Both the position numbers and the translations under genes were made by a program. From contig CP113000.1 in NCBI GenBank assembly GCA_026625185.1, positions 525,622 to 557,621 on the forward strand: a DNA stretch of 32,000 nucleotides, in the 5' to 3' direction. Each line of letters opens with the position of its first letter. Within the stretch, counting starts at the first letter, position 1. Below the pieces are notes generated by a model. That model saw nothing but the letters and a program-made list of their open reading frames with translations, was not told the DNA's origin and did not search any database. Shown one piece after another: positions 1 to 32,000 of this stretch. The stretch is from Thermodesulfobacteriota bacterium. GTDB lineage: Bacteria; Desulfobacterota; WTBG01; JAGOGO01.

Positions 1-332
1 TTGTCTGGGGTTATTGTTTGGTTATTTCGGGTTTTTGTCGGCCACGCCTCCTAACCAATCACTCCGGAATTAGGGATGGGAAATGCGTTGAAGGTTCGTT
101 CTCCGCTTGCACCCGATGAACCGGTGACGCTAATGCCTCAAAAAAGCTGTGGGAGCACGTCAAGTGCGCCGGGATAAACCAGCATGGACTATGGAATGAG
201 GAGGGAAAAGTGATAGGATTGGACAACGTGCCCAACCTTATGCTACAATAACTTTTAATGAGAATAAAACGATCGAGATAAAATTAATGGTATTGATTCA
301 GCTTCGCTTCTCGTTCGGCAGAAGGAAAAATA

Positions 333-485
333 ATGATAGAAATTCGCAAAGAACAACCTGATGAGGATATTCCTGTTATTCGGGTTATCAATGAACGAGA
401 TTTCAGACAGCCGCCCAAAACCAAACCGTTAGGCGACCCAGCATCCAAATCGAGAACACTCGGTCCCATTCTTTGTCGGACATGA
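333..485 (+). pseudogene. possible remnant of a GNAT-family N-acetyltransferase (N-terminal ~26 codons only)
   Basis: ATG at 333 is preceded by GAAGGA. The first ~26 codons (MIEIRKEQPDEDIPVIRVINERDFRQ) resemble the usual GNAT N-terminus (MIxIRxxxxxDxxxIxxIxxxAF). Similarity then stops and a stop codon follows at codon 51. This is a motif match from memory only. The antisense ORF 284-571 looks like noise. Confidence 0.25.
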
Positions 486-562
486 CGGAGGCGGTCATTA
501 GTGCAACCGTCTCTTTGCGTTAATTGACCACGGGGTAACATAGAAAGAAAAAAAGTGATTTC

Positions 563-2839
563 ATGGAACACGGCTCAACCAATTCAACAATTAATCGCAT
601 TGGGTTCATCGGCAACTACCTGCCGCGCCAGTGCGGCATCGCCACATTTACCACCGACTTATGTGAGGCCATAGCCGCCGAATTTGACGGCACAACGTGC
701 ATTGCCCTGCCCGTCAACGACCTCGATGCCGGCTATGCCTACCCGGCCCGCGTGCGCTTTGAACTGACGGAAAAGGATGTTGACTCCTACCGCCGCGCCG
801 CCGACTTCCTGAATATCAACAGCGTGGACCTGGTCTGCCTGCAACACGAATACGGCATTTATGGCGGACGGGCGGGCAGCCACATCCTGGCTCTCCTACG
901 TGAACTGCGCATGCCGATCGTTACGACTTTTCACACCATTCTGCATGATCCCGACCCCGATCAGCAACGGGTGCTGGAAGAAGTCGCAGCCCTGTCCGAC
1001 CGGTTGGTGGTCATGAGTGAGCGCGGCAGGGAATTCTTAGAAAAAGTTTATGGAATCCAGCCGGAGAAAATTGATTTTATCCCCCACGGCATCCCTGATG
1101 TGCCGTTTATGGACCCGAGTTTTCACAAAGACCTTTTTGGCGTCGAGGGCAAAACCGTCTTACTCAGTTTTGGTTTGCTCTCAGCGAACAAAGGGGTCGA
1201 AACGGTTATTGCCGCTCTGCCCGCCATTTTGGCCCGCCATCCGAACGTGGTCTACATCATCCTCGGCGCCACCCATCCTCAAGTCGTGCGGAACGAAGGC
1301 GAAACCTATCGGCTGTCTCTGCAATGGCTGGCCCATGAGAAAGGTGTGGAAGGTCAGGTGATTTTTTATAACCGCTTTGTCAGTTTGGAAGAACTGGTCG
1401 AGTTTATCGGCGCGGCGGATATTTACATCACCCCTTATCTCAACGAGGTCCAGATCACCTCGGGTACTCTGGCCTATACCCTGGGGGCGGGCAAGGCCGT
1501 GATTTCGACACCCTACTGGTATGCGGAAGAAATGCTGGCCGAAGAACGGGGAGCGCTGGTTCCCTTCCGCGACCCAGCGGCATTGGCTGAGCAAGTGATT
1601 GACCTGTTGGACAACGAGGCCAAACGCCACGCCATGCGCAAACGGGCGTATCTGTTCGGGCGAGCGATGGTCTGGCCTATCGTGGCCCGAAGCTACATGG
1701 AGAGTTTTAAACGCGCCCGGGACGAACGCCGTCATTTCACCCCGTCGGGCTTCGCCGTCAAACCGCTTGATAAACGTCCTAGTGAACTCCCCCCTCTCAA
1801 ACTCGATCATTTACACCTCATGACGGACGACACCGGCATGTTGCAACATGCCAGTTTCACGATACCCAACTATCGGGAGGGTTACAGCATCGACGACAAC
1901 GCCCGCGCCCTGATCGTGAGCACTCACCTTGAAGAACTGGGCAGCGGCGAGGCATTTAAACTGGCTTCTCGTTATCTCGCTTTCATCGGGTATGCCTTCA
2001 ATACTGAAACCGGGCGATTTCGTAACTTTATGGATTATCAGCGTAATTGGCTGGAAGAGAGCGGCTCCGATGACAGCCATGGGCGCGCGTTGTGGTCCTT
2101 GGGCACCGTCCTGGGCCGCTCTAACACGTCGGCCCTCCAGAGTATGGCCGGTTGGGTTTTCGAACAGGCATTGCCTGCCATTCTCAAGACCACCAGCCCC
2201 CGGGCCTGGGCCTTCGCCCTCATAGGTATCCATGAATATCTCAGGCGTTTTGAAGGGGACCGCAGGGCCAACCAGGTTCGGGATGAATTGGCCGGGCGAT
2301 TACTCACCTTATATAAAAACTGCTGTTCGAATGGATGGTGTTGGTATGAGACCGGGTTGACTTATTGCAATGCCGTTTTGCCGCAGGCCATGCTTATGTG
2401 CGGCCAATGGATCCCGGATAAGGCCATGACCGAAGCCGGACTGGAGTCGCTCCAATGGCTGGCCGACCTGCAGCGGGCCAACGCGGCCGGGGGTCATTTT
2501 GTCCCTATCGGCTCCAATGGCTTTTATCAGCGCGGCGGTGAGCAGGCCCGGTTCGATCAACAGCCGGTCGAGGCGCAAACCATGGCTTCCGCCTGTCTCG
2601 AAGCCTTTCGGAGTACCGGAGACGAACGCTGGCGCAAGGAGGCCCGCCGCGCCTTCGACTGGTTCCTCGGGCGCAACGACTTGAACCTCCCTCTTTACGA
2701 CCCGACAACGGGGGGTTGCCGGGACGGCCTCCATCCAGACCGCCCTAATGAAAATCAAGGCGCGGAGTCGACGCTGGCCTTTCTTCAAACCTTATTGGAA
2801 CTGCGTTTGGCTGAGAACACGCTTCAGCCTAGCGCTTAA
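563..2839 (+). CDS. two-domain glycosyltransferase: N-terminal GT4-type (GT-B fold) glycosyltransferase fused to a ~350-aa C-terminal helical, alpha/alpha-toroid-like domain
   Basis: 758-aa ORF ending 15 nt before the next gene. The N-terminal ~390 aa carry GT4-like hallmarks (IGFIGNYLPRQCGIATF, HEYGIYGG, SFGLLSANKG, ITPYLNEVQITSGTLAYTLGAGKAVISTP). Residues ~400-758 form a separate W/Y/A-rich helical region (DDNARAL, GRALWSLG, WAFALIG, NENQGAESTLAF). Its fold assignment is inference. Spot GC counts are 35/60 (661-720) and 37/60 (2581-2640), well above the rest of the window. Confidence 0.85.
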   Translation: MEHGSTNSTINRIGFIGNYLPRQCGIATFTTDLCEAIAAEFDGTTCIALPVNDLDAGYAYPARVRFELTEKDVDSYRRAADFLNINSVDLVCLQHEYGIYGGRAGSHILALLRELRMPIVTTFHTILHDPDPDQQRVLEEVAALSDRLVVMSERGREFLEKVYGIQPEKIDFIPHGIPDVPFMDPSFHKDLFGVEGKTVLLSFGLLSANKGVETVIAALPAILARHPNVVYIILGATHPQVVRNEGETYRLSLQWLAHEKGVEGQVIFYNRFVSLEELVEFIGAADIYITPYLNEVQITSGTLAYTLGAGKAVISTPYWYAEEMLAEERGALVPFRDPAALAEQVIDLLDNEAKRHAMRKRAYLFGRAMVWPIVARSYMESFKRARDERRHFTPSGFAVKPLDKRPSELPPLKLDHLHLMTDDTGMLQHASFTIPNYREGYSIDDNARALIVSTHLEELGSGEAFKLASRYLAFIGYAFNTETGRFRNFMDYQRNWLEESGSDDSHGRALWSLGTVLGRSNTSALQSMAGWVFEQALPAILKTTSPRAWAFALIGIHEYLRRFEGDRRANQVRDELAGRLLTLYKNCCSNGWCWYETGLTYCNAVLPQAMLMCGQWIPDKAMTEAGLESLQWLADLQRANAAGGHFVPIGSNGFYQRGGEQARFDQQPVEAQTMASACLEAFRSTGDERWRKEARRAFDWFLGRNDLNLPLYDPTTGGCRDGLHPDRPNENQGAESTLAFLQTLLELRLAENTLQPSA

Positions 2840-2854
2840 TATAAAGGACTGTCT

Positions 2855-4207
2855 ATGCGCATTGCGATGCTGTCACCGATTGCCTGGCGCACGCCACCGC
2901 GACATTACGGCCCCTGGGAAAGCGTGGTCTCTCTTTTGACCGAAGGGCTGGTCGCTCGCGGCTATGATGTTACCCTCTTTGCCACCGGTGATTCGGAAAC
3001 AAGCGGCAAGCTGCATGCCGTCTGCGCCCGGGGCTATGAAGAAGACCCCGCCATTCTGCCGAAAGTCTGGGAGTGCCTTCATATCTCGGAACTCTTTGAG
3101 CAGGCGAATGATTTTGATATTATTCATAATCATTTTGACTTTTTGCCCTTGACTTATAGCGGCCTTATTACCACCCCGTTCGTGACTACTATTCATGGCT
3201 TTTCATCGCCCAAGATTTTGCCTGTTTACAAAAAATATAACCACCAGGTATTTTATGTTTCCATCAGCGATGCCGACCGGTCTCCGGATCTTGAGTATAT
3301 CAAAACCATTCATCATGGAATAGATTTGAAACAGTTTGATTTTCAGCCCGACCCGGGCGATTATCTCCTCTTTTTCGGGCGCATTCACCCGGACAAGGGG
3401 GCCAGCGAGGCCCTTGAAATCGCCAGGGACTGCCATAAAAAGCTGATCATGGCCGGAATCATTCAGGACGAAGCCTACTATCACCAGTACGTCGAACCGC
3501 ACCTGAACGACCATAATGCGGTCTATGTCGGCAGCGTCGGGCCGGTTCAGCGAAACCAGCTGCTTGGAAAGGCATACGCGCTTCTGCACCCCATAAATTT
3601 CAATGAGCCTTTCGGCCTGTCCGTTGTAGAGTCTATGGCCTGCGGCACTCCCGTAATCGCCTTTGACCGGGGAAGCATGTCTGAACTGATCGAAGACGGC
3701 AAATCCGGTTTTCTCGTTTCCACTGTGGATGAGGCCATAAACACCGTGTACCGTATCAAAGATATTGATCGAGCCTGTTGTCGCCGTCGTGTTGAAGAGC
3801 ATTTCACAACTGACCGCATGGTTGAAGAATATATTCAGGTCTATGAAACGGTTCTTGAAAAAACGAAACGCGAAGAGCGCCGTCCCTGGGGCTATTATAA
3901 AATCCTGGCGGATGAGGATACTTACAAAAGCAAGGAAATAGTCGTTTTTCCGGACCGGCGCCTGAGCCTGCAGCGGCACCAGCGCCGGTCAGAACACTGG
4001 TATATCATTGACGGCCGGGCGCAGATAACTCTCGACGGTGAAACGATTGTACTTCTACCGGGGCAGTCCGTGGACATCCCCAAAGGCGCCCTGCACAGAA
4101 TCGCCAACCCGGGTTCTAAAAATGTGCGATTCATTGAAGTCCAAACCGGCGATTATTTCGGGGAGGATGATATTGAGCGTTTTGAGGATGATTTCGGAAG
4201 AGTCTGA
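2855..4207 (+). CDS. GT4-type glycosyltransferase fused to a C-terminal mannose-6-phosphate-isomerase type II (ManC C-terminal-like) cupin domain
   Basis: 450-aa ORF. Residues 1-~330 look like GT4 (MRIAMLSPIAW, FFGRIHPDKG, EPFGLSVVESMACGTPVIAF, GKSGFLV). Residues ~335-450 (RPWGYYKIL...LSLQRHQRRSEHWYIIDG...IPKGALHRIANPG...FIEVQTGDYFGEDDIERFEDDFGR) match the PMI/GMP cupin consensus (rPWG..., LSLQxHxxRxEHW, HRxxNPG, IEVQxGxYLgEDDIvRfeDxYGR) nearly motif for motif. Confidence 0.85.
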   Translation: MRIAMLSPIAWRTPPRHYGPWESVVSLLTEGLVARGYDVTLFATGDSETSGKLHAVCARGYEEDPAILPKVWECLHISELFEQANDFDIIHNHFDFLPLTYSGLITTPFVTTIHGFSSPKILPVYKKYNHQVFYVSISDADRSPDLEYIKTIHHGIDLKQFDFQPDPGDYLLFFGRIHPDKGASEALEIARDCHKKLIMAGIIQDEAYYHQYVEPHLNDHNAVYVGSVGPVQRNQLLGKAYALLHPINFNEPFGLSVVESMACGTPVIAFDRGSMSELIEDGKSGFLVSTVDEAINTVYRIKDIDRACCRRRVEEHFTTDRMVEEYIQVYETVLEKTKREERRPWGYYKILADEDTYKSKEIVVFPDRRLSLQRHQRRSEHWYIIDGRAQITLDGETIVLLPGQSVDIPKGALHRIANPGSKNVRFIEVQTGDYFGEDDIERFEDDFGRV

Positions 4208-4269
4208 AACATCTGCCGAGCTACCGGGCTGCAATAACAGCTTAAAATAATATTTGGTGACCTGTAATT

Positions 4270-5211
4270 ATGACTACTCAAGATCACATAGTAAAACGTT
4301 ATAAAAAAAATCCCATTCTCACAAAAGACGATGTCCCTTACCCTGTATCCACGGTCCACAATGCCGGCATCGTCAAGCACAACGGCCGCTACATTATGCT
4401 TTTCAGGTCGCACAGGCACAACGGTCGATCCATCATCGGCAGAGCCGACAGCGATGATGGTTTTTCCTTCACGGTTCATCCCGAACCCTTTCTCACACCG
4501 GCAAAGGACAACCTTTTTGCGGAATATGAAGAGTTCGGAGTCGAGGACCTTAGGATCTGTCCCGCAGAGGGCGACTACCTGCTCACCTACAGCGCGTATT
4601 CCCGTCACGGCGTTCGGATTGCCCTTGCGCGCACCAAGGATTTCAGAAAAGTTGAACGCGTTGCGCTTATAACCCAGGCCGACCATCGCAACGTCGTCAT
4701 TTTTCCCGTAAAGTTCGGTGGCCGGTATGCGCGTCTTGACCGGCCGCATTCCGAAATTTCACCTTGGTCTATCTGGATTTCTTATTCCCCCGACCTGGTT
4801 CACTGGGGCGATTCACGGGTGATTATGAAGCCGGTTCCTTATCACTGGGATGAAATGAAAATCGGGCCCGGCGCACCGCCCTTCAAAACCGACCAGGGCT
4901 GGCTGCATATTTATCATGGAGTGTTTAAGACTATGGCTGGTGCGGTGTATCGCCTTGGCGCGGCCCTGCTCGATCTTAATGATCCGGCAAAGATCGTCGG
5001 CGTTTCCGATCAGTGGATACTGCAGCCTGAAGCCCCCTGGGAGGTGAGCGGCTATGTGCCCAATGTTGTTTTTACATGCGGAGCTGTTCCTGAAGATGAC
5101 GGTACGGTAAAAATATACTGGGGCGGCGCGGATACGGTCATGTGCGTCGGCACGGCAGTGATTGATGACCTTATACAATTATGTCTTACAAATACCAGGC
5201 CGGCGCTGTAA
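4270..5211 (+). CDS. GH130-family glycoside phosphorylase/glycosidase (beta-mannoside phosphorylase-like; PH1107/TM1225 type)
   Basis: 313-aa ORF. It has a GH130-type beta-propeller signature: NPILT...NAGIVKHNGRYIMLFR, GVEDLRI (EDxR motif), DHRNVVIFP, RLDRP, KIGPGAPP, GWLHIYHGV, YRLGAALLDLNDP, GYVPNVVFTCG. Confidence 0.85.
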   Translation: MTTQDHIVKRYKKNPILTKDDVPYPVSTVHNAGIVKHNGRYIMLFRSHRHNGRSIIGRADSDDGFSFTVHPEPFLTPAKDNLFAEYEEFGVEDLRICPAEGDYLLTYSAYSRHGVRIALARTKDFRKVERVALITQADHRNVVIFPVKFGGRYARLDRPHSEISPWSIWISYSPDLVHWGDSRVIMKPVPYHWDEMKIGPGAPPFKTDQGWLHIYHGVFKTMAGAVYRLGAALLDLNDPAKIVGVSDQWILQPEAPWEVSGYVPNVVFTCGAVPEDDGTVKIYWGGADTVMCVGTAVIDDLIQLCLTNTRPAL

Positions 5212-5263
5212 AAAAGGCAACGGTACATTTTAAATTAGTTCATTTATAAAGGGACTTTATCTG

Positions 5264-6742
5264 ATGACAGAAAAAATACTATCGCATCCAAAAATTAAAC
5301 GTAAAAAGAAAATAATCCTGGGTGATACCTCACGCGTTATAACGCGCCCCCATATTCCCCTCGACGCGCATCGCATACCCAAAATCATTCAACGCGTAGT
5401 GGACTTGCCCGACACCACGGCCGAAAATCTTCTTTCACAAATAATGCTTGATTTTTCGGAGCGGCACAAAGACATTAGACGCGTTTTTGGGCTTCACCTG
5501 AATGAGGTAAAAGATTATGTTCCTCGGGATACCGTGCTCAGCGAGACCAAAAGGGCTCTTATCGGTGCCTATTTTACCATGGAGTACTCCATTGAATCGG
5601 CTGCCCTTTTTAACCCTTCAATCGTCCCACACCCTGATCAAAGCCATCTGAAGAAAGACAGCTTGCGCTTTATCATGAGCCTGCGGGCAATCGGCGAAGG
5701 CCATGTTTCCTCTATTGTATTTCGCAGCGGCGTCCTTGACCGGCACAATACGTTTATCTTCGGCCCGACCAGCGATTATGTCGAAAGGCCTGATCTCCAT
5801 TTAGACGCGGTTTACGACCGGCATCTCTTCCAACTGAAGCTTAACGAAATGACGGCCTGCAATGAGGTAACAACTCATATTCTTAATCAGTTGCCGGAAA
5901 ATTTTACCTATAATGAATTAAAAGAAAAAAATGAAGCGCTTAGCTCACACCCCCTTTTCCCTGAGGCGCGTCAAAACGAAACCTTCGAAACCATGTACTG
6001 GCTTGCCAATTCCAATTATGAGATGAGTTTCCGAACCGATCATAGAATATCCGAACGGGTTATCTTTCCGGTTTCTGAAAATGAAAGCAGAGGCATTGAA
6101 GACGCCCGGTTCGTGCAATTTTTTGATGACAACGGTGAGGTTACCTATTATGCGACCTATACGGCTTATAACGGCTTTAGAATCCTGCCGCAGCTGATTG
6201 AAACAAAGGATTTTATCAAATTTAAGATAATGACCCTCAACGGCAAAGTAGTACAAAACAAGGGCATGGCTCTTTTCCCGCGTAAAATCGACGGCAACTA
6301 CGTTATGCTTTCGCGCCAGGACGGTGAAAACAATCATATAATGTTTTCAGACAATATCCATTTCTGGCAGGAGTCCGAAATCATCCAGGAGCCAAGATAT
6401 CCCTGGGAATTCATTCAGATCGGCAACTGCGGCTCCCCCCTGGAAACCGATAAAGGCTGGATCGTACTCACCCACGGTGTCGGGCCCATGCGTCAGTATT
6501 GCATTGGCGCCATGCTGCTTGATCTTGAAAACCCGGCCAGAATCATCGCCCGCCTGGAAGAGCCGTTACTTACTCCGCAGAAGGAAGAGCGCGAGGGGTA
6601 TGTCCCTAATGTCGTTTATACCTGCGGCGCGATTTTCCATAATAGCGACTTGGTCATTCCCTATGGCATGTCTGATATTGCATGCGGCATTGCAACTGTT
6701 AAGGTAAGTGAATTAATTAACTGCATGCAACCGGTGGCTTGA
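5264..6742 (+). CDS. GH130-like beta-propeller protein with a ~260-aa N-terminal extension of unknown function
   Basis: 492-aa ORF. The C-terminal ~230 aa parallel the preceding gene (GIEDARFVQF, NKGMALFPRKI, GNCGSPLETDKGWIVLTHGVG, YCIGAMLLDLENP, GYVPNVVYTCG). I recognise no family in the N-terminal ~260 aa. Confidence 0.75.
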   Translation: MTEKILSHPKIKRKKKIILGDTSRVITRPHIPLDAHRIPKIIQRVVDLPDTTAENLLSQIMLDFSERHKDIRRVFGLHLNEVKDYVPRDTVLSETKRALIGAYFTMEYSIESAALFNPSIVPHPDQSHLKKDSLRFIMSLRAIGEGHVSSIVFRSGVLDRHNTFIFGPTSDYVERPDLHLDAVYDRHLFQLKLNEMTACNEVTTHILNQLPENFTYNELKEKNEALSSHPLFPEARQNETFETMYWLANSNYEMSFRTDHRISERVIFPVSENESRGIEDARFVQFFDDNGEVTYYATYTAYNGFRILPQLIETKDFIKFKIMTLNGKVVQNKGMALFPRKIDGNYVMLSRQDGENNHIMFSDNIHFWQESEIIQEPRYPWEFIQIGNCGSPLETDKGWIVLTHGVGPMRQYCIGAMLLDLENPARIIARLEEPLLTPQKEEREGYVPNVVYTCGAIFHNSDLVIPYGMSDIACGIATVKVSELINCMQPVA

Positions 6743-7031
6743 TGATCCTGGGATGCGTTCATGATGCGGCGTGACATTGCCCTCAGTCTTGGTTTGGAGT
6801 GCCGCCGCTTTGACATAGAGGCTGAAATCACCGCCAAATTACTGCGGGCATTGTTGAAATACTGGAGATGGAAGCCACCCGCACAATAATACTTTTGAGT
6901 GAATTTGACGACGCGATGTAGATACCGACAAAATATTAAACGAGATTGATTTCCCTCGCCAGGACCTGACTTTGGTGTTATTTAAAACGGCGATACCGTG
7001 CAACCGTTGACCCATAACAGTAATAAAAGGC

Positions 7032-7067
7032 AAAAAAAATCCCCACAAGGAAGCGGGGATTTTTTTC
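7032..7067. terminator. bidirectional rho-independent terminator-like hairpin
   Basis: The sequence is AAAAAAAATCCCC-acaaggaagc-GGGGATTTTTTT. A 6-bp ATCCCC/GGGGAT stem is flanked by an A-run on the left and a T-run on the right, so it reads as stem plus U-tract on either strand. It lies 28 nt past the stop of the minus-strand sORF and is the first terminator-like structure after the plus-strand glycan operon. Confidence 0.55.
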
Positions 7068-7094
7068 TTCTTAAGGAGCAGTTTTGTGTCATGC

Positions 7095-7175
7095 TCAGGA
7101 CTGAATACAGCAGCCCCCTTCAGAACAACAGGAACAATGGGCTACCCGACGTAACATGAATCTTTTTCTTTGCAT
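7095..7175 (-). CDS. unannotated 26-aa basic/Cys-rich small ORF (MQRKRFMLRRVAHCSCCSEGGCCIQS)
   Basis: It falls below the ORF-track size cutoff. The minus strand reads AAAGGAGGTGAACTTT-ATG, a consensus Shine-Dalgarno with ~8-nt spacing. The ORF is 26 codons and ends in TGA. It sits between the zinc-ribbon gene (stop at 7277) and the terminator at 7032-7067, with no terminator upstream of it. Confidence 0.4.
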   Translation of the reverse strand: MQRKRFMLRRVAHCSCCSEGGCCIQS

Positions 7176-7276
7176 AAAGTTCACCTCCTTTCCCCCTTTG
7201 GCCTCCAACAAAATATTATTTCAGATAAGGCTGGGTTTTAAAAAGTCAAGACCCTCCTGGAAAAAGCGAAACCCCT

Positions 7277-7657
7277 TTAATCTTTTTTAAATAACTCCCT
7301 TATCGCCTGAGACTGTTGATATTTTTTTAACGATTTTTGGTATTCAAGCCACGCCTGCCACATCTCTTTCCATTCCTGGTTGTGCCAGGGTATGTTTTTC
7401 GTTTCGAGACCGGTTATTGAACGCTTATACTCTTCATATTCCTCAGCGCAGGTGGGGCATAAATTAAAAGGGAGATCAGAACAAAAAGTACAAAAAGTGG
7501 GGGCAGTCACCATGACCCCACACCGGGAACACCTCAGCCGGCAAGAAGAACAAAGGATTATCTTCTGCACTGTTTCAATCTGAAGCTTTTGATCTTCCTC
7601 CAGTTTTTTCTGCTTTTCTAATTCAATATGATTTTGGATATTGATTACTTTAGACAT
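7277..7657 (-). CDS. hypothetical coiled-coil protein with four CxxC motifs (double zinc-ribbon-like)
   Basis: 126-aa ORF. It carries CSSC-x3-CSRC-x9-CTFC-x7-CPTC, flanked by K/E/Q-rich helical segments. I recognise no family. Confidence 0.65.
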   Translation of the reverse strand: MSKVINIQNHIELEKQKKLEEDQKLQIETVQKIILCSSCRLRCSRCGVMVTAPTFCTFCSDLPFNLCPTCAEEYEEYKRSITGLETKNIPWHNQEWKEMWQAWLEYQKSLKKYQQSQAIRELFKKD

Positions 7658-7733
7658 TTTTCAAAACACTCTTTTAAAAGGCATAAGGATTCAGAATAAA
7701 AACCTCTGCACTTTTATAGTGGAAATTGTTTTT

Positions 7734-7762
7734 ATTTTATCAGAAAAAAAATGAATCGTCAA
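7734..7762 (-). promoter_or_regulatory. sigma70-like promoter: TTGACG, 17-nt spacer, TAAAAT
   Basis: The minus strand reads TTGACG (7762-7757), attcattttttttctga (17 nt), TAAAAT (7739-7734), about 75 nt upstream of the ATG at 7657. The -35 hexamer lies in a flank that resembles the right terminus of the adjacent repeat. Confidence 0.45.
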
Positions 7763-7766
7763 ATTT

Positions 7767-8019
7767 GATGAATCCGTAAAAAGTCAAAAATCAGACGGCA
7801 CAGTAAAAAGCTTCAGATGCAAGGAGCGCAAATCCGACGGAATGAGGCGTACTTACCTGTACGCCGCAAATGATTCACCCCGTTAAATAAAGAATTTTCG
7901 GAGATCGGCAACTCAGAACCCGAAACCTTACGTTGGATTCTTTCTGCCTCCCGAAGCGAATATTTAACGGGGCAGGGATGCAGCGGAACGCCGCAGATGA
8001 ACTTTTTACGAAGCCGTCA
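7767..8019 (+). repeat. structured mosaic intergenic repeat, long copy 1 (253 bp)
   Basis: It starts GATGAATCCGTAAAAAGTCAAAAATCAGACGG and ends GATGAACTTTTTACGAAGCCGTCA. Its core modules are shared with 23322-23629 and 29371-29690: the GGCGTAC-ttacct-GTACGCC hairpin at 7846-7865, and the 11-bp stem CCCCGTTAAAT (7878-7888) pairing with ATTTAACGGGG (7962-7972). Its right end is 4 nt from the mutM stop codon. Confidence 0.85.
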
Positions 8020-8023
8020 AATT

Positions 8024-8866
8024 TCACTTTTGGCAGTGAGTACAGAAAGAAGCGCTTCGTCCCCCAACGCGCATACTTTTTATCGTTGTCCCGCAAGAGA
8101 AACAAGGTTTCCCTCGTCGCTGATAGACTTTAAGCTTTTTCTGAAATTTCCCCACCTTACCCAATCCATCCCGATAGCGTTTATCAGCTGCGGTAGTGCC
8201 CCGATTGTCAATAGCGTCTTTTAAGATTTTCCTGATCGAGCGGTGAAGACGTTTTATGTCATCCTCATCTAAAGTATTGGCAAGACGAGTAGGATGAATT
8301 TTCGCGTTAAAAAGGATTTCGTCGCTATAAATGTTCCCTATTCCCGCGATGCTTTTTTGATCCAGTAAAAGTGTTTTTATGACCCGCCGTGACTTTTGAA
8401 GGATGCGGGTAAGGCACGTTATGGAAAAGTCCTTTTCCAAAGGTTCCGGGCCCAAGCGGTCTAAAGTTAAGGGAGAAGATTGGAGAGAAGGAAGTTTAAG
8501 GAATATCTCACCAAATTTGCGAGGATCAATAAAACGAAGTTCTGTGCCGTTATTAAAATGAAAAACCGCTCGAGTATAGGGTTCGTAAGGGGTCCCCGTT
8601 TTTTTTAACCGCAACTGGCCGGACATCCCCAGGTGCATTACCAAACTTTTGGAAGGGATGAGGTAAAAAACCAAGTACTTAGCGCGTCGTCTAAGGAATT
8701 GAATCTTTGTTCCTTTGAGTTCCTTAATAAAATCCGGTGTGGAATGAAACCTGCGGAGAATTCTTATGTTTGAGTCAAGGGGGAAACTTACATTGGTTAT
8801 TATCTTACCAATTACCTTTGGAGCAAGATCATTTTTTATGGTTTCTATTTCGGGAAGCTCAGGCAT
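8024..8866 (-). CDS. mutM: formamidopyrimidine-DNA glycosylase (Fpg/MutM)
   Basis: 280 aa. It has the N-terminal MPELPEIE catalytic motif, an H2TH region, and a C-terminal zinc finger (CFSCG...FCTHCQK). Confidence 0.93.
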   Translation of the reverse strand: MPELPEIETIKNDLAPKVIGKIITNVSFPLDSNIRILRRFHSTPDFIKELKGTKIQFLRRRAKYLVFYLIPSKSLVMHLGMSGQLRLKKTGTPYEPYTRAVFHFNNGTELRFIDPRKFGEIFLKLPSLQSSPLTLDRLGPEPLEKDFSITCLTRILQKSRRVIKTLLLDQKSIAGIGNIYSDEILFNAKIHPTRLANTLDEDDIKRLHRSIRKILKDAIDNRGTTAADKRYRDGLGKVGKFQKKLKVYQRRGKPCFSCGTTIKSMRVGGRSASFCTHCQK

Positions 8867-9006
8867 AGTTTAGTAGGAATTTATTGGTTTGTTCGTTCCA
8901 CCGGGGGTGGCCGCAACCCCATCGGGTAGCCTTTAGCGCTGAATCCGTTTTTGTTGTGGTTAAAAAAATACGTATTATGCCGCATGAAAACAAATTCTCA
9001 AATTTT

Positions 9007-9327
9007 TTAAAGGAGCTGAATCGTGGGAGAGGTGAACGCTGAACTTTGCTTTTGTTGAGATTGATTTTTTAATTCCTGAGATTTTTGCTCAATTTCACGG
9101 AGTTGTTTTGCCAGGCGTTTTTCGCGAAAGTGTTTTTTTATTAAAAGGGGAAGAGAAAAAATTGACACAATAACGGCGCCGATTAAGACGGAACCGAGAA
9201 TTACTGCTATTTGGGAAGTCTCAAAATGCCAGAGCAAAAATTTAACCTCCAGCGGCTTTCCATTTTGTAAAGCGAAAATAGTTATTCCTAAAATCATTAA
9301 AAAGCTTAAAACTAAAGGTAAATACAT
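9007..9327 (-). CDS. LapA-domain (DUF1049-like) small inner-membrane protein
   Basis: 106 aa with two TM helices. The pattern IFALQNGKPLEVKFLLWHFETS and a basic/coiled C-terminal tail are typical of the LapA-domain family. Confidence 0.65.
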   Translation of the reverse strand: MYLPLVLSFLMILGITIFALQNGKPLEVKFLLWHFETSQIAVILGSVLIGAVIVSIFSLPLLIKKHFREKRLAKQLREIEQKSQELKNQSQQKQSSAFTSPTIQLL

Positions 9328-9434
9328 TTTCTGTCCCGTGGTGGGAAAATTATTTTTTTAAATATTTAAGCGATTCGTTAACCGCTCCCTATAGGCAAGG
9401 CATGTAAATTATGAAGAATGAGGCGCACCGGCAT

Positions 9435-10640
9435 TCAGACGCAGACGATGTCGATTGGTATGTCGGTAATCCTCTCAAGACAGTTTTTTCTCACAATGAA
9501 ATCGACCTCGATCCCTATGGCCCCCTCACCCGGGAAAACGAACTTGGGCTCGAAGGCAAAGACCATACCTTCCTTGAGAATCTGACTATGTCGTTGGGTT
9601 ATGAACGGCAGTTCGTTAATTTCAAGCCCCAAACCATGGCCGATAAAGGATACCTGCCCTTCCCCGTGCCCCAGGAAGTGCTCTTCCATACCTGACTTCT
9701 TAACCAACTGGTAGGCTCTCTTGAAAAGCTCCGTCGTGTTGACCCCGACTTTGCCGAAGTTCGACGCGTCTTCCACGATCTCTCGCGCAATCTCATAAGG
9801 CTTTTTGAACAGCTCTTTCAGTTCACCAACCACGAACACTCTCGTCTCGTCGGTGATGTAGCCGTTATAGGTGCCGCCGTAATCCACGATGACCGGAATG
9901 CCGCGCTTTACCTTGAGAAAAGACGATCCCTGGGCAATGGCAGGGTTGACGCCGGTGCCGGCGATGGAAATATCCGCATAAGAGGCAATGCCGCTCGTGT
10001 AGCCGGCGGTGACGGTTATTGCACCCGCCATCTCCTGGTTGAACCCGCGCATCCTTAGGATTCCCTGGTGGCCTTGCCTCCTCCCCTCTGCAATAAGGAT
10101 GGAATCAATTTCTATCTCGGTGACGCCTTCCCGGACTGCCTCCCTTGCCCGCTCGAAGACGCGGGAGACGATTGCTCCCGATTTCCTCATCTGCACCAGT
10201 TCGTAGGGACTCTTAACTGCCCTCAGTTCCCTGATGATGGGAGAGAGGTCTGCAAATTTGTCAAAACCGACGATGCTCTTAAACCGCTCGACGAGTGCGA
10301 AAGGAACCACGTCCAGTTCCATACCGCCTGTTCCTTTCAGTATTTTTTTCTCTTTGAGCGTTTTTTTTACATCCCTGTCGCTACTTATGGGAATGATATC
10401 GAGGGACGTATCCAGCTTTGCCCTGGCAATGCTCTTTTGTATAAAGAGGAGGGGTTCGCAGTCAAGAGCGATAACGAGCATGCCCTTCTGGATGGTGCCG
10501 GAGAAATAAAACATATCGGTATTCTGCAGGATGACGGCAAAATCGATACCCTGCTCCGCCATCATAGCCTTGATGCCGTCGATTCTCCTGATGAGTTCCT
10601 CTTTGCTGACCGGATCAAACGCCCCAAGTTGCTGCAACAT
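9435..10640 (-). CDS. M24-family metallopeptidase (Xaa-Pro aminopeptidase/dipeptidase-like)
   Basis: 401 aa with a creatinase-like N-domain. All five M24B metal-ligand positions are present (VDYGG, TDETR, IGHGLG, AFEP, GIEVD). The usually conserved second-shell His in GLExHE reads EINE here, i.e. Asn. Confidence 0.88.
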   Translation of the reverse strand: MLQQLGAFDPVSKEELIRRIDGIKAMMAEQGIDFAVILQNTDMFYFSGTIQKGMLVIALDCEPLLFIQKSIARAKLDTSLDIIPISSDRDVKKTLKEKKILKGTGGMELDVVPFALVERFKSIVGFDKFADLSPIIRELRAVKSPYELVQMRKSGAIVSRVFERAREAVREGVTEIEIDSILIAEGRRQGHQGILRMRGFNQEMAGAITVTAGYTSGIASYADISIAGTGVNPAIAQGSSFLKVKRGIPVIVDYGGTYNGYITDETRVFVVGELKELFKKPYEIAREIVEDASNFGKVGVNTTELFKRAYQLVKKSGMEEHFLGHGEGQVSFIGHGLGLEINELPFITQRHSQILKEGMVFAFEPKFVFPGEGAIGIEVDFIVRKNCLERITDIPIDIVCV

Positions 10641-11033
10641 ATTATATTACCTTACCCTCCATTTAGTATCCTACTTCCGCATCCTGACCGTAGCCGCCCA
10701 TATAAAAACGGAATCCCATCAACCGGTTTATAAACATGATAGGAGCTTTGAATATTGTCATTGCGGTGAGTATTCGCGGCGATAAATCTTTACCACTTCA
10801 GTTAGTTCTAGATTTCTCCCTTCGGTCGAAATGACATTATTGACGGTTTTTCAAAGGTCTTATAATTTCTTCGAAGTTCACTGACTGCGGCTCCGCTCAT
10901 GAACTGCGTTTGTATTTATCTTGTGTTCTGGATCCTCTAATCCTTCTTCCGAATTCTTGACAACCATTAGCTTGTCTCCGCCCGGTGAAAATCGCGTCTT
11001 GGTAACTGGATAGCAATTCATCCTGAAAGTTGT

Positions 11034-12002
11034 TCAGAAGTCATACTTTAGATTACATACAAAGAAATCAATGTCTTTGTTGACTATATTTCCAAACCTG
11101 GTATACGCTAGGGCAAGCGAGAATTCATCATTTGGGAAGAAGGCAATATTGAAATCCCAAAAAGTATTTTCATTCATTGAGCAATCTTTAAGCGGCAGGG
11201 CTCCAAATTTGTCGTTTTGTTGCCGGAATTCATAACCAAAGGCAAATTTCGGATTGGGTAGAAATTCCACCGATAGTTCTTTATTTAGAGTATAGTCTGA
11301 TGAAAAGCCCAAAAATCCAAGATAGCGTGCTCGTGTTAACCGCAAGTTACCATTGATTATGCATGGCATATTGATTATGGAGGGCAAATGAAAAAGATCA
11401 TTTATAGTCTTTGAAAAGGTAAAATCGATATCTATGCCGTGACTGTCGTCATATCCAACGGTATCCAGCGCATGGCCGATATTCTTATTCATCTCCGCAA
11501 TAGTATCATTGAATTTAAATTCAGCAGTGACGGCAAAAGCCGGGAAATATTTCATTTCCTCAATGAACAGGGTCTTGAAATGGATATTATTCATGTAGAT
11601 CGTGCCCTTTTTCACGTTAACGTCTCCATTACTATCATGCCTGAGATTGCGTCTTAGACGGTGAAAGTCAGCTATCTCGATGACATAACCAAGCTCAAAA
11701 CGCTTGAGAAACGAAAAAGCAAAGCCATTAGTATAAACATTATTTCCCCCTCCAATTAAACTCCAGTGGGAAACAGCCGGCATACCTATTAGTTTTCCTT
11801 CCTCAGGAGGATTTACAAGATATGACCCGGGAACAATGCCTCCGCCTCCAACGCCTTCAAAATCCATAAATGGAGGAGCAGCTGAGGCGGATTCACATAT
11901 CATGAATATAGATAGAAAAACTATAAACAAAAATAAATGATCTATCCATTCCTTATTCCATACCTTTTTTACTGGAAATTTCATGAGCGATGTAATAATC
12001 AT
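11034..12002 (-). CDS. secreted putative outer-membrane beta-barrel protein (DUF3034-like, assignment from memory)
   Basis: 322 aa. GGAGGG sits 5 nt upstream of the ATG at 12002. There is a signal peptide ending ...ESASA|AP. The protein has alternating amphipathic beta-like segments and a C-terminal ...LKYDF with a terminal aromatic residue, typical of OMPs. Confidence 0.65.
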   Translation of the reverse strand: MIITSLMKFPVKKVWNKEWIDHLFLFIVFLSIFMICESASAAPPFMDFEGVGGGGIVPGSYLVNPPEEGKLIGMPAVSHWSLIGGGNNVYTNGFAFSFLKRFELGYVIEIADFHRLRRNLRHDSNGDVNVKKGTIYMNNIHFKTLFIEEMKYFPAFAVTAEFKFNDTIAEMNKNIGHALDTVGYDDSHGIDIDFTFSKTINDLFHLPSIINMPCIINGNLRLTRARYLGFLGFSSDYTLNKELSVEFLPNPKFAFGYEFRQQNDKFGALPLKDCSMNENTFWDFNIAFFPNDEFSLALAYTRFGNIVNKDIDFFVCNLKYDF

Positions 12003-12249
12003 TTTATCCCTCCATTTGTTAATGTGACATTGTTACACCCTTAAGGGCACTACAAAAAATTAATTTTTTTACCAATTCAAGTTCGCCATTGTGAAGGTGA
12101 ACTAAAAAACGTAACTTTTTTGGGGGTTGAACAACATCTTGGATTTTCTAACCCAATGACAAACCACAATTTTTTTTGCTTGCAGAGAGCTAAAATGTAA
12201 AGATATAGGCGTGTAGACCTTCTTGCTCCTCCAGTTTTGAATGGAAAAC

Positions 12250-12279
12250 ATCATAAAATAATTTTCCCCCTATTGTCAA
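12250..12279 (-). promoter_or_regulatory. candidate sigma70 promoter: TTGACA, 18-nt spacer, TATGAT
   Basis: On the minus strand, TTGACA (12279-12274) and TATGAT (12255-12250) are separated by 18 nt, upstream of the beta-barrel gene. The implied 5' UTR of ~240 nt is long, so confidence is low. Confidence 0.3.
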
Positions 12280-12514
12280 GAAAATTGTATGCTTAGGTTT
12301 CATTAAGATTTAACCGACAGAGGAGAAAATTCAAATCGATTACGATTGAAATGAGCTACGGCTTACGAAATTACAATATGTTACCATATTATTTTGCAGA
12401 TGATCCCACCTTTGATACTCACTTTCCCGATAACATAGCTTTCGCTTGCAAAGGCCGGTAAAAAAGTTTACTATAAATAAAAACATATCGATCTTTTTTA
12501 AAAAAGGGGGAATT

Positions 12515-15442
12515 ATGCGAAGGATAAAAAAAATAATCCTTTGGTGTGGTGGTTTGTTAGTTCTATTTACGCTGCTGGGGTTTTTTATCCTCCCTCCGGT
12601 TTTAAAATCGGTCCTGGTAAAAAAGCTTTCAGAAAATCTCCACCGTCCGGTTACCATCCAAAAGATAAAAATCAATCCGTACGCCCTCACCCTTGATGTC
12701 AAAGGTTTTCTCGTTAAAGAACGGAGCACCCCAGAAAACTTCGTATCCTTTGAAGAAATTTTTGTAAATCTCTCAAGCCTCTCCCTTGCCAAACGAGCAG
12801 TCATTCTTGAAGAAGCTCGGATAATAAAACCCTATTTCAAGGTGGTTCGGAAGAAAGACGAGTCCTATAACTTTTCTGATCTCCTGGGGAAACCAAAACC
12901 CGAACCGGAGAAAAAAACAGAACCCGTAAGGTTTTCGCTTAATAATATTTCGATTTCCGGCGGAAGTATTGATTTTGTTGATGGTCCCAAAGATACTACC
13001 CACACTGTCAGGAATCTGAACATTACCCTCCCCTCGGTTTCGAACCGAGTATACGATATCGAGATTTTCGTCCAGCCAAAAATCTCCGCCGCCATCAACG
13101 GAGAACCCTTTTCACTCCAGGGTAAAACAAAACCTTTTGCCGATTCCCTTCAGACCAATCTTGATATCGTAATAAAGGATATTGATCTAGTCCACTACCT
13201 GCCTTACGTTCCCATGAAGCTGAACTGCAAACTGCTCTCCGGCGCCTTGAATGCAAACACAAAAATCGCTTTTATCCGGTATAAGGATAAGGGGCCGGTT
13301 CTGGACCTGACCGGAATTATCGGCCTGCGGAATATCAGTGTCGACGATCTGGAAAACAAACCTCTGATCCGTCTATCCTCGGCCAGCATTGACCTTGGCT
13401 CCCTTAAACCTTTGTCTAAAAATTTTCATATTGCCAAGGTTATCCTTCAATCCCCGGAAGTGGCAGTGAAACGGGGCAAGGACGGAAAAATTAATTTACA
13501 GTCTCTGGTCGGATCACAGGCGGAAAGACCGGTCAAAAAAGAAGCACCCGCCAGTCCACCACCGCCTAAAGACAGCGGGCTTCCGCTTCTGGTTATTGAC
13601 CAGTTCCGAATTCAGCAAGGCAAACTTTCTTTTAACGACGACATGCCCGCTGAACCCGTTACCCTCAACATAAACGACCTGACGCTTCAAGTCGACAGCC
13701 TTTCCACCGCAAAAGGAAGCAAGGCCATGCTTTCCCTTGCTATGGCGCTCGAAAAACAAGGATCCCTCTCTTTTAAAGGGTCGGTTTGTATTGATCCGCT
13801 CAATGCCGAACTGGCAATAGACACCAAAGATGTCGCCCTGGATACATTCCAGCCTTACTTTACGGATAAGATCAAGATCCATGTCACCGACGGAAAGTTT
13901 TCCACCGCCGGGAACCTTGGTTTGCTTGATGCGGGTCAAGCCGGACTGAAAATCAATTATACGGGCACTGCGCTGTTGGCTAATTTTGCTTCCGTGGACA
14001 AGGAAAACGGAAAGGATTTTTTGAACTGGAAATCGCTCTTTTTCGACTCAATAACCGCCGGGACAAATCCCCTCTCGGTTAACATCAAAGGAATCTCCTT
14101 GACCGATTTCTATTCGCGGGTGGCTGTCAACCGGGACGGAACCCTCAATGTTCAACAGGTTGTTGTGGAGGAAAAACCGGCACCCGCGTCACCCTCAGCG
14201 CAACCGGCGCCGCAAAAGCAGACTTCGTCAACAACCGGCAAAGAGACGCAGGATATAAACATAGAAAAAATCACTCTCCAGGGTGGGAGAATAGATTTTT
14301 CCGACGCAACGGTTAAACCGAGTTATTCAACCCAATTGAGAAAGCTCGGCGGAAGGATTTCCGGACTTTTCCTTGGAAAAAATAAAACCGCAGACGTGGA
14401 GCTGAGGGGGAAAATAGGTTCTGATGTCCCTCTGGAGATTGTGGGAAAAATCAACCCGGACAGCAATAATTTTTTGGTTGACCTAACCGCGAAGTTTCAC
14501 GGGATGGACCTAAGCCCCTTCACTCCTTACTCCGGGAAATATATAGGGTACACGATTGAAAAAGGAAAGCTTTCCTTGGATGTCAAATACCTCATCGTAC
14601 AGAAAAAGCTCGAGTCGCAGAACAAGATCTTTTTTGACCAGTTTACTCTCGGCGACAAAGTTGAGAGCAAAGACGCGGTCCAGCTCCCGGTGAAACTGGT
14701 GATTTCCCTGCTCAAAGACCGGGATGGCAAAATCGACCTGGATATCCCGGTCTCGGGGAATCTCGACGATCCCCAGTTCAGTGTCTGGAAGATTATCCTG
14801 AAAGTGCTCAAAAACATCATTGTGAAAGCGGTAACTGCTCCATTCGCATTGCTCGGAAGCATGTTCGGAGGAGGTCAAGATTTAAGCTACATAGAGTTTG
14901 ATTATGGAATCGCGAAGGTTAATGATGAGAATTTAAAAAAAATTGACGATCTGGTAAAAGCGCTCTCCGCCAAACCCTCGCTTCAGGTTGATATAACCGG
15001 TTATATTGATGCCGAGAAGGATCCGGAAGGTTTAAAAAATTATTATCTCAACCAGAAAGTCAAAGCGCAGAAATTACAGAAAAGCGGCAAAAAGGGCAAG
15101 GAAACATCGGTTGATAACATCACGGTGGAACCTAAGGAGTATGAAAAGTACCTAACCATGGCATATAAAGCAGCAAACTTCCCTAAGCCACGAGACTTCT
15201 TGGGCCTGTTAAAGAAGCTCCCGGTTCCGGAAATGGAAAAATTGATGCTCACCAACACCAAAATAACTGATGATGATCTTCGCGCGCTCGCTAGTCAACG
15301 CGCCTTAACCGTCAAAGAACTTATCACAAAATCAGGTCAGGTGACCGCCGACAGGATTTTTATTATTGAACCAAAGAGCCCTACCCCGGAAAAAAAAGAA
15401 AACATCAAAAACAGCCGGGTTGATTTTGGTCTGAAAAAATAA
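12515..15442 (+). CDS. DUF748/AsmA-like large envelope protein
   Basis: The ORF is open from 12446, but the ATG at 12515 is preceded by AAAAGGGGG and starts MRRIKKIILWCGGLLVLF, an N-terminal TM anchor. About 975 aa, with repeated beta-rich segments typical of DUF748/AsmA-family proteins. Confidence 0.8.
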   Translation: MRRIKKIILWCGGLLVLFTLLGFFILPPVLKSVLVKKLSENLHRPVTIQKIKINPYALTLDVKGFLVKERSTPENFVSFEEIFVNLSSLSLAKRAVILEEARIIKPYFKVVRKKDESYNFSDLLGKPKPEPEKKTEPVRFSLNNISISGGSIDFVDGPKDTTHTVRNLNITLPSVSNRVYDIEIFVQPKISAAINGEPFSLQGKTKPFADSLQTNLDIVIKDIDLVHYLPYVPMKLNCKLLSGALNANTKIAFIRYKDKGPVLDLTGIIGLRNISVDDLENKPLIRLSSASIDLGSLKPLSKNFHIAKVILQSPEVAVKRGKDGKINLQSLVGSQAERPVKKEAPASPPPPKDSGLPLLVIDQFRIQQGKLSFNDDMPAEPVTLNINDLTLQVDSLSTAKGSKAMLSLAMALEKQGSLSFKGSVCIDPLNAELAIDTKDVALDTFQPYFTDKIKIHVTDGKFSTAGNLGLLDAGQAGLKINYTGTALLANFASVDKENGKDFLNWKSLFFDSITAGTNPLSVNIKGISLTDFYSRVAVNRDGTLNVQQVVVEEKPAPASPSAQPAPQKQTSSTTGKETQDINIEKITLQGGRIDFSDATVKPSYSTQLRKLGGRISGLFLGKNKTADVELRGKIGSDVPLEIVGKINPDSNNFLVDLTAKFHGMDLSPFTPYSGKYIGYTIEKGKLSLDVKYLIVQKKLESQNKIFFDQFTLGDKVESKDAVQLPVKLVISLLKDRDGKIDLDIPVSGNLDDPQFSVWKIILKVLKNIIVKAVTAPFALLGSMFGGGQDLSYIEFDYGIAKVNDENLKKIDDLVKALSAKPSLQVDITGYIDAEKDPEGLKNYYLNQKVKAQKLQKSGKKGKETSVDNITVEPKEYEKYLTMAYKAANFPKPRDFLGLLKKLPVPEMEKLMLTNTKITDDDLRALASQRALTVKELITKSGQVTADRIFIIEPKSPTPEKKENIKNSRVDFGLKK

Positions 15443-15469
15443 TAAGTCCTTTGGTGTTATTGAAGATAA

Positions 15470-15497
15470 GTAGGGGCGAAAAATTTTTCGCCCCTAC
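15470..15497. repeat. 28-bp perfect palindrome GTAGGGGCGAAAAATTTTTCGCCCCTAC (REP-like unit)
   Basis: Perfect dyad symmetry with GTAG...CTAC ends, 28 nt after the DUF748 stop codon. It has the same architecture and length as GTAGGGACACGTTGCAACGTGTCCCTAC at 29410-29437. A second small hairpin, CCCTCTTT-ggt-AAAGAGGG, lies at 15540-15558. Confidence 0.7.
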
Positions 15498-15651
15498 GCA
15501 ACACCGCCCAAAATGGCCAAAAGGAATCTGGGACTTCTTCCCTCTTTGGTAAAGAGGGTTCGGGGAATTCGTCATTCTTCAGAAATTCAAAAAAACTCAC
15601 CTACCTATTACTATAAGCTGATAGATAGGTAAGTTTACTCCATCGAAAAAA

Positions 15652-15960
15652 TTAATATCTCCCTCTATCATCATATTCATAAGCCGGGGGTGGATAGGCA
15701 TAGTCATCGCGCGGCGGACAGCCATGATAGGACGGCGGGGGAGTAGTGATTGCGCCTAAAAAAGCGCCATATATTGCTCCTATTGCCGCGCCTGCGCCAA
15801 CATCACCGTGCGCAAGGGACGCGATTGCCGCTCCGCCTGCTCCCCCCACTAACCCACCGGCAGTCGCATTTAGTGCCATGTTTTGCTGATAGCGATAATC
15901 CATACCAGCACAGGCACTCATAAAAACCACTATAAGAAAAAGCACTAGTACCTTTTTCAT
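15652..15960 (-). CDS. glycine-zipper lipoprotein
   Basis: 102 aa. It has a signal peptide with a lipobox (VFMSAC) and a GxxxG-rich segment (GGLVGGAGGAAIASLAHGDVGAGAAIGAIYGAFLGA). It lies 23 nt downstream of the DUF3300 gene on the same strand. Confidence 0.7.
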   Translation of the reverse strand: MKKVLVLFLIVVFMSACAGMDYRYQQNMALNATAGGLVGGAGGAAIASLAHGDVGAGAAIGAIYGAFLGAITTPPPSYHGCPPRDDYAYPPPAYEYDDRGRY

Positions 15961-15983
15961 GTGTCACCTGCTCATTAATGTTC

Positions 15984-17507
15984 TTACCTGCCTCGTCCTC
16001 CGCCACCATTGAAACCACTACCGCCGCCAAAAAATCCACCGGCATTGCCATGAGAGCTTCCGCCGCCACCGCGCCCTCCACTGTTACCGCCATGGGAACC
16101 CCCGCTGCTTAAGAACCCACGACCGCCACTACTCTGGGATAATCCCCCTCGCGGGCTTTCGCGACGGCTGAACTGACGGTTACCGGTGAAACTATTTCTC
16201 GTTCCCTCCCCAAAACCCCTGAAAGTGCTGGTCCGATCTCTTTGCTGCAATCGTTCGCGCGCTCCGAATTCTCTTGGCGTAAAACTTCGTTGAGAGCCAA
16301 ACTGCTGATCAAACCTTCTCTGCCGGGAGCCAAAGTTATCGCGAGCAACTCCTTGTGGTTGAAAAGATTCAGTTGGCTGACGGCGAAATCCCTGGTCTCC
16401 ATATCCTCGAAATTCATTTCTGCTTTGCATCGACTTTTCGGGAGAACGCCTGACACGTTCACTTGTGCCAAACTCTCCTCGCTCGAAATTTCTTTGAGAA
16501 CCCAATTGCTGATTTTGTCCTCTCTGACGGGACTCAAAGTTATTGTGAGCGATTCCCGGTCGTTGAAAAGATGCATCCGGGTTGTGGTAAAACCGTTGAT
16601 CCCCATTTTCCCGAAATTCGTTTCTTCCTTGAACCGACCTCTCGGGATGCTGTCCGAAACGACGGCTTGTTTTCCGATCCCAATAGGCAACCCCTCGTCG
16701 ATGCCCAGAATTATGTTCCCACCGTTGCCGGCCATAGGACCCGTCGTGGTAAAAATGATGAAAACGCCCGGCGCGGCCATAATCGACATAAATATCATGA
16801 TGGCCCCAGTCCCAATCACACCAACCAAAAAGCCCTGCGGTTGTAAATCCGAAAGCAAAGTCAAACACGCCGCTGACAATACTTATGCCAGCATAACCGA
16901 TCGTAAAAGGAAGGTAAGCGGGATACCACCATGGTCCATAAACCCAGAGGGGATCATAGACCGGCACATACATTTCTCCCGGATATGCCGGCGCAATCGT
17001 GATCGCTCCCGGTTCCCCAGCCACCAGCTGTTCTTGTGTGGAACGAAGGTTTCCAGCCGCCTCAGCCTTGGCACGCAAATCCTGAATCGTATCCATAACA
17101 TCATCTTTTTGAACAAGAAAAGCATCACCCAACCGTGAGGTCCACTCAATATTTTCGTCCATCATGGCTAAAATCTGCGGAAAATGGGCAAGTGACTTTA
17201 CGCTCACATCCCAATCTTTCTCCAATAACGCTTCATCTAACAATTCATCTTTCAAATCAGGGTGTTGGCTGACCCAGCGGGCAGCCTCCACCACTTCCAA
17301 CGGATAGGTAGCTGCCATCAGCATCGGAGCAAGCAGCGAGTCCGGGTAAAGGGCGATTGGAGCAAGCATTTGATCCAGTTCTTCTTCCGAAAATCTGTCT
17401 TGAGGGCTAACAGTCATAGCCTCATATCCAAAAACCAATGGCGGCGCCAAAATAATGGCACTAAGAAACACCAGAGATATCCTTAGAAAAGCACTTTTTT
17501 TATTCAT
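15984..17507 (-). CDS. DUF3300-domain secreted protein with internally duplicated, Q/R/F-rich and Gly-rich C-terminus
   Basis: 507 aa with a signal peptide. It carries the DUF3300 signature (EELDQMLAPIALYPDSLLAPMLMAATYPLEVVEAARW). There is a two-unit ~69-aa tandem repeat and a terminal GGRGGGGSSHGN...GGGGRGR tail. Confidence 0.8.
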   Translation of the reverse strand: MNKKSAFLRISLVFLSAIILAPPLVFGYEAMTVSPQDRFSEEELDQMLAPIALYPDSLLAPMLMAATYPLEVVEAARWVSQHPDLKDELLDEALLEKDWDVSVKSLAHFPQILAMMDENIEWTSRLGDAFLVQKDDVMDTIQDLRAKAEAAGNLRSTQEQLVAGEPGAITIAPAYPGEMYVPVYDPLWVYGPWWYPAYLPFTIGYAGISIVSGVFDFAFGFTTAGLFGWCDWDWGHHDIYVDYGRAGRFHHFYHDGSYGRQRWEHNSGHRRGVAYWDRKTSRRFGQHPERSVQGRNEFRENGDQRFYHNPDASFQRPGIAHNNFESRQRGQNQQLGSQRNFERGEFGTSERVRRSPEKSMQSRNEFRGYGDQGFRRQPTESFQPQGVARDNFGSRQRRFDQQFGSQRSFTPREFGARERLQQRDRTSTFRGFGEGTRNSFTGNRQFSRRESPRGGLSQSSGGRGFLSSGGSHGGNSGGRGGGGSSHGNAGGFFGGGSGFNGGGGRGR

Positions 17508-17704
17508 CAGTTAACCTTCCTGAAGTTTTTAAAGGTTATTCCATTAATCTTTTAGCCTGCCTTAAGTCGGCATTCAATTTAACTTAGCTTTCATATGGTA
17601 AGACGTAATATCTCTTTATTAGTTTACAATAAATATTGTCACAAAATTTATTATTTTAATCATAAACTTATTATTAAGGTTTTTGTTGAAGTAGTTTTAA
17701 TCCA

Positions 17705-17735
17705 ATAAAAAAGGGCCTCGAAGGTAGTCCCTTTT
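17705..17735 (-). terminator. orphan rho-independent terminator-like hairpin
   Basis: The minus strand reads GGG-acta-CCT-tcg-AGG-CCC followed by TTTTTTATTGGA. The 3' half plus T-tract (GAGGCCCTTTTTTATTGGA) is near-identical to the msrAB terminator at 22045-22083 (GAGGCCTTTTTTATTGGA). No confident gene lies upstream of it on that strand. Confidence 0.4.
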
Positions 17736-17879
17736 CAACCCATTTTTTGCTCCCATTTCAATATCATAACAAATCTAAACCGGATAAAATACCAAAATGC
17801 TATTTTGTTAATTTCATTCATCTTCTTCTTTCTTGTCATCCATGATTTCCCATCAAAACAGCCGGTTAACCATTTGGTC

Positions 17880-17904
17880 GGCGGTTCGAGGCCGTCCCGG
17901 GGTG
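17880..17904 (+). other. tRNA 3'-end-like fragment (T-arm plus acceptor strand), not a complete tRNA
   Basis: GGCGG-TTCGAGG-CCGTC (a 5-bp stem with one G-U pair and a TTCGAGG loop, T-loop-like) is followed by CCGGGGT-G. I could find no matching 5' acceptor strand, D-arm or anticodon arm upstream. Confidence 0.3.
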
Positions 17905-18049
17905 TAAATAAATTCAAGGGATAAACAGCCAGTTCCAAGAATGCTCTAACTTTCTATATAAAATGCCAAGTACCTTGAACTTCTTTTTAAAAAGTGGTAT
18001 TTTTTTCGATATGGTCTAAAATATTTCATCCGTATAAAAGGAGGCGACG

Positions 18050-18766
18050 ATGAAAAAAACATCTTTTATACTTATGAGTTTTCTTTTATTTTTTGCTGCA
18101 TCCGGTAACGCCGGCTTACTGGATAGTGTTACGCAGGGCGCGGGGATTCCCCAGCAGAAAAGCTCGGATGATAGCACCGTCGCATCCGGCCTGAAAGAAG
18201 CCCTCTCTATCGGGACTAAAAACGCAGTTACCTCAGTCTCGCGAACGGACGGATATTTTGGCAACGCGATGATTAAGATTCTTATGCCCGAAAAAATACA
18301 GAGTGTTGCCGGGGTGCTGGGAAAGTTGGGCTACCAAAAGCAGGTGGATGATTTTATTCTCAGCATGAACCGGGCCGCGGAAAAAGCCGCTCCTCAAGCC
18401 GCGTCTATTTTTGTCGGCGCGATCAAGGAAATGACATTGGAAGACGCCAAAGGAATCCTCGCGGGTGGGGATACTTCCGCGACCGATTACTTCAAGAGAA
18501 AAACCTCGGATAACATTTATACGGCCTTTAAGCCGATTATTTCTTCAAGCATGAATGAGGTCGGAGTTACCCGCTCGTATAAAGCAATGATGGACAAATA
18601 CACCGCCTTACCGTTTATGAAGTCACCGTCCCTTGACCTTGACCATTACGTAACCAGCAAGGCGATGGACGGTCTTTTTTATATGATCGGACAGGAAGAG
18701 AAAAAAATCAGAACCAACCCGGCGGCGCGGGTTACCGACCTTTTAAAGAAAGTTTTTGGAAAATAA
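18050..18766 (+). CDS. DUF4197-family periplasmic protein
   Basis: 238 aa. AAAGGAGG lies upstream of the ATG and there is a signal peptide. Motifs match DUF4197 from memory: GLKEALSIGTKNAV, MNRAAEKAAPQA, DLDHYVTSKAMDGLFYMIGQEEKKIRTNPAARVTDLLKKVFG. Confidence 0.8.
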   Translation: MKKTSFILMSFLLFFAASGNAGLLDSVTQGAGIPQQKSSDDSTVASGLKEALSIGTKNAVTSVSRTDGYFGNAMIKILMPEKIQSVAGVLGKLGYQKQVDDFILSMNRAAEKAAPQAASIFVGAIKEMTLEDAKGILAGGDTSATDYFKRKTSDNIYTAFKPIISSSMNEVGVTRSYKAMMDKYTALPFMKSPSLDLDHYVTSKAMDGLFYMIGQEEKKIRTNPAARVTDLLKKVFGK

Positions 18767-18792
18767 AAAAACGCTCCCCCTTATCCGATTAA

Positions 18793-19020
18793 AGCTTTAA
18801 TGATAAACTCCGTGATGAATGCTCAACGAACACTGGTTTGGAACTCTTCAGGATGCCCAAGAGAAAATCGAGGTCTGGCGACAGCAGTACAATAAGCAAC
18901 GACCCCACAGCTCTTTAACCGGGTTAACACCTATGACCTTTTTAAAAAATACCTAATTAAAAATCATACTAGGGAAGAATGTGTCAACTTGAAACTGTCC
19001 CAAACCATGAGGTAAGGTCA
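18793..19020 (+). mobile_element. 5'-truncated IS3-family insertion-sequence remnant (transposase C-terminus plus probable right inverted repeat)
   Basis: It translates as SFNDKLRDEC, then a -1 frameshift at ~18822, then LNEHWFGTLQDAQEKIEVWRQQYNKQRPHSSLTGLTPMTFLKNT with a stop at 18954-18956. This matches the conserved C-terminal end of IS3-family OrfB/rve transposases (ESFNGxLRDECLNxxWFxSLxxAxxxIExWRxxYNxxRPHSSLGxxTPxxF). The sequence ending ...GGTAAGGTCA at 19020 reads TGACCT... on the other strand and is a plausible IS3-type terminus. Nothing from the first ~85% of an IS is present. Confidence 0.7.
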
Positions 19021-19182
19021 GAGACATTCCGAGAGGAAAGAATTAGATTGAACCAGACTTAGTTATGCCAACGATGCTTAAACTGTGAAGATGACCGGGG
19101 CGGCGGGGAAAATGGCTTTGCTGAAGATGTTGAGAATTGGCTTTTACCAATTAACCTTTTTAACAATAGAAAGGAGGAAATT

Positions 19183-19881
19183 ATGTCAATTCTAAACCGT
19201 TCAACAGCGGAGTTTATCGGGACATTCTGGCTTGTCTTTGGCGGCTGCGGTAGCGCCGTGCTCTCAGCCGCCTTCCCGGATTTAGGCATTGGTTTTCTGG
19301 GCGTTGCCCTGGCTTTCGGTTTAACCGTATTGACGATGGCGTATGCTATCGGCCATATTTCCGGATGTCATCTCAACCCGGCGGTCTCAGTGGGCCTTTG
19401 GGCAGGAAAGCGGTTTTCAGCAGGTGATCTGCTTCCCTATATCATTGCCCAGGTTGCGGGCGCCGTTGTCGCAGCCGGTGTCCTCTATCTTATTGCCAGC
19501 GGAAAAACCGGTTTTGATCTAAGCGCGGGATTTGCCTCAAACGGTTATGGTGAACACTCTCCCGGTGGTTATCCCCTCTCCTCTGCCCTGATTGCTGAAA
19601 TGGTTCTTACCTTTATGTTTCTTTTCATTATCTTAGGAGCTACTGATGATCGTGCACCCAAAGGATTTGCCCCCATAGCTATTGGCCTGGGGTTGACGCT
19701 CATTCATCTCATTGGTATCCCGGTTACCAATACCTCGGTTAACCCGGCGCGGAGCACGGGTCCGGCTCTTTTTGTCGGGGGTTGGGCATTAAAACAGCTG
19801 TGGCTTTTCTGGGTTGCTCCGATCGCGGGTGCGATCCTGGCTGGTTTAATCTACCGGCTGGTGAGTGGAGAAAAGAAGTAG
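19183..19881 (+). CDS. aqpZ: aquaporin Z
   Basis: 232 aa. AAAGGAGG lies upstream. It has the [19 protein letters not shown]-terminus and two NPA boxes ([13 protein letters not shown]). Confidence 0.93.
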
Positions 19882-19898
19882 CATAAAAAAGGCTTTTC

Positions 19899-19968
19899 GG
19901 AATTACAGGAGGTGATACCAGGTCTCTTTAAGAAATTAGCGCCTCTTAGTTCCGGGATATTTTTTTTT
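19899..19968 (+). terminator. possible aqpZ terminator (long imperfect stem plus T9)
   Basis: GGAATTACAGGAGGTG (19899-19914) pairs with CGCCTCTTAGTTCC (19940-19953): about 12 Watson-Crick and 2 G-U pairs with 2 bulges. A T9 run follows at 19960-19968 after a 6-nt gap. The geometry is atypical, so confidence is low. Confidence 0.35.
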
Positions 19969-19995
19969 GGACTCAATGCAAGGGAGGGAAAAGCT

Positions 19996-21498
19996 ATGGA
20001 AACCATCATGAATCAATTTACTCAGTTAACCGGGTCATACATTCCCAGGCTTCTGGGTGCCCTGGTGATCCTGGTTGTCGGGTGGCTCGTCGCCATCCTT
20101 ATTACGGGAGCAATCCGAAAGGTTTTAATTCACTTCAAGTTGGACTCTCATCTCACCCGCTGGACAAGCGGAGGGGGGAAAGAAGAGCCGATCGCTGCCC
20201 GTTTTATTGCCAAGCTTATGTTCTATGTGATTATGCTTTTTGTCATTGTGGCCACGTTTGAAGCCCTCGGCATAACCCTTATCACCCAGCCCATAAACAC
20301 TCTCCTGAACGAATTACTTGCCTTCGCTCCACAACTGCTCGGTGCCCTTTTGCTGGCGATCGTGGCCTTTATCGTTGCCAAGGCTTTTCAGATCGTTGTA
20401 GCAAAAGGGTTGGGTGCTTTGAAGATGGATGAACAGCTCGAGGGTAAGGCTGGGATCAAGGCTGGGAAACAGCCTCTGGCCCAATCACTTTCCAACGGGA
20501 TTTTCTGGTTGGTGTTGCTGCTCTTTCTCCCGGCAATCCTGAGCACGCTGGGTGTGGAAGGGTTGCTTAAACCGGTCCAGGGGATGGTAGAAAAAATTCT
20601 TGCTTTTTTACCAAACATCTTCACCGCGGTGGTTATCGTTTTGCTGGGCTGGCTTCTTGCCCGCATGGTGCAGAGAATTGTGACCAATTTCTTTGAAGCC
20701 ATCGGCACTGACCGGTTAAGCGAGAAAGTCGGCATGGCCTCAGCCATGGGAAAGAAAAAGCTTTCCAGCGTTCTGGGGATGCTGGTCTATATTCTGATCT
20801 TGATTCCCATCCTGGTGGCAGCGCTGAATGCCCTTGCTTTGGAAGCGATTACCCAGCCGGCCAGCAAGATGCTTGAAATGATCCTCATGGCGATCCCCAA
20901 CGTTTTTGCTGCCCTGCTTATTCTTATTATCTCCTATATGATCGGCCGTGTGTTAGCAGGCCTGGTTGCCAGCATCCTCGAAGGAGCCGGGTTTAATTCT
21001 GTCCTGGCCCGGCTGGGCATCGGTGATGAGATTCCGGCTGACAAAAAATGGACACCGGCAATCGTGATCGGCAATATCGTGCTCATTGGCATTATGTTGT
21101 TTGCGTTTATCGAGGCGGTCAACCGGCTCGGATTTGCCAAAATGGCGGATATGCTTGCAGGCTTTACGGTCCTGGCAGGTCAGGTAATCCTGGGGCTGGT
21201 TATTTTTGGTGTTGGCCTCCTTCTGGCCAAACTGGTTTCCAAAGCAATTTTGTCCACTGCTCCAGCGCAGGCATCAGTCCTGGCCATGACCGCACGGATT
21301 GCAATCATGGTTCTGGCCGGCGCTATTGCGCTGCGTCAAATGGGACTGGCGAATGAGATTATTAGCCTGGCGTTTGGTCTGATCATTGGCGCAATCGCCC
21401 TTGCTCTGGCTTTAGCTTTTGGCATTGGTGGACGTGAAACCGCGGCTAAAGAACTGGAGGATTGGGTAAAGTCAATGAAAACAAAAACAGGCAAGTAA
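19996..21498 (+). CDS. multi-pass membrane protein with conserved TM-helix repeats (CmpX-like, mechanosensitive-channel related)
   Basis: The ORF track opens at GTG 19912, which overlaps an AGGAGG and is not a credible start. The ATG at 19996 has GGGAGGG 7 nt upstream. About 500 aa, with repeated units of the type P-x-LLGALxILxxGWLxA. Confidence 0.75.
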   Translation: METIMNQFTQLTGSYIPRLLGALVILVVGWLVAILITGAIRKVLIHFKLDSHLTRWTSGGGKEEPIAARFIAKLMFYVIMLFVIVATFEALGITLITQPINTLLNELLAFAPQLLGALLLAIVAFIVAKAFQIVVAKGLGALKMDEQLEGKAGIKAGKQPLAQSLSNGIFWLVLLLFLPAILSTLGVEGLLKPVQGMVEKILAFLPNIFTAVVIVLLGWLLARMVQRIVTNFFEAIGTDRLSEKVGMASAMGKKKLSSVLGMLVYILILIPILVAALNALALEAITQPASKMLEMILMAIPNVFAALLILIISYMIGRVLAGLVASILEGAGFNSVLARLGIGDEIPADKKWTPAIVIGNIVLIGIMLFAFIEAVNRLGFAKMADMLAGFTVLAGQVILGLVIFGVGLLLAKLVSKAILSTAPAQASVLAMTARIAIMVLAGAIALRQMGLANEIISLAFGLIIGAIALALALAFGIGGRETAAKELEDWVKSMKTKTGK

Positions 21499-21535
21499 CA
21501 GTACACAGGAACCCCGAATTCTCTATGAACAACTA

Positions 21536-21585
21536 ACGGGAAGTTGTTGAACAATAGTTTTTCAGCGACTTCCCGTGTTTTTTTC
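21536..21585 (+). terminator. rho-independent terminator of the CmpX-like gene
   Basis: ACGGGAAGT ... ACTTCCCGT is a 9-bp perfect stem followed by GTTTTTTT, 38 nt after the stop codon. Confidence 0.7.
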
Positions 21586-21802
21586 TTGTGTTGCATGGTA
21601 AAGCGGGCAAAGTTTAACGACAAAGGTCCAAAATTGAGACCCTTTTCATTTATTAGGCTGTTTTAGTTTTTTGTAAAATTGTATGGTTTTTTTGTCTATT
21701 AGACAATCTGAAACCGGCCAAAACAGACCTAAATTGATTACTCCGGAGCTTAATTTCTCTACATAAACCTAGCCACTTAGTTAACCCATAGAAACAACTA
21801 AG

Positions 21803-21923
21803 ACCAAGTTGCATTCAAAAGTAGATCGAGGCGGCGACGAGGAATCGACGCAGGCGTACATTTAAGTACGTCGAGGAGTATGACGAGGAGCCAACAAAGA
21901 TATACAAATGAAGGCGACTTGGT
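21803..21923 (+). repeat. structured element related to the core hairpin module of the mosaic repeat family
   Basis: ACCAAGTTGC (21803-21812) and GCGACTTGGT (21914-21923) form a 10-bp inverted repeat with one mismatch. They enclose GAATCGACGCAGGCGTAC-atttaa-GTACGTCGAGG. That sequence parallels AATCCGACGGAATGAGGCGTAC-ttacct-GTACGCCGC in the long repeats. Confidence 0.4.
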
Positions 21924-22044
21924 ATAAACTCTTTATCTTGGAACTGAAGTTCCGTGTTCAGCAGAGTAAGGGATAAGCCCAAAAAAATTTTGTCAACAAA
22001 AAAGTTATTCCTTTAAAGGAGAATAGCTTCTCATTCTCTCCTCC

Positions 22045-22083
22045 AATAAAAAAGGCCTCAAGTGAAATCCCTTTTATGAGGCC
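22045..22083 (-). terminator. rho-independent terminator of msrAB
   Basis: The minus strand reads GGCCTCA-(16-nt loop)-TGAGGCC followed by TTTTTTATT, about 30 nt downstream of the msrAB stop codon. Confidence 0.7.
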
Positions 22084-22112
22084 TACTGAATTATGCCACC
22101 CGATTACGGTTT

Positions 22113-23195
22113 TTATGGTTTTTTTGTAAAAAGCTTTAGATATTCCCCATACCCTTCTTTTTCCAAATCTTCCTTGGGTATAAAACGCAGGGCAGCGGAA
22201 TTCATGCAGTAACGCAAGCCCGTAGGCGCAGGCCCGTCATCAAAAACATGGCCAAGATGAGAATCAGCATGAGCGCTTCTCACTTCGGTCCGGGCCATAA
22301 AAAAACTTTTATCAATTTTGGTTACAATGTTTTTAGGCTCAAGCGGACGAGTAAAACTGGGCCAACCGGTTCCGGAATCATATTTGTCAAGAGAGCTGAA
22401 AAGCGGCTCACCGGAGACAATGTCGACATAAATCCCTTCCTTTTTATTATCCCAATAGGCATTGTCAAAAGCCGGCTCAGTACCGCATCCCTGGGTGACT
22501 TCGTACTGCAGGGATGTTAACTTTTTTTTCAGCTCTTCCTTACCGGATTTTTGGGATTCTGAATTGGTCTCTGTTGGGTCTGGTGGTTTCTCATTATTAT
22601 TCCATCTCTTTTTTAAATACTCATCACGGCCGGAATTAACCCGGTAGAATTCATAGGGCATTGGGTTTTTTCGGTAGTAACACTGGTGATAAGCCTCGGC
22701 TTTATAAAAAACTGAGGCTTTTATGATTTCGGTGACAATAGGTTTGTCAAACCTCCCGGATTTTCCGAGTTCTTCTTTGGATTTTTCCGCCAGACCTTTT
22801 TGCTCGTCATTATGGTAAAAAATCGCAGAGCGATATTGCTTGCCCCGGTCGGCGAACTGTCCTCCCTCGTCAGTAGGATCGATTTGTCGCCAGAATACAT
22901 CCAGTAGATCAGAATACGTTATCTTAGAAGAATCATAGGTAATCTGAACTGCCTCCAGGTGGCCTTTTTCCCCATAATCCTCATACGTCGGATTTTGACC
23001 TAATCCGCCGGTATAACCGGAAACCACATCGATGACGCCGCTTAATTTTTCAAATGGTTTCTCCATGCACCAAAAACATCCGCCGGCAAAGGTCGCGGTT
23101 GCAAATGGTTGCTGGGCGCTGACGATAGTGGACAAAATCAAAACAATAAACAAAGTCAAGGCCAATAGTTCCGTCAGTATTTTAATCTTTACCAT
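22113..23195 (-). CDS. msrAB: exported bifunctional methionine sulfoxide reductase MsrA-MsrB
   Basis: The ORF is open to 23258, but the ATG at 23195 has TAAGGAG 6 nt upstream and begins with a signal/anchor sequence ([27 protein letters not shown]). It carries the MsrA motif GGCFWCME and the MsrB motifs GTGWPSF and [11 protein letters not shown]. Confidence 0.92.
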
Positions 23196-23321
23196 GAAAA
23201 TGCTCCTTAATTTATAACCGCCATCACTAGCAAAACATCGCATGCTTTCGAAAAGCACATCCCTTTTAATAATATACTCATTTTATTCGAAAATAAAAAA
23301 TTTGCCTGGTTTGCAAAAAAT

Positions 23322-23629
23322 GATGAAGCCGTAAAAAGTCAAAATCAGACGGGACAGTAAAAAACTGCAGAAGCAAGGCGCGCAAATCCGACGGAATGAG
23401 GCGTACTTACCTGTACGCCGCAATGATTCACCCCGTTAAATAAAAATTGGAGATCGGCAACTAAGAACCCGGACCCTTACCTTGGCTTTTCTTCCTCCGG
23501 AAGCAAACATTTAACGGGGCAGGGGATGCAGCGCCTGTCCCCGTGCAACGCACAGGGGGCAACGCCGCAGATGGCGCGCTTCAGTTCTTTATCCCCCGCC
23601 GCAAGGCGGGACTTTTTACGAAGCCGTCA
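23322..23629 (+). repeat. structured mosaic intergenic repeat, long copy 2 (308 bp)
   Basis: Same termini as the other copies (GATGAAGCCGTAAAAAGTC ... GACTTTTTACGAAGCCGTCA). Its ~150-nt core differs from copy 3 at only 3 positions by my manual alignment. It carries two extra hairpin cassettes: CCCCGTGC-aac-GCACaGGGG (23539-23558) and CCCGCC-GCAA-GGCGGG (23595-23610, a GNRA tetraloop). Confidence 0.85.
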
Positions 23630-23869
23630 AAAATAACCGCCGCATTACCACAACCGGCTGGCCAGGTTCTCAAATCCTTGATGATCATTTTTTTACTTAA
23701 TCATAAAAATTCATCCTCTTGTTTTTTGGTTGAATCTGGTATAACTTTTATCCTTAAGTGAAAAAAGTGCCTCGCGGATAAGATGGTAAACAAAGCGGAT
23801 TACTCGCAATGCTATTTCTCACCTTCACAAAAAGAGGGTGTAATAATTTTAAAGAGGAGTCGGTATCGT

Positions 23870-24334
23870 ATGTCATGGTCAATGGTGAATTTTGGAAGAC
23901 ACAGCGGCAAATCGCTGCCCCAGGTAATTTTTCAAGATCCTGATTGGTTTTTTTCAGCTTACGAAGAAGGAATGTTTGAAGAACCTCTGAGGCAAGAAGC
24001 GGACGAGATTTACCGCAAAGCCACCTCGATAAGGATACCTCAACCCGGAGTAAAAACCCTTGTTGCTGAATATGGCCCCTCTCCCTTTAAGGATTCTTTT
24101 ATAGATTTAGAATTGGTTCCTCAAAACCAACCTCACCATGCGGATGGCACACTAACTTTTCGCATGGAGGTTATTGACCTTAGTGCGCCAAGAAACTTCA
24201 AAAAGTATCGGCAAATTGGCTGCAAGGCCCTACTTCCAAAAATTAAATTTTATCTTTTTGGAAATTCTCGCTACCGATTAACCAGGAAACGCTGTGAAGA
24301 TTTTTTTAAAGACAATAATAATTTTGCGCTATGA
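23870..24334 (+). CDS. hypothetical protein with an N-terminal FGxHxGKSLPQV...DPDWFF motif
   Basis: The ORF opens at 23783, but the ATG at 23870 follows AGAGGAG. About 154 aa. The N-terminal NFGRHSGKSLPQVIFQDPDWFF resembles the FGKYKGKTL...DPxYLxW motif of DUF3820/ExoX-C-terminal-like domains, which are common in phage and mobile-element proteins (from memory). The gene is AT-rich and isolated between copy 2 of the repeat and a 414-nt AT-rich spacer. Confidence 0.5.
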   Translation: MSWSMVNFGRHSGKSLPQVIFQDPDWFFSAYEEGMFEEPLRQEADEIYRKATSIRIPQPGVKTLVAEYGPSPFKDSFIDLELVPQNQPHHADGTLTFRMEVIDLSAPRNFKKYRQIGCKALLPKIKFYLFGNSRYRLTRKRCEDFFKDNNNFAL

Positions 24335-24748
24335 AGGCACGCCTAAAAATAACCAAAAGGTTTTTTAACTTCTTTTTGTAAAGATCATCTTTTTGCTTTC
24401 TCGGCAAATCTTGTCTTATTCTGACTTTGCTTATCATTGCAGAACGACTTATTTAAAAAATTCAAATTCGGCCCATCTTCATTCCAACATTTTATAAAAG
24501 GTGATACATGAGCAGACAAAAATTATTACGTGTAACGCAGAGTTTGTAAATTTTCCTTACGGCATACGAGAAAATCATTCGCTTATTTCTTTTCAAAAAA
24601 GAACTGGCAAAAATTTAGGCTTAAGGTAAAATTAATAGAACTGAGCCTCTTATGGTGGAGGTGATTTTTGATATTATTTAAAAATGGGAAAGCCGACCAC
24701 CTAAAACCAAGGATGCGCTTTAATGAAGTGAATTCATAAGGTGTTGTA

Positions 24749-25777
24749 ATGGGGAAGAATAATATGAAAAGGTTTGTTAAAAAGGTAGTCTTTGCTATAG
24801 GATTTATAATCATAGTCGTGGGGTTTTTTTTGGCAGGAGGAATAACATATAAGTACGATCGGTTTCAAAAAATCCCTTGGGCAACCCACCTTATTAATCT
24901 TCCTGAACAAACCCATTTTTATCCTGCTCCTCACCAGAATAAGGAACCAATTTTTGAGGCCAAAGAAGTAAACTATCCCTACTTGTTCATAGTCTATGGT
25001 GATTCACGGGAATTAGCTTTTTACGAAAAAACTGCCTTAATTTCTAACATTATCACGGAAAAACCCTCGTTCGTTATCCATCTGGGGGATATGGTTTATT
25101 GTGGTGATCCCCATCAGTGGGAGAACTTTGATTTTTCAGACGGGAACATTATCAAGAATAGCATTCCTTTTTTCCCTGTCCTCGGTAATCATGAATACCG
25201 GAGTCAAAAGGAATGGTATCCACCCAACCCGGAAAAACAGCTACAGTATTATTTTGACCGGTTTAAATTCCTAAAAAATAAACGGTGGTATTCTTTTACT
25301 TTCAATAGCAGCCTTTTTTTAATTCTGGATACAAATACTGATTACTCACCGGGAAGTGAGCAGTATAAATGGTTGATGGATATGCTGAAAAAAAATGCAT
25401 CGCGATTTGTATTTGTCGCCTGTCATCACCCCCCCTATAGCAAAGGATATCATAATCGTGAGGCGGAAAAGTCTTTAGCTCAAATTTTCGAAAAAGGGCC
25501 GATTAAACCGGACATTGTTTTTTCCGGTCACCAACATAACTATGAACGTTACTATCATAATGGCACCTATTACATTGTATCCGGTGGAGGTGGAACAGAA
25601 CAATATACTATTAAGCGCTCACCAAAAGACTTTTATCATCAACCAGGAGAAACGTTTCATTATTGTAAAATTACTTTGTCGGAGACAAACGCTCGGTTTG
25701 AAATGATCAAATTAGAAAAAGATACCGGTGCCTGGAAGGTAGCCGATGCCTTTACCATTTCTAAACCAACACCATGA
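24749..25777 (+). CDS. membrane-anchored calcineurin-like metallophosphoesterase
   Basis: 342 aa with an N-terminal TM helix. It has the phosphoesterase motifs YGDSRE, HLGDMVY, GNHEY, ACHHPPY and SGHQHNYERY. Confidence 0.85.
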   Translation: MGKNNMKRFVKKVVFAIGFIIIVVGFFLAGGITYKYDRFQKIPWATHLINLPEQTHFYPAPHQNKEPIFEAKEVNYPYLFIVYGDSRELAFYEKTALISNIITEKPSFVIHLGDMVYCGDPHQWENFDFSDGNIIKNSIPFFPVLGNHEYRSQKEWYPPNPEKQLQYYFDRFKFLKNKRWYSFTFNSSLFLILDTNTDYSPGSEQYKWLMDMLKKNASRFVFVACHHPPYSKGYHNREAEKSLAQIFEKGPIKPDIVFSGHQHNYERYYHNGTYYIVSGGGGTEQYTIKRSPKDFYHQPGETFHYCKITLSETNARFEMIKLEKDTGAWKVADAFTISKPTP

Positions 25778-26487
25778 AATCAAATAAACCTTCTCTCATC
25801 CTGCGTTCTTTTAACGGCTTAAAAGTTATTAAGAAGAAATGCCCTGTTTCGCTTACCTCCACTCCCCCGGCAAAAGCCAAAAACAATGTAGAGCATTTTC
25901 AAAATCCGGAAAGCGAGCAAGGACTTTTTGAGGAAGCCATGGCGGATGTTACGCCGCTGGCGAGAGATGCCGATAACGAGAAAAAACTTATCATCAAGGA
26001 ACCCGCTGCGCCCGTTACGGTTAGTGATGATCCTACTGCCGAGGTCATCAGCCGGCTTACAAACCTGGTTGAAAAAGGCGAGGGTTTTTTGGTCTCCCAA
26101 ACCCCGGAATATATGGAGGGAATTGGATATAATGTTAAACCGGAAATTGCCGAGCGACTCCACCGTGGAGATTTTGCTCTCGATGCTCATCTCGATTTGC
26201 ATGGATTCAACGTCGAAAAAGCAAAAGAAGTTTTTGATTTTTTCTTAAAAGAGGCAATCCGAACGGGCAAAAAATCAGTTTTAATTGTGCATGGCCGAGG
26301 CCTTTCTTCTCCGGAAGAGCCTGTCCTCAAAACGAAAGTGCGAGAATGGCTTACTCGGGGCTTTTGGCGTAAATGGATTTTGGCCTTTACCAGCGCGCGG
26401 CCTTGTGACGGAGGAGCCGGAGCAACCTATGTGCTCCTCAGGGAACGGCCCTATGCCAAAAGACTCGGCAAAACACGGAATGATTGA
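25774..26487 (+). CDS. Smr-domain endonuclease (SmrB-like architecture)
   Basis: 237 aa. Its start overlaps the upstream stop codon (ATGA at 25774-25777). It has the Smr motifs LDLHG and IVHGRG. The N-terminal LFEEAMADVTPL and LHRGDFALDAHLDLHG parallel E. coli SmrB (LFRQLMAGT..., LRRGDYSPELFLDLHG). Confidence 0.85.
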   Translation: MKSNKPSLILRSFNGLKVIKKKCPVSLTSTPPAKAKNNVEHFQNPESEQGLFEEAMADVTPLARDADNEKKLIIKEPAAPVTVSDDPTAEVISRLTNLVEKGEGFLVSQTPEYMEGIGYNVKPEIAERLHRGDFALDAHLDLHGFNVEKAKEVFDFFLKEAIRTGKKSVLIVHGRGLSSPEEPVLKTKVREWLTRGFWRKWILAFTSARPCDGGAGATYVLLRERPYAKRLGKTRND

Positions 26488-26537
26488 CTTTTAAAATTCA
26501 AAGGCGATAAAAACTAAATAGAACGAAGGAGGGTATT

Positions 26538-27182
26538 ATGGTAAGAGAAAAAAAGCTGAAACCATTAATCTCGTTGGCTCTATTTCTTGTGCTGGTCTTC
26601 TTATCAGCGCTGTCAAGTTGGGCGGCTGAGTTTTCAGCGGACATGATTCAGAAGATGCAGGGCCAGACCCAAACCGGGAAGGTGTTTATTAAGGGTAAAA
26701 AAATGCGAATGGAGATGAACACTCCGGGAAATACGGGAAATAAAATGGTGCACATTATGCTTCCGGAAGAAAATAAGACGATCATAATTATGACCGAAGA
26801 AAAAACGTATATGGAAATGAAAGCCACCAATAACCCGGGTTCTCCTCCCTCCTCAAACAAAGAGGACCTCGAAAAAGTTGCCACCTTTAAGCAATTGGGA
26901 ACAGAGACAATCAACGGCTACCTTTGTGATAGATATCAGGTCATTTTTCATGATAAGAATCAAGGCACCATGACTCAGTGGTATTCAAAAAAGTTAAACT
27001 TTCCAATAAAGATGGTAAGTCAAGGCCCCCAAGGCGAGATAGTCACAGAATATCAAAACATTAAGGAAGACGCCATTCCAGACACAAACTTCCTCATACC
27101 TCCGGATTATCAAAAAATGCCGATGCCGGGCATGGGAGGTCACGGTATGCCTCATGGGATAGAACACCCTGCGGAAGAGTAG
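26538..27182 (+). CDS. secreted DUF4412-like protein with a Met/His-rich C-terminal tail
   Basis: 214 aa. GAAGGAGGG lies upstream and there is a signal peptide (…LSSWA|AE). The body is beta-rich (family call from memory). The tail is MPMPGMGGHGMPHGIEHP. Confidence 0.7.
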   Translation: MVREKKLKPLISLALFLVLVFLSALSSWAAEFSADMIQKMQGQTQTGKVFIKGKKMRMEMNTPGNTGNKMVHIMLPEENKTIIIMTEEKTYMEMKATNNPGSPPSSNKEDLEKVATFKQLGTETINGYLCDRYQVIFHDKNQGTMTQWYSKKLNFPIKMVSQGPQGEIVTEYQNIKEDAIPDTNFLIPPDYQKMPMPGMGGHGMPHGIEHPAEE

Positions 27183-27235
27183 AAAAACCACACTATAATC
27201 CAATAACCTTTTTGATAAATAAAGGAGGATATAAA

Positions 27236-28153
27236 ATGAAGATTAAAACCAAAGACGTCGTTGTTCCTTTAGATGTCCCCAAAAACATAAGGGACAAGTA
27301 TGTTAAAAATTATTTAACCATCACCAGAGAAAGCGGACGGCTCATGCTTTTTGCGGGTGATCAAAAAGTTGAACATTTAAATGATGATTTTTATGGTGAA
27401 GGGATCCACCCTGATGACAATAGGCCTGAACATTTATTCCGAATCGCGAGTAAAGCAAAGATAGGTGTTTTCGCGACCCAGCTCGGACTGATTGCCAGTT
27501 ATGGGATGGATTATCCCAAAGTGCCTTATCTCGTAAAGCTCAATTCCAAAACCCACCTGATCAAGACCGCTCAATCTGATCCCTTTAGCAATGAATTGGT
27601 GAGCGTGGAACAGGTCGTTGAATTTAAAGAAAACAGCGGCCTTAATATCCTTGCGGTCGGGTATACTCTCTATCTCGGAAGCGAATATGAACCGGAAATG
27701 CTGCGTCAAGCGGCGCAGATTATTTATGAAGCCCACCAGCACGGTTTGATCGTTGTTTTATGGATTTATCCGCGCGGCAAGGCGATCAAAGATGAAAAGG
27801 ACCCACATCTCATTGCCGGAGCTACGGGAGTAGCCGCTTGTCTCGGCGCTGATTTTGTTAAGGTCAACTACCCCAAAAAAGAAAGCTGCGAATCAAAAGA
27901 AATTTTTAAAGAAGCAATTTTGGCTGCCGGACGCACAAAAGTCGTGTGCGCAGGTGGAGAGGGTGATGAGGTCAAGGCCTTCCTTTCCAAACTCCATGAT
28001 CAAATTGTTGTCAGTGGGGCAGCCGGCAATGCAACCGGGCGAAACATCCACCAGAAATCTCTTCCGGAAGCGATAAAAATGTGCAATGCCATCTATGCTA
28101 TTACGATTGACGGGAAAAGCGTGGAAGAAGCTTTAAAAATTTATAATGGATAA
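27236..28153 (+). CDS. class I (Schiff-base) aldolase of the DhnA/FbaB-type fructose-bisphosphate aldolase family
   Basis: The ATG at 27236 has AAAGGAGG 7 nt upstream; the track start at 27212 is a TTG. It contains LMLFAGDQKVEH and GADFVKVNYP (candidate Schiff-base Lys) and has a TIM-barrel-like pattern. An ADH-synthase-like alternative cannot be excluded. Confidence 0.8.
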   Translation: MKIKTKDVVVPLDVPKNIRDKYVKNYLTITRESGRLMLFAGDQKVEHLNDDFYGEGIHPDDNRPEHLFRIASKAKIGVFATQLGLIASYGMDYPKVPYLVKLNSKTHLIKTAQSDPFSNELVSVEQVVEFKENSGLNILAVGYTLYLGSEYEPEMLRQAAQIIYEAHQHGLIVVLWIYPRGKAIKDEKDPHLIAGATGVAACLGADFVKVNYPKKESCESKEIFKEAILAAGRTKVVCAGGEGDEVKAFLSKLHDQIVVSGAAGNATGRNIHQKSLPEAIKMCNAIYAITIDGKSVEEALKIYNG

Positions 28154-28214
28154 ATCAATCCGTGTCTTGATAAATTTTATCAAGTGGACGTATTTATATA
28201 AAAATGTTTTTTGA

Positions 28215-28250
28215 CTGGCCCTCCCTGAAAAAGGAAGGACCAGTTTTTTT
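28215..28250 (+). terminator. rho-independent terminator of the aldolase gene
   Basis: CTGGCCCTCCC-tgaaaaa-GGAAGGACCAG is an 11-position stem with 2 mismatches, followed by T7. Confidence 0.65.
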
Positions 28251-28291
28251 ATAAACTCTGTATTACCGGTGGAATGAGGAAAAGCAATCTT

Positions 28292-28405
28292 GATGAATCC
28301 GTAAAAGTCGAAGGTGTCACCCTGAGCTTAGTTCACCCCGAGCTTGTCGAGGGGAAGGGTTAACATAAAAAAACCCACGAATTTTGATTTTTTACGAAGC
28401 CGCCA
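28292..28405 (+). repeat. short (114-bp) variant of the mosaic repeat: same termini, unrelated core
   Basis: It starts GATGAATCCGTAAAAGTC and ends GATTTTTTACGAAGCCGCCA. Its interior is a nested hairpin (ACCCTGAGCTTAGTTCACCCCGAGCTTGTCGAGGGGAAGGGT) that does not occur in the long copies. Its right end is 8 nt from the MscS-family gene stop codon. Confidence 0.7.
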
Positions 28406-28413
28406 GCCTTCGT

Positions 28414-29319
28414 TTATAAACCTGATGGCTTGTCCTTCGCTTGTATGACCACATTCAAGGGAGGCGCCTCGCTCTGTTTATCCTTTCCCAGGAATAAGGT
28501 TAGATGGGGGAAAGGGATCTCGATGTTTTTTTCATCAAATTTTATCTTAAGCCGTCGGTTAAATTCCCGAGCAACACGCCATTGTTTACCTGGCTTGGTT
28601 TTAGTGCGCGCCTTGATGATAACCGATGAGTCCCCGAATTTATCCAAACCAAAAATCTCAATCGGTTCGAAAATATCATCGTGATAGTCTGGATCAGAGC
28701 GAAGAGCTTCATCCACTCCCTTGATTACATCAAAGACCTCATCAACATCCTCACGATAGGCAATGCCGATTTCCAATAGAAAATAAGAATAATCCTTGGT
28801 CTTGTTGGTAACGAGGTTAATTTGCCCGTTAGGAATGTAATGGACATTGCCCGACATATCTCGGAGTATGGTCATTCGTAAATTGATCTTTTCCACCACC
28901 CCGTCTTTACCCGCAATTTCAATCACATCGCCCACGCGAATTTGATCTTCAAAGAGAATAAAAAAACCACTGATAAAATCCTTGACCAAACCTTGAGCGC
29001 CAATCCCAACCGACAACCCAACAACTCCCGCTGCGGTTAGCACCGGGCCGATGGCAATTCCCACCTCCCCCATAACCATAATAGTCGCAACAATAATGAT
29101 AATAATGTTGAAAAAATGCCGGATAACGGAACCCAGGGTTTCAGTCCGTTTTTGAAATTCAATATCGTCTTTGCGTCGCTGAACTACTGAAAATAAACGG
29201 CGTGCCAAGATCTTCGCCGCCTTAAGGGCAATGAGAGCTAAAACGATAATCAAAAGAATCCGTACCCCATGAGAAAGCAACCACGAAGAAATTTCTTTAA
29301 GATAAACATTAATATCCAT
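28414..29319 (-). CDS. MscS-family small-conductance mechanosensitive channel
   Basis: The track start at 29340 is a TTG. The ATG at 29319 has AAGGAG 6 nt upstream. About 301 aa with three N-terminal TM helices and the MscS beta-domain signature (RVGDVIEIAGKDGVVEKINLRMTILRDMSGNVHYIPNGQI). Confidence 0.9.
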   Translation of the reverse strand: MDINVYLKEISSWLLSHGVRILLIIVLALIALKAAKILARRLFSVVQRRKDDIEFQKRTETLGSVIRHFFNIIIIIVATIMVMGEVGIAIGPVLTAAGVVGLSVGIGAQGLVKDFISGFFILFEDQIRVGDVIEIAGKDGVVEKINLRMTILRDMSGNVHYIPNGQINLVTNKTKDYSYFLLEIGIAYREDVDEVFDVIKGVDEALRSDPDYHDDIFEPIEIFGLDKFGDSSVIIKARTKTKPGKQWRVAREFNRRLKIKFDEKNIEIPFPHLTLFLGKDKQSEAPPLNVVIQAKDKPSGL

Positions 29320-29370
29320 TCTTGACTCCTTGGCTCTCAAATATCAATAGAAAGAACTCATCTCGATCTT

Positions 29371-29690
29371 GATGAATCCGTAAAAAGTCAAAAATCAGAC
29401 GGCACAGCGGTAGGGACACGTTGCAACGTGTCCCTACATCAGATGCCTGTCTTCGATCGTTGCTCGGAGGCAAGGCGCGCCTGTCTTTGAGCTTCGCTCG
29501 GAGGCAAATCCGACGGAATGAGGCGTACTTTACCTGTACGCCGCAATGATTCACCCCGTTAAATAAAAATTGGAGATCGGCAACTAAGAACCCGAACCCT
29601 TACCTTGGCTTTTCTGCCTCCGGAAGCAAACATTTAACGGGGCAGGGGATGCAGCGGAACGCAGCAGATGAACTTTTTACGAAGCCGTCA
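29371..29690 (+). repeat. structured mosaic intergenic repeat, long copy 3 (320 bp)
   Basis: It has the same termini and core as the other long copies. It also contains a nested 28-bp perfect palindrome, GTAGGGACACGTTGCAACGTGTCCCTAC (29410-29437). A 29-nt unit is tandemly duplicated with a 34-nt period (29445-29473 and 29479-29507). Its last 3 nt (TCA) are the malQ stop codon on the other strand. Confidence 0.85.
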
Positions 29691-31181
29691 GGCCCGCCCG
29701 TAAATCTCCGTCATTTCCCGGAGACTTTTTGCCAGCGAAGGGTTTAAGTGATCCGGCAAGAGTTTCCATTCCCAGTTTCCGGTCAGCGTAGAGGGTGTAT
29801 TCATCCGCGCTTCTTCGTCTAAACCCAAAATATCCTGCATGGGGGTTATAATGGTATTTGCGGATGACATCATTAAAATACGAATCATTTCCCAGTTAAG
29901 CTCATTTATAGGAACTTCACGCCCTAAGTACTGGAACAACCTTTTTTTGTCTTCAGGTGTCGCTTCCGTGTCAAACCAACCTCGAATCGTATTGTTATCA
30001 TGAGTGCCGGTATAGGCAACACAGTTTTTGGGGAGGTTGTGGGGAATGTAAGGATTGAAGGGCAAATCGTCTCCAAAGGCAAAAAGAAGAATTTTCATGC
30101 CCGGAAACTCAAAGTAATTCATAACCTCCCTGACATCCGGAGTAATGATCCCGAGATCCTCAGCGATAATCGGCAGGCGCGCAAATTTTCTCGTTAACCG
30201 GGTAAAAAAATCCATTGCCGGAGCTTCCTCCCATCGCCCATTGACAGCGGTTTTTTCTTCCACCGGGATTTCCCAGTAACCTATAAAACCCCGGAAGTGA
30301 TCGATGCGAATAAAATCAAATTTTTTTAAATTATAGGCAATTCTCTCAATCCACCAGCCATACCCATTCCGCTTAAGCACGTCCCATTTATAAATCGGAT
30401 TACCCCAGCGCTGTCCCGTCTTACTAAAATAATCGGGAGGGACACCGGCAACAACCAAGGGCCGTTTGTTTTCGTCAAGTTTGAAAAATTCGGGATGGCT
30501 CCACACATCGACGCTGTCGTGTTGGACATAAATGGGAATATCACCAATAACCTGAACGTTCTTTTGGTAACAATATTCTTTGAGAGCGCTCCACTGTTTG
30601 GAAAAAATGTATTGGAGAAATTTTTCGCGATTAATGGTATCGATAAGTTCTTGTTGAGCTAATTGAAGAGCCGCAGGGTTTCTATCCCGCAGGTCTTGCG
30701 GCCACTCACTCCATGCCCTTCCCTCAAAATGTAATTTGAGCGCTGCGAAAAGAGAAAAGTCATTGAGCCACCGACTCTCCTGCGCACAAAATCGTTCGTA
30801 GTCATCATCACGTTTGGCTTTAAACCGTTCATAGGCTTTTTGAAAAAGGATTCCCTTAAAATCAATCACCCTTTGGTAGTCCACCGTATTTATCGGAAAA
30901 TCCGGCAAAGGCTCAAATTCAATCTTATCGAGCAATTCTTCCTTGACTAAAAGCGAAGGGCTTATCAATAAAGGATTACCCGCAAAAGCTGAGGTGCTGT
31001 GATAAGGAGAATTATAGTATATTGGCTCAGTGGGATTGAGGGGAAGGATCTGCCAGAAACTTTGTTTTGCTTCAACCAGAAAGTCGACAAAACCATACGC
31101 TTCGGGCCCCAGGTCGCCAATCCCAAAGGGAGAAGGAAGAGATGTTAGGTGAAGAAGAATTCCACTTCCGCGTCGCTTCAC
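29688..31181 (-). CDS. malQ: 4-alpha-glucanotransferase (amylomaltase, GH77)
   Basis: 497 aa with a GTG start. N-terminus is RGSGILLHLTSLPSPFGIGDLGPEAY. GH77 motifs present: QILPLNPT, SPYHSTSAFAGNPLLISP, IDHFRGF, IIAEDLG, YTGTHDN. Confidence 0.93.
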   Translation of the reverse strand: MKRRGSGILLHLTSLPSPFGIGDLGPEAYGFVDFLVEAKQSFWQILPLNPTEPIYYNSPYHSTSAFAGNPLLISPSLLVKEELLDKIEFEPLPDFPINTVDYQRVIDFKGILFQKAYERFKAKRDDDYERFCAQESRWLNDFSLFAALKLHFEGRAWSEWPQDLRDRNPAALQLAQQELIDTINREKFLQYIFSKQWSALKEYCYQKNVQVIGDIPIYVQHDSVDVWSHPEFFKLDENKRPLVVAGVPPDYFSKTGQRWGNPIYKWDVLKRNGYGWWIERIAYNLKKFDFIRIDHFRGFIGYWEIPVEEKTAVNGRWEEAPAMDFFTRLTRKFARLPIIAEDLGIITPDVREVMNYFEFPGMKILLFAFGDDLPFNPYIPHNLPKNCVAYTGTHDNNTIRGWFDTEATPEDKKRLFQYLGREVPINELNWEMIRILMMSSANTIITPMQDILGLDEEARMNTPSTLTGNWEWKLLPDHLNPSLAKSLREMTEIYGRA

Positions 31182-31213
31182 GATGATTTTTTCCTCATAC
31201 CATTTTCACTCAC

Positions 31214-32000
31214 TCACTGTACCAAAAGCGTGAGCTTGTCGCACAAGGACCTAAAAATAATTACCCATTCTTGAACGCTCTTATCATGCTGTGCTTTTTC
31301 GCGCACTGTGGGATAAAGATTCTGAAGTAAATCATAAAAAAGATTTTGAATCTTCCACAGATCTACGGTAAAGGGCAACAAAGGCAACAGGTCCAAGCCA
31401 GTATCCAGTTTTTTAAGGAAAGAAACCTCAAGGGGGTTTTTAGAAAGCTGTTCGGCCATCTCGTCGAAGTTTTTCCTCAACGAATATTCCAGGGTTTCTG
31501 CATAAAGCGTTACCCCTTCTATCTTCGCTTCCTCAAGGAGATCCTTGATAGATTTCGGATTCAGGTCTTCATTCTCGAGAGCCTGACGAAGACCGGCATT
31601 TAAGACCAGCTCTGCCGCAGCATAAAGGGCCTTGGGAGCGGGGATGCCGGCATCTTTAAGAAAACGCATTAAAGGCACATGGTCTTCATAGAGTTCATGA
31701 TAATATGACTCAGCATCAGCTAACGTTGACCCCAAAATTGAGTCCAGAATTGCCCGCTGTTCATCCCGAAAAAGAGACCTCAAGGAATAGATTGAAATCC
31801 CTAAATATTTATCTAATACCCGAACCACCTCCGGTAAATTCCCGCGCTTAAAAGCATCGAATGCCTCTTGTACCAAAGCCTGATAGATGCCCTCTTCCTG
31901 GTATTCTCGCACCCCACAGCTTAAATTGTGATCCCCAAAGTGAATAACTCCAAAGGTCAGGCGGGTTTTTTCGCTGCTTATCTCAGACGTAATCCACACG
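31214..32000 (-). CDS. C-terminal portion (DUF3536-like) of a GH57-family glycoside hydrolase; 5' end lies beyond the window
   Basis: The frame is open to the window edge. The sequence (FGVIHFGDHNLSCGV..., LRSLFRDEQRAILD, HVPLMRFLKDAGIPAPKAL) matches my memory of the DUF3536 domain found at the C-terminus of GH57 enzymes. It lies directly upstream of malQ on the same strand. Confidence 0.7.
   Translation of the reverse strand, partial: VWITSEISSEKTRLTFGVIHFGDHNLSCGVREYQEEGIYQALVQEAFDAFKRGNLPEVVRVLDKYLGISIYSLRSLFRDEQRAILDSILGSTLADAESYYHELYEDHVPLMRFLKDAGIPAPKALYAAAELVLNAGLRQALENEDLNPKSIKDLLEEAKIEGVTLYAETLEYSLRKNFDEMAEQLSKNPLEVSFLKKLDTGLDLLPLLPFTVDLWKIQNLFYDLLQNLYPTVREKAQHDKSVQEWVIIFRSLCDKLTLLVQ

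Follow-up and report, generated by a model that had tools for sequence, protein, structure and literature searches.

Organization of the locus

The window, a 32,000-nt stretch of contig CP113000.1 from a Thermodesulfobacteriota bacterium, harbours four co-directional ORFs on the + strand: P1 (563-2839, 758 aa), a two-domain GT-B/(alpha/alpha)6 protein; P2 (2855-4207, 450 aa), a GT4-cupin fusion; and the GH130 proteins P3 (4270-5211, 313 aa) and P4 (5264-6742, 492 aa). The genes are separated by 15, 62 and 52 nt respectively. The top-scoring promoter-like site, a sigma-70-like candidate with TG extension (TGGACA-18-TACAAT; 220-249, + strand) located approximately 310 nt 5' of P1, agrees with the consensus in 10 of 12 positions, a match to consensus only. 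On the other side, a palindromic hairpin consisting of A-run, 15-pair stem and T-run (7032-7067) is the strongest terminator-like site within positions 1-7700. It lies between the convergent ends of P4 (6742, + strand) and of the ORF 7277-7657 (7277, - strand) and is likely a bidirectional intrinsic terminator closing the operon.

ORFs, gaps and hairpin had been described, with exactly these coordinates, in an earlier note on this DNA, which also pointed to the lack of an internal terminator. Indeed, none of the three intergenic gaps contains a terminator-like site, although this is weak evidence by itself as such sites are no commoner than in shuffled sequences (10 found versus 10.3 expected). 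The four genes constitute one operon; that their arrangement is not due to chance is indicated by adjacency of the same four gene types, with unrelated flanks, at at least nine other loci in different phyla.

Domain architecture of the encoded proteins

The N-terminal GT-B/GT4-like domain of P1 (residues 1-395; 563-1747, + strand) is matched by the Pfam families Glycos_transf_1, Glyco_trans_1_4 and Glyco_transf_4 over residues 25-363 and has PimA, MshA and SPS as weak relatives in the PDB. Throughout the P1 family, Leu205 takes the place of the diphosphate-binding arginine and Gln297 and Tyr305 those of the E-x7-E glutamates, while Lys210 is kept and Cys24, His95 and His124 are invariant. As the canonical donor-binding arginine and both glutamates are missing, use of an NDP-sugar by P1 cannot be assumed, and the domain may even be something other than a transferase. 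These losses, the natural phosphorylase that is found within GT4 (PMC10913872, PMC7660257) and the pairing of P1 with a phosphorylase-type GH130 would also suit a retaining, sugar-1-phosphate-dependent enzyme comparable to the GT4 trehalose phosphorylase; with P1 and the inverting GH130 on a common alpha-Man-1-P pool, alpha- and beta-mannosides could then be interconverted or polymerized without NDP-sugars. However, the residue loss fits equally another mode of NDP binding, another donor or a non-catalytic role, and we consider this purely inferential reading the least probable of the alternatives discussed here.

The C-terminal domain of P1 (residues ~396-758; 1748-2839, + strand) belongs to no Pfam family, none being matched past residue ~400. 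AF2 predicts an entirely helical structure of ~12 helices (pTM 0.76), and Foldseek retrieved 7TEM as the best match, followed by GH9, cellobiose-2-epimerase/AGE, GH76 and GH105 folds, so that the helical toroid suspected in the earlier note at residues 400-758 is recovered as a predicted six-hairpin (alpha/alpha)6 domain. 7TEM was also matched by phmmer (E 9e-7), and divergent P1 members show weak matches to GH88, C5-epim_C, GH127 and GH76. Conserved polar motifs are TDDTG..QHA, GY.xDDNARA, WxW(F/Y)E, DQQPxEA, GGCxDGL and NxNQGAEST; the conserved residues are mostly acidic, with a single conserved histidine.

As judged by its motifs, only P2, not P1, is a canonical GT4, and of the two NDP-sugar-dependent GT4 enzymes previously proposed, NDP dependence is not established for P1. 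The P2 GT4 domain (residues 1-338; 2855-3868, + strand), which carries Pfam GT4-type domains, aligns end to end with TeGSS (7FG9/8X3U; 43% identity, E 4.6e-81), a glucosylsucrose synthase (7FG9) acting on sucrose in cyanobacteria (PMC9909042). Tyr18 and Arg179, needed in TeGSS according to mutagenesis (PMC9909042), are conserved in P2 as Tyr18 and Arg176, and E251-x7-E259 is present; however, 43% identity does not fix specificity, and TeGSS has no cupin domain. In P2, a PMI-type (class II) cupin (residues 336-445; 3860-4207, + strand) extends to the stop codon, matching PF01050 MannoseP_isomer over profile positions 7-116 of 116 (E 4.6e-35) as well as Cupin_2; the match to TIGR01479 GMP_PMI is confined to the C-terminal part of the profile (344-466 of 467). 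The GT4-cupin fusion is found in at least 120 protein clusters, at 70-88% identity.

P3 (4270-5211, + strand) is a short GH130 (PF04041, E 2.5e-56) and predicted beta-mannoside phosphorylase with TM1225 (E 2.6e-59) and Teth514_1788 (E 8.6e-52) as PDB relatives. Its residues Glu92-Asp93, Arg140, Arg158, Lys197 and His216 align with E136/D137, K184, R202, R242 and the conserved His of Uhgb_MS, residue roles being taken from PMC12814180. The specificity signature is mixed, Glu with Arg, and the score stays under every NCBIfam equivalog cut-off. The GH130 part of P4 (residues 263-489; 6050-6742 to the stop codon, + strand) covers PF04041 profile positions 84-319 (E 3.1e-35), with Teth514_1788 (E 3.8e-35) and Teth514_1789 (E 4.1e-31) as PDB relatives, and retains Glu279-Asp280, Lys333, Arg351 and His404; at the phosphate-contacting position of Uhgb_MS R242, P4 has an invariant Gln385 of ambiguous consequences. 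The catalytic Asp, the Glu before it (beta-1,2/1,3 type) and the phosphorylase-switch Arg are kept in all GH130s. The preceding region of P4 (residues 1-262; 5264-6049, + strand) matches no family, neither in Pfam even at E<=10 nor in hhalign against the c1 GH130 family (probability 0.35%), and its AF2 model, with a pLDDT of 43, is too poor to be used; residues ~10-170 are conserved with 36-44% identity in distant P4-type partners. Pfam and HMM searches thus uphold the GT4, PF01050 and PF04041 assignments of the earlier note, and inspection of the phosphate-binding residues, which it had suggested, found them to be of the phosphorylase type in both GH130s, Gln385 of P4 set apart.

Recurrence of the gene set

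Further copies of the four-gene set, each between unrelated flanking genes, are present in a delta proteobacterium (L004), Pontiella (L048), the cultured strain NaphS2 (L087), Spirochaetes (L088), Gammaproteobacteria (L089) and Planctomycetota (L090), as well as at L084 and L086, and a copy with permuted gene order, which IS256 flanks, lies on a conjugative plasmid of Ilyobacter polytropus. Novosphingobium pentaromativorans US6-1, Sphingomonas sanxanigenens NX02 and I. polytropus are among the carriers of the system that are in culture. Although the set had been viewed as the unit, and does occur as such, what is conserved is P1 plus GH130, the second GT4, the cupin above all, and the extra GH130 being optional add-ons. 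Of the 80 top-ranked genome loci, 66 have a GH130 gene directly downstream of P1; the two partners co-evolve (r 0.72), and the pair is seen at P1 identities from 93% down to 36%, including the 36-48% range, with 586 matching stretches in a collection of one genome per species. The four-gene operon is best explained as a two-gene core, widespread and mobile by horizontal transfer, in elaborated form.

Gene neighbourhood and cellular location

Beside the core, recruitment of enzymes that interconvert hexoses or hexose phosphates has taken place independently with four different kinds: the class II PMI cupin in the window (P2), a PGM/PMM at L084, a class I PMI with overlapping ORFs in Devosia, and an AGE epimerase encoded straight after P1 and GH130 in Rhizobium daejeonense. 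This independent recruitment strengthens the link to mannose that had been proposed from the cupin and GH130 genes.

Such neighbours would also suit the breakdown of released mannose or Man-1-P in a catabolic salvage, whereby imported beta-mannosides, for example beta-1,2-mannooligosaccharides of fungal or other microbial origin, are converted to Man-1-P and channelled into glycolysis or GDP-mannose. The nearest characterized relatives of P3 and P4 are indeed the beta-1,2-mannoside phosphorylases Teth514_1788 and Teth514_1789 of Thermoanaerobacter X-514, cytoplasmic enzymes whose two adjacent GH130 genes share one co-directional cluster with genes for a GT4 and for a Man-1-P guanylyltransferase (PMC4264767). 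In addition, SusC/SusD genes are found ~2 kb upstream of the core at the distant locus L094. However, the Thermoanaerobacter cluster, for which salvage of external mannan has been proposed, includes an ABC importer and a GH5, whereas in the window and at the other four-gene loci examined, neither the cluster nor the genes next to it encode a transporter, a solute-binding protein or a secreted glycosidase. It also lacks a P1-type GT-B/six-hairpin protein, the N-terminally extended long GH130 and the GT4-cupin fusion, and P3 and P4 score far under the NCBIfam equivalog cut-offs for its phosphorylases. As one or two transferase-type genes, which pure degradation would not need, are never missing and form the best conserved part of the cluster, salvage appears unlikely. 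A pathway of exactly the present composition has, as the earlier note assumed, no characterized member in the literature searched, although the Thermoanaerobacter cluster is partly similar.

Still less likely is the biosynthesis of an envelope glycoconjugate, in which GT4 enzymes, together with GH130s that function as GDP-mannose-dependent beta-mannosyltransferases, would build a surface glycolipid, glycoprotein glycan or exopolysaccharide. While GT4 enzymes often produce envelope glycans and beta-1,2-specific GH130s possess weak glycosyltransferase activity with GDP-Man (PMC12814180), the phosphate-binding residues which define phosphorylases are retained, and at none of ~100 loci does the module occur together with a gene for a flippase, polymerase, polyprenyl-phosphate transferase or acyltransferase or with an export gene. 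All four proteins are soluble, with neither signal peptide nor transmembrane segment, and the source annotations 'glycosyltransferase involved in cell wall biosynthesis' are generic automatic labels.

As anecdotal observations, stress- or low-oxygen-related genes neighbour the core at several loci, namely BON, Usp and HSP20 at L095, CsbD, cytochrome bd and Crp/Fnr at a second locus, and pentose-phosphate genes, ackA-pta and Crp/Fnr at a third.

Comparison with known systems

Cyclic beta-1,2-glucan synthase Cgs combines a transferase, an (alpha/alpha)6 cyclase and a GH94 phosphorylase. Here too, a transferase-like domain is fused to an (alpha/alpha)6 domain and associated with an inverting phosphorylase on a putative cytoplasmic glycan. 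However, the two systems have no enzyme family in common, the phosphorylase here is encoded by its own gene, no beta-1,2-glucan-active fold is among the 50 best Foldseek matches of the P1 C-terminal domain, and a retaining GT4 and a beta-mannoside-handling GH130 would not act on the same bond.

In mannan catabolism of Bacteroides and Ruminococcus, a cellobiose 2-epimerase, an (alpha/alpha)6 enzyme of the AGE family, cooperates with a GH130 phosphorylase, mannosylglucose phosphorylase. The AGE folds retrieved with the P1 C-terminal domain and the AGE-family gene of R. daejeonense recall this route. AGE/CE enzymes have a multi-His catalytic set, though, in contrast to the one conserved histidine and mainly acidic residues of P1, and in place of the beta-1,4-type Tyr, the present GH130s have the Glu of the beta-1,2 type.

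The best functional analogy for a GH130 system without transporter is the mannogen cycle of Leishmania, where GT108 mannosyltransferase/phosphorylases, five-bladed propellers related to GH130 as is the bacterial GT108 AsGT, build an intracellular beta-1,2-mannan reserve from GDP-Man or Man-1-P which is mobilized by phosphorolysis. In contrast to the present system, that cycle uses GT108 instead of GH130 and has no GT4 or six-hairpin partner, and a mannogen-like reserve has not been demonstrated in bacteria.

Proposed function

The recruitment of interconversion enzymes, the kept catalytic and phosphate-binding residues of the GH130s and the absence of transporters and secretion signals at the loci examined support cytoplasmic mannoside synthesis and phosphorolysis. 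As a whole, the locus is best explained, with a probability of roughly 0.55, as one cytoplasmic operon for production and recycling of an endogenous mannose-containing compound via GH130 phosphorolysis. The interpretation of the earlier note is thus supported in part: the families hold and the gene set is co-conserved.

We infer the following scheme for substrates and linkage, the direction in which flux runs, the role in the cell's physiology and the action of both P1 domains. P2, close to the alpha-1,2-glucosyltransferase TeGSS, would transfer an alpha-hexose from an NDP-sugar to an acceptor or primer, and its fused cupin would interconvert mannose-6-P and fructose-6-P, PMI activity without a nucleotidyltransferase domain being an assumption. 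The atypical GT-B and six-hairpin domains of P1 may build and/or process the glycan scaffold. P3 and P4, whose signature is of the beta-1,2 type, would reversibly add beta-linked mannose to an intracellular glycoside or oligosaccharide or remove it again, using phosphate and alpha-mannose-1-phosphate and possibly also GDP-mannose. As GT4 enzymes make alpha-linkages and GH130s act on beta-mannosides, the same bond is not simply made and broken by both, which suggests that the product is composite or that roles differ from those proposed. The product might be an endogenous mannose-containing reserve or stress-protectant, mobilized by phosphorolysis without expenditure of ATP.

Operon organization

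The operon encodes a system built on mannoside phosphorylases, in which these are joined by P1, a strongly conserved protein as yet uncharacterised. Two of its conserved domains have no assigned family, the six-hairpin domain of P1 and the N-terminal domain of P4. Four open reading frames on the + strand, P1 (563-2839, 758 aa, GT-B/six-hairpin), P2 (2855-4207, 450 aa, GT4-cupin), P3 (4270-5211, 313 aa, short GH130) and P4 (5264-6742, 492 aa, long GH130), are separated by gaps of 15, 62 and 52 nt, and Pfam and NCBIfam searches returned for all four the families which an earlier note had assigned from sequence alone. That note had also seen no internal terminator and a hairpin downstream; indeed, the three gaps are free of any terminator-like site, while the hairpin at 7032-7067 is the top-scoring one within 1-7700, in a sequence where terminator-like sites are not commoner than in shuffled sequence. 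As this palindromic hairpin, with an A-run and a T-run, sits between convergent genes, it could terminate both. Signal-peptide-like or transmembrane-like segments were not detected in P1-P4. Numerous long ORFs that overlap P1-P4 in antisense or in a different frame (for example 284-571 (-), 1181-1810, 3203-3979, 4153-4749) are most likely non-coding shadows of GC-rich coding frames.

The window is part of a 615-kb metagenome contig, the nearest relatives of which are labelled delta proteobacterium or Thermodesulfobacteriota. The GC content drops along the operon (P1 0.569, P2 0.512, P3 0.524, P4 0.467; window 0.458). The excess in P1 (0.57 versus 0.46) is no clear sign of recent transfer, as other genes of the window vary equally; the GC3 of P1 (0.66) is matched by an M24 peptidase elsewhere in the window (0.65).

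P1, a GT4-like fold with rewritten donor-binding residues

GT4-type domains occupy residues 25-363 of P1, with scores of 68.7 (Glycos_transf_1), 60.3 (Glyco_trans_1_4) and 45.4 bits (Glyco_transf_4), all above the cut-offs, and beyond approximately residue 400 no Pfam or NCBIfam family is matched. Active-site positions were read from an alignment to PimA and MshA and then followed across 52 divergent members of the family. The position of the diphosphate-binding arginine is a leucine (Leu205) in 46 of the 52, and the two glutamate positions of the E-x7-E motif are held by Gln297 (50/52) and Tyr305 (43/52), so that neither the arginine of the G-R-x..K-G motif nor either glutamate of E-x7-E is found in P1; Lys210 of the former motif is retained. 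An N-terminal loop, P-R-x-C-G-I-A-T-F with an invariant Cys24, takes the position at which GT4 enzymes usually carry a Gly-rich loop, and His95-Glu96 and His124 are invariant as well. Of the two GT4 enzymes proposed in the earlier note, P2 proved canonical, but P1 lacks the canonical NDP-donor residues; P1 is GT4-like by fold, and a dependence on NDP-sugars cannot be assumed for it. The rewritten donor-binding residues make new enzymology likely. A Rosetta-stone fusion of P1 with a GH130 was not encountered among the longer family members, the extra regions of which are TPR repeats or without assigned family.

The C-terminal part (residues 396-758) was modelled by AF2 with moderate confidence (pTM 0.76, mean pLDDT 67) as an all-helical domain of about 12 helices, and all significant Foldseek matches of this model are (alpha/alpha)6 proteins, which bears out the toroid that had been suspected for residues 400-758. 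The best of them is 7TEM (E 1e-6), a protein from Yersinia that is uncharacterised, followed by GH9, cellobiose-2-epimerase/AGE, GH76 and GH105 proteins at approximately 10-15% identity. 7TEM, also recovered by phmmer (E 9e-7), has the motifs G(Y/V)S-IDD-ARA and N-N-GAEST in common with P1 and is the sole sequence relative of the domain with a structure; no literature was found on it (YPO2471). The domain of the window's P1 matches no Pfam family even at E<=10, while some of the 52 divergent relatives weakly match GH88, the C5-epimerase C-terminal domain, GH127, GH76, GH9 and GH47, which have the (alpha/alpha)6 fold in common. With no HMM match above threshold to GH76, GH9, GH88/105, AGE, GH63 or GH15, the P1 C-terminal domain is outside every named (alpha/alpha)6 family. 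Its conserved polar residues, including D422, H429, D444, D445, R448, E596, Q666, Q667, D721 and E735, look like a putative active site. A role as AGE-type epimerase was rejected, because AGE/CE enzymes use several catalytic histidines and only one histidine is conserved here; kinship to the beta-1,2-glucan-active (alpha/alpha)6 families was likewise discarded, as these are absent from the top 50 Foldseek matches.

P2, a GT4 enzyme fused to a phosphomannose-isomerase-type cupin

P2 combines GT4-type domains, with Pfam matches above cut-off, and a PMI-type cupin at residues 336-445, as the earlier note had recognized (PF01050, 120.7 bits where the cut-off is 23.6, with positions 7-116 of the 116-position profile aligned); the match to TIGR01479 is restricted to the C-terminal part. 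Its GT4 domain is 43% identical across the whole length to the glucosylsucrose synthase TeGSS, an alpha-1,2-glucosyltransferase with UDP-glucose as donor, and retains the equivalents of TeGSS Tyr18 and Arg179 along with E251-x7-E259 and FGR176IHPDK181G. With fold HMMs, E-x7-E and the diphosphate-binding Arg/Lys all present, P2 qualifies as a canonical GT4 enzyme. The cupin sequence RPWG...LSLQRHQRRSEHW...HRIANPG fits the class II PMI motif, and the cupin, though detached from a nucleotidyltransferase domain, may act as an isomerase of Man-6-P and Fru-6-P. The fusion of GT4 and cupin recurs, at 70-88% identity, in no fewer than 120 clusters.

GH130 proteins of predicted phosphorylase type

P3 is a full-length GH130 by Pfam and NCBIfam, while the GH130 match of P4 is confined to residues 263-489, corresponding to positions 84-319 of PF04041, the profile of this five-bladed propeller family. 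The first GH130 blade was sought in the P4 N-terminus by a permissive Pfam scan and by hhalign against the family of c1, the short GH130 partner encoded downstream of P1 in most related loci, and was not found. The N-terminal approximately 260 residues match no Pfam family, and the AF2 model of P4 was unusable (pLDDT 43, pTM 0.27). As distant P4-type proteins share 36-44% identity with it over residues ~10-170, the region is, judged by conservation, a real domain.

Residue positions were taken from alignments to solved enzymes, and residue roles from a 2025 structural and mutagenesis study of the reference GH130s Uhgb_MS and Teth514_1788 (PMC12814180). The catalytic aspartate, aligned with Uhgb_MS D137, is kept in P3 (Asp93), P4 (Asp280) and c1 (within GIEDPR), and is preceded in all three by a glutamate, where beta-1,4 enzymes carry the tyrosine of a Tyr/Arg pair; the specificity pair of beta-1,2 enzymes (subfamilies GH130_4 and GH130_6) is Glu/Lys, E136/K184 in Uhgb_MS (PMC12814180). 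c1 and P4 possess this Glu/Lys pair and P3 a Glu/Arg pair; all three are probably of beta-1,2 type, with a mixed signature in P3. The arginine of the His/Arg 'phosphorylase switch' (P3 R158, P4 R351) and a conserved histidine are kept in all three as well. The phosphate-binding residues, to which the earlier note had looked for a distinction between phosphorylase and hydrolase, were compared with Uhgb_MS K184, R202 and R242 plus the histidine: all four positions are occupied in P3 (R140, R158, K197, H216) and c1 (K, R, K, H), and three of four in P4 (K333, R351, H404), which has an invariant Gln385 at the R242 position. As R242A in Uhgb_MS cuts transferase activity more than phosphorylase activity (PMC12814180), the effect that Gln385 may have on GT versus GP activity in P4 is ambiguous. 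The retained aspartate, arginine switch and histidine argue that P3, P4 and c1 are, by their residues, phosphorylase-type beta-mannoside enzymes, not hydrolases, and may accept GDP-mannose as well; all three score below the NCBIfam equivalog cut-offs.

Conservation, modularity and mobility

When one genome per species was scanned, 586 stretches coding for relatives of P1 were recovered. The top 80 of these are 60-93% identical and carry the labels Chloroflexota, Acidobacteriota, Bacteroidota/Ignavibacteria, Zixibacteria, KSB1, delta proteobacteria, Planctomycetota, Verrucomicrobiota-type, Fibrobacteria and others. Cultured organisms are represented among the best 80 by Leptospira ainlahdjerensis and Anaerolinea thermolimosa; other cultured carriers include Ilyobacter polytropus, Novosphingobium pentaromativorans US6-1, Sphingomonas sanxanigenens NX02, Devosia neptuniae and strain NaphS2, which opens the role of the module to direct testing. 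c1 (~315 aa, approximately 39% identical to P3) lies immediately 3' of P1 in 66 of the 80 best loci, among which no other conserved neighbour was found. In 56 complete P1-c1 pairs, the median pairwise identity is 73% for P1 and 72% for c1 (correlation r 0.72). Identity is as high between phylum labels (73%) as within them (74%), which fits frequent horizontal transfer, with the caveat that the 80 loci were chosen by similarity to the query and that labels of metagenome bins can be wrong. Among 1.8 billion representative proteins, each of the 150 best clusters formed at 50% identity maintains the two-domain architecture of P1 (~750-790 aa), with identities as low as 36%, and a GH130 adjoins P1 in four of four sampled members at 36-47% identity.

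Conservation of the gene neighbourhood, which the earlier note proposed to test, is borne out: the four-gene set recurs in other genomes. It occurs with the cupin in NaphS2 and in bins labelled Spirochaetes, Planctomycetota and Gammaproteobacteria, without the cupin at two loci (L004, L048), with an inserted PGM/PMM gene at locus L084 and with an additional c1-type gene at locus L086. On the conjugative plasmid pILYOP02 of I. polytropus (L099, 4545-10271), the order is permuted to GT4, GH130, long GH130 and P1, and the set lies between IS256 and recombinase genes at one end and a type I restriction-modification system at the opposite end. Other combinations occur on plasmids of cultured Alphaproteobacteria, Deinococcus and one Bacteroidota strain, namely P1 with P4-type GH130, P1 with P2-type GT4 and c1, or P1 with P2-type GT4 and P4-type GH130. 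These differing combinations indicate a modular system, in which P1 almost always has a GH130 beside it (c1, P4-type, or P3 and P4), often a P2-type GT4 and sometimes a hexose-interconversion enzyme. A search for phage carriage of the system gave no match.

The P1 of the window falls in a highly conserved clade usually paired with c1. At three other four-gene loci with the cupin (L087, L088, L090), P2, P3 and P4 are 74-86% identical to those of the window, and P1 57-59% in the N-terminal and 49-51% in the C-terminal domain; this mismatch suggests, on sequence grounds, that modules have been swapped between variants. At a locus labelled Gammaproteobacteria (L089, 6755-8994), the P1 domains are encoded by two overlapping ORFs (388 aa GT-B, 358 aa six-hairpin) just 3' of an IS240-type transposase, either a natural split or a frameshift.

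Function and relation to known systems

Enzymes that interconvert hexoses or hexose phosphates stand beside the core in different lineages: in the window a class II PMI cupin, at L084 PGM/PMM, in Devosia a class I PMI with overlapping ORFs and in Rhizobium an AGE-family epimerase. These four recruitments are the strongest contextual evidence for mannose or mannose phosphate as the currency of the pathway. Transferase-type genes are present at every module locus examined, while transporters, secreted hydrolases and envelope-assembly genes were not found in or directly beside the module in these loci, the closest exception being SusC/SusD genes approximately 2 kb upstream at locus L094. As export and import genes are missing and transferase-type genes always present, the data fit best a cytoplasmic system in which an endogenous glycoside or oligosaccharide containing mannose is assembled and is reclaimed by phosphorolysis. 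Synthesis of an envelope glycan, which would also employ the transferases, is less well supported, with no envelope-assembly genes within or next to the module at the loci examined.

GH130 phosphorylases have mostly been regarded as enzymes for the utilisation of external mannans, and the closest characterised cluster, from Thermoanaerobacter X-514, combines two GH130 beta-1,2-mannoside phosphorylases, a GT4 and a Man-1-P guanylyltransferase with an importer and a GH5, but contains neither P1 nor the long GH130 nor the cupin fusion. Salvage of imported mannosides, as this likeness would have it, is the less well supported reading, since, in the window as in the sister loci, neither a transporter nor a GH5 was found within or next to the cluster. 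The present module is mobile, self-contained and free of transporters, and ties a GH130 to a transferase-type partner, which speaks for an endogenous metabolite or reserve that contains mannose. GT4 enzymes form alpha-linkages and GH130 enzymes handle beta-mannosides, so that the product would be composite, probably an alpha-glycoside scaffold that carries a beta-mannosyl unit or chain.

In function the operon is best compared with the Leishmania mannogen cycle and in architecture with cyclic beta-1,2-glucan synthase (Cgs); both were likened to the operon in the earlier note with the reservation of different families, and family membership excludes both. The mannosylglucosylglycerate (MGG) pathway, with the genes GpgS, MggA and MggB, was rejected: Pfam and NCBIfam matches to GpgS or the phosphatase types are absent from the cluster. 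Membership of MggA in GH130 is not supported, as MggA and MggS of R. baltica are described as GT4-type Leloir transferases, MggA being of 530 aa with other partners (PMC3736172), and literature linking MGG to GH130 was not found. Nor was a paper found that describes the gene set or the P1 family, in line with the earlier view that no characterised pathway has this composition, and the database names of these proteins are all generic.

A more far-reaching reading, to which we give roughly one chance in eight with all its steps, is that P1 and GH130 constitute a nucleotide-sparing 'bacterial mannogen-like' system in many phyla. GH130 would polymerise and depolymerise a beta-mannan or beta-mannoside using Man-1-P; P1 would prime the glycan by its GT-B domain, which has lost the NDP-binding residues and may use a sugar-1-phosphate, and its six-hairpin domain would process the glycan. 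If true, this would be a previously unrecognised, horizontally spread cytoplasmic carbon reserve or stress protectant. A nucleotide-free scheme of paired phosphorylases would agree with the altered donor site of P1 and is less well supported than the main reading.

Several distant copies of the P1-GH130 pair lie in neighbourhoods related to stress, dormancy or low oxygen, which hint at a reserve or protectant role, as anecdotes and not statistics: three BON genes, Usp, HSP20 and DUF2267 at locus L095; CsbD, cydABX-cydDC (cytochrome bd) and Crp/Fnr at L096; and tkt, tal-pgi, gnd and zwf of the pentose-phosphate pathway with ackA-pta and Crp/Fnr at L098. Genes for B12-binding radical-SAM proteins recur no more than a few kb away from P1 in loci of Ignavibacteria type, as well as in NaphS2 and in a bin labelled Planctomycetota (L033, L040, L054, L057, L061, L068, L069, L072, L075, L087, L090), which may reflect lineage synteny rather than a functional link.

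Further genes of the window

Genes of osmotic homeostasis are located 12-22 kb away from the operon, an aquaporin (MIP) directly 5' of a protein of 528 aa that carries TM-helix repeats of mechanosensitive channels (19183-21498) and a separate MscS-type channel (28414-29340). A GH77 4-alpha-glucanotransferase (MalQ) adjoins an ORF with DUF3536, at least 261 aa long, which runs to the window end (29688-31999 (-)); these alpha-glucan metabolism genes are by position unrelated to the mannoside cluster. Convergent to the operon, a Cys-rich ORF of 126 aa (7277-7657 (-), CSSC...CSRC...CTFC...CPTC) without Pfam family also adjoins it in two identical contigs (L001, L003).

Follow-up and report, generated by a model that had tools for sequence, protein, structure and literature searches.

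What are the four similar repeats that lie between the genes of this chromosome segment, how did they come to be there, and what maintains their shared fold? The window (the whole 32-kb stretch of DNA that was analysed) is a metagenomic, Desulfobacterota-like chromosome segment carrying glycosyltransferase genes, fpg, msrAB, aqpZ and malQ. An earlier note had pointed to four loci of the same orientation with common ends, which it read as a MITE- or BIME-like mobile or structural element of a family that it did not recognise. We confirmed the four copies, all of them intergenic and on the + strand (Table 1). The 32-kb window contains four exact matches to the right-end 14-mer TTTTTACGAAGCCG, and five matches against 0.58 expected if two mismatches are allowed; the left-end 19-mer is present three times in the window (0.02 expected), copy 3 being one A short. 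As the note had said, the copies share no conserved open reading frame, and they have no coding capacity. Taken as a whole, the evidence set out below is probably best explained by the repeats being copies of a non-autonomous DNA transposon, that is, a MITE.

Table 1. Positions of the four repeat copies, their flanks and their parts in the window.
Feature	Position	Strand	Remarks
Left target-site duplication AAATTT, copy 1	7761..7766	+	Same as 8019-8024; single in the empty sites L133-L138
Copy 1, long form, 252 nt (canonical element plus inserted module)	7767..8018	+	Matched end to end by covariance model R1, 105.8 bits, E 4e-23; absent from six orthologous contigs
Copy 1, outer left terminal inverted repeat L1, GATGAATCCGTAAAAAGTC	7767..7785	+	Family consensus GAYGGNYTCGTAAAAAGTC
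Copy 1, inner left repeat L2, GACGGCACAGTAAAAAG	7794..7810	+	5' arm of basal helix, pairs with the right end (RNAalifold structure, pair counts)
Copy 1, tip hairpin GGCGTAC-TTACCT-GTACGCC	7846..7865	+	Helix 10; both-side changes in 4 of 7 pairs
Copy 1, inserted module, 11-bp closing stem CCCCGTTAAAT/ATTTAACGGGG	7878..7972	+	113-nt insertion relative to model R1; splits the canonical hairpin in its 3' arm
Copy 1, right terminal inverted repeat AACTTTTTACGAAGCCGTC	8000..8018	+	Overlapped by the exact 19-mer ACTTTTTACGAAGCCGYCA, present in at least 120 genome loci
Right target-site duplication AAATTT, copy 1	8019..8024	+	Last T overlaps the fpg stop codon (8024-8026, minus strand)
Left target-site duplication AAAAAT, copy 2	23316..23321	+	
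Copy 2, long form, 307 nt	23322..23628	+	Partial match to model R1, 45 bits
Copy 2, parts	L1 23322-23340; L2 23348-23364; tip hairpin 23400-23419; module 23431-23519; right repeat 23610-23628	+	
Copy 2, private GC-rich hairpins	~23534-23609	+	
Copy 2, terminator-like hairpin CCCGCCGCAAGGCGGG, then ACTTTTTAC	23595..23619	+	Arises where a private insertion meets the T-run of the right repeat; copy 2 only
Right target-site duplication AAAAAT, copy 2	23629..23634	+	
Copy 3, short form, 113 nt	28292..28404	+	Family ends (L1 one A short; right end GATTTTTTACGAAGCCGCC) round an unrelated GC-rich core; no match to model R1
Copy 3, flanking hexamers AATCTT/AGCCTT	either side of 28292..28404	+	4 of 6 positions match
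Copy 4, long form, 319 nt	29371..29689	+	Matches model R1 more weakly than copy 1
Copy 4, parts	L1 29371-29389; L2 from 29398; tip hairpin 29522-29542; module 29554-29642; right repeat 29671-29689	+	
Copy 4, extra G·U-rich hairpins	~29408-29505	+	
Copy 4, flanks GATCTT and AGGCCC	either side of 29371..29689	+	No duplication

We found the termini of the window copies to be common to copies in other genomes. In species-representative genomes, the exact 19-nt right end ACTTTTTACGAAGCCGYCA, which contains the first base of the target duplication, is present at no fewer than 120 loci with unrelated flanks, distributed over at least 80 assemblies that are all metagenome-assembled genomes (MAGs) and mostly from Desulfobacterota. 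Family copies were collected by this exact right-end pattern, with the upstream sequence read from each match (loci labelled L001 onwards). Most of the loci among the matches listed are labelled Desulfobacterales, Desulfobacteraceae, Desulfosudaceae, Syntrophales, Syntrophobacterales or Thermodesulfobacteriota, and one Desulfosudaceae MAG holds at least eight of the loci. A few of the matches listed carry the labels Nitrospirae, Thermodesulfovibrionales, Acidobacteriota or Pseudomonadota, which may be binning errors. The right end was also present on two contigs of a viral collection.

The canonical element measures ~152 nt (151-153 nt) and is laid out as GATGGnCTCGTAAAAAGTC – 7-10 nt – GACGGCAAAGTAAAAAG... 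GCAAGGCGCGCAAATCCTGAGGAATGAGGCGTAC-loop-GTACGCCGCAATGACGAAGGATGCAGCGCAACGCAG...GGACTTTTTACGAAGCCGTC. Its terminal inverted repeats are 19 bp long, the left GAYGGNYTCGTAAAAAGTC being the reverse complement of the right GACGGCTTCGTAAAAAGTC, with perfect or near-perfect pairs at L047 and L098, and the repeat recurs once more (L2) ~27 nt inside the left end; both the ends and L2 are visible in an alignment of 26 canonical copies. In light of this layout, several details of the earlier description could be settled. The inverted core of 10-11 bp that it reported is present, whereas the subterminal position that it gave to this core does not hold for the wider family, in which the repeat is terminal; it looks subterminal in the window because the left ends there (GATGAAKCC) have diverged. 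Its left boundaries stood, and its right boundaries proved one base too long, since the element stops at GTC and the target duplication begins with the A that follows. The direct repeat GAAKCCGT, the 7-bp hairpin GGCGTAC/GTACGCC and the 11-bp stem CCCCGTTAAAT/ATTTAACGGGG were all located at the places claimed, and a further hairpin, CTTCC-tcc-GGAAG, takes that exact form in copy 2 only.

The interior of the element is modular. The three long window copies are the canonical element with a ~95-nt stem-bounded module in its 3' arm and with copy-specific GC-rich hairpins. In L017 and L091 this position is likewise taken by a module that CCCCGTTAAAT...ATTTAACGGGG closes and whose interior differs, and L011 has a related module there; across these loci and the window, the fourth position of the stem is C-G, G·U or U-A. 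The covariation proposed for this stem is backed by single-sequence examples only. The short copy 3 is the same end pair round a different core, and belongs to an 'ends only' sort in which the family ends enclose unrelated GC-rich cores, e.g. GTCATTCCCGCGCAGGCGGGAATCCAG... in L015, L030, L031, L034, L048, L078 and L121.

The family is mobile, inserts between genes and duplicates its target upon insertion. A target-site duplication had been proposed as a possibility for the window copies, and it is exact at copies 1 and 2, degraded at copy 3 and absent at copy 4. Flanking direct repeats recur across many copies: counting from the element boundaries GA...GTC, we found exact repeats at 49 of the 88 paired copies among the matches listed (~1.2 expected), 6 nt long at 38 of them and 7 nt long at 11, compared to 1.0 and 0.2 for re-paired flanks. 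The exact duplication is missing in ~40% of the copies among these matches, many being off by a single base, and such one-base differences fit decay. The duplicated hexamers and heptamers begin with A in 47 and end with T in 46 of the 49 cases, and in four copies a non-T base adjoining the left end is duplicated on the right as well; as non-T last bases are still duplicated, these terminal bases are part of the target rather than of the element. The same four copies disfavour a scheme of TG...CA termini with a duplication of 4-5 bp. Upon reconstructing 39 targets, we obtained the weakly palindromic consensus YY|AWNNWT|RR, of which the central 6 bp, occasionally 7, are duplicated.

Copy 1 could be compared with its empty site. 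Six metagenome contigs from related populations carry a single AAATTT and no element downstream of fpg, where they read ...GAGTCGTCAAATTTCACTTTTGGCAGTG..., and the same place in the window reads AAATTT, the 252-nt element and AAATTT; a search of the six contigs with our covariance model R1 (see below) likewise found no element. The empty sites also account for a 16-nt near-duplication that the earlier note had described around copy 1. CGTC is already present in them, and the near-duplication thus combines the 6-bp duplication with a preference for targets in which ...GTC precedes the hexamer. As the right junction of the element (...GTC followed by AWNNWT) recreates this preferred target, copies often lie 6-7 nt downstream of another right end, and the tandem order of right end, 6-7 nt and left end was found at L115, L011, L090, L013 and L121.

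These tandem junctions, which show GAAGCCRTC-N6-GAYGGCTTC, could also be read as the work of a tyrosine recombinase: a core site with inverted arms round a 6-7 bp overlap would then be made up of the right end, a 6-bp spacer and the left end, and the apparent duplication would be that overlap, present at both junctions. Overlap regions of such enzymes are typically 6 or 7 nt long, and the weakly palindromic target resembles the tandem junction. However, an element that carries its overlap would have one unchanging hexamer or, as in Tn916-type elements, a hexamer at one junction that differs from that at the other, whereas the hexamer here varies between copies yet is the same to the left and right of any one copy, and the empty site contains exactly one hexamer, which is characteristic of fill-in following staggered cuts. 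We regard insertion by a tyrosine recombinase as very unlikely, and integron attC or Xer/dif-like recombination was rejected on the same grounds. The duplicated and variable flanking hexamers also ruled out a PATE of the IS200/IS605 type or a remnant of a TnpB omega-RNA, as which the left junctions (TTGAT|GAA) could be read: the apparent TTGAT consists of the last T(T) of the variable duplicated hexamer and of the element's own GAT, and is hence not a fixed target or TAM. An IS110/IS1111 element with a bridge or seek RNA, which the seemingly subterminal repeats of the window could evoke, was ruled out by the terminal position of the repeats in the family, the 6-bp duplication, the varied targets and the absence of an open reading frame.

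We found the fold of the element to be conserved by compensatory changes. The long window copies fold 4 to 5.4 standard deviations better than shuffled sequences on either strand. Applying RNAalifold to the 26 canonical copies yielded one long imperfect hairpin that extends from L2 to the right end, with 38 pairs, 13 of which show double changes, and from this structure we built the covariance model R1. The model gave 76 strong sense-strand matches in the family loci; within the window, copies 2 and 4 match it more weakly than copy 1 because of their insertions. Pairing in the 75 distinct copies amounted to 94.7% of cells, as opposed to 27-42% after sliding the partners by 1-3 columns, where both figures stem from related copies that were collected by their right end and aligned by fitting to the model. 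Changes on both sides were seen in 22 of the 38 pairs (197 cells) across the 75 copies, compared to 12.7 pairs and 59.5 cells in shuffles that do not preserve relatedness, and 0 of 500 shuffles reached the observed values; the slid-partner control does preserve relatedness. These counts support a long hairpin, from L2 to the right end, that is kept by compensatory changes, and the covariation that had been proposed for the stems is in this way borne out for the main hairpin.

The pair counts also distinguish the two strands. In the 75 copies, G·U pairs outnumbered A·C pairs by 150 to 31, 13 pair positions contained at least three G·U and only one contained at least three A·C, and at one position G·U was present in 37 of the 75 copies. 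A matching mutational bias was absent from the unpaired columns, which on this strand showed no excess of C>T (5.9%, versus 12.0% for G>A). Because the hairpin tolerates G·U and not A·C, the + strand of the element is the one under selection, and pairing is hence maintained on this strand, as RNA or as single-stranded DNA.

These data bear on the possibility that the hairpin has no function and belongs to an ordinary MITE, with the covariation arising from templated correction of quasi-palindromes (template switching) and from shared descent. The element is essentially one long inverted repeat, a known substrate of templated palindrome correction; the copies are related, which the shuffle control ignores; and the element showed neither a consistent promoter or terminator nor a sense bias relative to the flanking genes. 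Templated correction would, however, yield Watson-Crick pairs on both strands, and yet G·U is frequent at as many as 13 positions, A·C is rare with no mutational bias to match, and the slid-partner control, which retains relatedness, left only 27-42% of the cells paired. On balance, we consider a functionless hairpin unlikely.

The gene context offered a further view of a possible RNA role. In the family loci, the element lies between co-directional genes in antisense orientation in 27 cases and in sense orientation in 13, between divergent genes in 11 and between convergent genes in 4. This antisense excess is not what would be expected of an RNA that functions by read-through of the + strand. 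Neither a promoter nor a terminator was consistently found in the element, a terminator-like hairpin being present in copy 2 only. Copy 1 lies directly beside a -35-like box and the stop codon of fpg, and part of the malQ stop codon comes from copy 4; since copies are located at gene ends and promoters, they may alter expression. A reading in which the repeats are genes for a structured non-coding RNA, spread by segmental duplication and not mobile, would account for the strong fold, the covariation with its G·U bias, and the variable-length stems at fixed positions that many structured RNAs have. It is contradicted by the empty sites, with precise presence or absence at orthologous positions and a 6-bp duplication, and also runs against the unrelated flanks across the at least 120 loci, the inconsistent orientation relative to genes, and the lack of an own promoter or terminator and of an Rfam family, which makes it extremely unlikely.

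The non-autonomous DNA transposon that we favour would be moved by a transposase supplied in trans. This enzyme would bind the repeats, at two sites on the left and one on the right, and may cut with a stagger of 6 bp in the manner of DDE-type enzymes, and the hairpin might matter either as single-stranded DNA in transposition or as RNA in read-through transcripts. A palindromic target with a duplication fixed at 6 bp is the product of DDE-type staggered cutting, and several DDE families are known to have two binding sites at one of their ends. We infer the DDE-type step, since it rests on the fixed-length duplication and the loci examined yielded no partner transposase. Within ~0.8 Mb of family loci, no transposase gene was flanked by these repeats, and an all-against-all clustering of 872 open reading frames from the loci returned housekeeping families and a common AAA/DUF4143 ATPase only, with no recurrent neighbouring proteins beyond housekeeping families. 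Nor did a transposase appear among open reading frames inside unpaired right or left ends of the loci, between end pairs 0.7-4 kb apart, or between distant end pairs with matching duplications. Viral contigs scanned with a degenerate repeat gave only further MITEs and chance matches, and the neighbouring 10 kb to the left and to the right of the window likewise contained no transposase with these ends.

As a candidate for the autonomous partner, the ISDol1 group (ISNCY) offers a lead only. This group has direct repeats of 6-7 bp in the ISfinder family table, and its type element is from Desulfococcus oleovorans, whose family is taken as Desulfosudaceae. It would hence resemble the present family in repeat length and in its host, a Desulfosudaceae MAG being the one that carries at least eight of our loci.

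A single-copy enzyme would offer a different account of the transposase search. REPINs are non-autonomous, hairpin-forming repeats of ~100 nt whose hairpin is selected, which form clusters by insertion into or beside existing copies, and whose mobilising gene is not multicopy (PMC3116915). By analogy, the hairpin repeat could be moved as single-stranded DNA by a host-resident, single-copy transposase (RAYT/HUH-like, or another domesticated enzyme) instead of a multicopy insertion sequence, with the strand-specific hairpin as the enzyme's substrate. Such a REPIN-like arrangement would agree with the strand-specific selection on the hairpin, with the finding of no multicopy transposase near any copy examined, and with the conservation of the ends across at least 80 MAG assemblies. 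Insertion beside existing copies is shared with REPINs, and the REPIN 5' tail is complementary to the 3' end, as L1 is here to the right end (PMC3116915). Against this analogy stands the 6-bp duplication, established by the empty sites and by the statistics; moreover, the individual repeats are not REP-like palindromes, and the loci examined showed no RAYT-like gene between such repeats. Target duplication is not known from IS200/IS605-type (HUH) insertion. A REPIN-like origin is accordingly quite unlikely in our estimate, and of the two readings in the earlier note, the MITE was retained while the BIME/REP one was unsupported, since REP-type elements are not expected to yield target duplications. 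It also seems improbable that the element is a mobile unit with strand-specific structure (either a non-coding RNA gene that moves, or a DNA transposon with a hairpin and 6-bp duplications) that is kept across Desulfobacterota by a possibly single-copy transposase reading the doubled left repeat and the hairpin. If true, this would amount to a REPIN-like partnership of host and element on a different enzyme chemistry.

Terminal inverted repeats, a target-site duplication, a filled/empty polymorphism and a small, multicopy, non-coding body (113-319 nt in the window), which are among the marks of a MITE, were found here. Among known elements of this kind, the Correia elements duplicate TA. ERIC and Correia repeats are listed as MITEs and resemble the present family as imperfect palindromes of ~100-150 bp that are intergenic and vary in size by internal insertions and deletions (PMC3184786), yet their hosts and sequences differ, and what distinguishes our family is its doubled left-end repeat and its duplication of 6 bp at AWNNWT. 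The closest comparison in its working is bcr1 of the Bacillus cereus group, which is ~155 bp long, is flanked by short direct repeats and preserves its structure through compensatory changes (PMC3184786). It is non-coding, multicopy and reported to be transcribed, its distribution is not conserved between strains, and no cognate transposase is cited for it (PMC3184786). It differs in belonging to another phylum and in having direct repeats of 5 bp, versus 6 bp at AWNNWT here, and we liken the two by description only. [quoted passage not shown] Given the duplication of 6 bp instead of 9 bp, the present repeats are not of the same family as Chunjie. REPINs and their RAYTs differ from the present case by its target duplication, by end repeats that are not REP palindromes and by the lack of any RAYT association seen.

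The family also went unrecognised in the collections that we searched, in keeping with what the earlier note had said of it. For the window and three loci with canonical copies, Rfam 15 returned no family at the gathering threshold (best sub-threshold E ~0.6), no tRNA was found in the window, and copy 4 had no blastn match in plasmids and phages. Literature searches with the end sequences yielded nothing relevant, and those on ISDol1, Chunjie and sulfate-reducer repeats yielded no description of this family. The MITE family is widespread and appears to be undescribed, and it differs from Chunjie and bcr1 as these are described. As regards its conservation, a 19-mer that is exactly conserved together with a conserved interior across many species goes beyond most MITE families, the right-end conservation being partly a product of selection because the copies were gathered with the exact right-end pattern. 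Conservation of this kind hints at a constraint outside the plain model of a parasite of an insertion sequence.

Overall, the element is a real, apparently unnamed member of an ordinary class, the MITEs, with a putative mobilising enzyme and a possible RNA role. Boundaries, a target rule and a covariance model are now given for a repeat that occurs in at least 80 MAG assemblies, mostly of uncultured Desulfobacterota, and whose copies are otherwise liable to be annotated as spurious open reading frames or candidate RNAs. The strand-specific conservation of the hairpin and the finding of no partner together pose a modest question on the persistence of orphan elements. The repeat furthermore disrupts metagenome assemblies: as expected of a multicopy repeat, public assemblies break within copies 1 and 4, with a 614.8-kb contig ending in copy 1 and another contig starting in copy 4.

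The same terminal repeats serve as carriers of several unrelated hairpin cores. In seven stretches from other assemblies (L-handles; see table), the family ends enclose another GC-rich core, one that many of these elements have in common, GTCATTCCCGCGCAGGCGGGAATCCAG ... CTGGATTCCGGC..GCCGGAATGAC. L051, L058, L083 and L113 have received further hairpin modules, of the GCTCAGGGC...GAGCCTGTCGAA type, and copy 3 of the window holds a similar module. A sister family, found in L016, is bounded by left-type repeats (GATGAACTCGTAAAAAGTC ... GACTTTTTACGAGTTCATC) around a core unlike that of the main family; one of its copies is flanked by AATCTT and AAGATT, which are inverted, not direct, repeats. At five further loci, solo right-end repeats were found with no other part of the element recognisable, one of them lying immediately 3' of a stop codon. 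An AAA ATPase whose C-terminus is DUF4143-like was found repeatedly, at 5 of ~120 loci (L040, L105, L112, L118 and L126), and immediately adjoins a terminal repeat in two cases; this recurring neighbour probably just represents a common multicopy gene family.

Within the window, every long copy except copy 4 has a target duplication, and the stop codon of a malQ-like gene overlaps the end of copy 4; the 3' end of this gene may have been reshaped by the insertion of copy 4 or by a subsequent deletion. Only on the + strand can the two inserts inside copy 4 pair with each other, and G·U accounts for many of these pairs. At copy 1, the element has inserted directly at the promoter-like site of a 126-aa ORF. 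The -35 box of this site corresponds, in reverse complement, to CGTCAA in the copy 1 target, and the target duplication keeps this box intact. Copies 1 and 4 are also the points at which public assemblies of the same organism break (contigs L139 and L142), and the repeat therefore restricts contig size in these metagenomes.

Features in the window and in stretches from other assemblies (L-handles)
Feature	Location	Strand	Details
malQ-like gene stop codon	window 29688-29690	minus	final two bases of copy 4 plus first flanking base
Two near-identical inserts in copy 4	window 29408-29505		~25 nt each; CCTGTCTTCGATCGTTGCTCGGAGG and CCTGTCTTTGAGCTTCGCTCGGAGG
Promoter-like site, 126-aa ORF	window 7734-7762	minus	TTGACG, 17 nt, TAAAAT; TG upstream
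Sister-family copies	L016:1570-1771 and L016:3233-3434		left-type repeat at either end, different core
Solo right-end repeats	L062, L065, L075, L117, L122 (right-end matches)		20-25 nt
Assembly break inside copy 1	L139:17205-17365		end of 614.8-kb JGI contig
Assembly break inside copy 4	L142:11493-11642		start of NCBI contig JARDUI010000208.1
Family ends, different GC-rich core	L015, L030, L031, L034, L048, L078, L121 (interiors)

Follow-up and report, generated by a model that had tools for sequence, protein, structure and literature searches.

The segment that separates malQ from the gene for an MscS-family channel in the window, by which we mean the whole stretch of 32,000 nucleotides analysed here, is a copy of a non-coding mobile element with inverted-repeat ends, i.e. 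a MITE, and this copy is fused to the malQ stop codon. Examination of the family to which it belongs showed that about 30% of the copies abut the stop codons of genes, in discrete registers that match the target motif of the element. We consider it probable that the family is a selfish MITE with a stop-like target and a self-repairing junction, for which no host function is needed, so that the bias toward stop codons would be mainly a by-product.

The genome that contains the window (G000, one contig of 3.30 Mb) harbors, over its whole length, about 34 copies of the family, all of them short (44-391 nt, below ~500 bp). Matches are present in 38 of the 41 genomes of the class, G000 included, with 80-87% identity over the first 105 nt of the element in most of the sampled genomes. 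Within the genus, represented here also by the sister genomes G001, G002 and G003, occupancy is polymorphic, occupied and empty alleles both being present. The termini of the element, GATGAAGCCGTAAAAAGTC on the left and GACTTTTTACGAAGCCGTC on the right, are imperfect 19-nt inverted repeats in which the GA/TC tip and an 11-nt core are inverted and the middle 8-mer, GAAGCCGT, is direct. Since this direct 8-mer is common to both termini, slippage would delete the element and leave a 12-nt scar. Scars of 12 nt, GAGGAAGCCGTC and GAAGAAGCCGT, are found between both target duplicates at G000:C1:2452330-2452345 and 2521136-2521149, sites at which the sister genomes hold a full copy (compare L018:960-1125, L041:960-1112 and L025).

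None of the copies, the longest included, carries an element-borne ORF. The longest relative (391 nt, L031) was examined as a candidate autonomous form and rejected, its contents being other repeats and no gene; a search of G000 for matching pairs of termini 0.5-6 kb apart yielded no autonomous partner, and an Rfam scan of the window produced no family that matches the MITE. By repeat search and alignment, three long copies and one short copy were found in the window, and with the boundaries refined, the claim of the initial annotation that a repeat is present here in four copies, three of them next to the stop codons of minus-strand genes, was confirmed (Table 1). Copy 3, the one between malQ and the MscS gene, has the ends GATGAATCC...GAAGCCGTC and consists of a 153-nt core, a nested second MITE and additional hairpin inserts. 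Short members of the family lack query positions 106-211, which is the nested-MITE part; the short copy of the window has the same termini as the rest of the family and a different interior. The composite of the 153-nt element and the nested MITE still transposes, as indicated by copies of 263-276 nt with perfect duplications in G002.

Table 1. Copies of the MITE family in the window, their parts, and the genes and sites at the malQ-MscS locus (window positions).
Feature	Position	Strand	Description
Copy 1	7767..8018	+	252 nt; AAATTT duplicated at 7761-7766 and 8019-8024
Copy 2	23322..23628	+	307 nt, between divergent genes; AAAAAT duplicated at 23316-23321 and 23629-23634
Short copy	28292..28404	+	113 nt, between convergent deoC-family and MscS genes
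MscS-family channel gene	28414..29319	-	Pfam PF00924, PF21082; ATG at 29319, stop TAA at 28414-28416
Native remainder of the malQ-MscS spacer	29320..29370	-	51 nt, contains the MscS ribosome-binding site; directly adjoins the malQ stop where the site is empty
Copy 3, element proper	29371..29689	+	319 nt, from the alignment of copies with refined boundaries; site empty in G001 and G003
Left terminus of copy 3	29371..29389	+	GATGAATCCGTAAAAAGTC; inverted-repeat core CGTAAAAAGTC
Nested second MITE	29550..29648	+	ends CCCCGTTAAAT and ATTTAACGGGG; in long copies only, also inside copies 1 and 2
Right terminus of copy 3	29671..29689	+	GAACTTTTTACGAAGCCGTC; two frames have a stop when read inward on the minus strand, T-GA in one and TAA (CGTAA) in the other
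Hybrid malQ stop TGA	29688..29690	-	T from the ancestral TAA (29690), GA from the last two bases of the element
malQ, 4-alpha-glucanotransferase (GH77)	29691..31181 (ORF with stop, 29688-31181)	-	Pfam PF02446, E = 9e-181

The Pfam matches bear out the gene names of the initial annotation, the neighbors of the copies being a GH77 4-alpha-glucanotransferase (malQ), an MscS-family channel and Fpg/MutM. Comparison of the orthologous malQ, mutM and mscS loci revealed alleles without the element at each of them. The malQ site is empty in G001 and G003, with a TAA stop that is followed by GATCGA and proteins that end in ...EIYGRA-stop and ...EIYGRT-stop, respectively, whereas the site is occupied in G000 and G002, which have the insertion in common. 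In G000, the protein also ends in ...EIYGRA, at a TGA that is the complement of T29688 and C29689, located in the element, and of A29690, located in the flank, so that the element gives two of the three bases of the stop. The combination of TAA in the empty sites and TGA in the occupied one with the same C-terminus indicates that the insertion split an ancestral TAA behind its T, ahead of the AA; it left the C-terminus of malQ unchanged. The initial annotation had the repeat donate the malQ stop and fill the entire malQ-MscS spacer. The former holds for two bases (GA), the third being the flanking A29690 (the ancestral T), and the latter for most of the spacer, namely, 317 of its 368 bases; the distance of 51 nt between the left end of the copy and the MscS ATG at 29319 was given correctly. 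In G002 (L001, G002:C21), malQ is frameshifted by a tandem duplication of 13 nt close to its end, and its ORF extends into the element by four codons, up to the TAA of the terminus (...GRDLSCLTAS-stop), i.e. the built-in second stop is in use in this genome. A target duplication is lacking at copy 3: the hexamers GATCTT and AAGCCC, which adjoin each other at the empty sites, lie on either side of the element where it is present. A pair of neighboring insertions with subsequent recombination was considered as the source of this arrangement but appears unlikely, as neither hexamer is a good target.

The MscS gene is preceded by a ribosome-binding site, GGAG, 7 nt upstream of its ATG. In the empty allele of G001, the malQ-MscS spacer is 63 nt in length and contains no visible promoter, so co-transcription of the two genes is likely both before and after the insertion; most likely, as far as can be judged from the sequence, the MscS gene is still read through from malQ, across copy 3. 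A promoter inside the element, which had been suggested as the other possible source of MscS expression, did not materialize: the scan detected none within copy 3, and its two promoter-like hits overlap the start codon.

Perfect 6-bp direct repeats flank 12 copies in G000 and 23 copies in the sister genomes, and the hexamer is present once at the empty sites of copy 1, of the short copy and of at least eight copies in relatives. Together, these repeats and the single hexamers at the empty sites of the sisters imply a 6-bp target duplication upon insertion. The logo derived from 42 non-redundant insertion sites is YY-AANNTT-RR, and the same logo is obtained from the subset of 28 sites that are away from stop codons. 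The 6-bp length differs from the 2-3 bp duplication of the TA/TNA-type elements (IS630/Tc1, IS1031-group), and its occurrence at most copies of the family differs from the lack of target duplication in the IS200/IS605 or REP/RAYT type. Because the duplication ends with T, and the element starts with GA and ends with TC before the A of the duplication, every junction reads TGA inward; 12 nt into the MITE, CGTAA supplies a TAA as a further inward stop in another frame. Native stop codons match the target in two registers, that is, as a hybrid stop, in which the cut separates T from the last two stop bases, and 4-5 nt after TAA.

At the mutM/Fpg gene, the stop (8024-8026) is native, overlaps the last T of the copy 1 duplication by 1 nt and is 5 nt from the element. 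The MscS stop (28414-28416) is native as well and is 9 nt from the short copy; the adjacency of both copies to these stops had been recognized in the initial annotation, with gaps of 4 nt at mutM, where the flanking A had been counted in, and 8 nt at the MscS gene. The empty site of copy 1, cgtcAAATTTcac, occurs once in G002 and G003 and, on the gene strand, reads TGA-AAT-TTGACG, such that the hexamer shares one base with the stop and two bases with the -35-like TTGACG of the next gene (7762 to 7757, minus strand), which has a 2-nt overlap with the left duplicate. Thanks to the duplication, both the mutM stop and the -35-like box are intact. A strong promoter-like site, TTGACG-17-TAAAAT with a TG extension (window 7734-7762, minus strand), precedes a 126-aa gene here, and prior to the insertion, there were only 3 nt between the mutM stop and the -35-like box. 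The duplication of the short copy, AATCTT/AGCCTT, comes from AACCTT, which is found once in the empty site of G001. The convergent deoC-mscS spacer (window 28154-28413) is occupied by small repeats in G000, G002 and G003, three different ones in all, and G001 has none there (compare L073 in G002, L072 in G003 and L071 in G001), that is, this spacer is a hot spot of MITE insertion.

For almost every hybrid-stop copy whose duplication is usable, taking out the element together with one duplicate brings back a native stop (TAA, TAG or TGA) in the same codon position; examples are a gene that encodes a DnaJ domain, which gains one residue, and a purH-like gene. The stop of an MTHFR-family (metF-like) gene is a hybrid formed with a truncated 83-nt copy that has no usable duplication, and a ferredoxin-like gene starts 17 nt after this copy. 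At G000:C1:608017-608168 (and L029 in G002), a copy has inserted in the ATGAATAG overlap between the stop of one gene and the start of the next, where the duplicated ATGAAT yields TGA for the upstream gene and gives ATG back to the downstream MobA-like gene, both ORFs being intact after the insertion.

For the statistical assessment of the stop association, genes in G000 were called with a home-made dicodon model trained on the genome, after a codon-only model missed genes. The null comprised all 6-mer sites that do not break a gene, with hybrid-stop sites taken as harmless and with weights from the target logo. This motif-weighted null shows spikes at exactly two registers, the hybrid stop (1.9-2.2%) and 4-5 nt after the stop (~3.3%), compared to ~0.3% per position elsewhere, and amounts to 6.1% within -2 to 5 nt of a stop; its non-coding part is inflated because the dicodon calls miss some genes. 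In G000, 7 of the 34 copies form hybrid stops (2.2% expected, p = 9e-6), and 11 of the 34 (32%) are within -2 to 5 nt of a stop (6.1% expected, p = 3e-6), so the enrichment suspected from the window alone persists when the distances are tabulated for the entire genome against a null. A pooled set of ~100 copies (34 from G000, 31 non-orthologous ones from the genus and 35 from other families of the class), to which the uniform criterion of an ORF of at least 120 codons was applied, includes 15 hybrid stops (2.2% expected, p = 8e-9), 3 copies in which the gene stops at the terminus TAA and 27 copies within -2 to 8 nt of a stop (p = 3e-9). The stop-abutting rate, ~30%, is alike in G000, in the genus and in the other families of the class.

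As a control, the other intergenic repeats of G000 were clustered, and six unrelated MITE families obtained in this way were found within 12 nt of a stop in 4 of 61 cases, as opposed to 14 of 34 for the malQ-MscS family (Fisher p = 7e-5). Survival in safe places should affect all families alike and hence is not the main cause of the bias. Association with stops is seen also in an unrelated 130-nt family (representative, G000:C1:758706-758835), with 13 of 33 full-length copies on stops, 8 of these in register -5, and in a 105-nt family of G000 with ACCCCGTTAGA ends that is related to the nested MITE, with 4 of 13 copies on stops. By genomic context, the copies of the malQ-MscS family are not enriched in convergent spacers (2 of 34 vs ~10% expected), and tandem spacers of up to 62 nt contain 8 of the 34 (5% expected, p = 2e-4). 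The target motif predicts both of the discrete registers that are observed (-2 and +4/5) but not the full fivefold excess (~30% vs 6%). The residual excess could stem from a target preference that is richer than the position-independent model, from incomplete gene calls or from process-linked targeting.

The mechanism we favor for the malQ-MscS family is as follows. The element integrates into a palindromic AANNTT flanked by YY and RR, with duplication of the hexamer, and both junctions then read TGA inward, with the TAA of CGTAA in the other frame 12 nt further inside. Given that T followed by RR resembles a stop and that T before AA is TAA, stops fit this target in two registers, and the exact C-terminus is kept in both, the ancestral TAA of malQ having been split in the hybrid register. 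The stop bias would come mainly from the choice of target and the self-healing junction, strengthened by the loss of harmful insertions elsewhere, and no role of a terminator or regulator would be required. Among the possibilities raised in the initial annotation, insertion targeted to gene 3' ends is the one that fits best, given YY-AANNTT-RR; terminators, which had been named as the alternative target, are not what the element seeks.

Several findings go against this proposal, namely, the size of the excess over the motif-weighted null, the concentration in short tandem spacers, the lack of a duplication at copy 3, the negative search of G000 for a transposase partner, and the orientation of the copies, which for a palindromic target should be random. 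However, among the pooled stop-abutting copies, the right end points toward the stop in 22 cases and away from it in 8 (p = 0.016), and 27 of the 34 G000 copies (27:7, p = 8e-4) have an element strand that runs counter to the local GC-skew sign, although this assembly has a patchy skew, confounded with gene strand. In divergent and convergent spacers of G000, 9 of 10 copies are opposite to the skew sign, and all four left-end stop-abutting copies adjoin genes on the apparent lagging strand. The rule that transcription always enters the element at its right end, as initially formulated, applies to three of the three window copies concerned and weakens beyond them: for tandem contexts, the ratio is 16:8 in G000 and 11:11 in the genus, and the pooled value, 27:19, is not significant. 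In G000, the link of the element strand to GC skew is stronger than that to the direction of transcription (16:8). The dnaA gene (G000:C1:805-2115) is located at the contig start, with GC skew and gene-strand bias of the same sign on both sides; sign changes of the skew occur near 0.55-1.4 Mb and at 2.74 Mb. The dnaA origin was rejected as the basis for defining replichores because neither GC skew nor gene-strand bias switches there; with a patchy skew and no switch at dnaA, replication-linked and transcription-linked orientation are inseparable in G000.

Conceivably, although we believe this to be unlikely, the enzyme that moves the MITE actually seeks the stop codons of transcribed operons in one orientation with respect to the replication fork, so that the motif would act in combination with a strand-specific process. 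If this were the case, the insertion at stops would represent a safe-site strategy for a cut-and-duplicate element, with its own ends repairing the stop codon, and the post-stop hairpin may, in addition, tune the expression of the flanking genes.

Somewhat less probable still, in our assessment, is the co-option of the element as an RNA module that, when read from the right end, forms a hairpin after the stop followed by a U-rich tail, thereby stabilizing the upstream mRNA, attenuating read-through, or both, with selection then producing the stop-proximal, right-end-first pattern. Effects on mRNA stability are known for ERIC, REP and Correia repeats (PMC2229807, PMC3049150), and both the 22:8 orientation and the excess in short operon spacers would be expected under this scenario. 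The right-to-left RNA of canonical copies indeed contains a base stem, GACGGC.../...GCCGUC, and then the U-rich tail UGAUUUUYGACUUUUUAC, and the RNA of copy 3 folds better than shuffled sequences (z = -3.4), but fold energies show no consistent strand preference. Consensus folding of 42 canonical copies, from a gappy alignment, gave weak energies, with double changes in the base stem only (9 of the 42 copies), and this covariation could equally result from the presence of three copies of one protein-binding motif. The giant 3'-UTR stem-loop closed by the two termini that was initially envisaged had to be abandoned: the minimum-energy fold of copy 3 does not pair the termini with each other, and the partner of the right terminus in the fold of canonical copies is AGACGGCACAGTAAAAAGC, a subterminal repeat located 27 nt inward from the left end. 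Selection as a terminator, another of the early suggestions, fared no better. A scan of copy 3 on the minus (transcribed) strand detected no compact GC-rich hairpin with a U-tract, i.e. no canonical terminator; one weak terminator-like site straddles the left junction of the copy, and the CCCGCC-GCAA-GGCGGG-ACTTTTT module, an optional part found in other copies, points the other way. The full copy in the overlapping gene pair and the truncated copy in the metF-like operon argue against strong termination, which would be polar at the former and, at the latter, 17 nt before the next gene of the operon. Furthermore, occupancy within the genus is polymorphic, deletions have left 12-nt scars, and the interiors of the copies are freely invaded by other repeats, all of which speaks against a retained module. 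The analysis yielded no evidence of a terminator or promoter in the element.

Integration to gene ends that is guided not by sequence alone but by a cellular process, namely, target capture coupled to the replication fork or to transcription, has a small chance of being correct, smaller than that of the RNA module. Such guidance would account for the strand-specific orientation and for the excess in transcribed operon spacers, and it draws on the opposition to the GC skew sign in 27 of 34 copies and in 9 of the 10 located in divergent or convergent spacers, where no transcription rule applies, as well as on the fivefold excess over the motif null and the excess in short tandem spacers. The patchiness of the skew and its confounding with gene strand weaken this argument, orientation with respect to transcription is 11:11 in the sister genomes, the 6-bp duplication points to an ordinary staggered-cut transposase, and a search of G000 for a partner with matching ends yielded no enzyme. 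Finally, random insertion in non-coding DNA, with the post-stop copies surviving as the least harmful, is already disfavoured and appears very improbable, even though Croucher et al. account for the distribution of pneumococcal repeats in this manner (PMC3049150), copy 1 occupies a site where only 3 nt lay between the mutM stop and a -35-like box, and few copies are found within 17 nt of a start codon, given that the six other MITE families, comparable in size, are on stops in just 4 of 61 cases in G000, that convergent spacers are not enriched (2 of 34 vs ~10%) and that the registers (-2, +4/5) are discrete and fit the motif instead of forming a smooth gradient.

In these uncultured, sulfate-reducer-type genomes, the ends of genes are often the ends of repeats, for which the proposed target choice offers an explanation; the stops in question are real, and the proteins are not truncated. 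The combination of YY-AANNTT-RR with the T-GA junction is a simple, testable rule that can be used in the hunt for the transposase. The same-genome control indicates that the association with stops is specific to particular MITE families and does not reflect a general survival effect, a result relevant to the long-standing debate over whether repeats of this kind are parasitic or regulatory.

The closest published parallel to the malQ-MscS family is the BOX repeats of S. pneumoniae, where 36 genes have a repeat-encoded stop codon and show no clear truncation (PMC3049150). The BOX, RUP and SPRITE repeats are enriched downstream of genes, in an orientation that mirrors the coding/leading-strand bias (Croucher et al. 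2011, PMC3049150), and, like the present family, are small, non-coding, mobile-looking and co-transcribed with genes (PMC3049150). However, BOX has no sequence relation to the MITE family and is modular (boxA, boxB, boxC), and the pneumococcal repeats are enriched between convergent genes, unlike the malQ-MscS family (2 of 34). In addition, the target in our case contributes one base of the stop and the element contributes two, and the duplication is a defined 6-bp AANNTT. Correia/NEMIS elements of Neisseria and ERIC/IRU elements of enterobacteria share with the MITE family the inverted-repeat ends, target duplication and hairpin-forming transcripts (Delihas 2008, PMC2229807), as well as insertion beside or between genes and stops in many frames, but these elements duplicate TA and show no homology to it (PMC2229807); promoters, IHF sites and processing by RNase III or RNase E have been documented for them (PMC2229807). 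Stop codons in all frames and 3'-end fusions have been described for other bacterial MITEs as well (PMC2229807, PMC6382973).

A further resemblance is to the REP/BIME elements, which similarly place a stable hairpin a few bases past the stop, where a terminating ribosome would have to unwind it. According to what is said to have been reported by Liang, Rudd and Deutscher in 2015, an E. coli REP at most ~15 nt from the stop lowers translation via ribosome stalling. The REPs are mobilised by RAYT (HUH) enzymes and have no target duplication, in contrast to the 6-bp duplication seen here. What distinguishes the malQ-MscS family is the 6-bp palindromic target, the hybrid stop made of one plus two bases and the second register after TAA.
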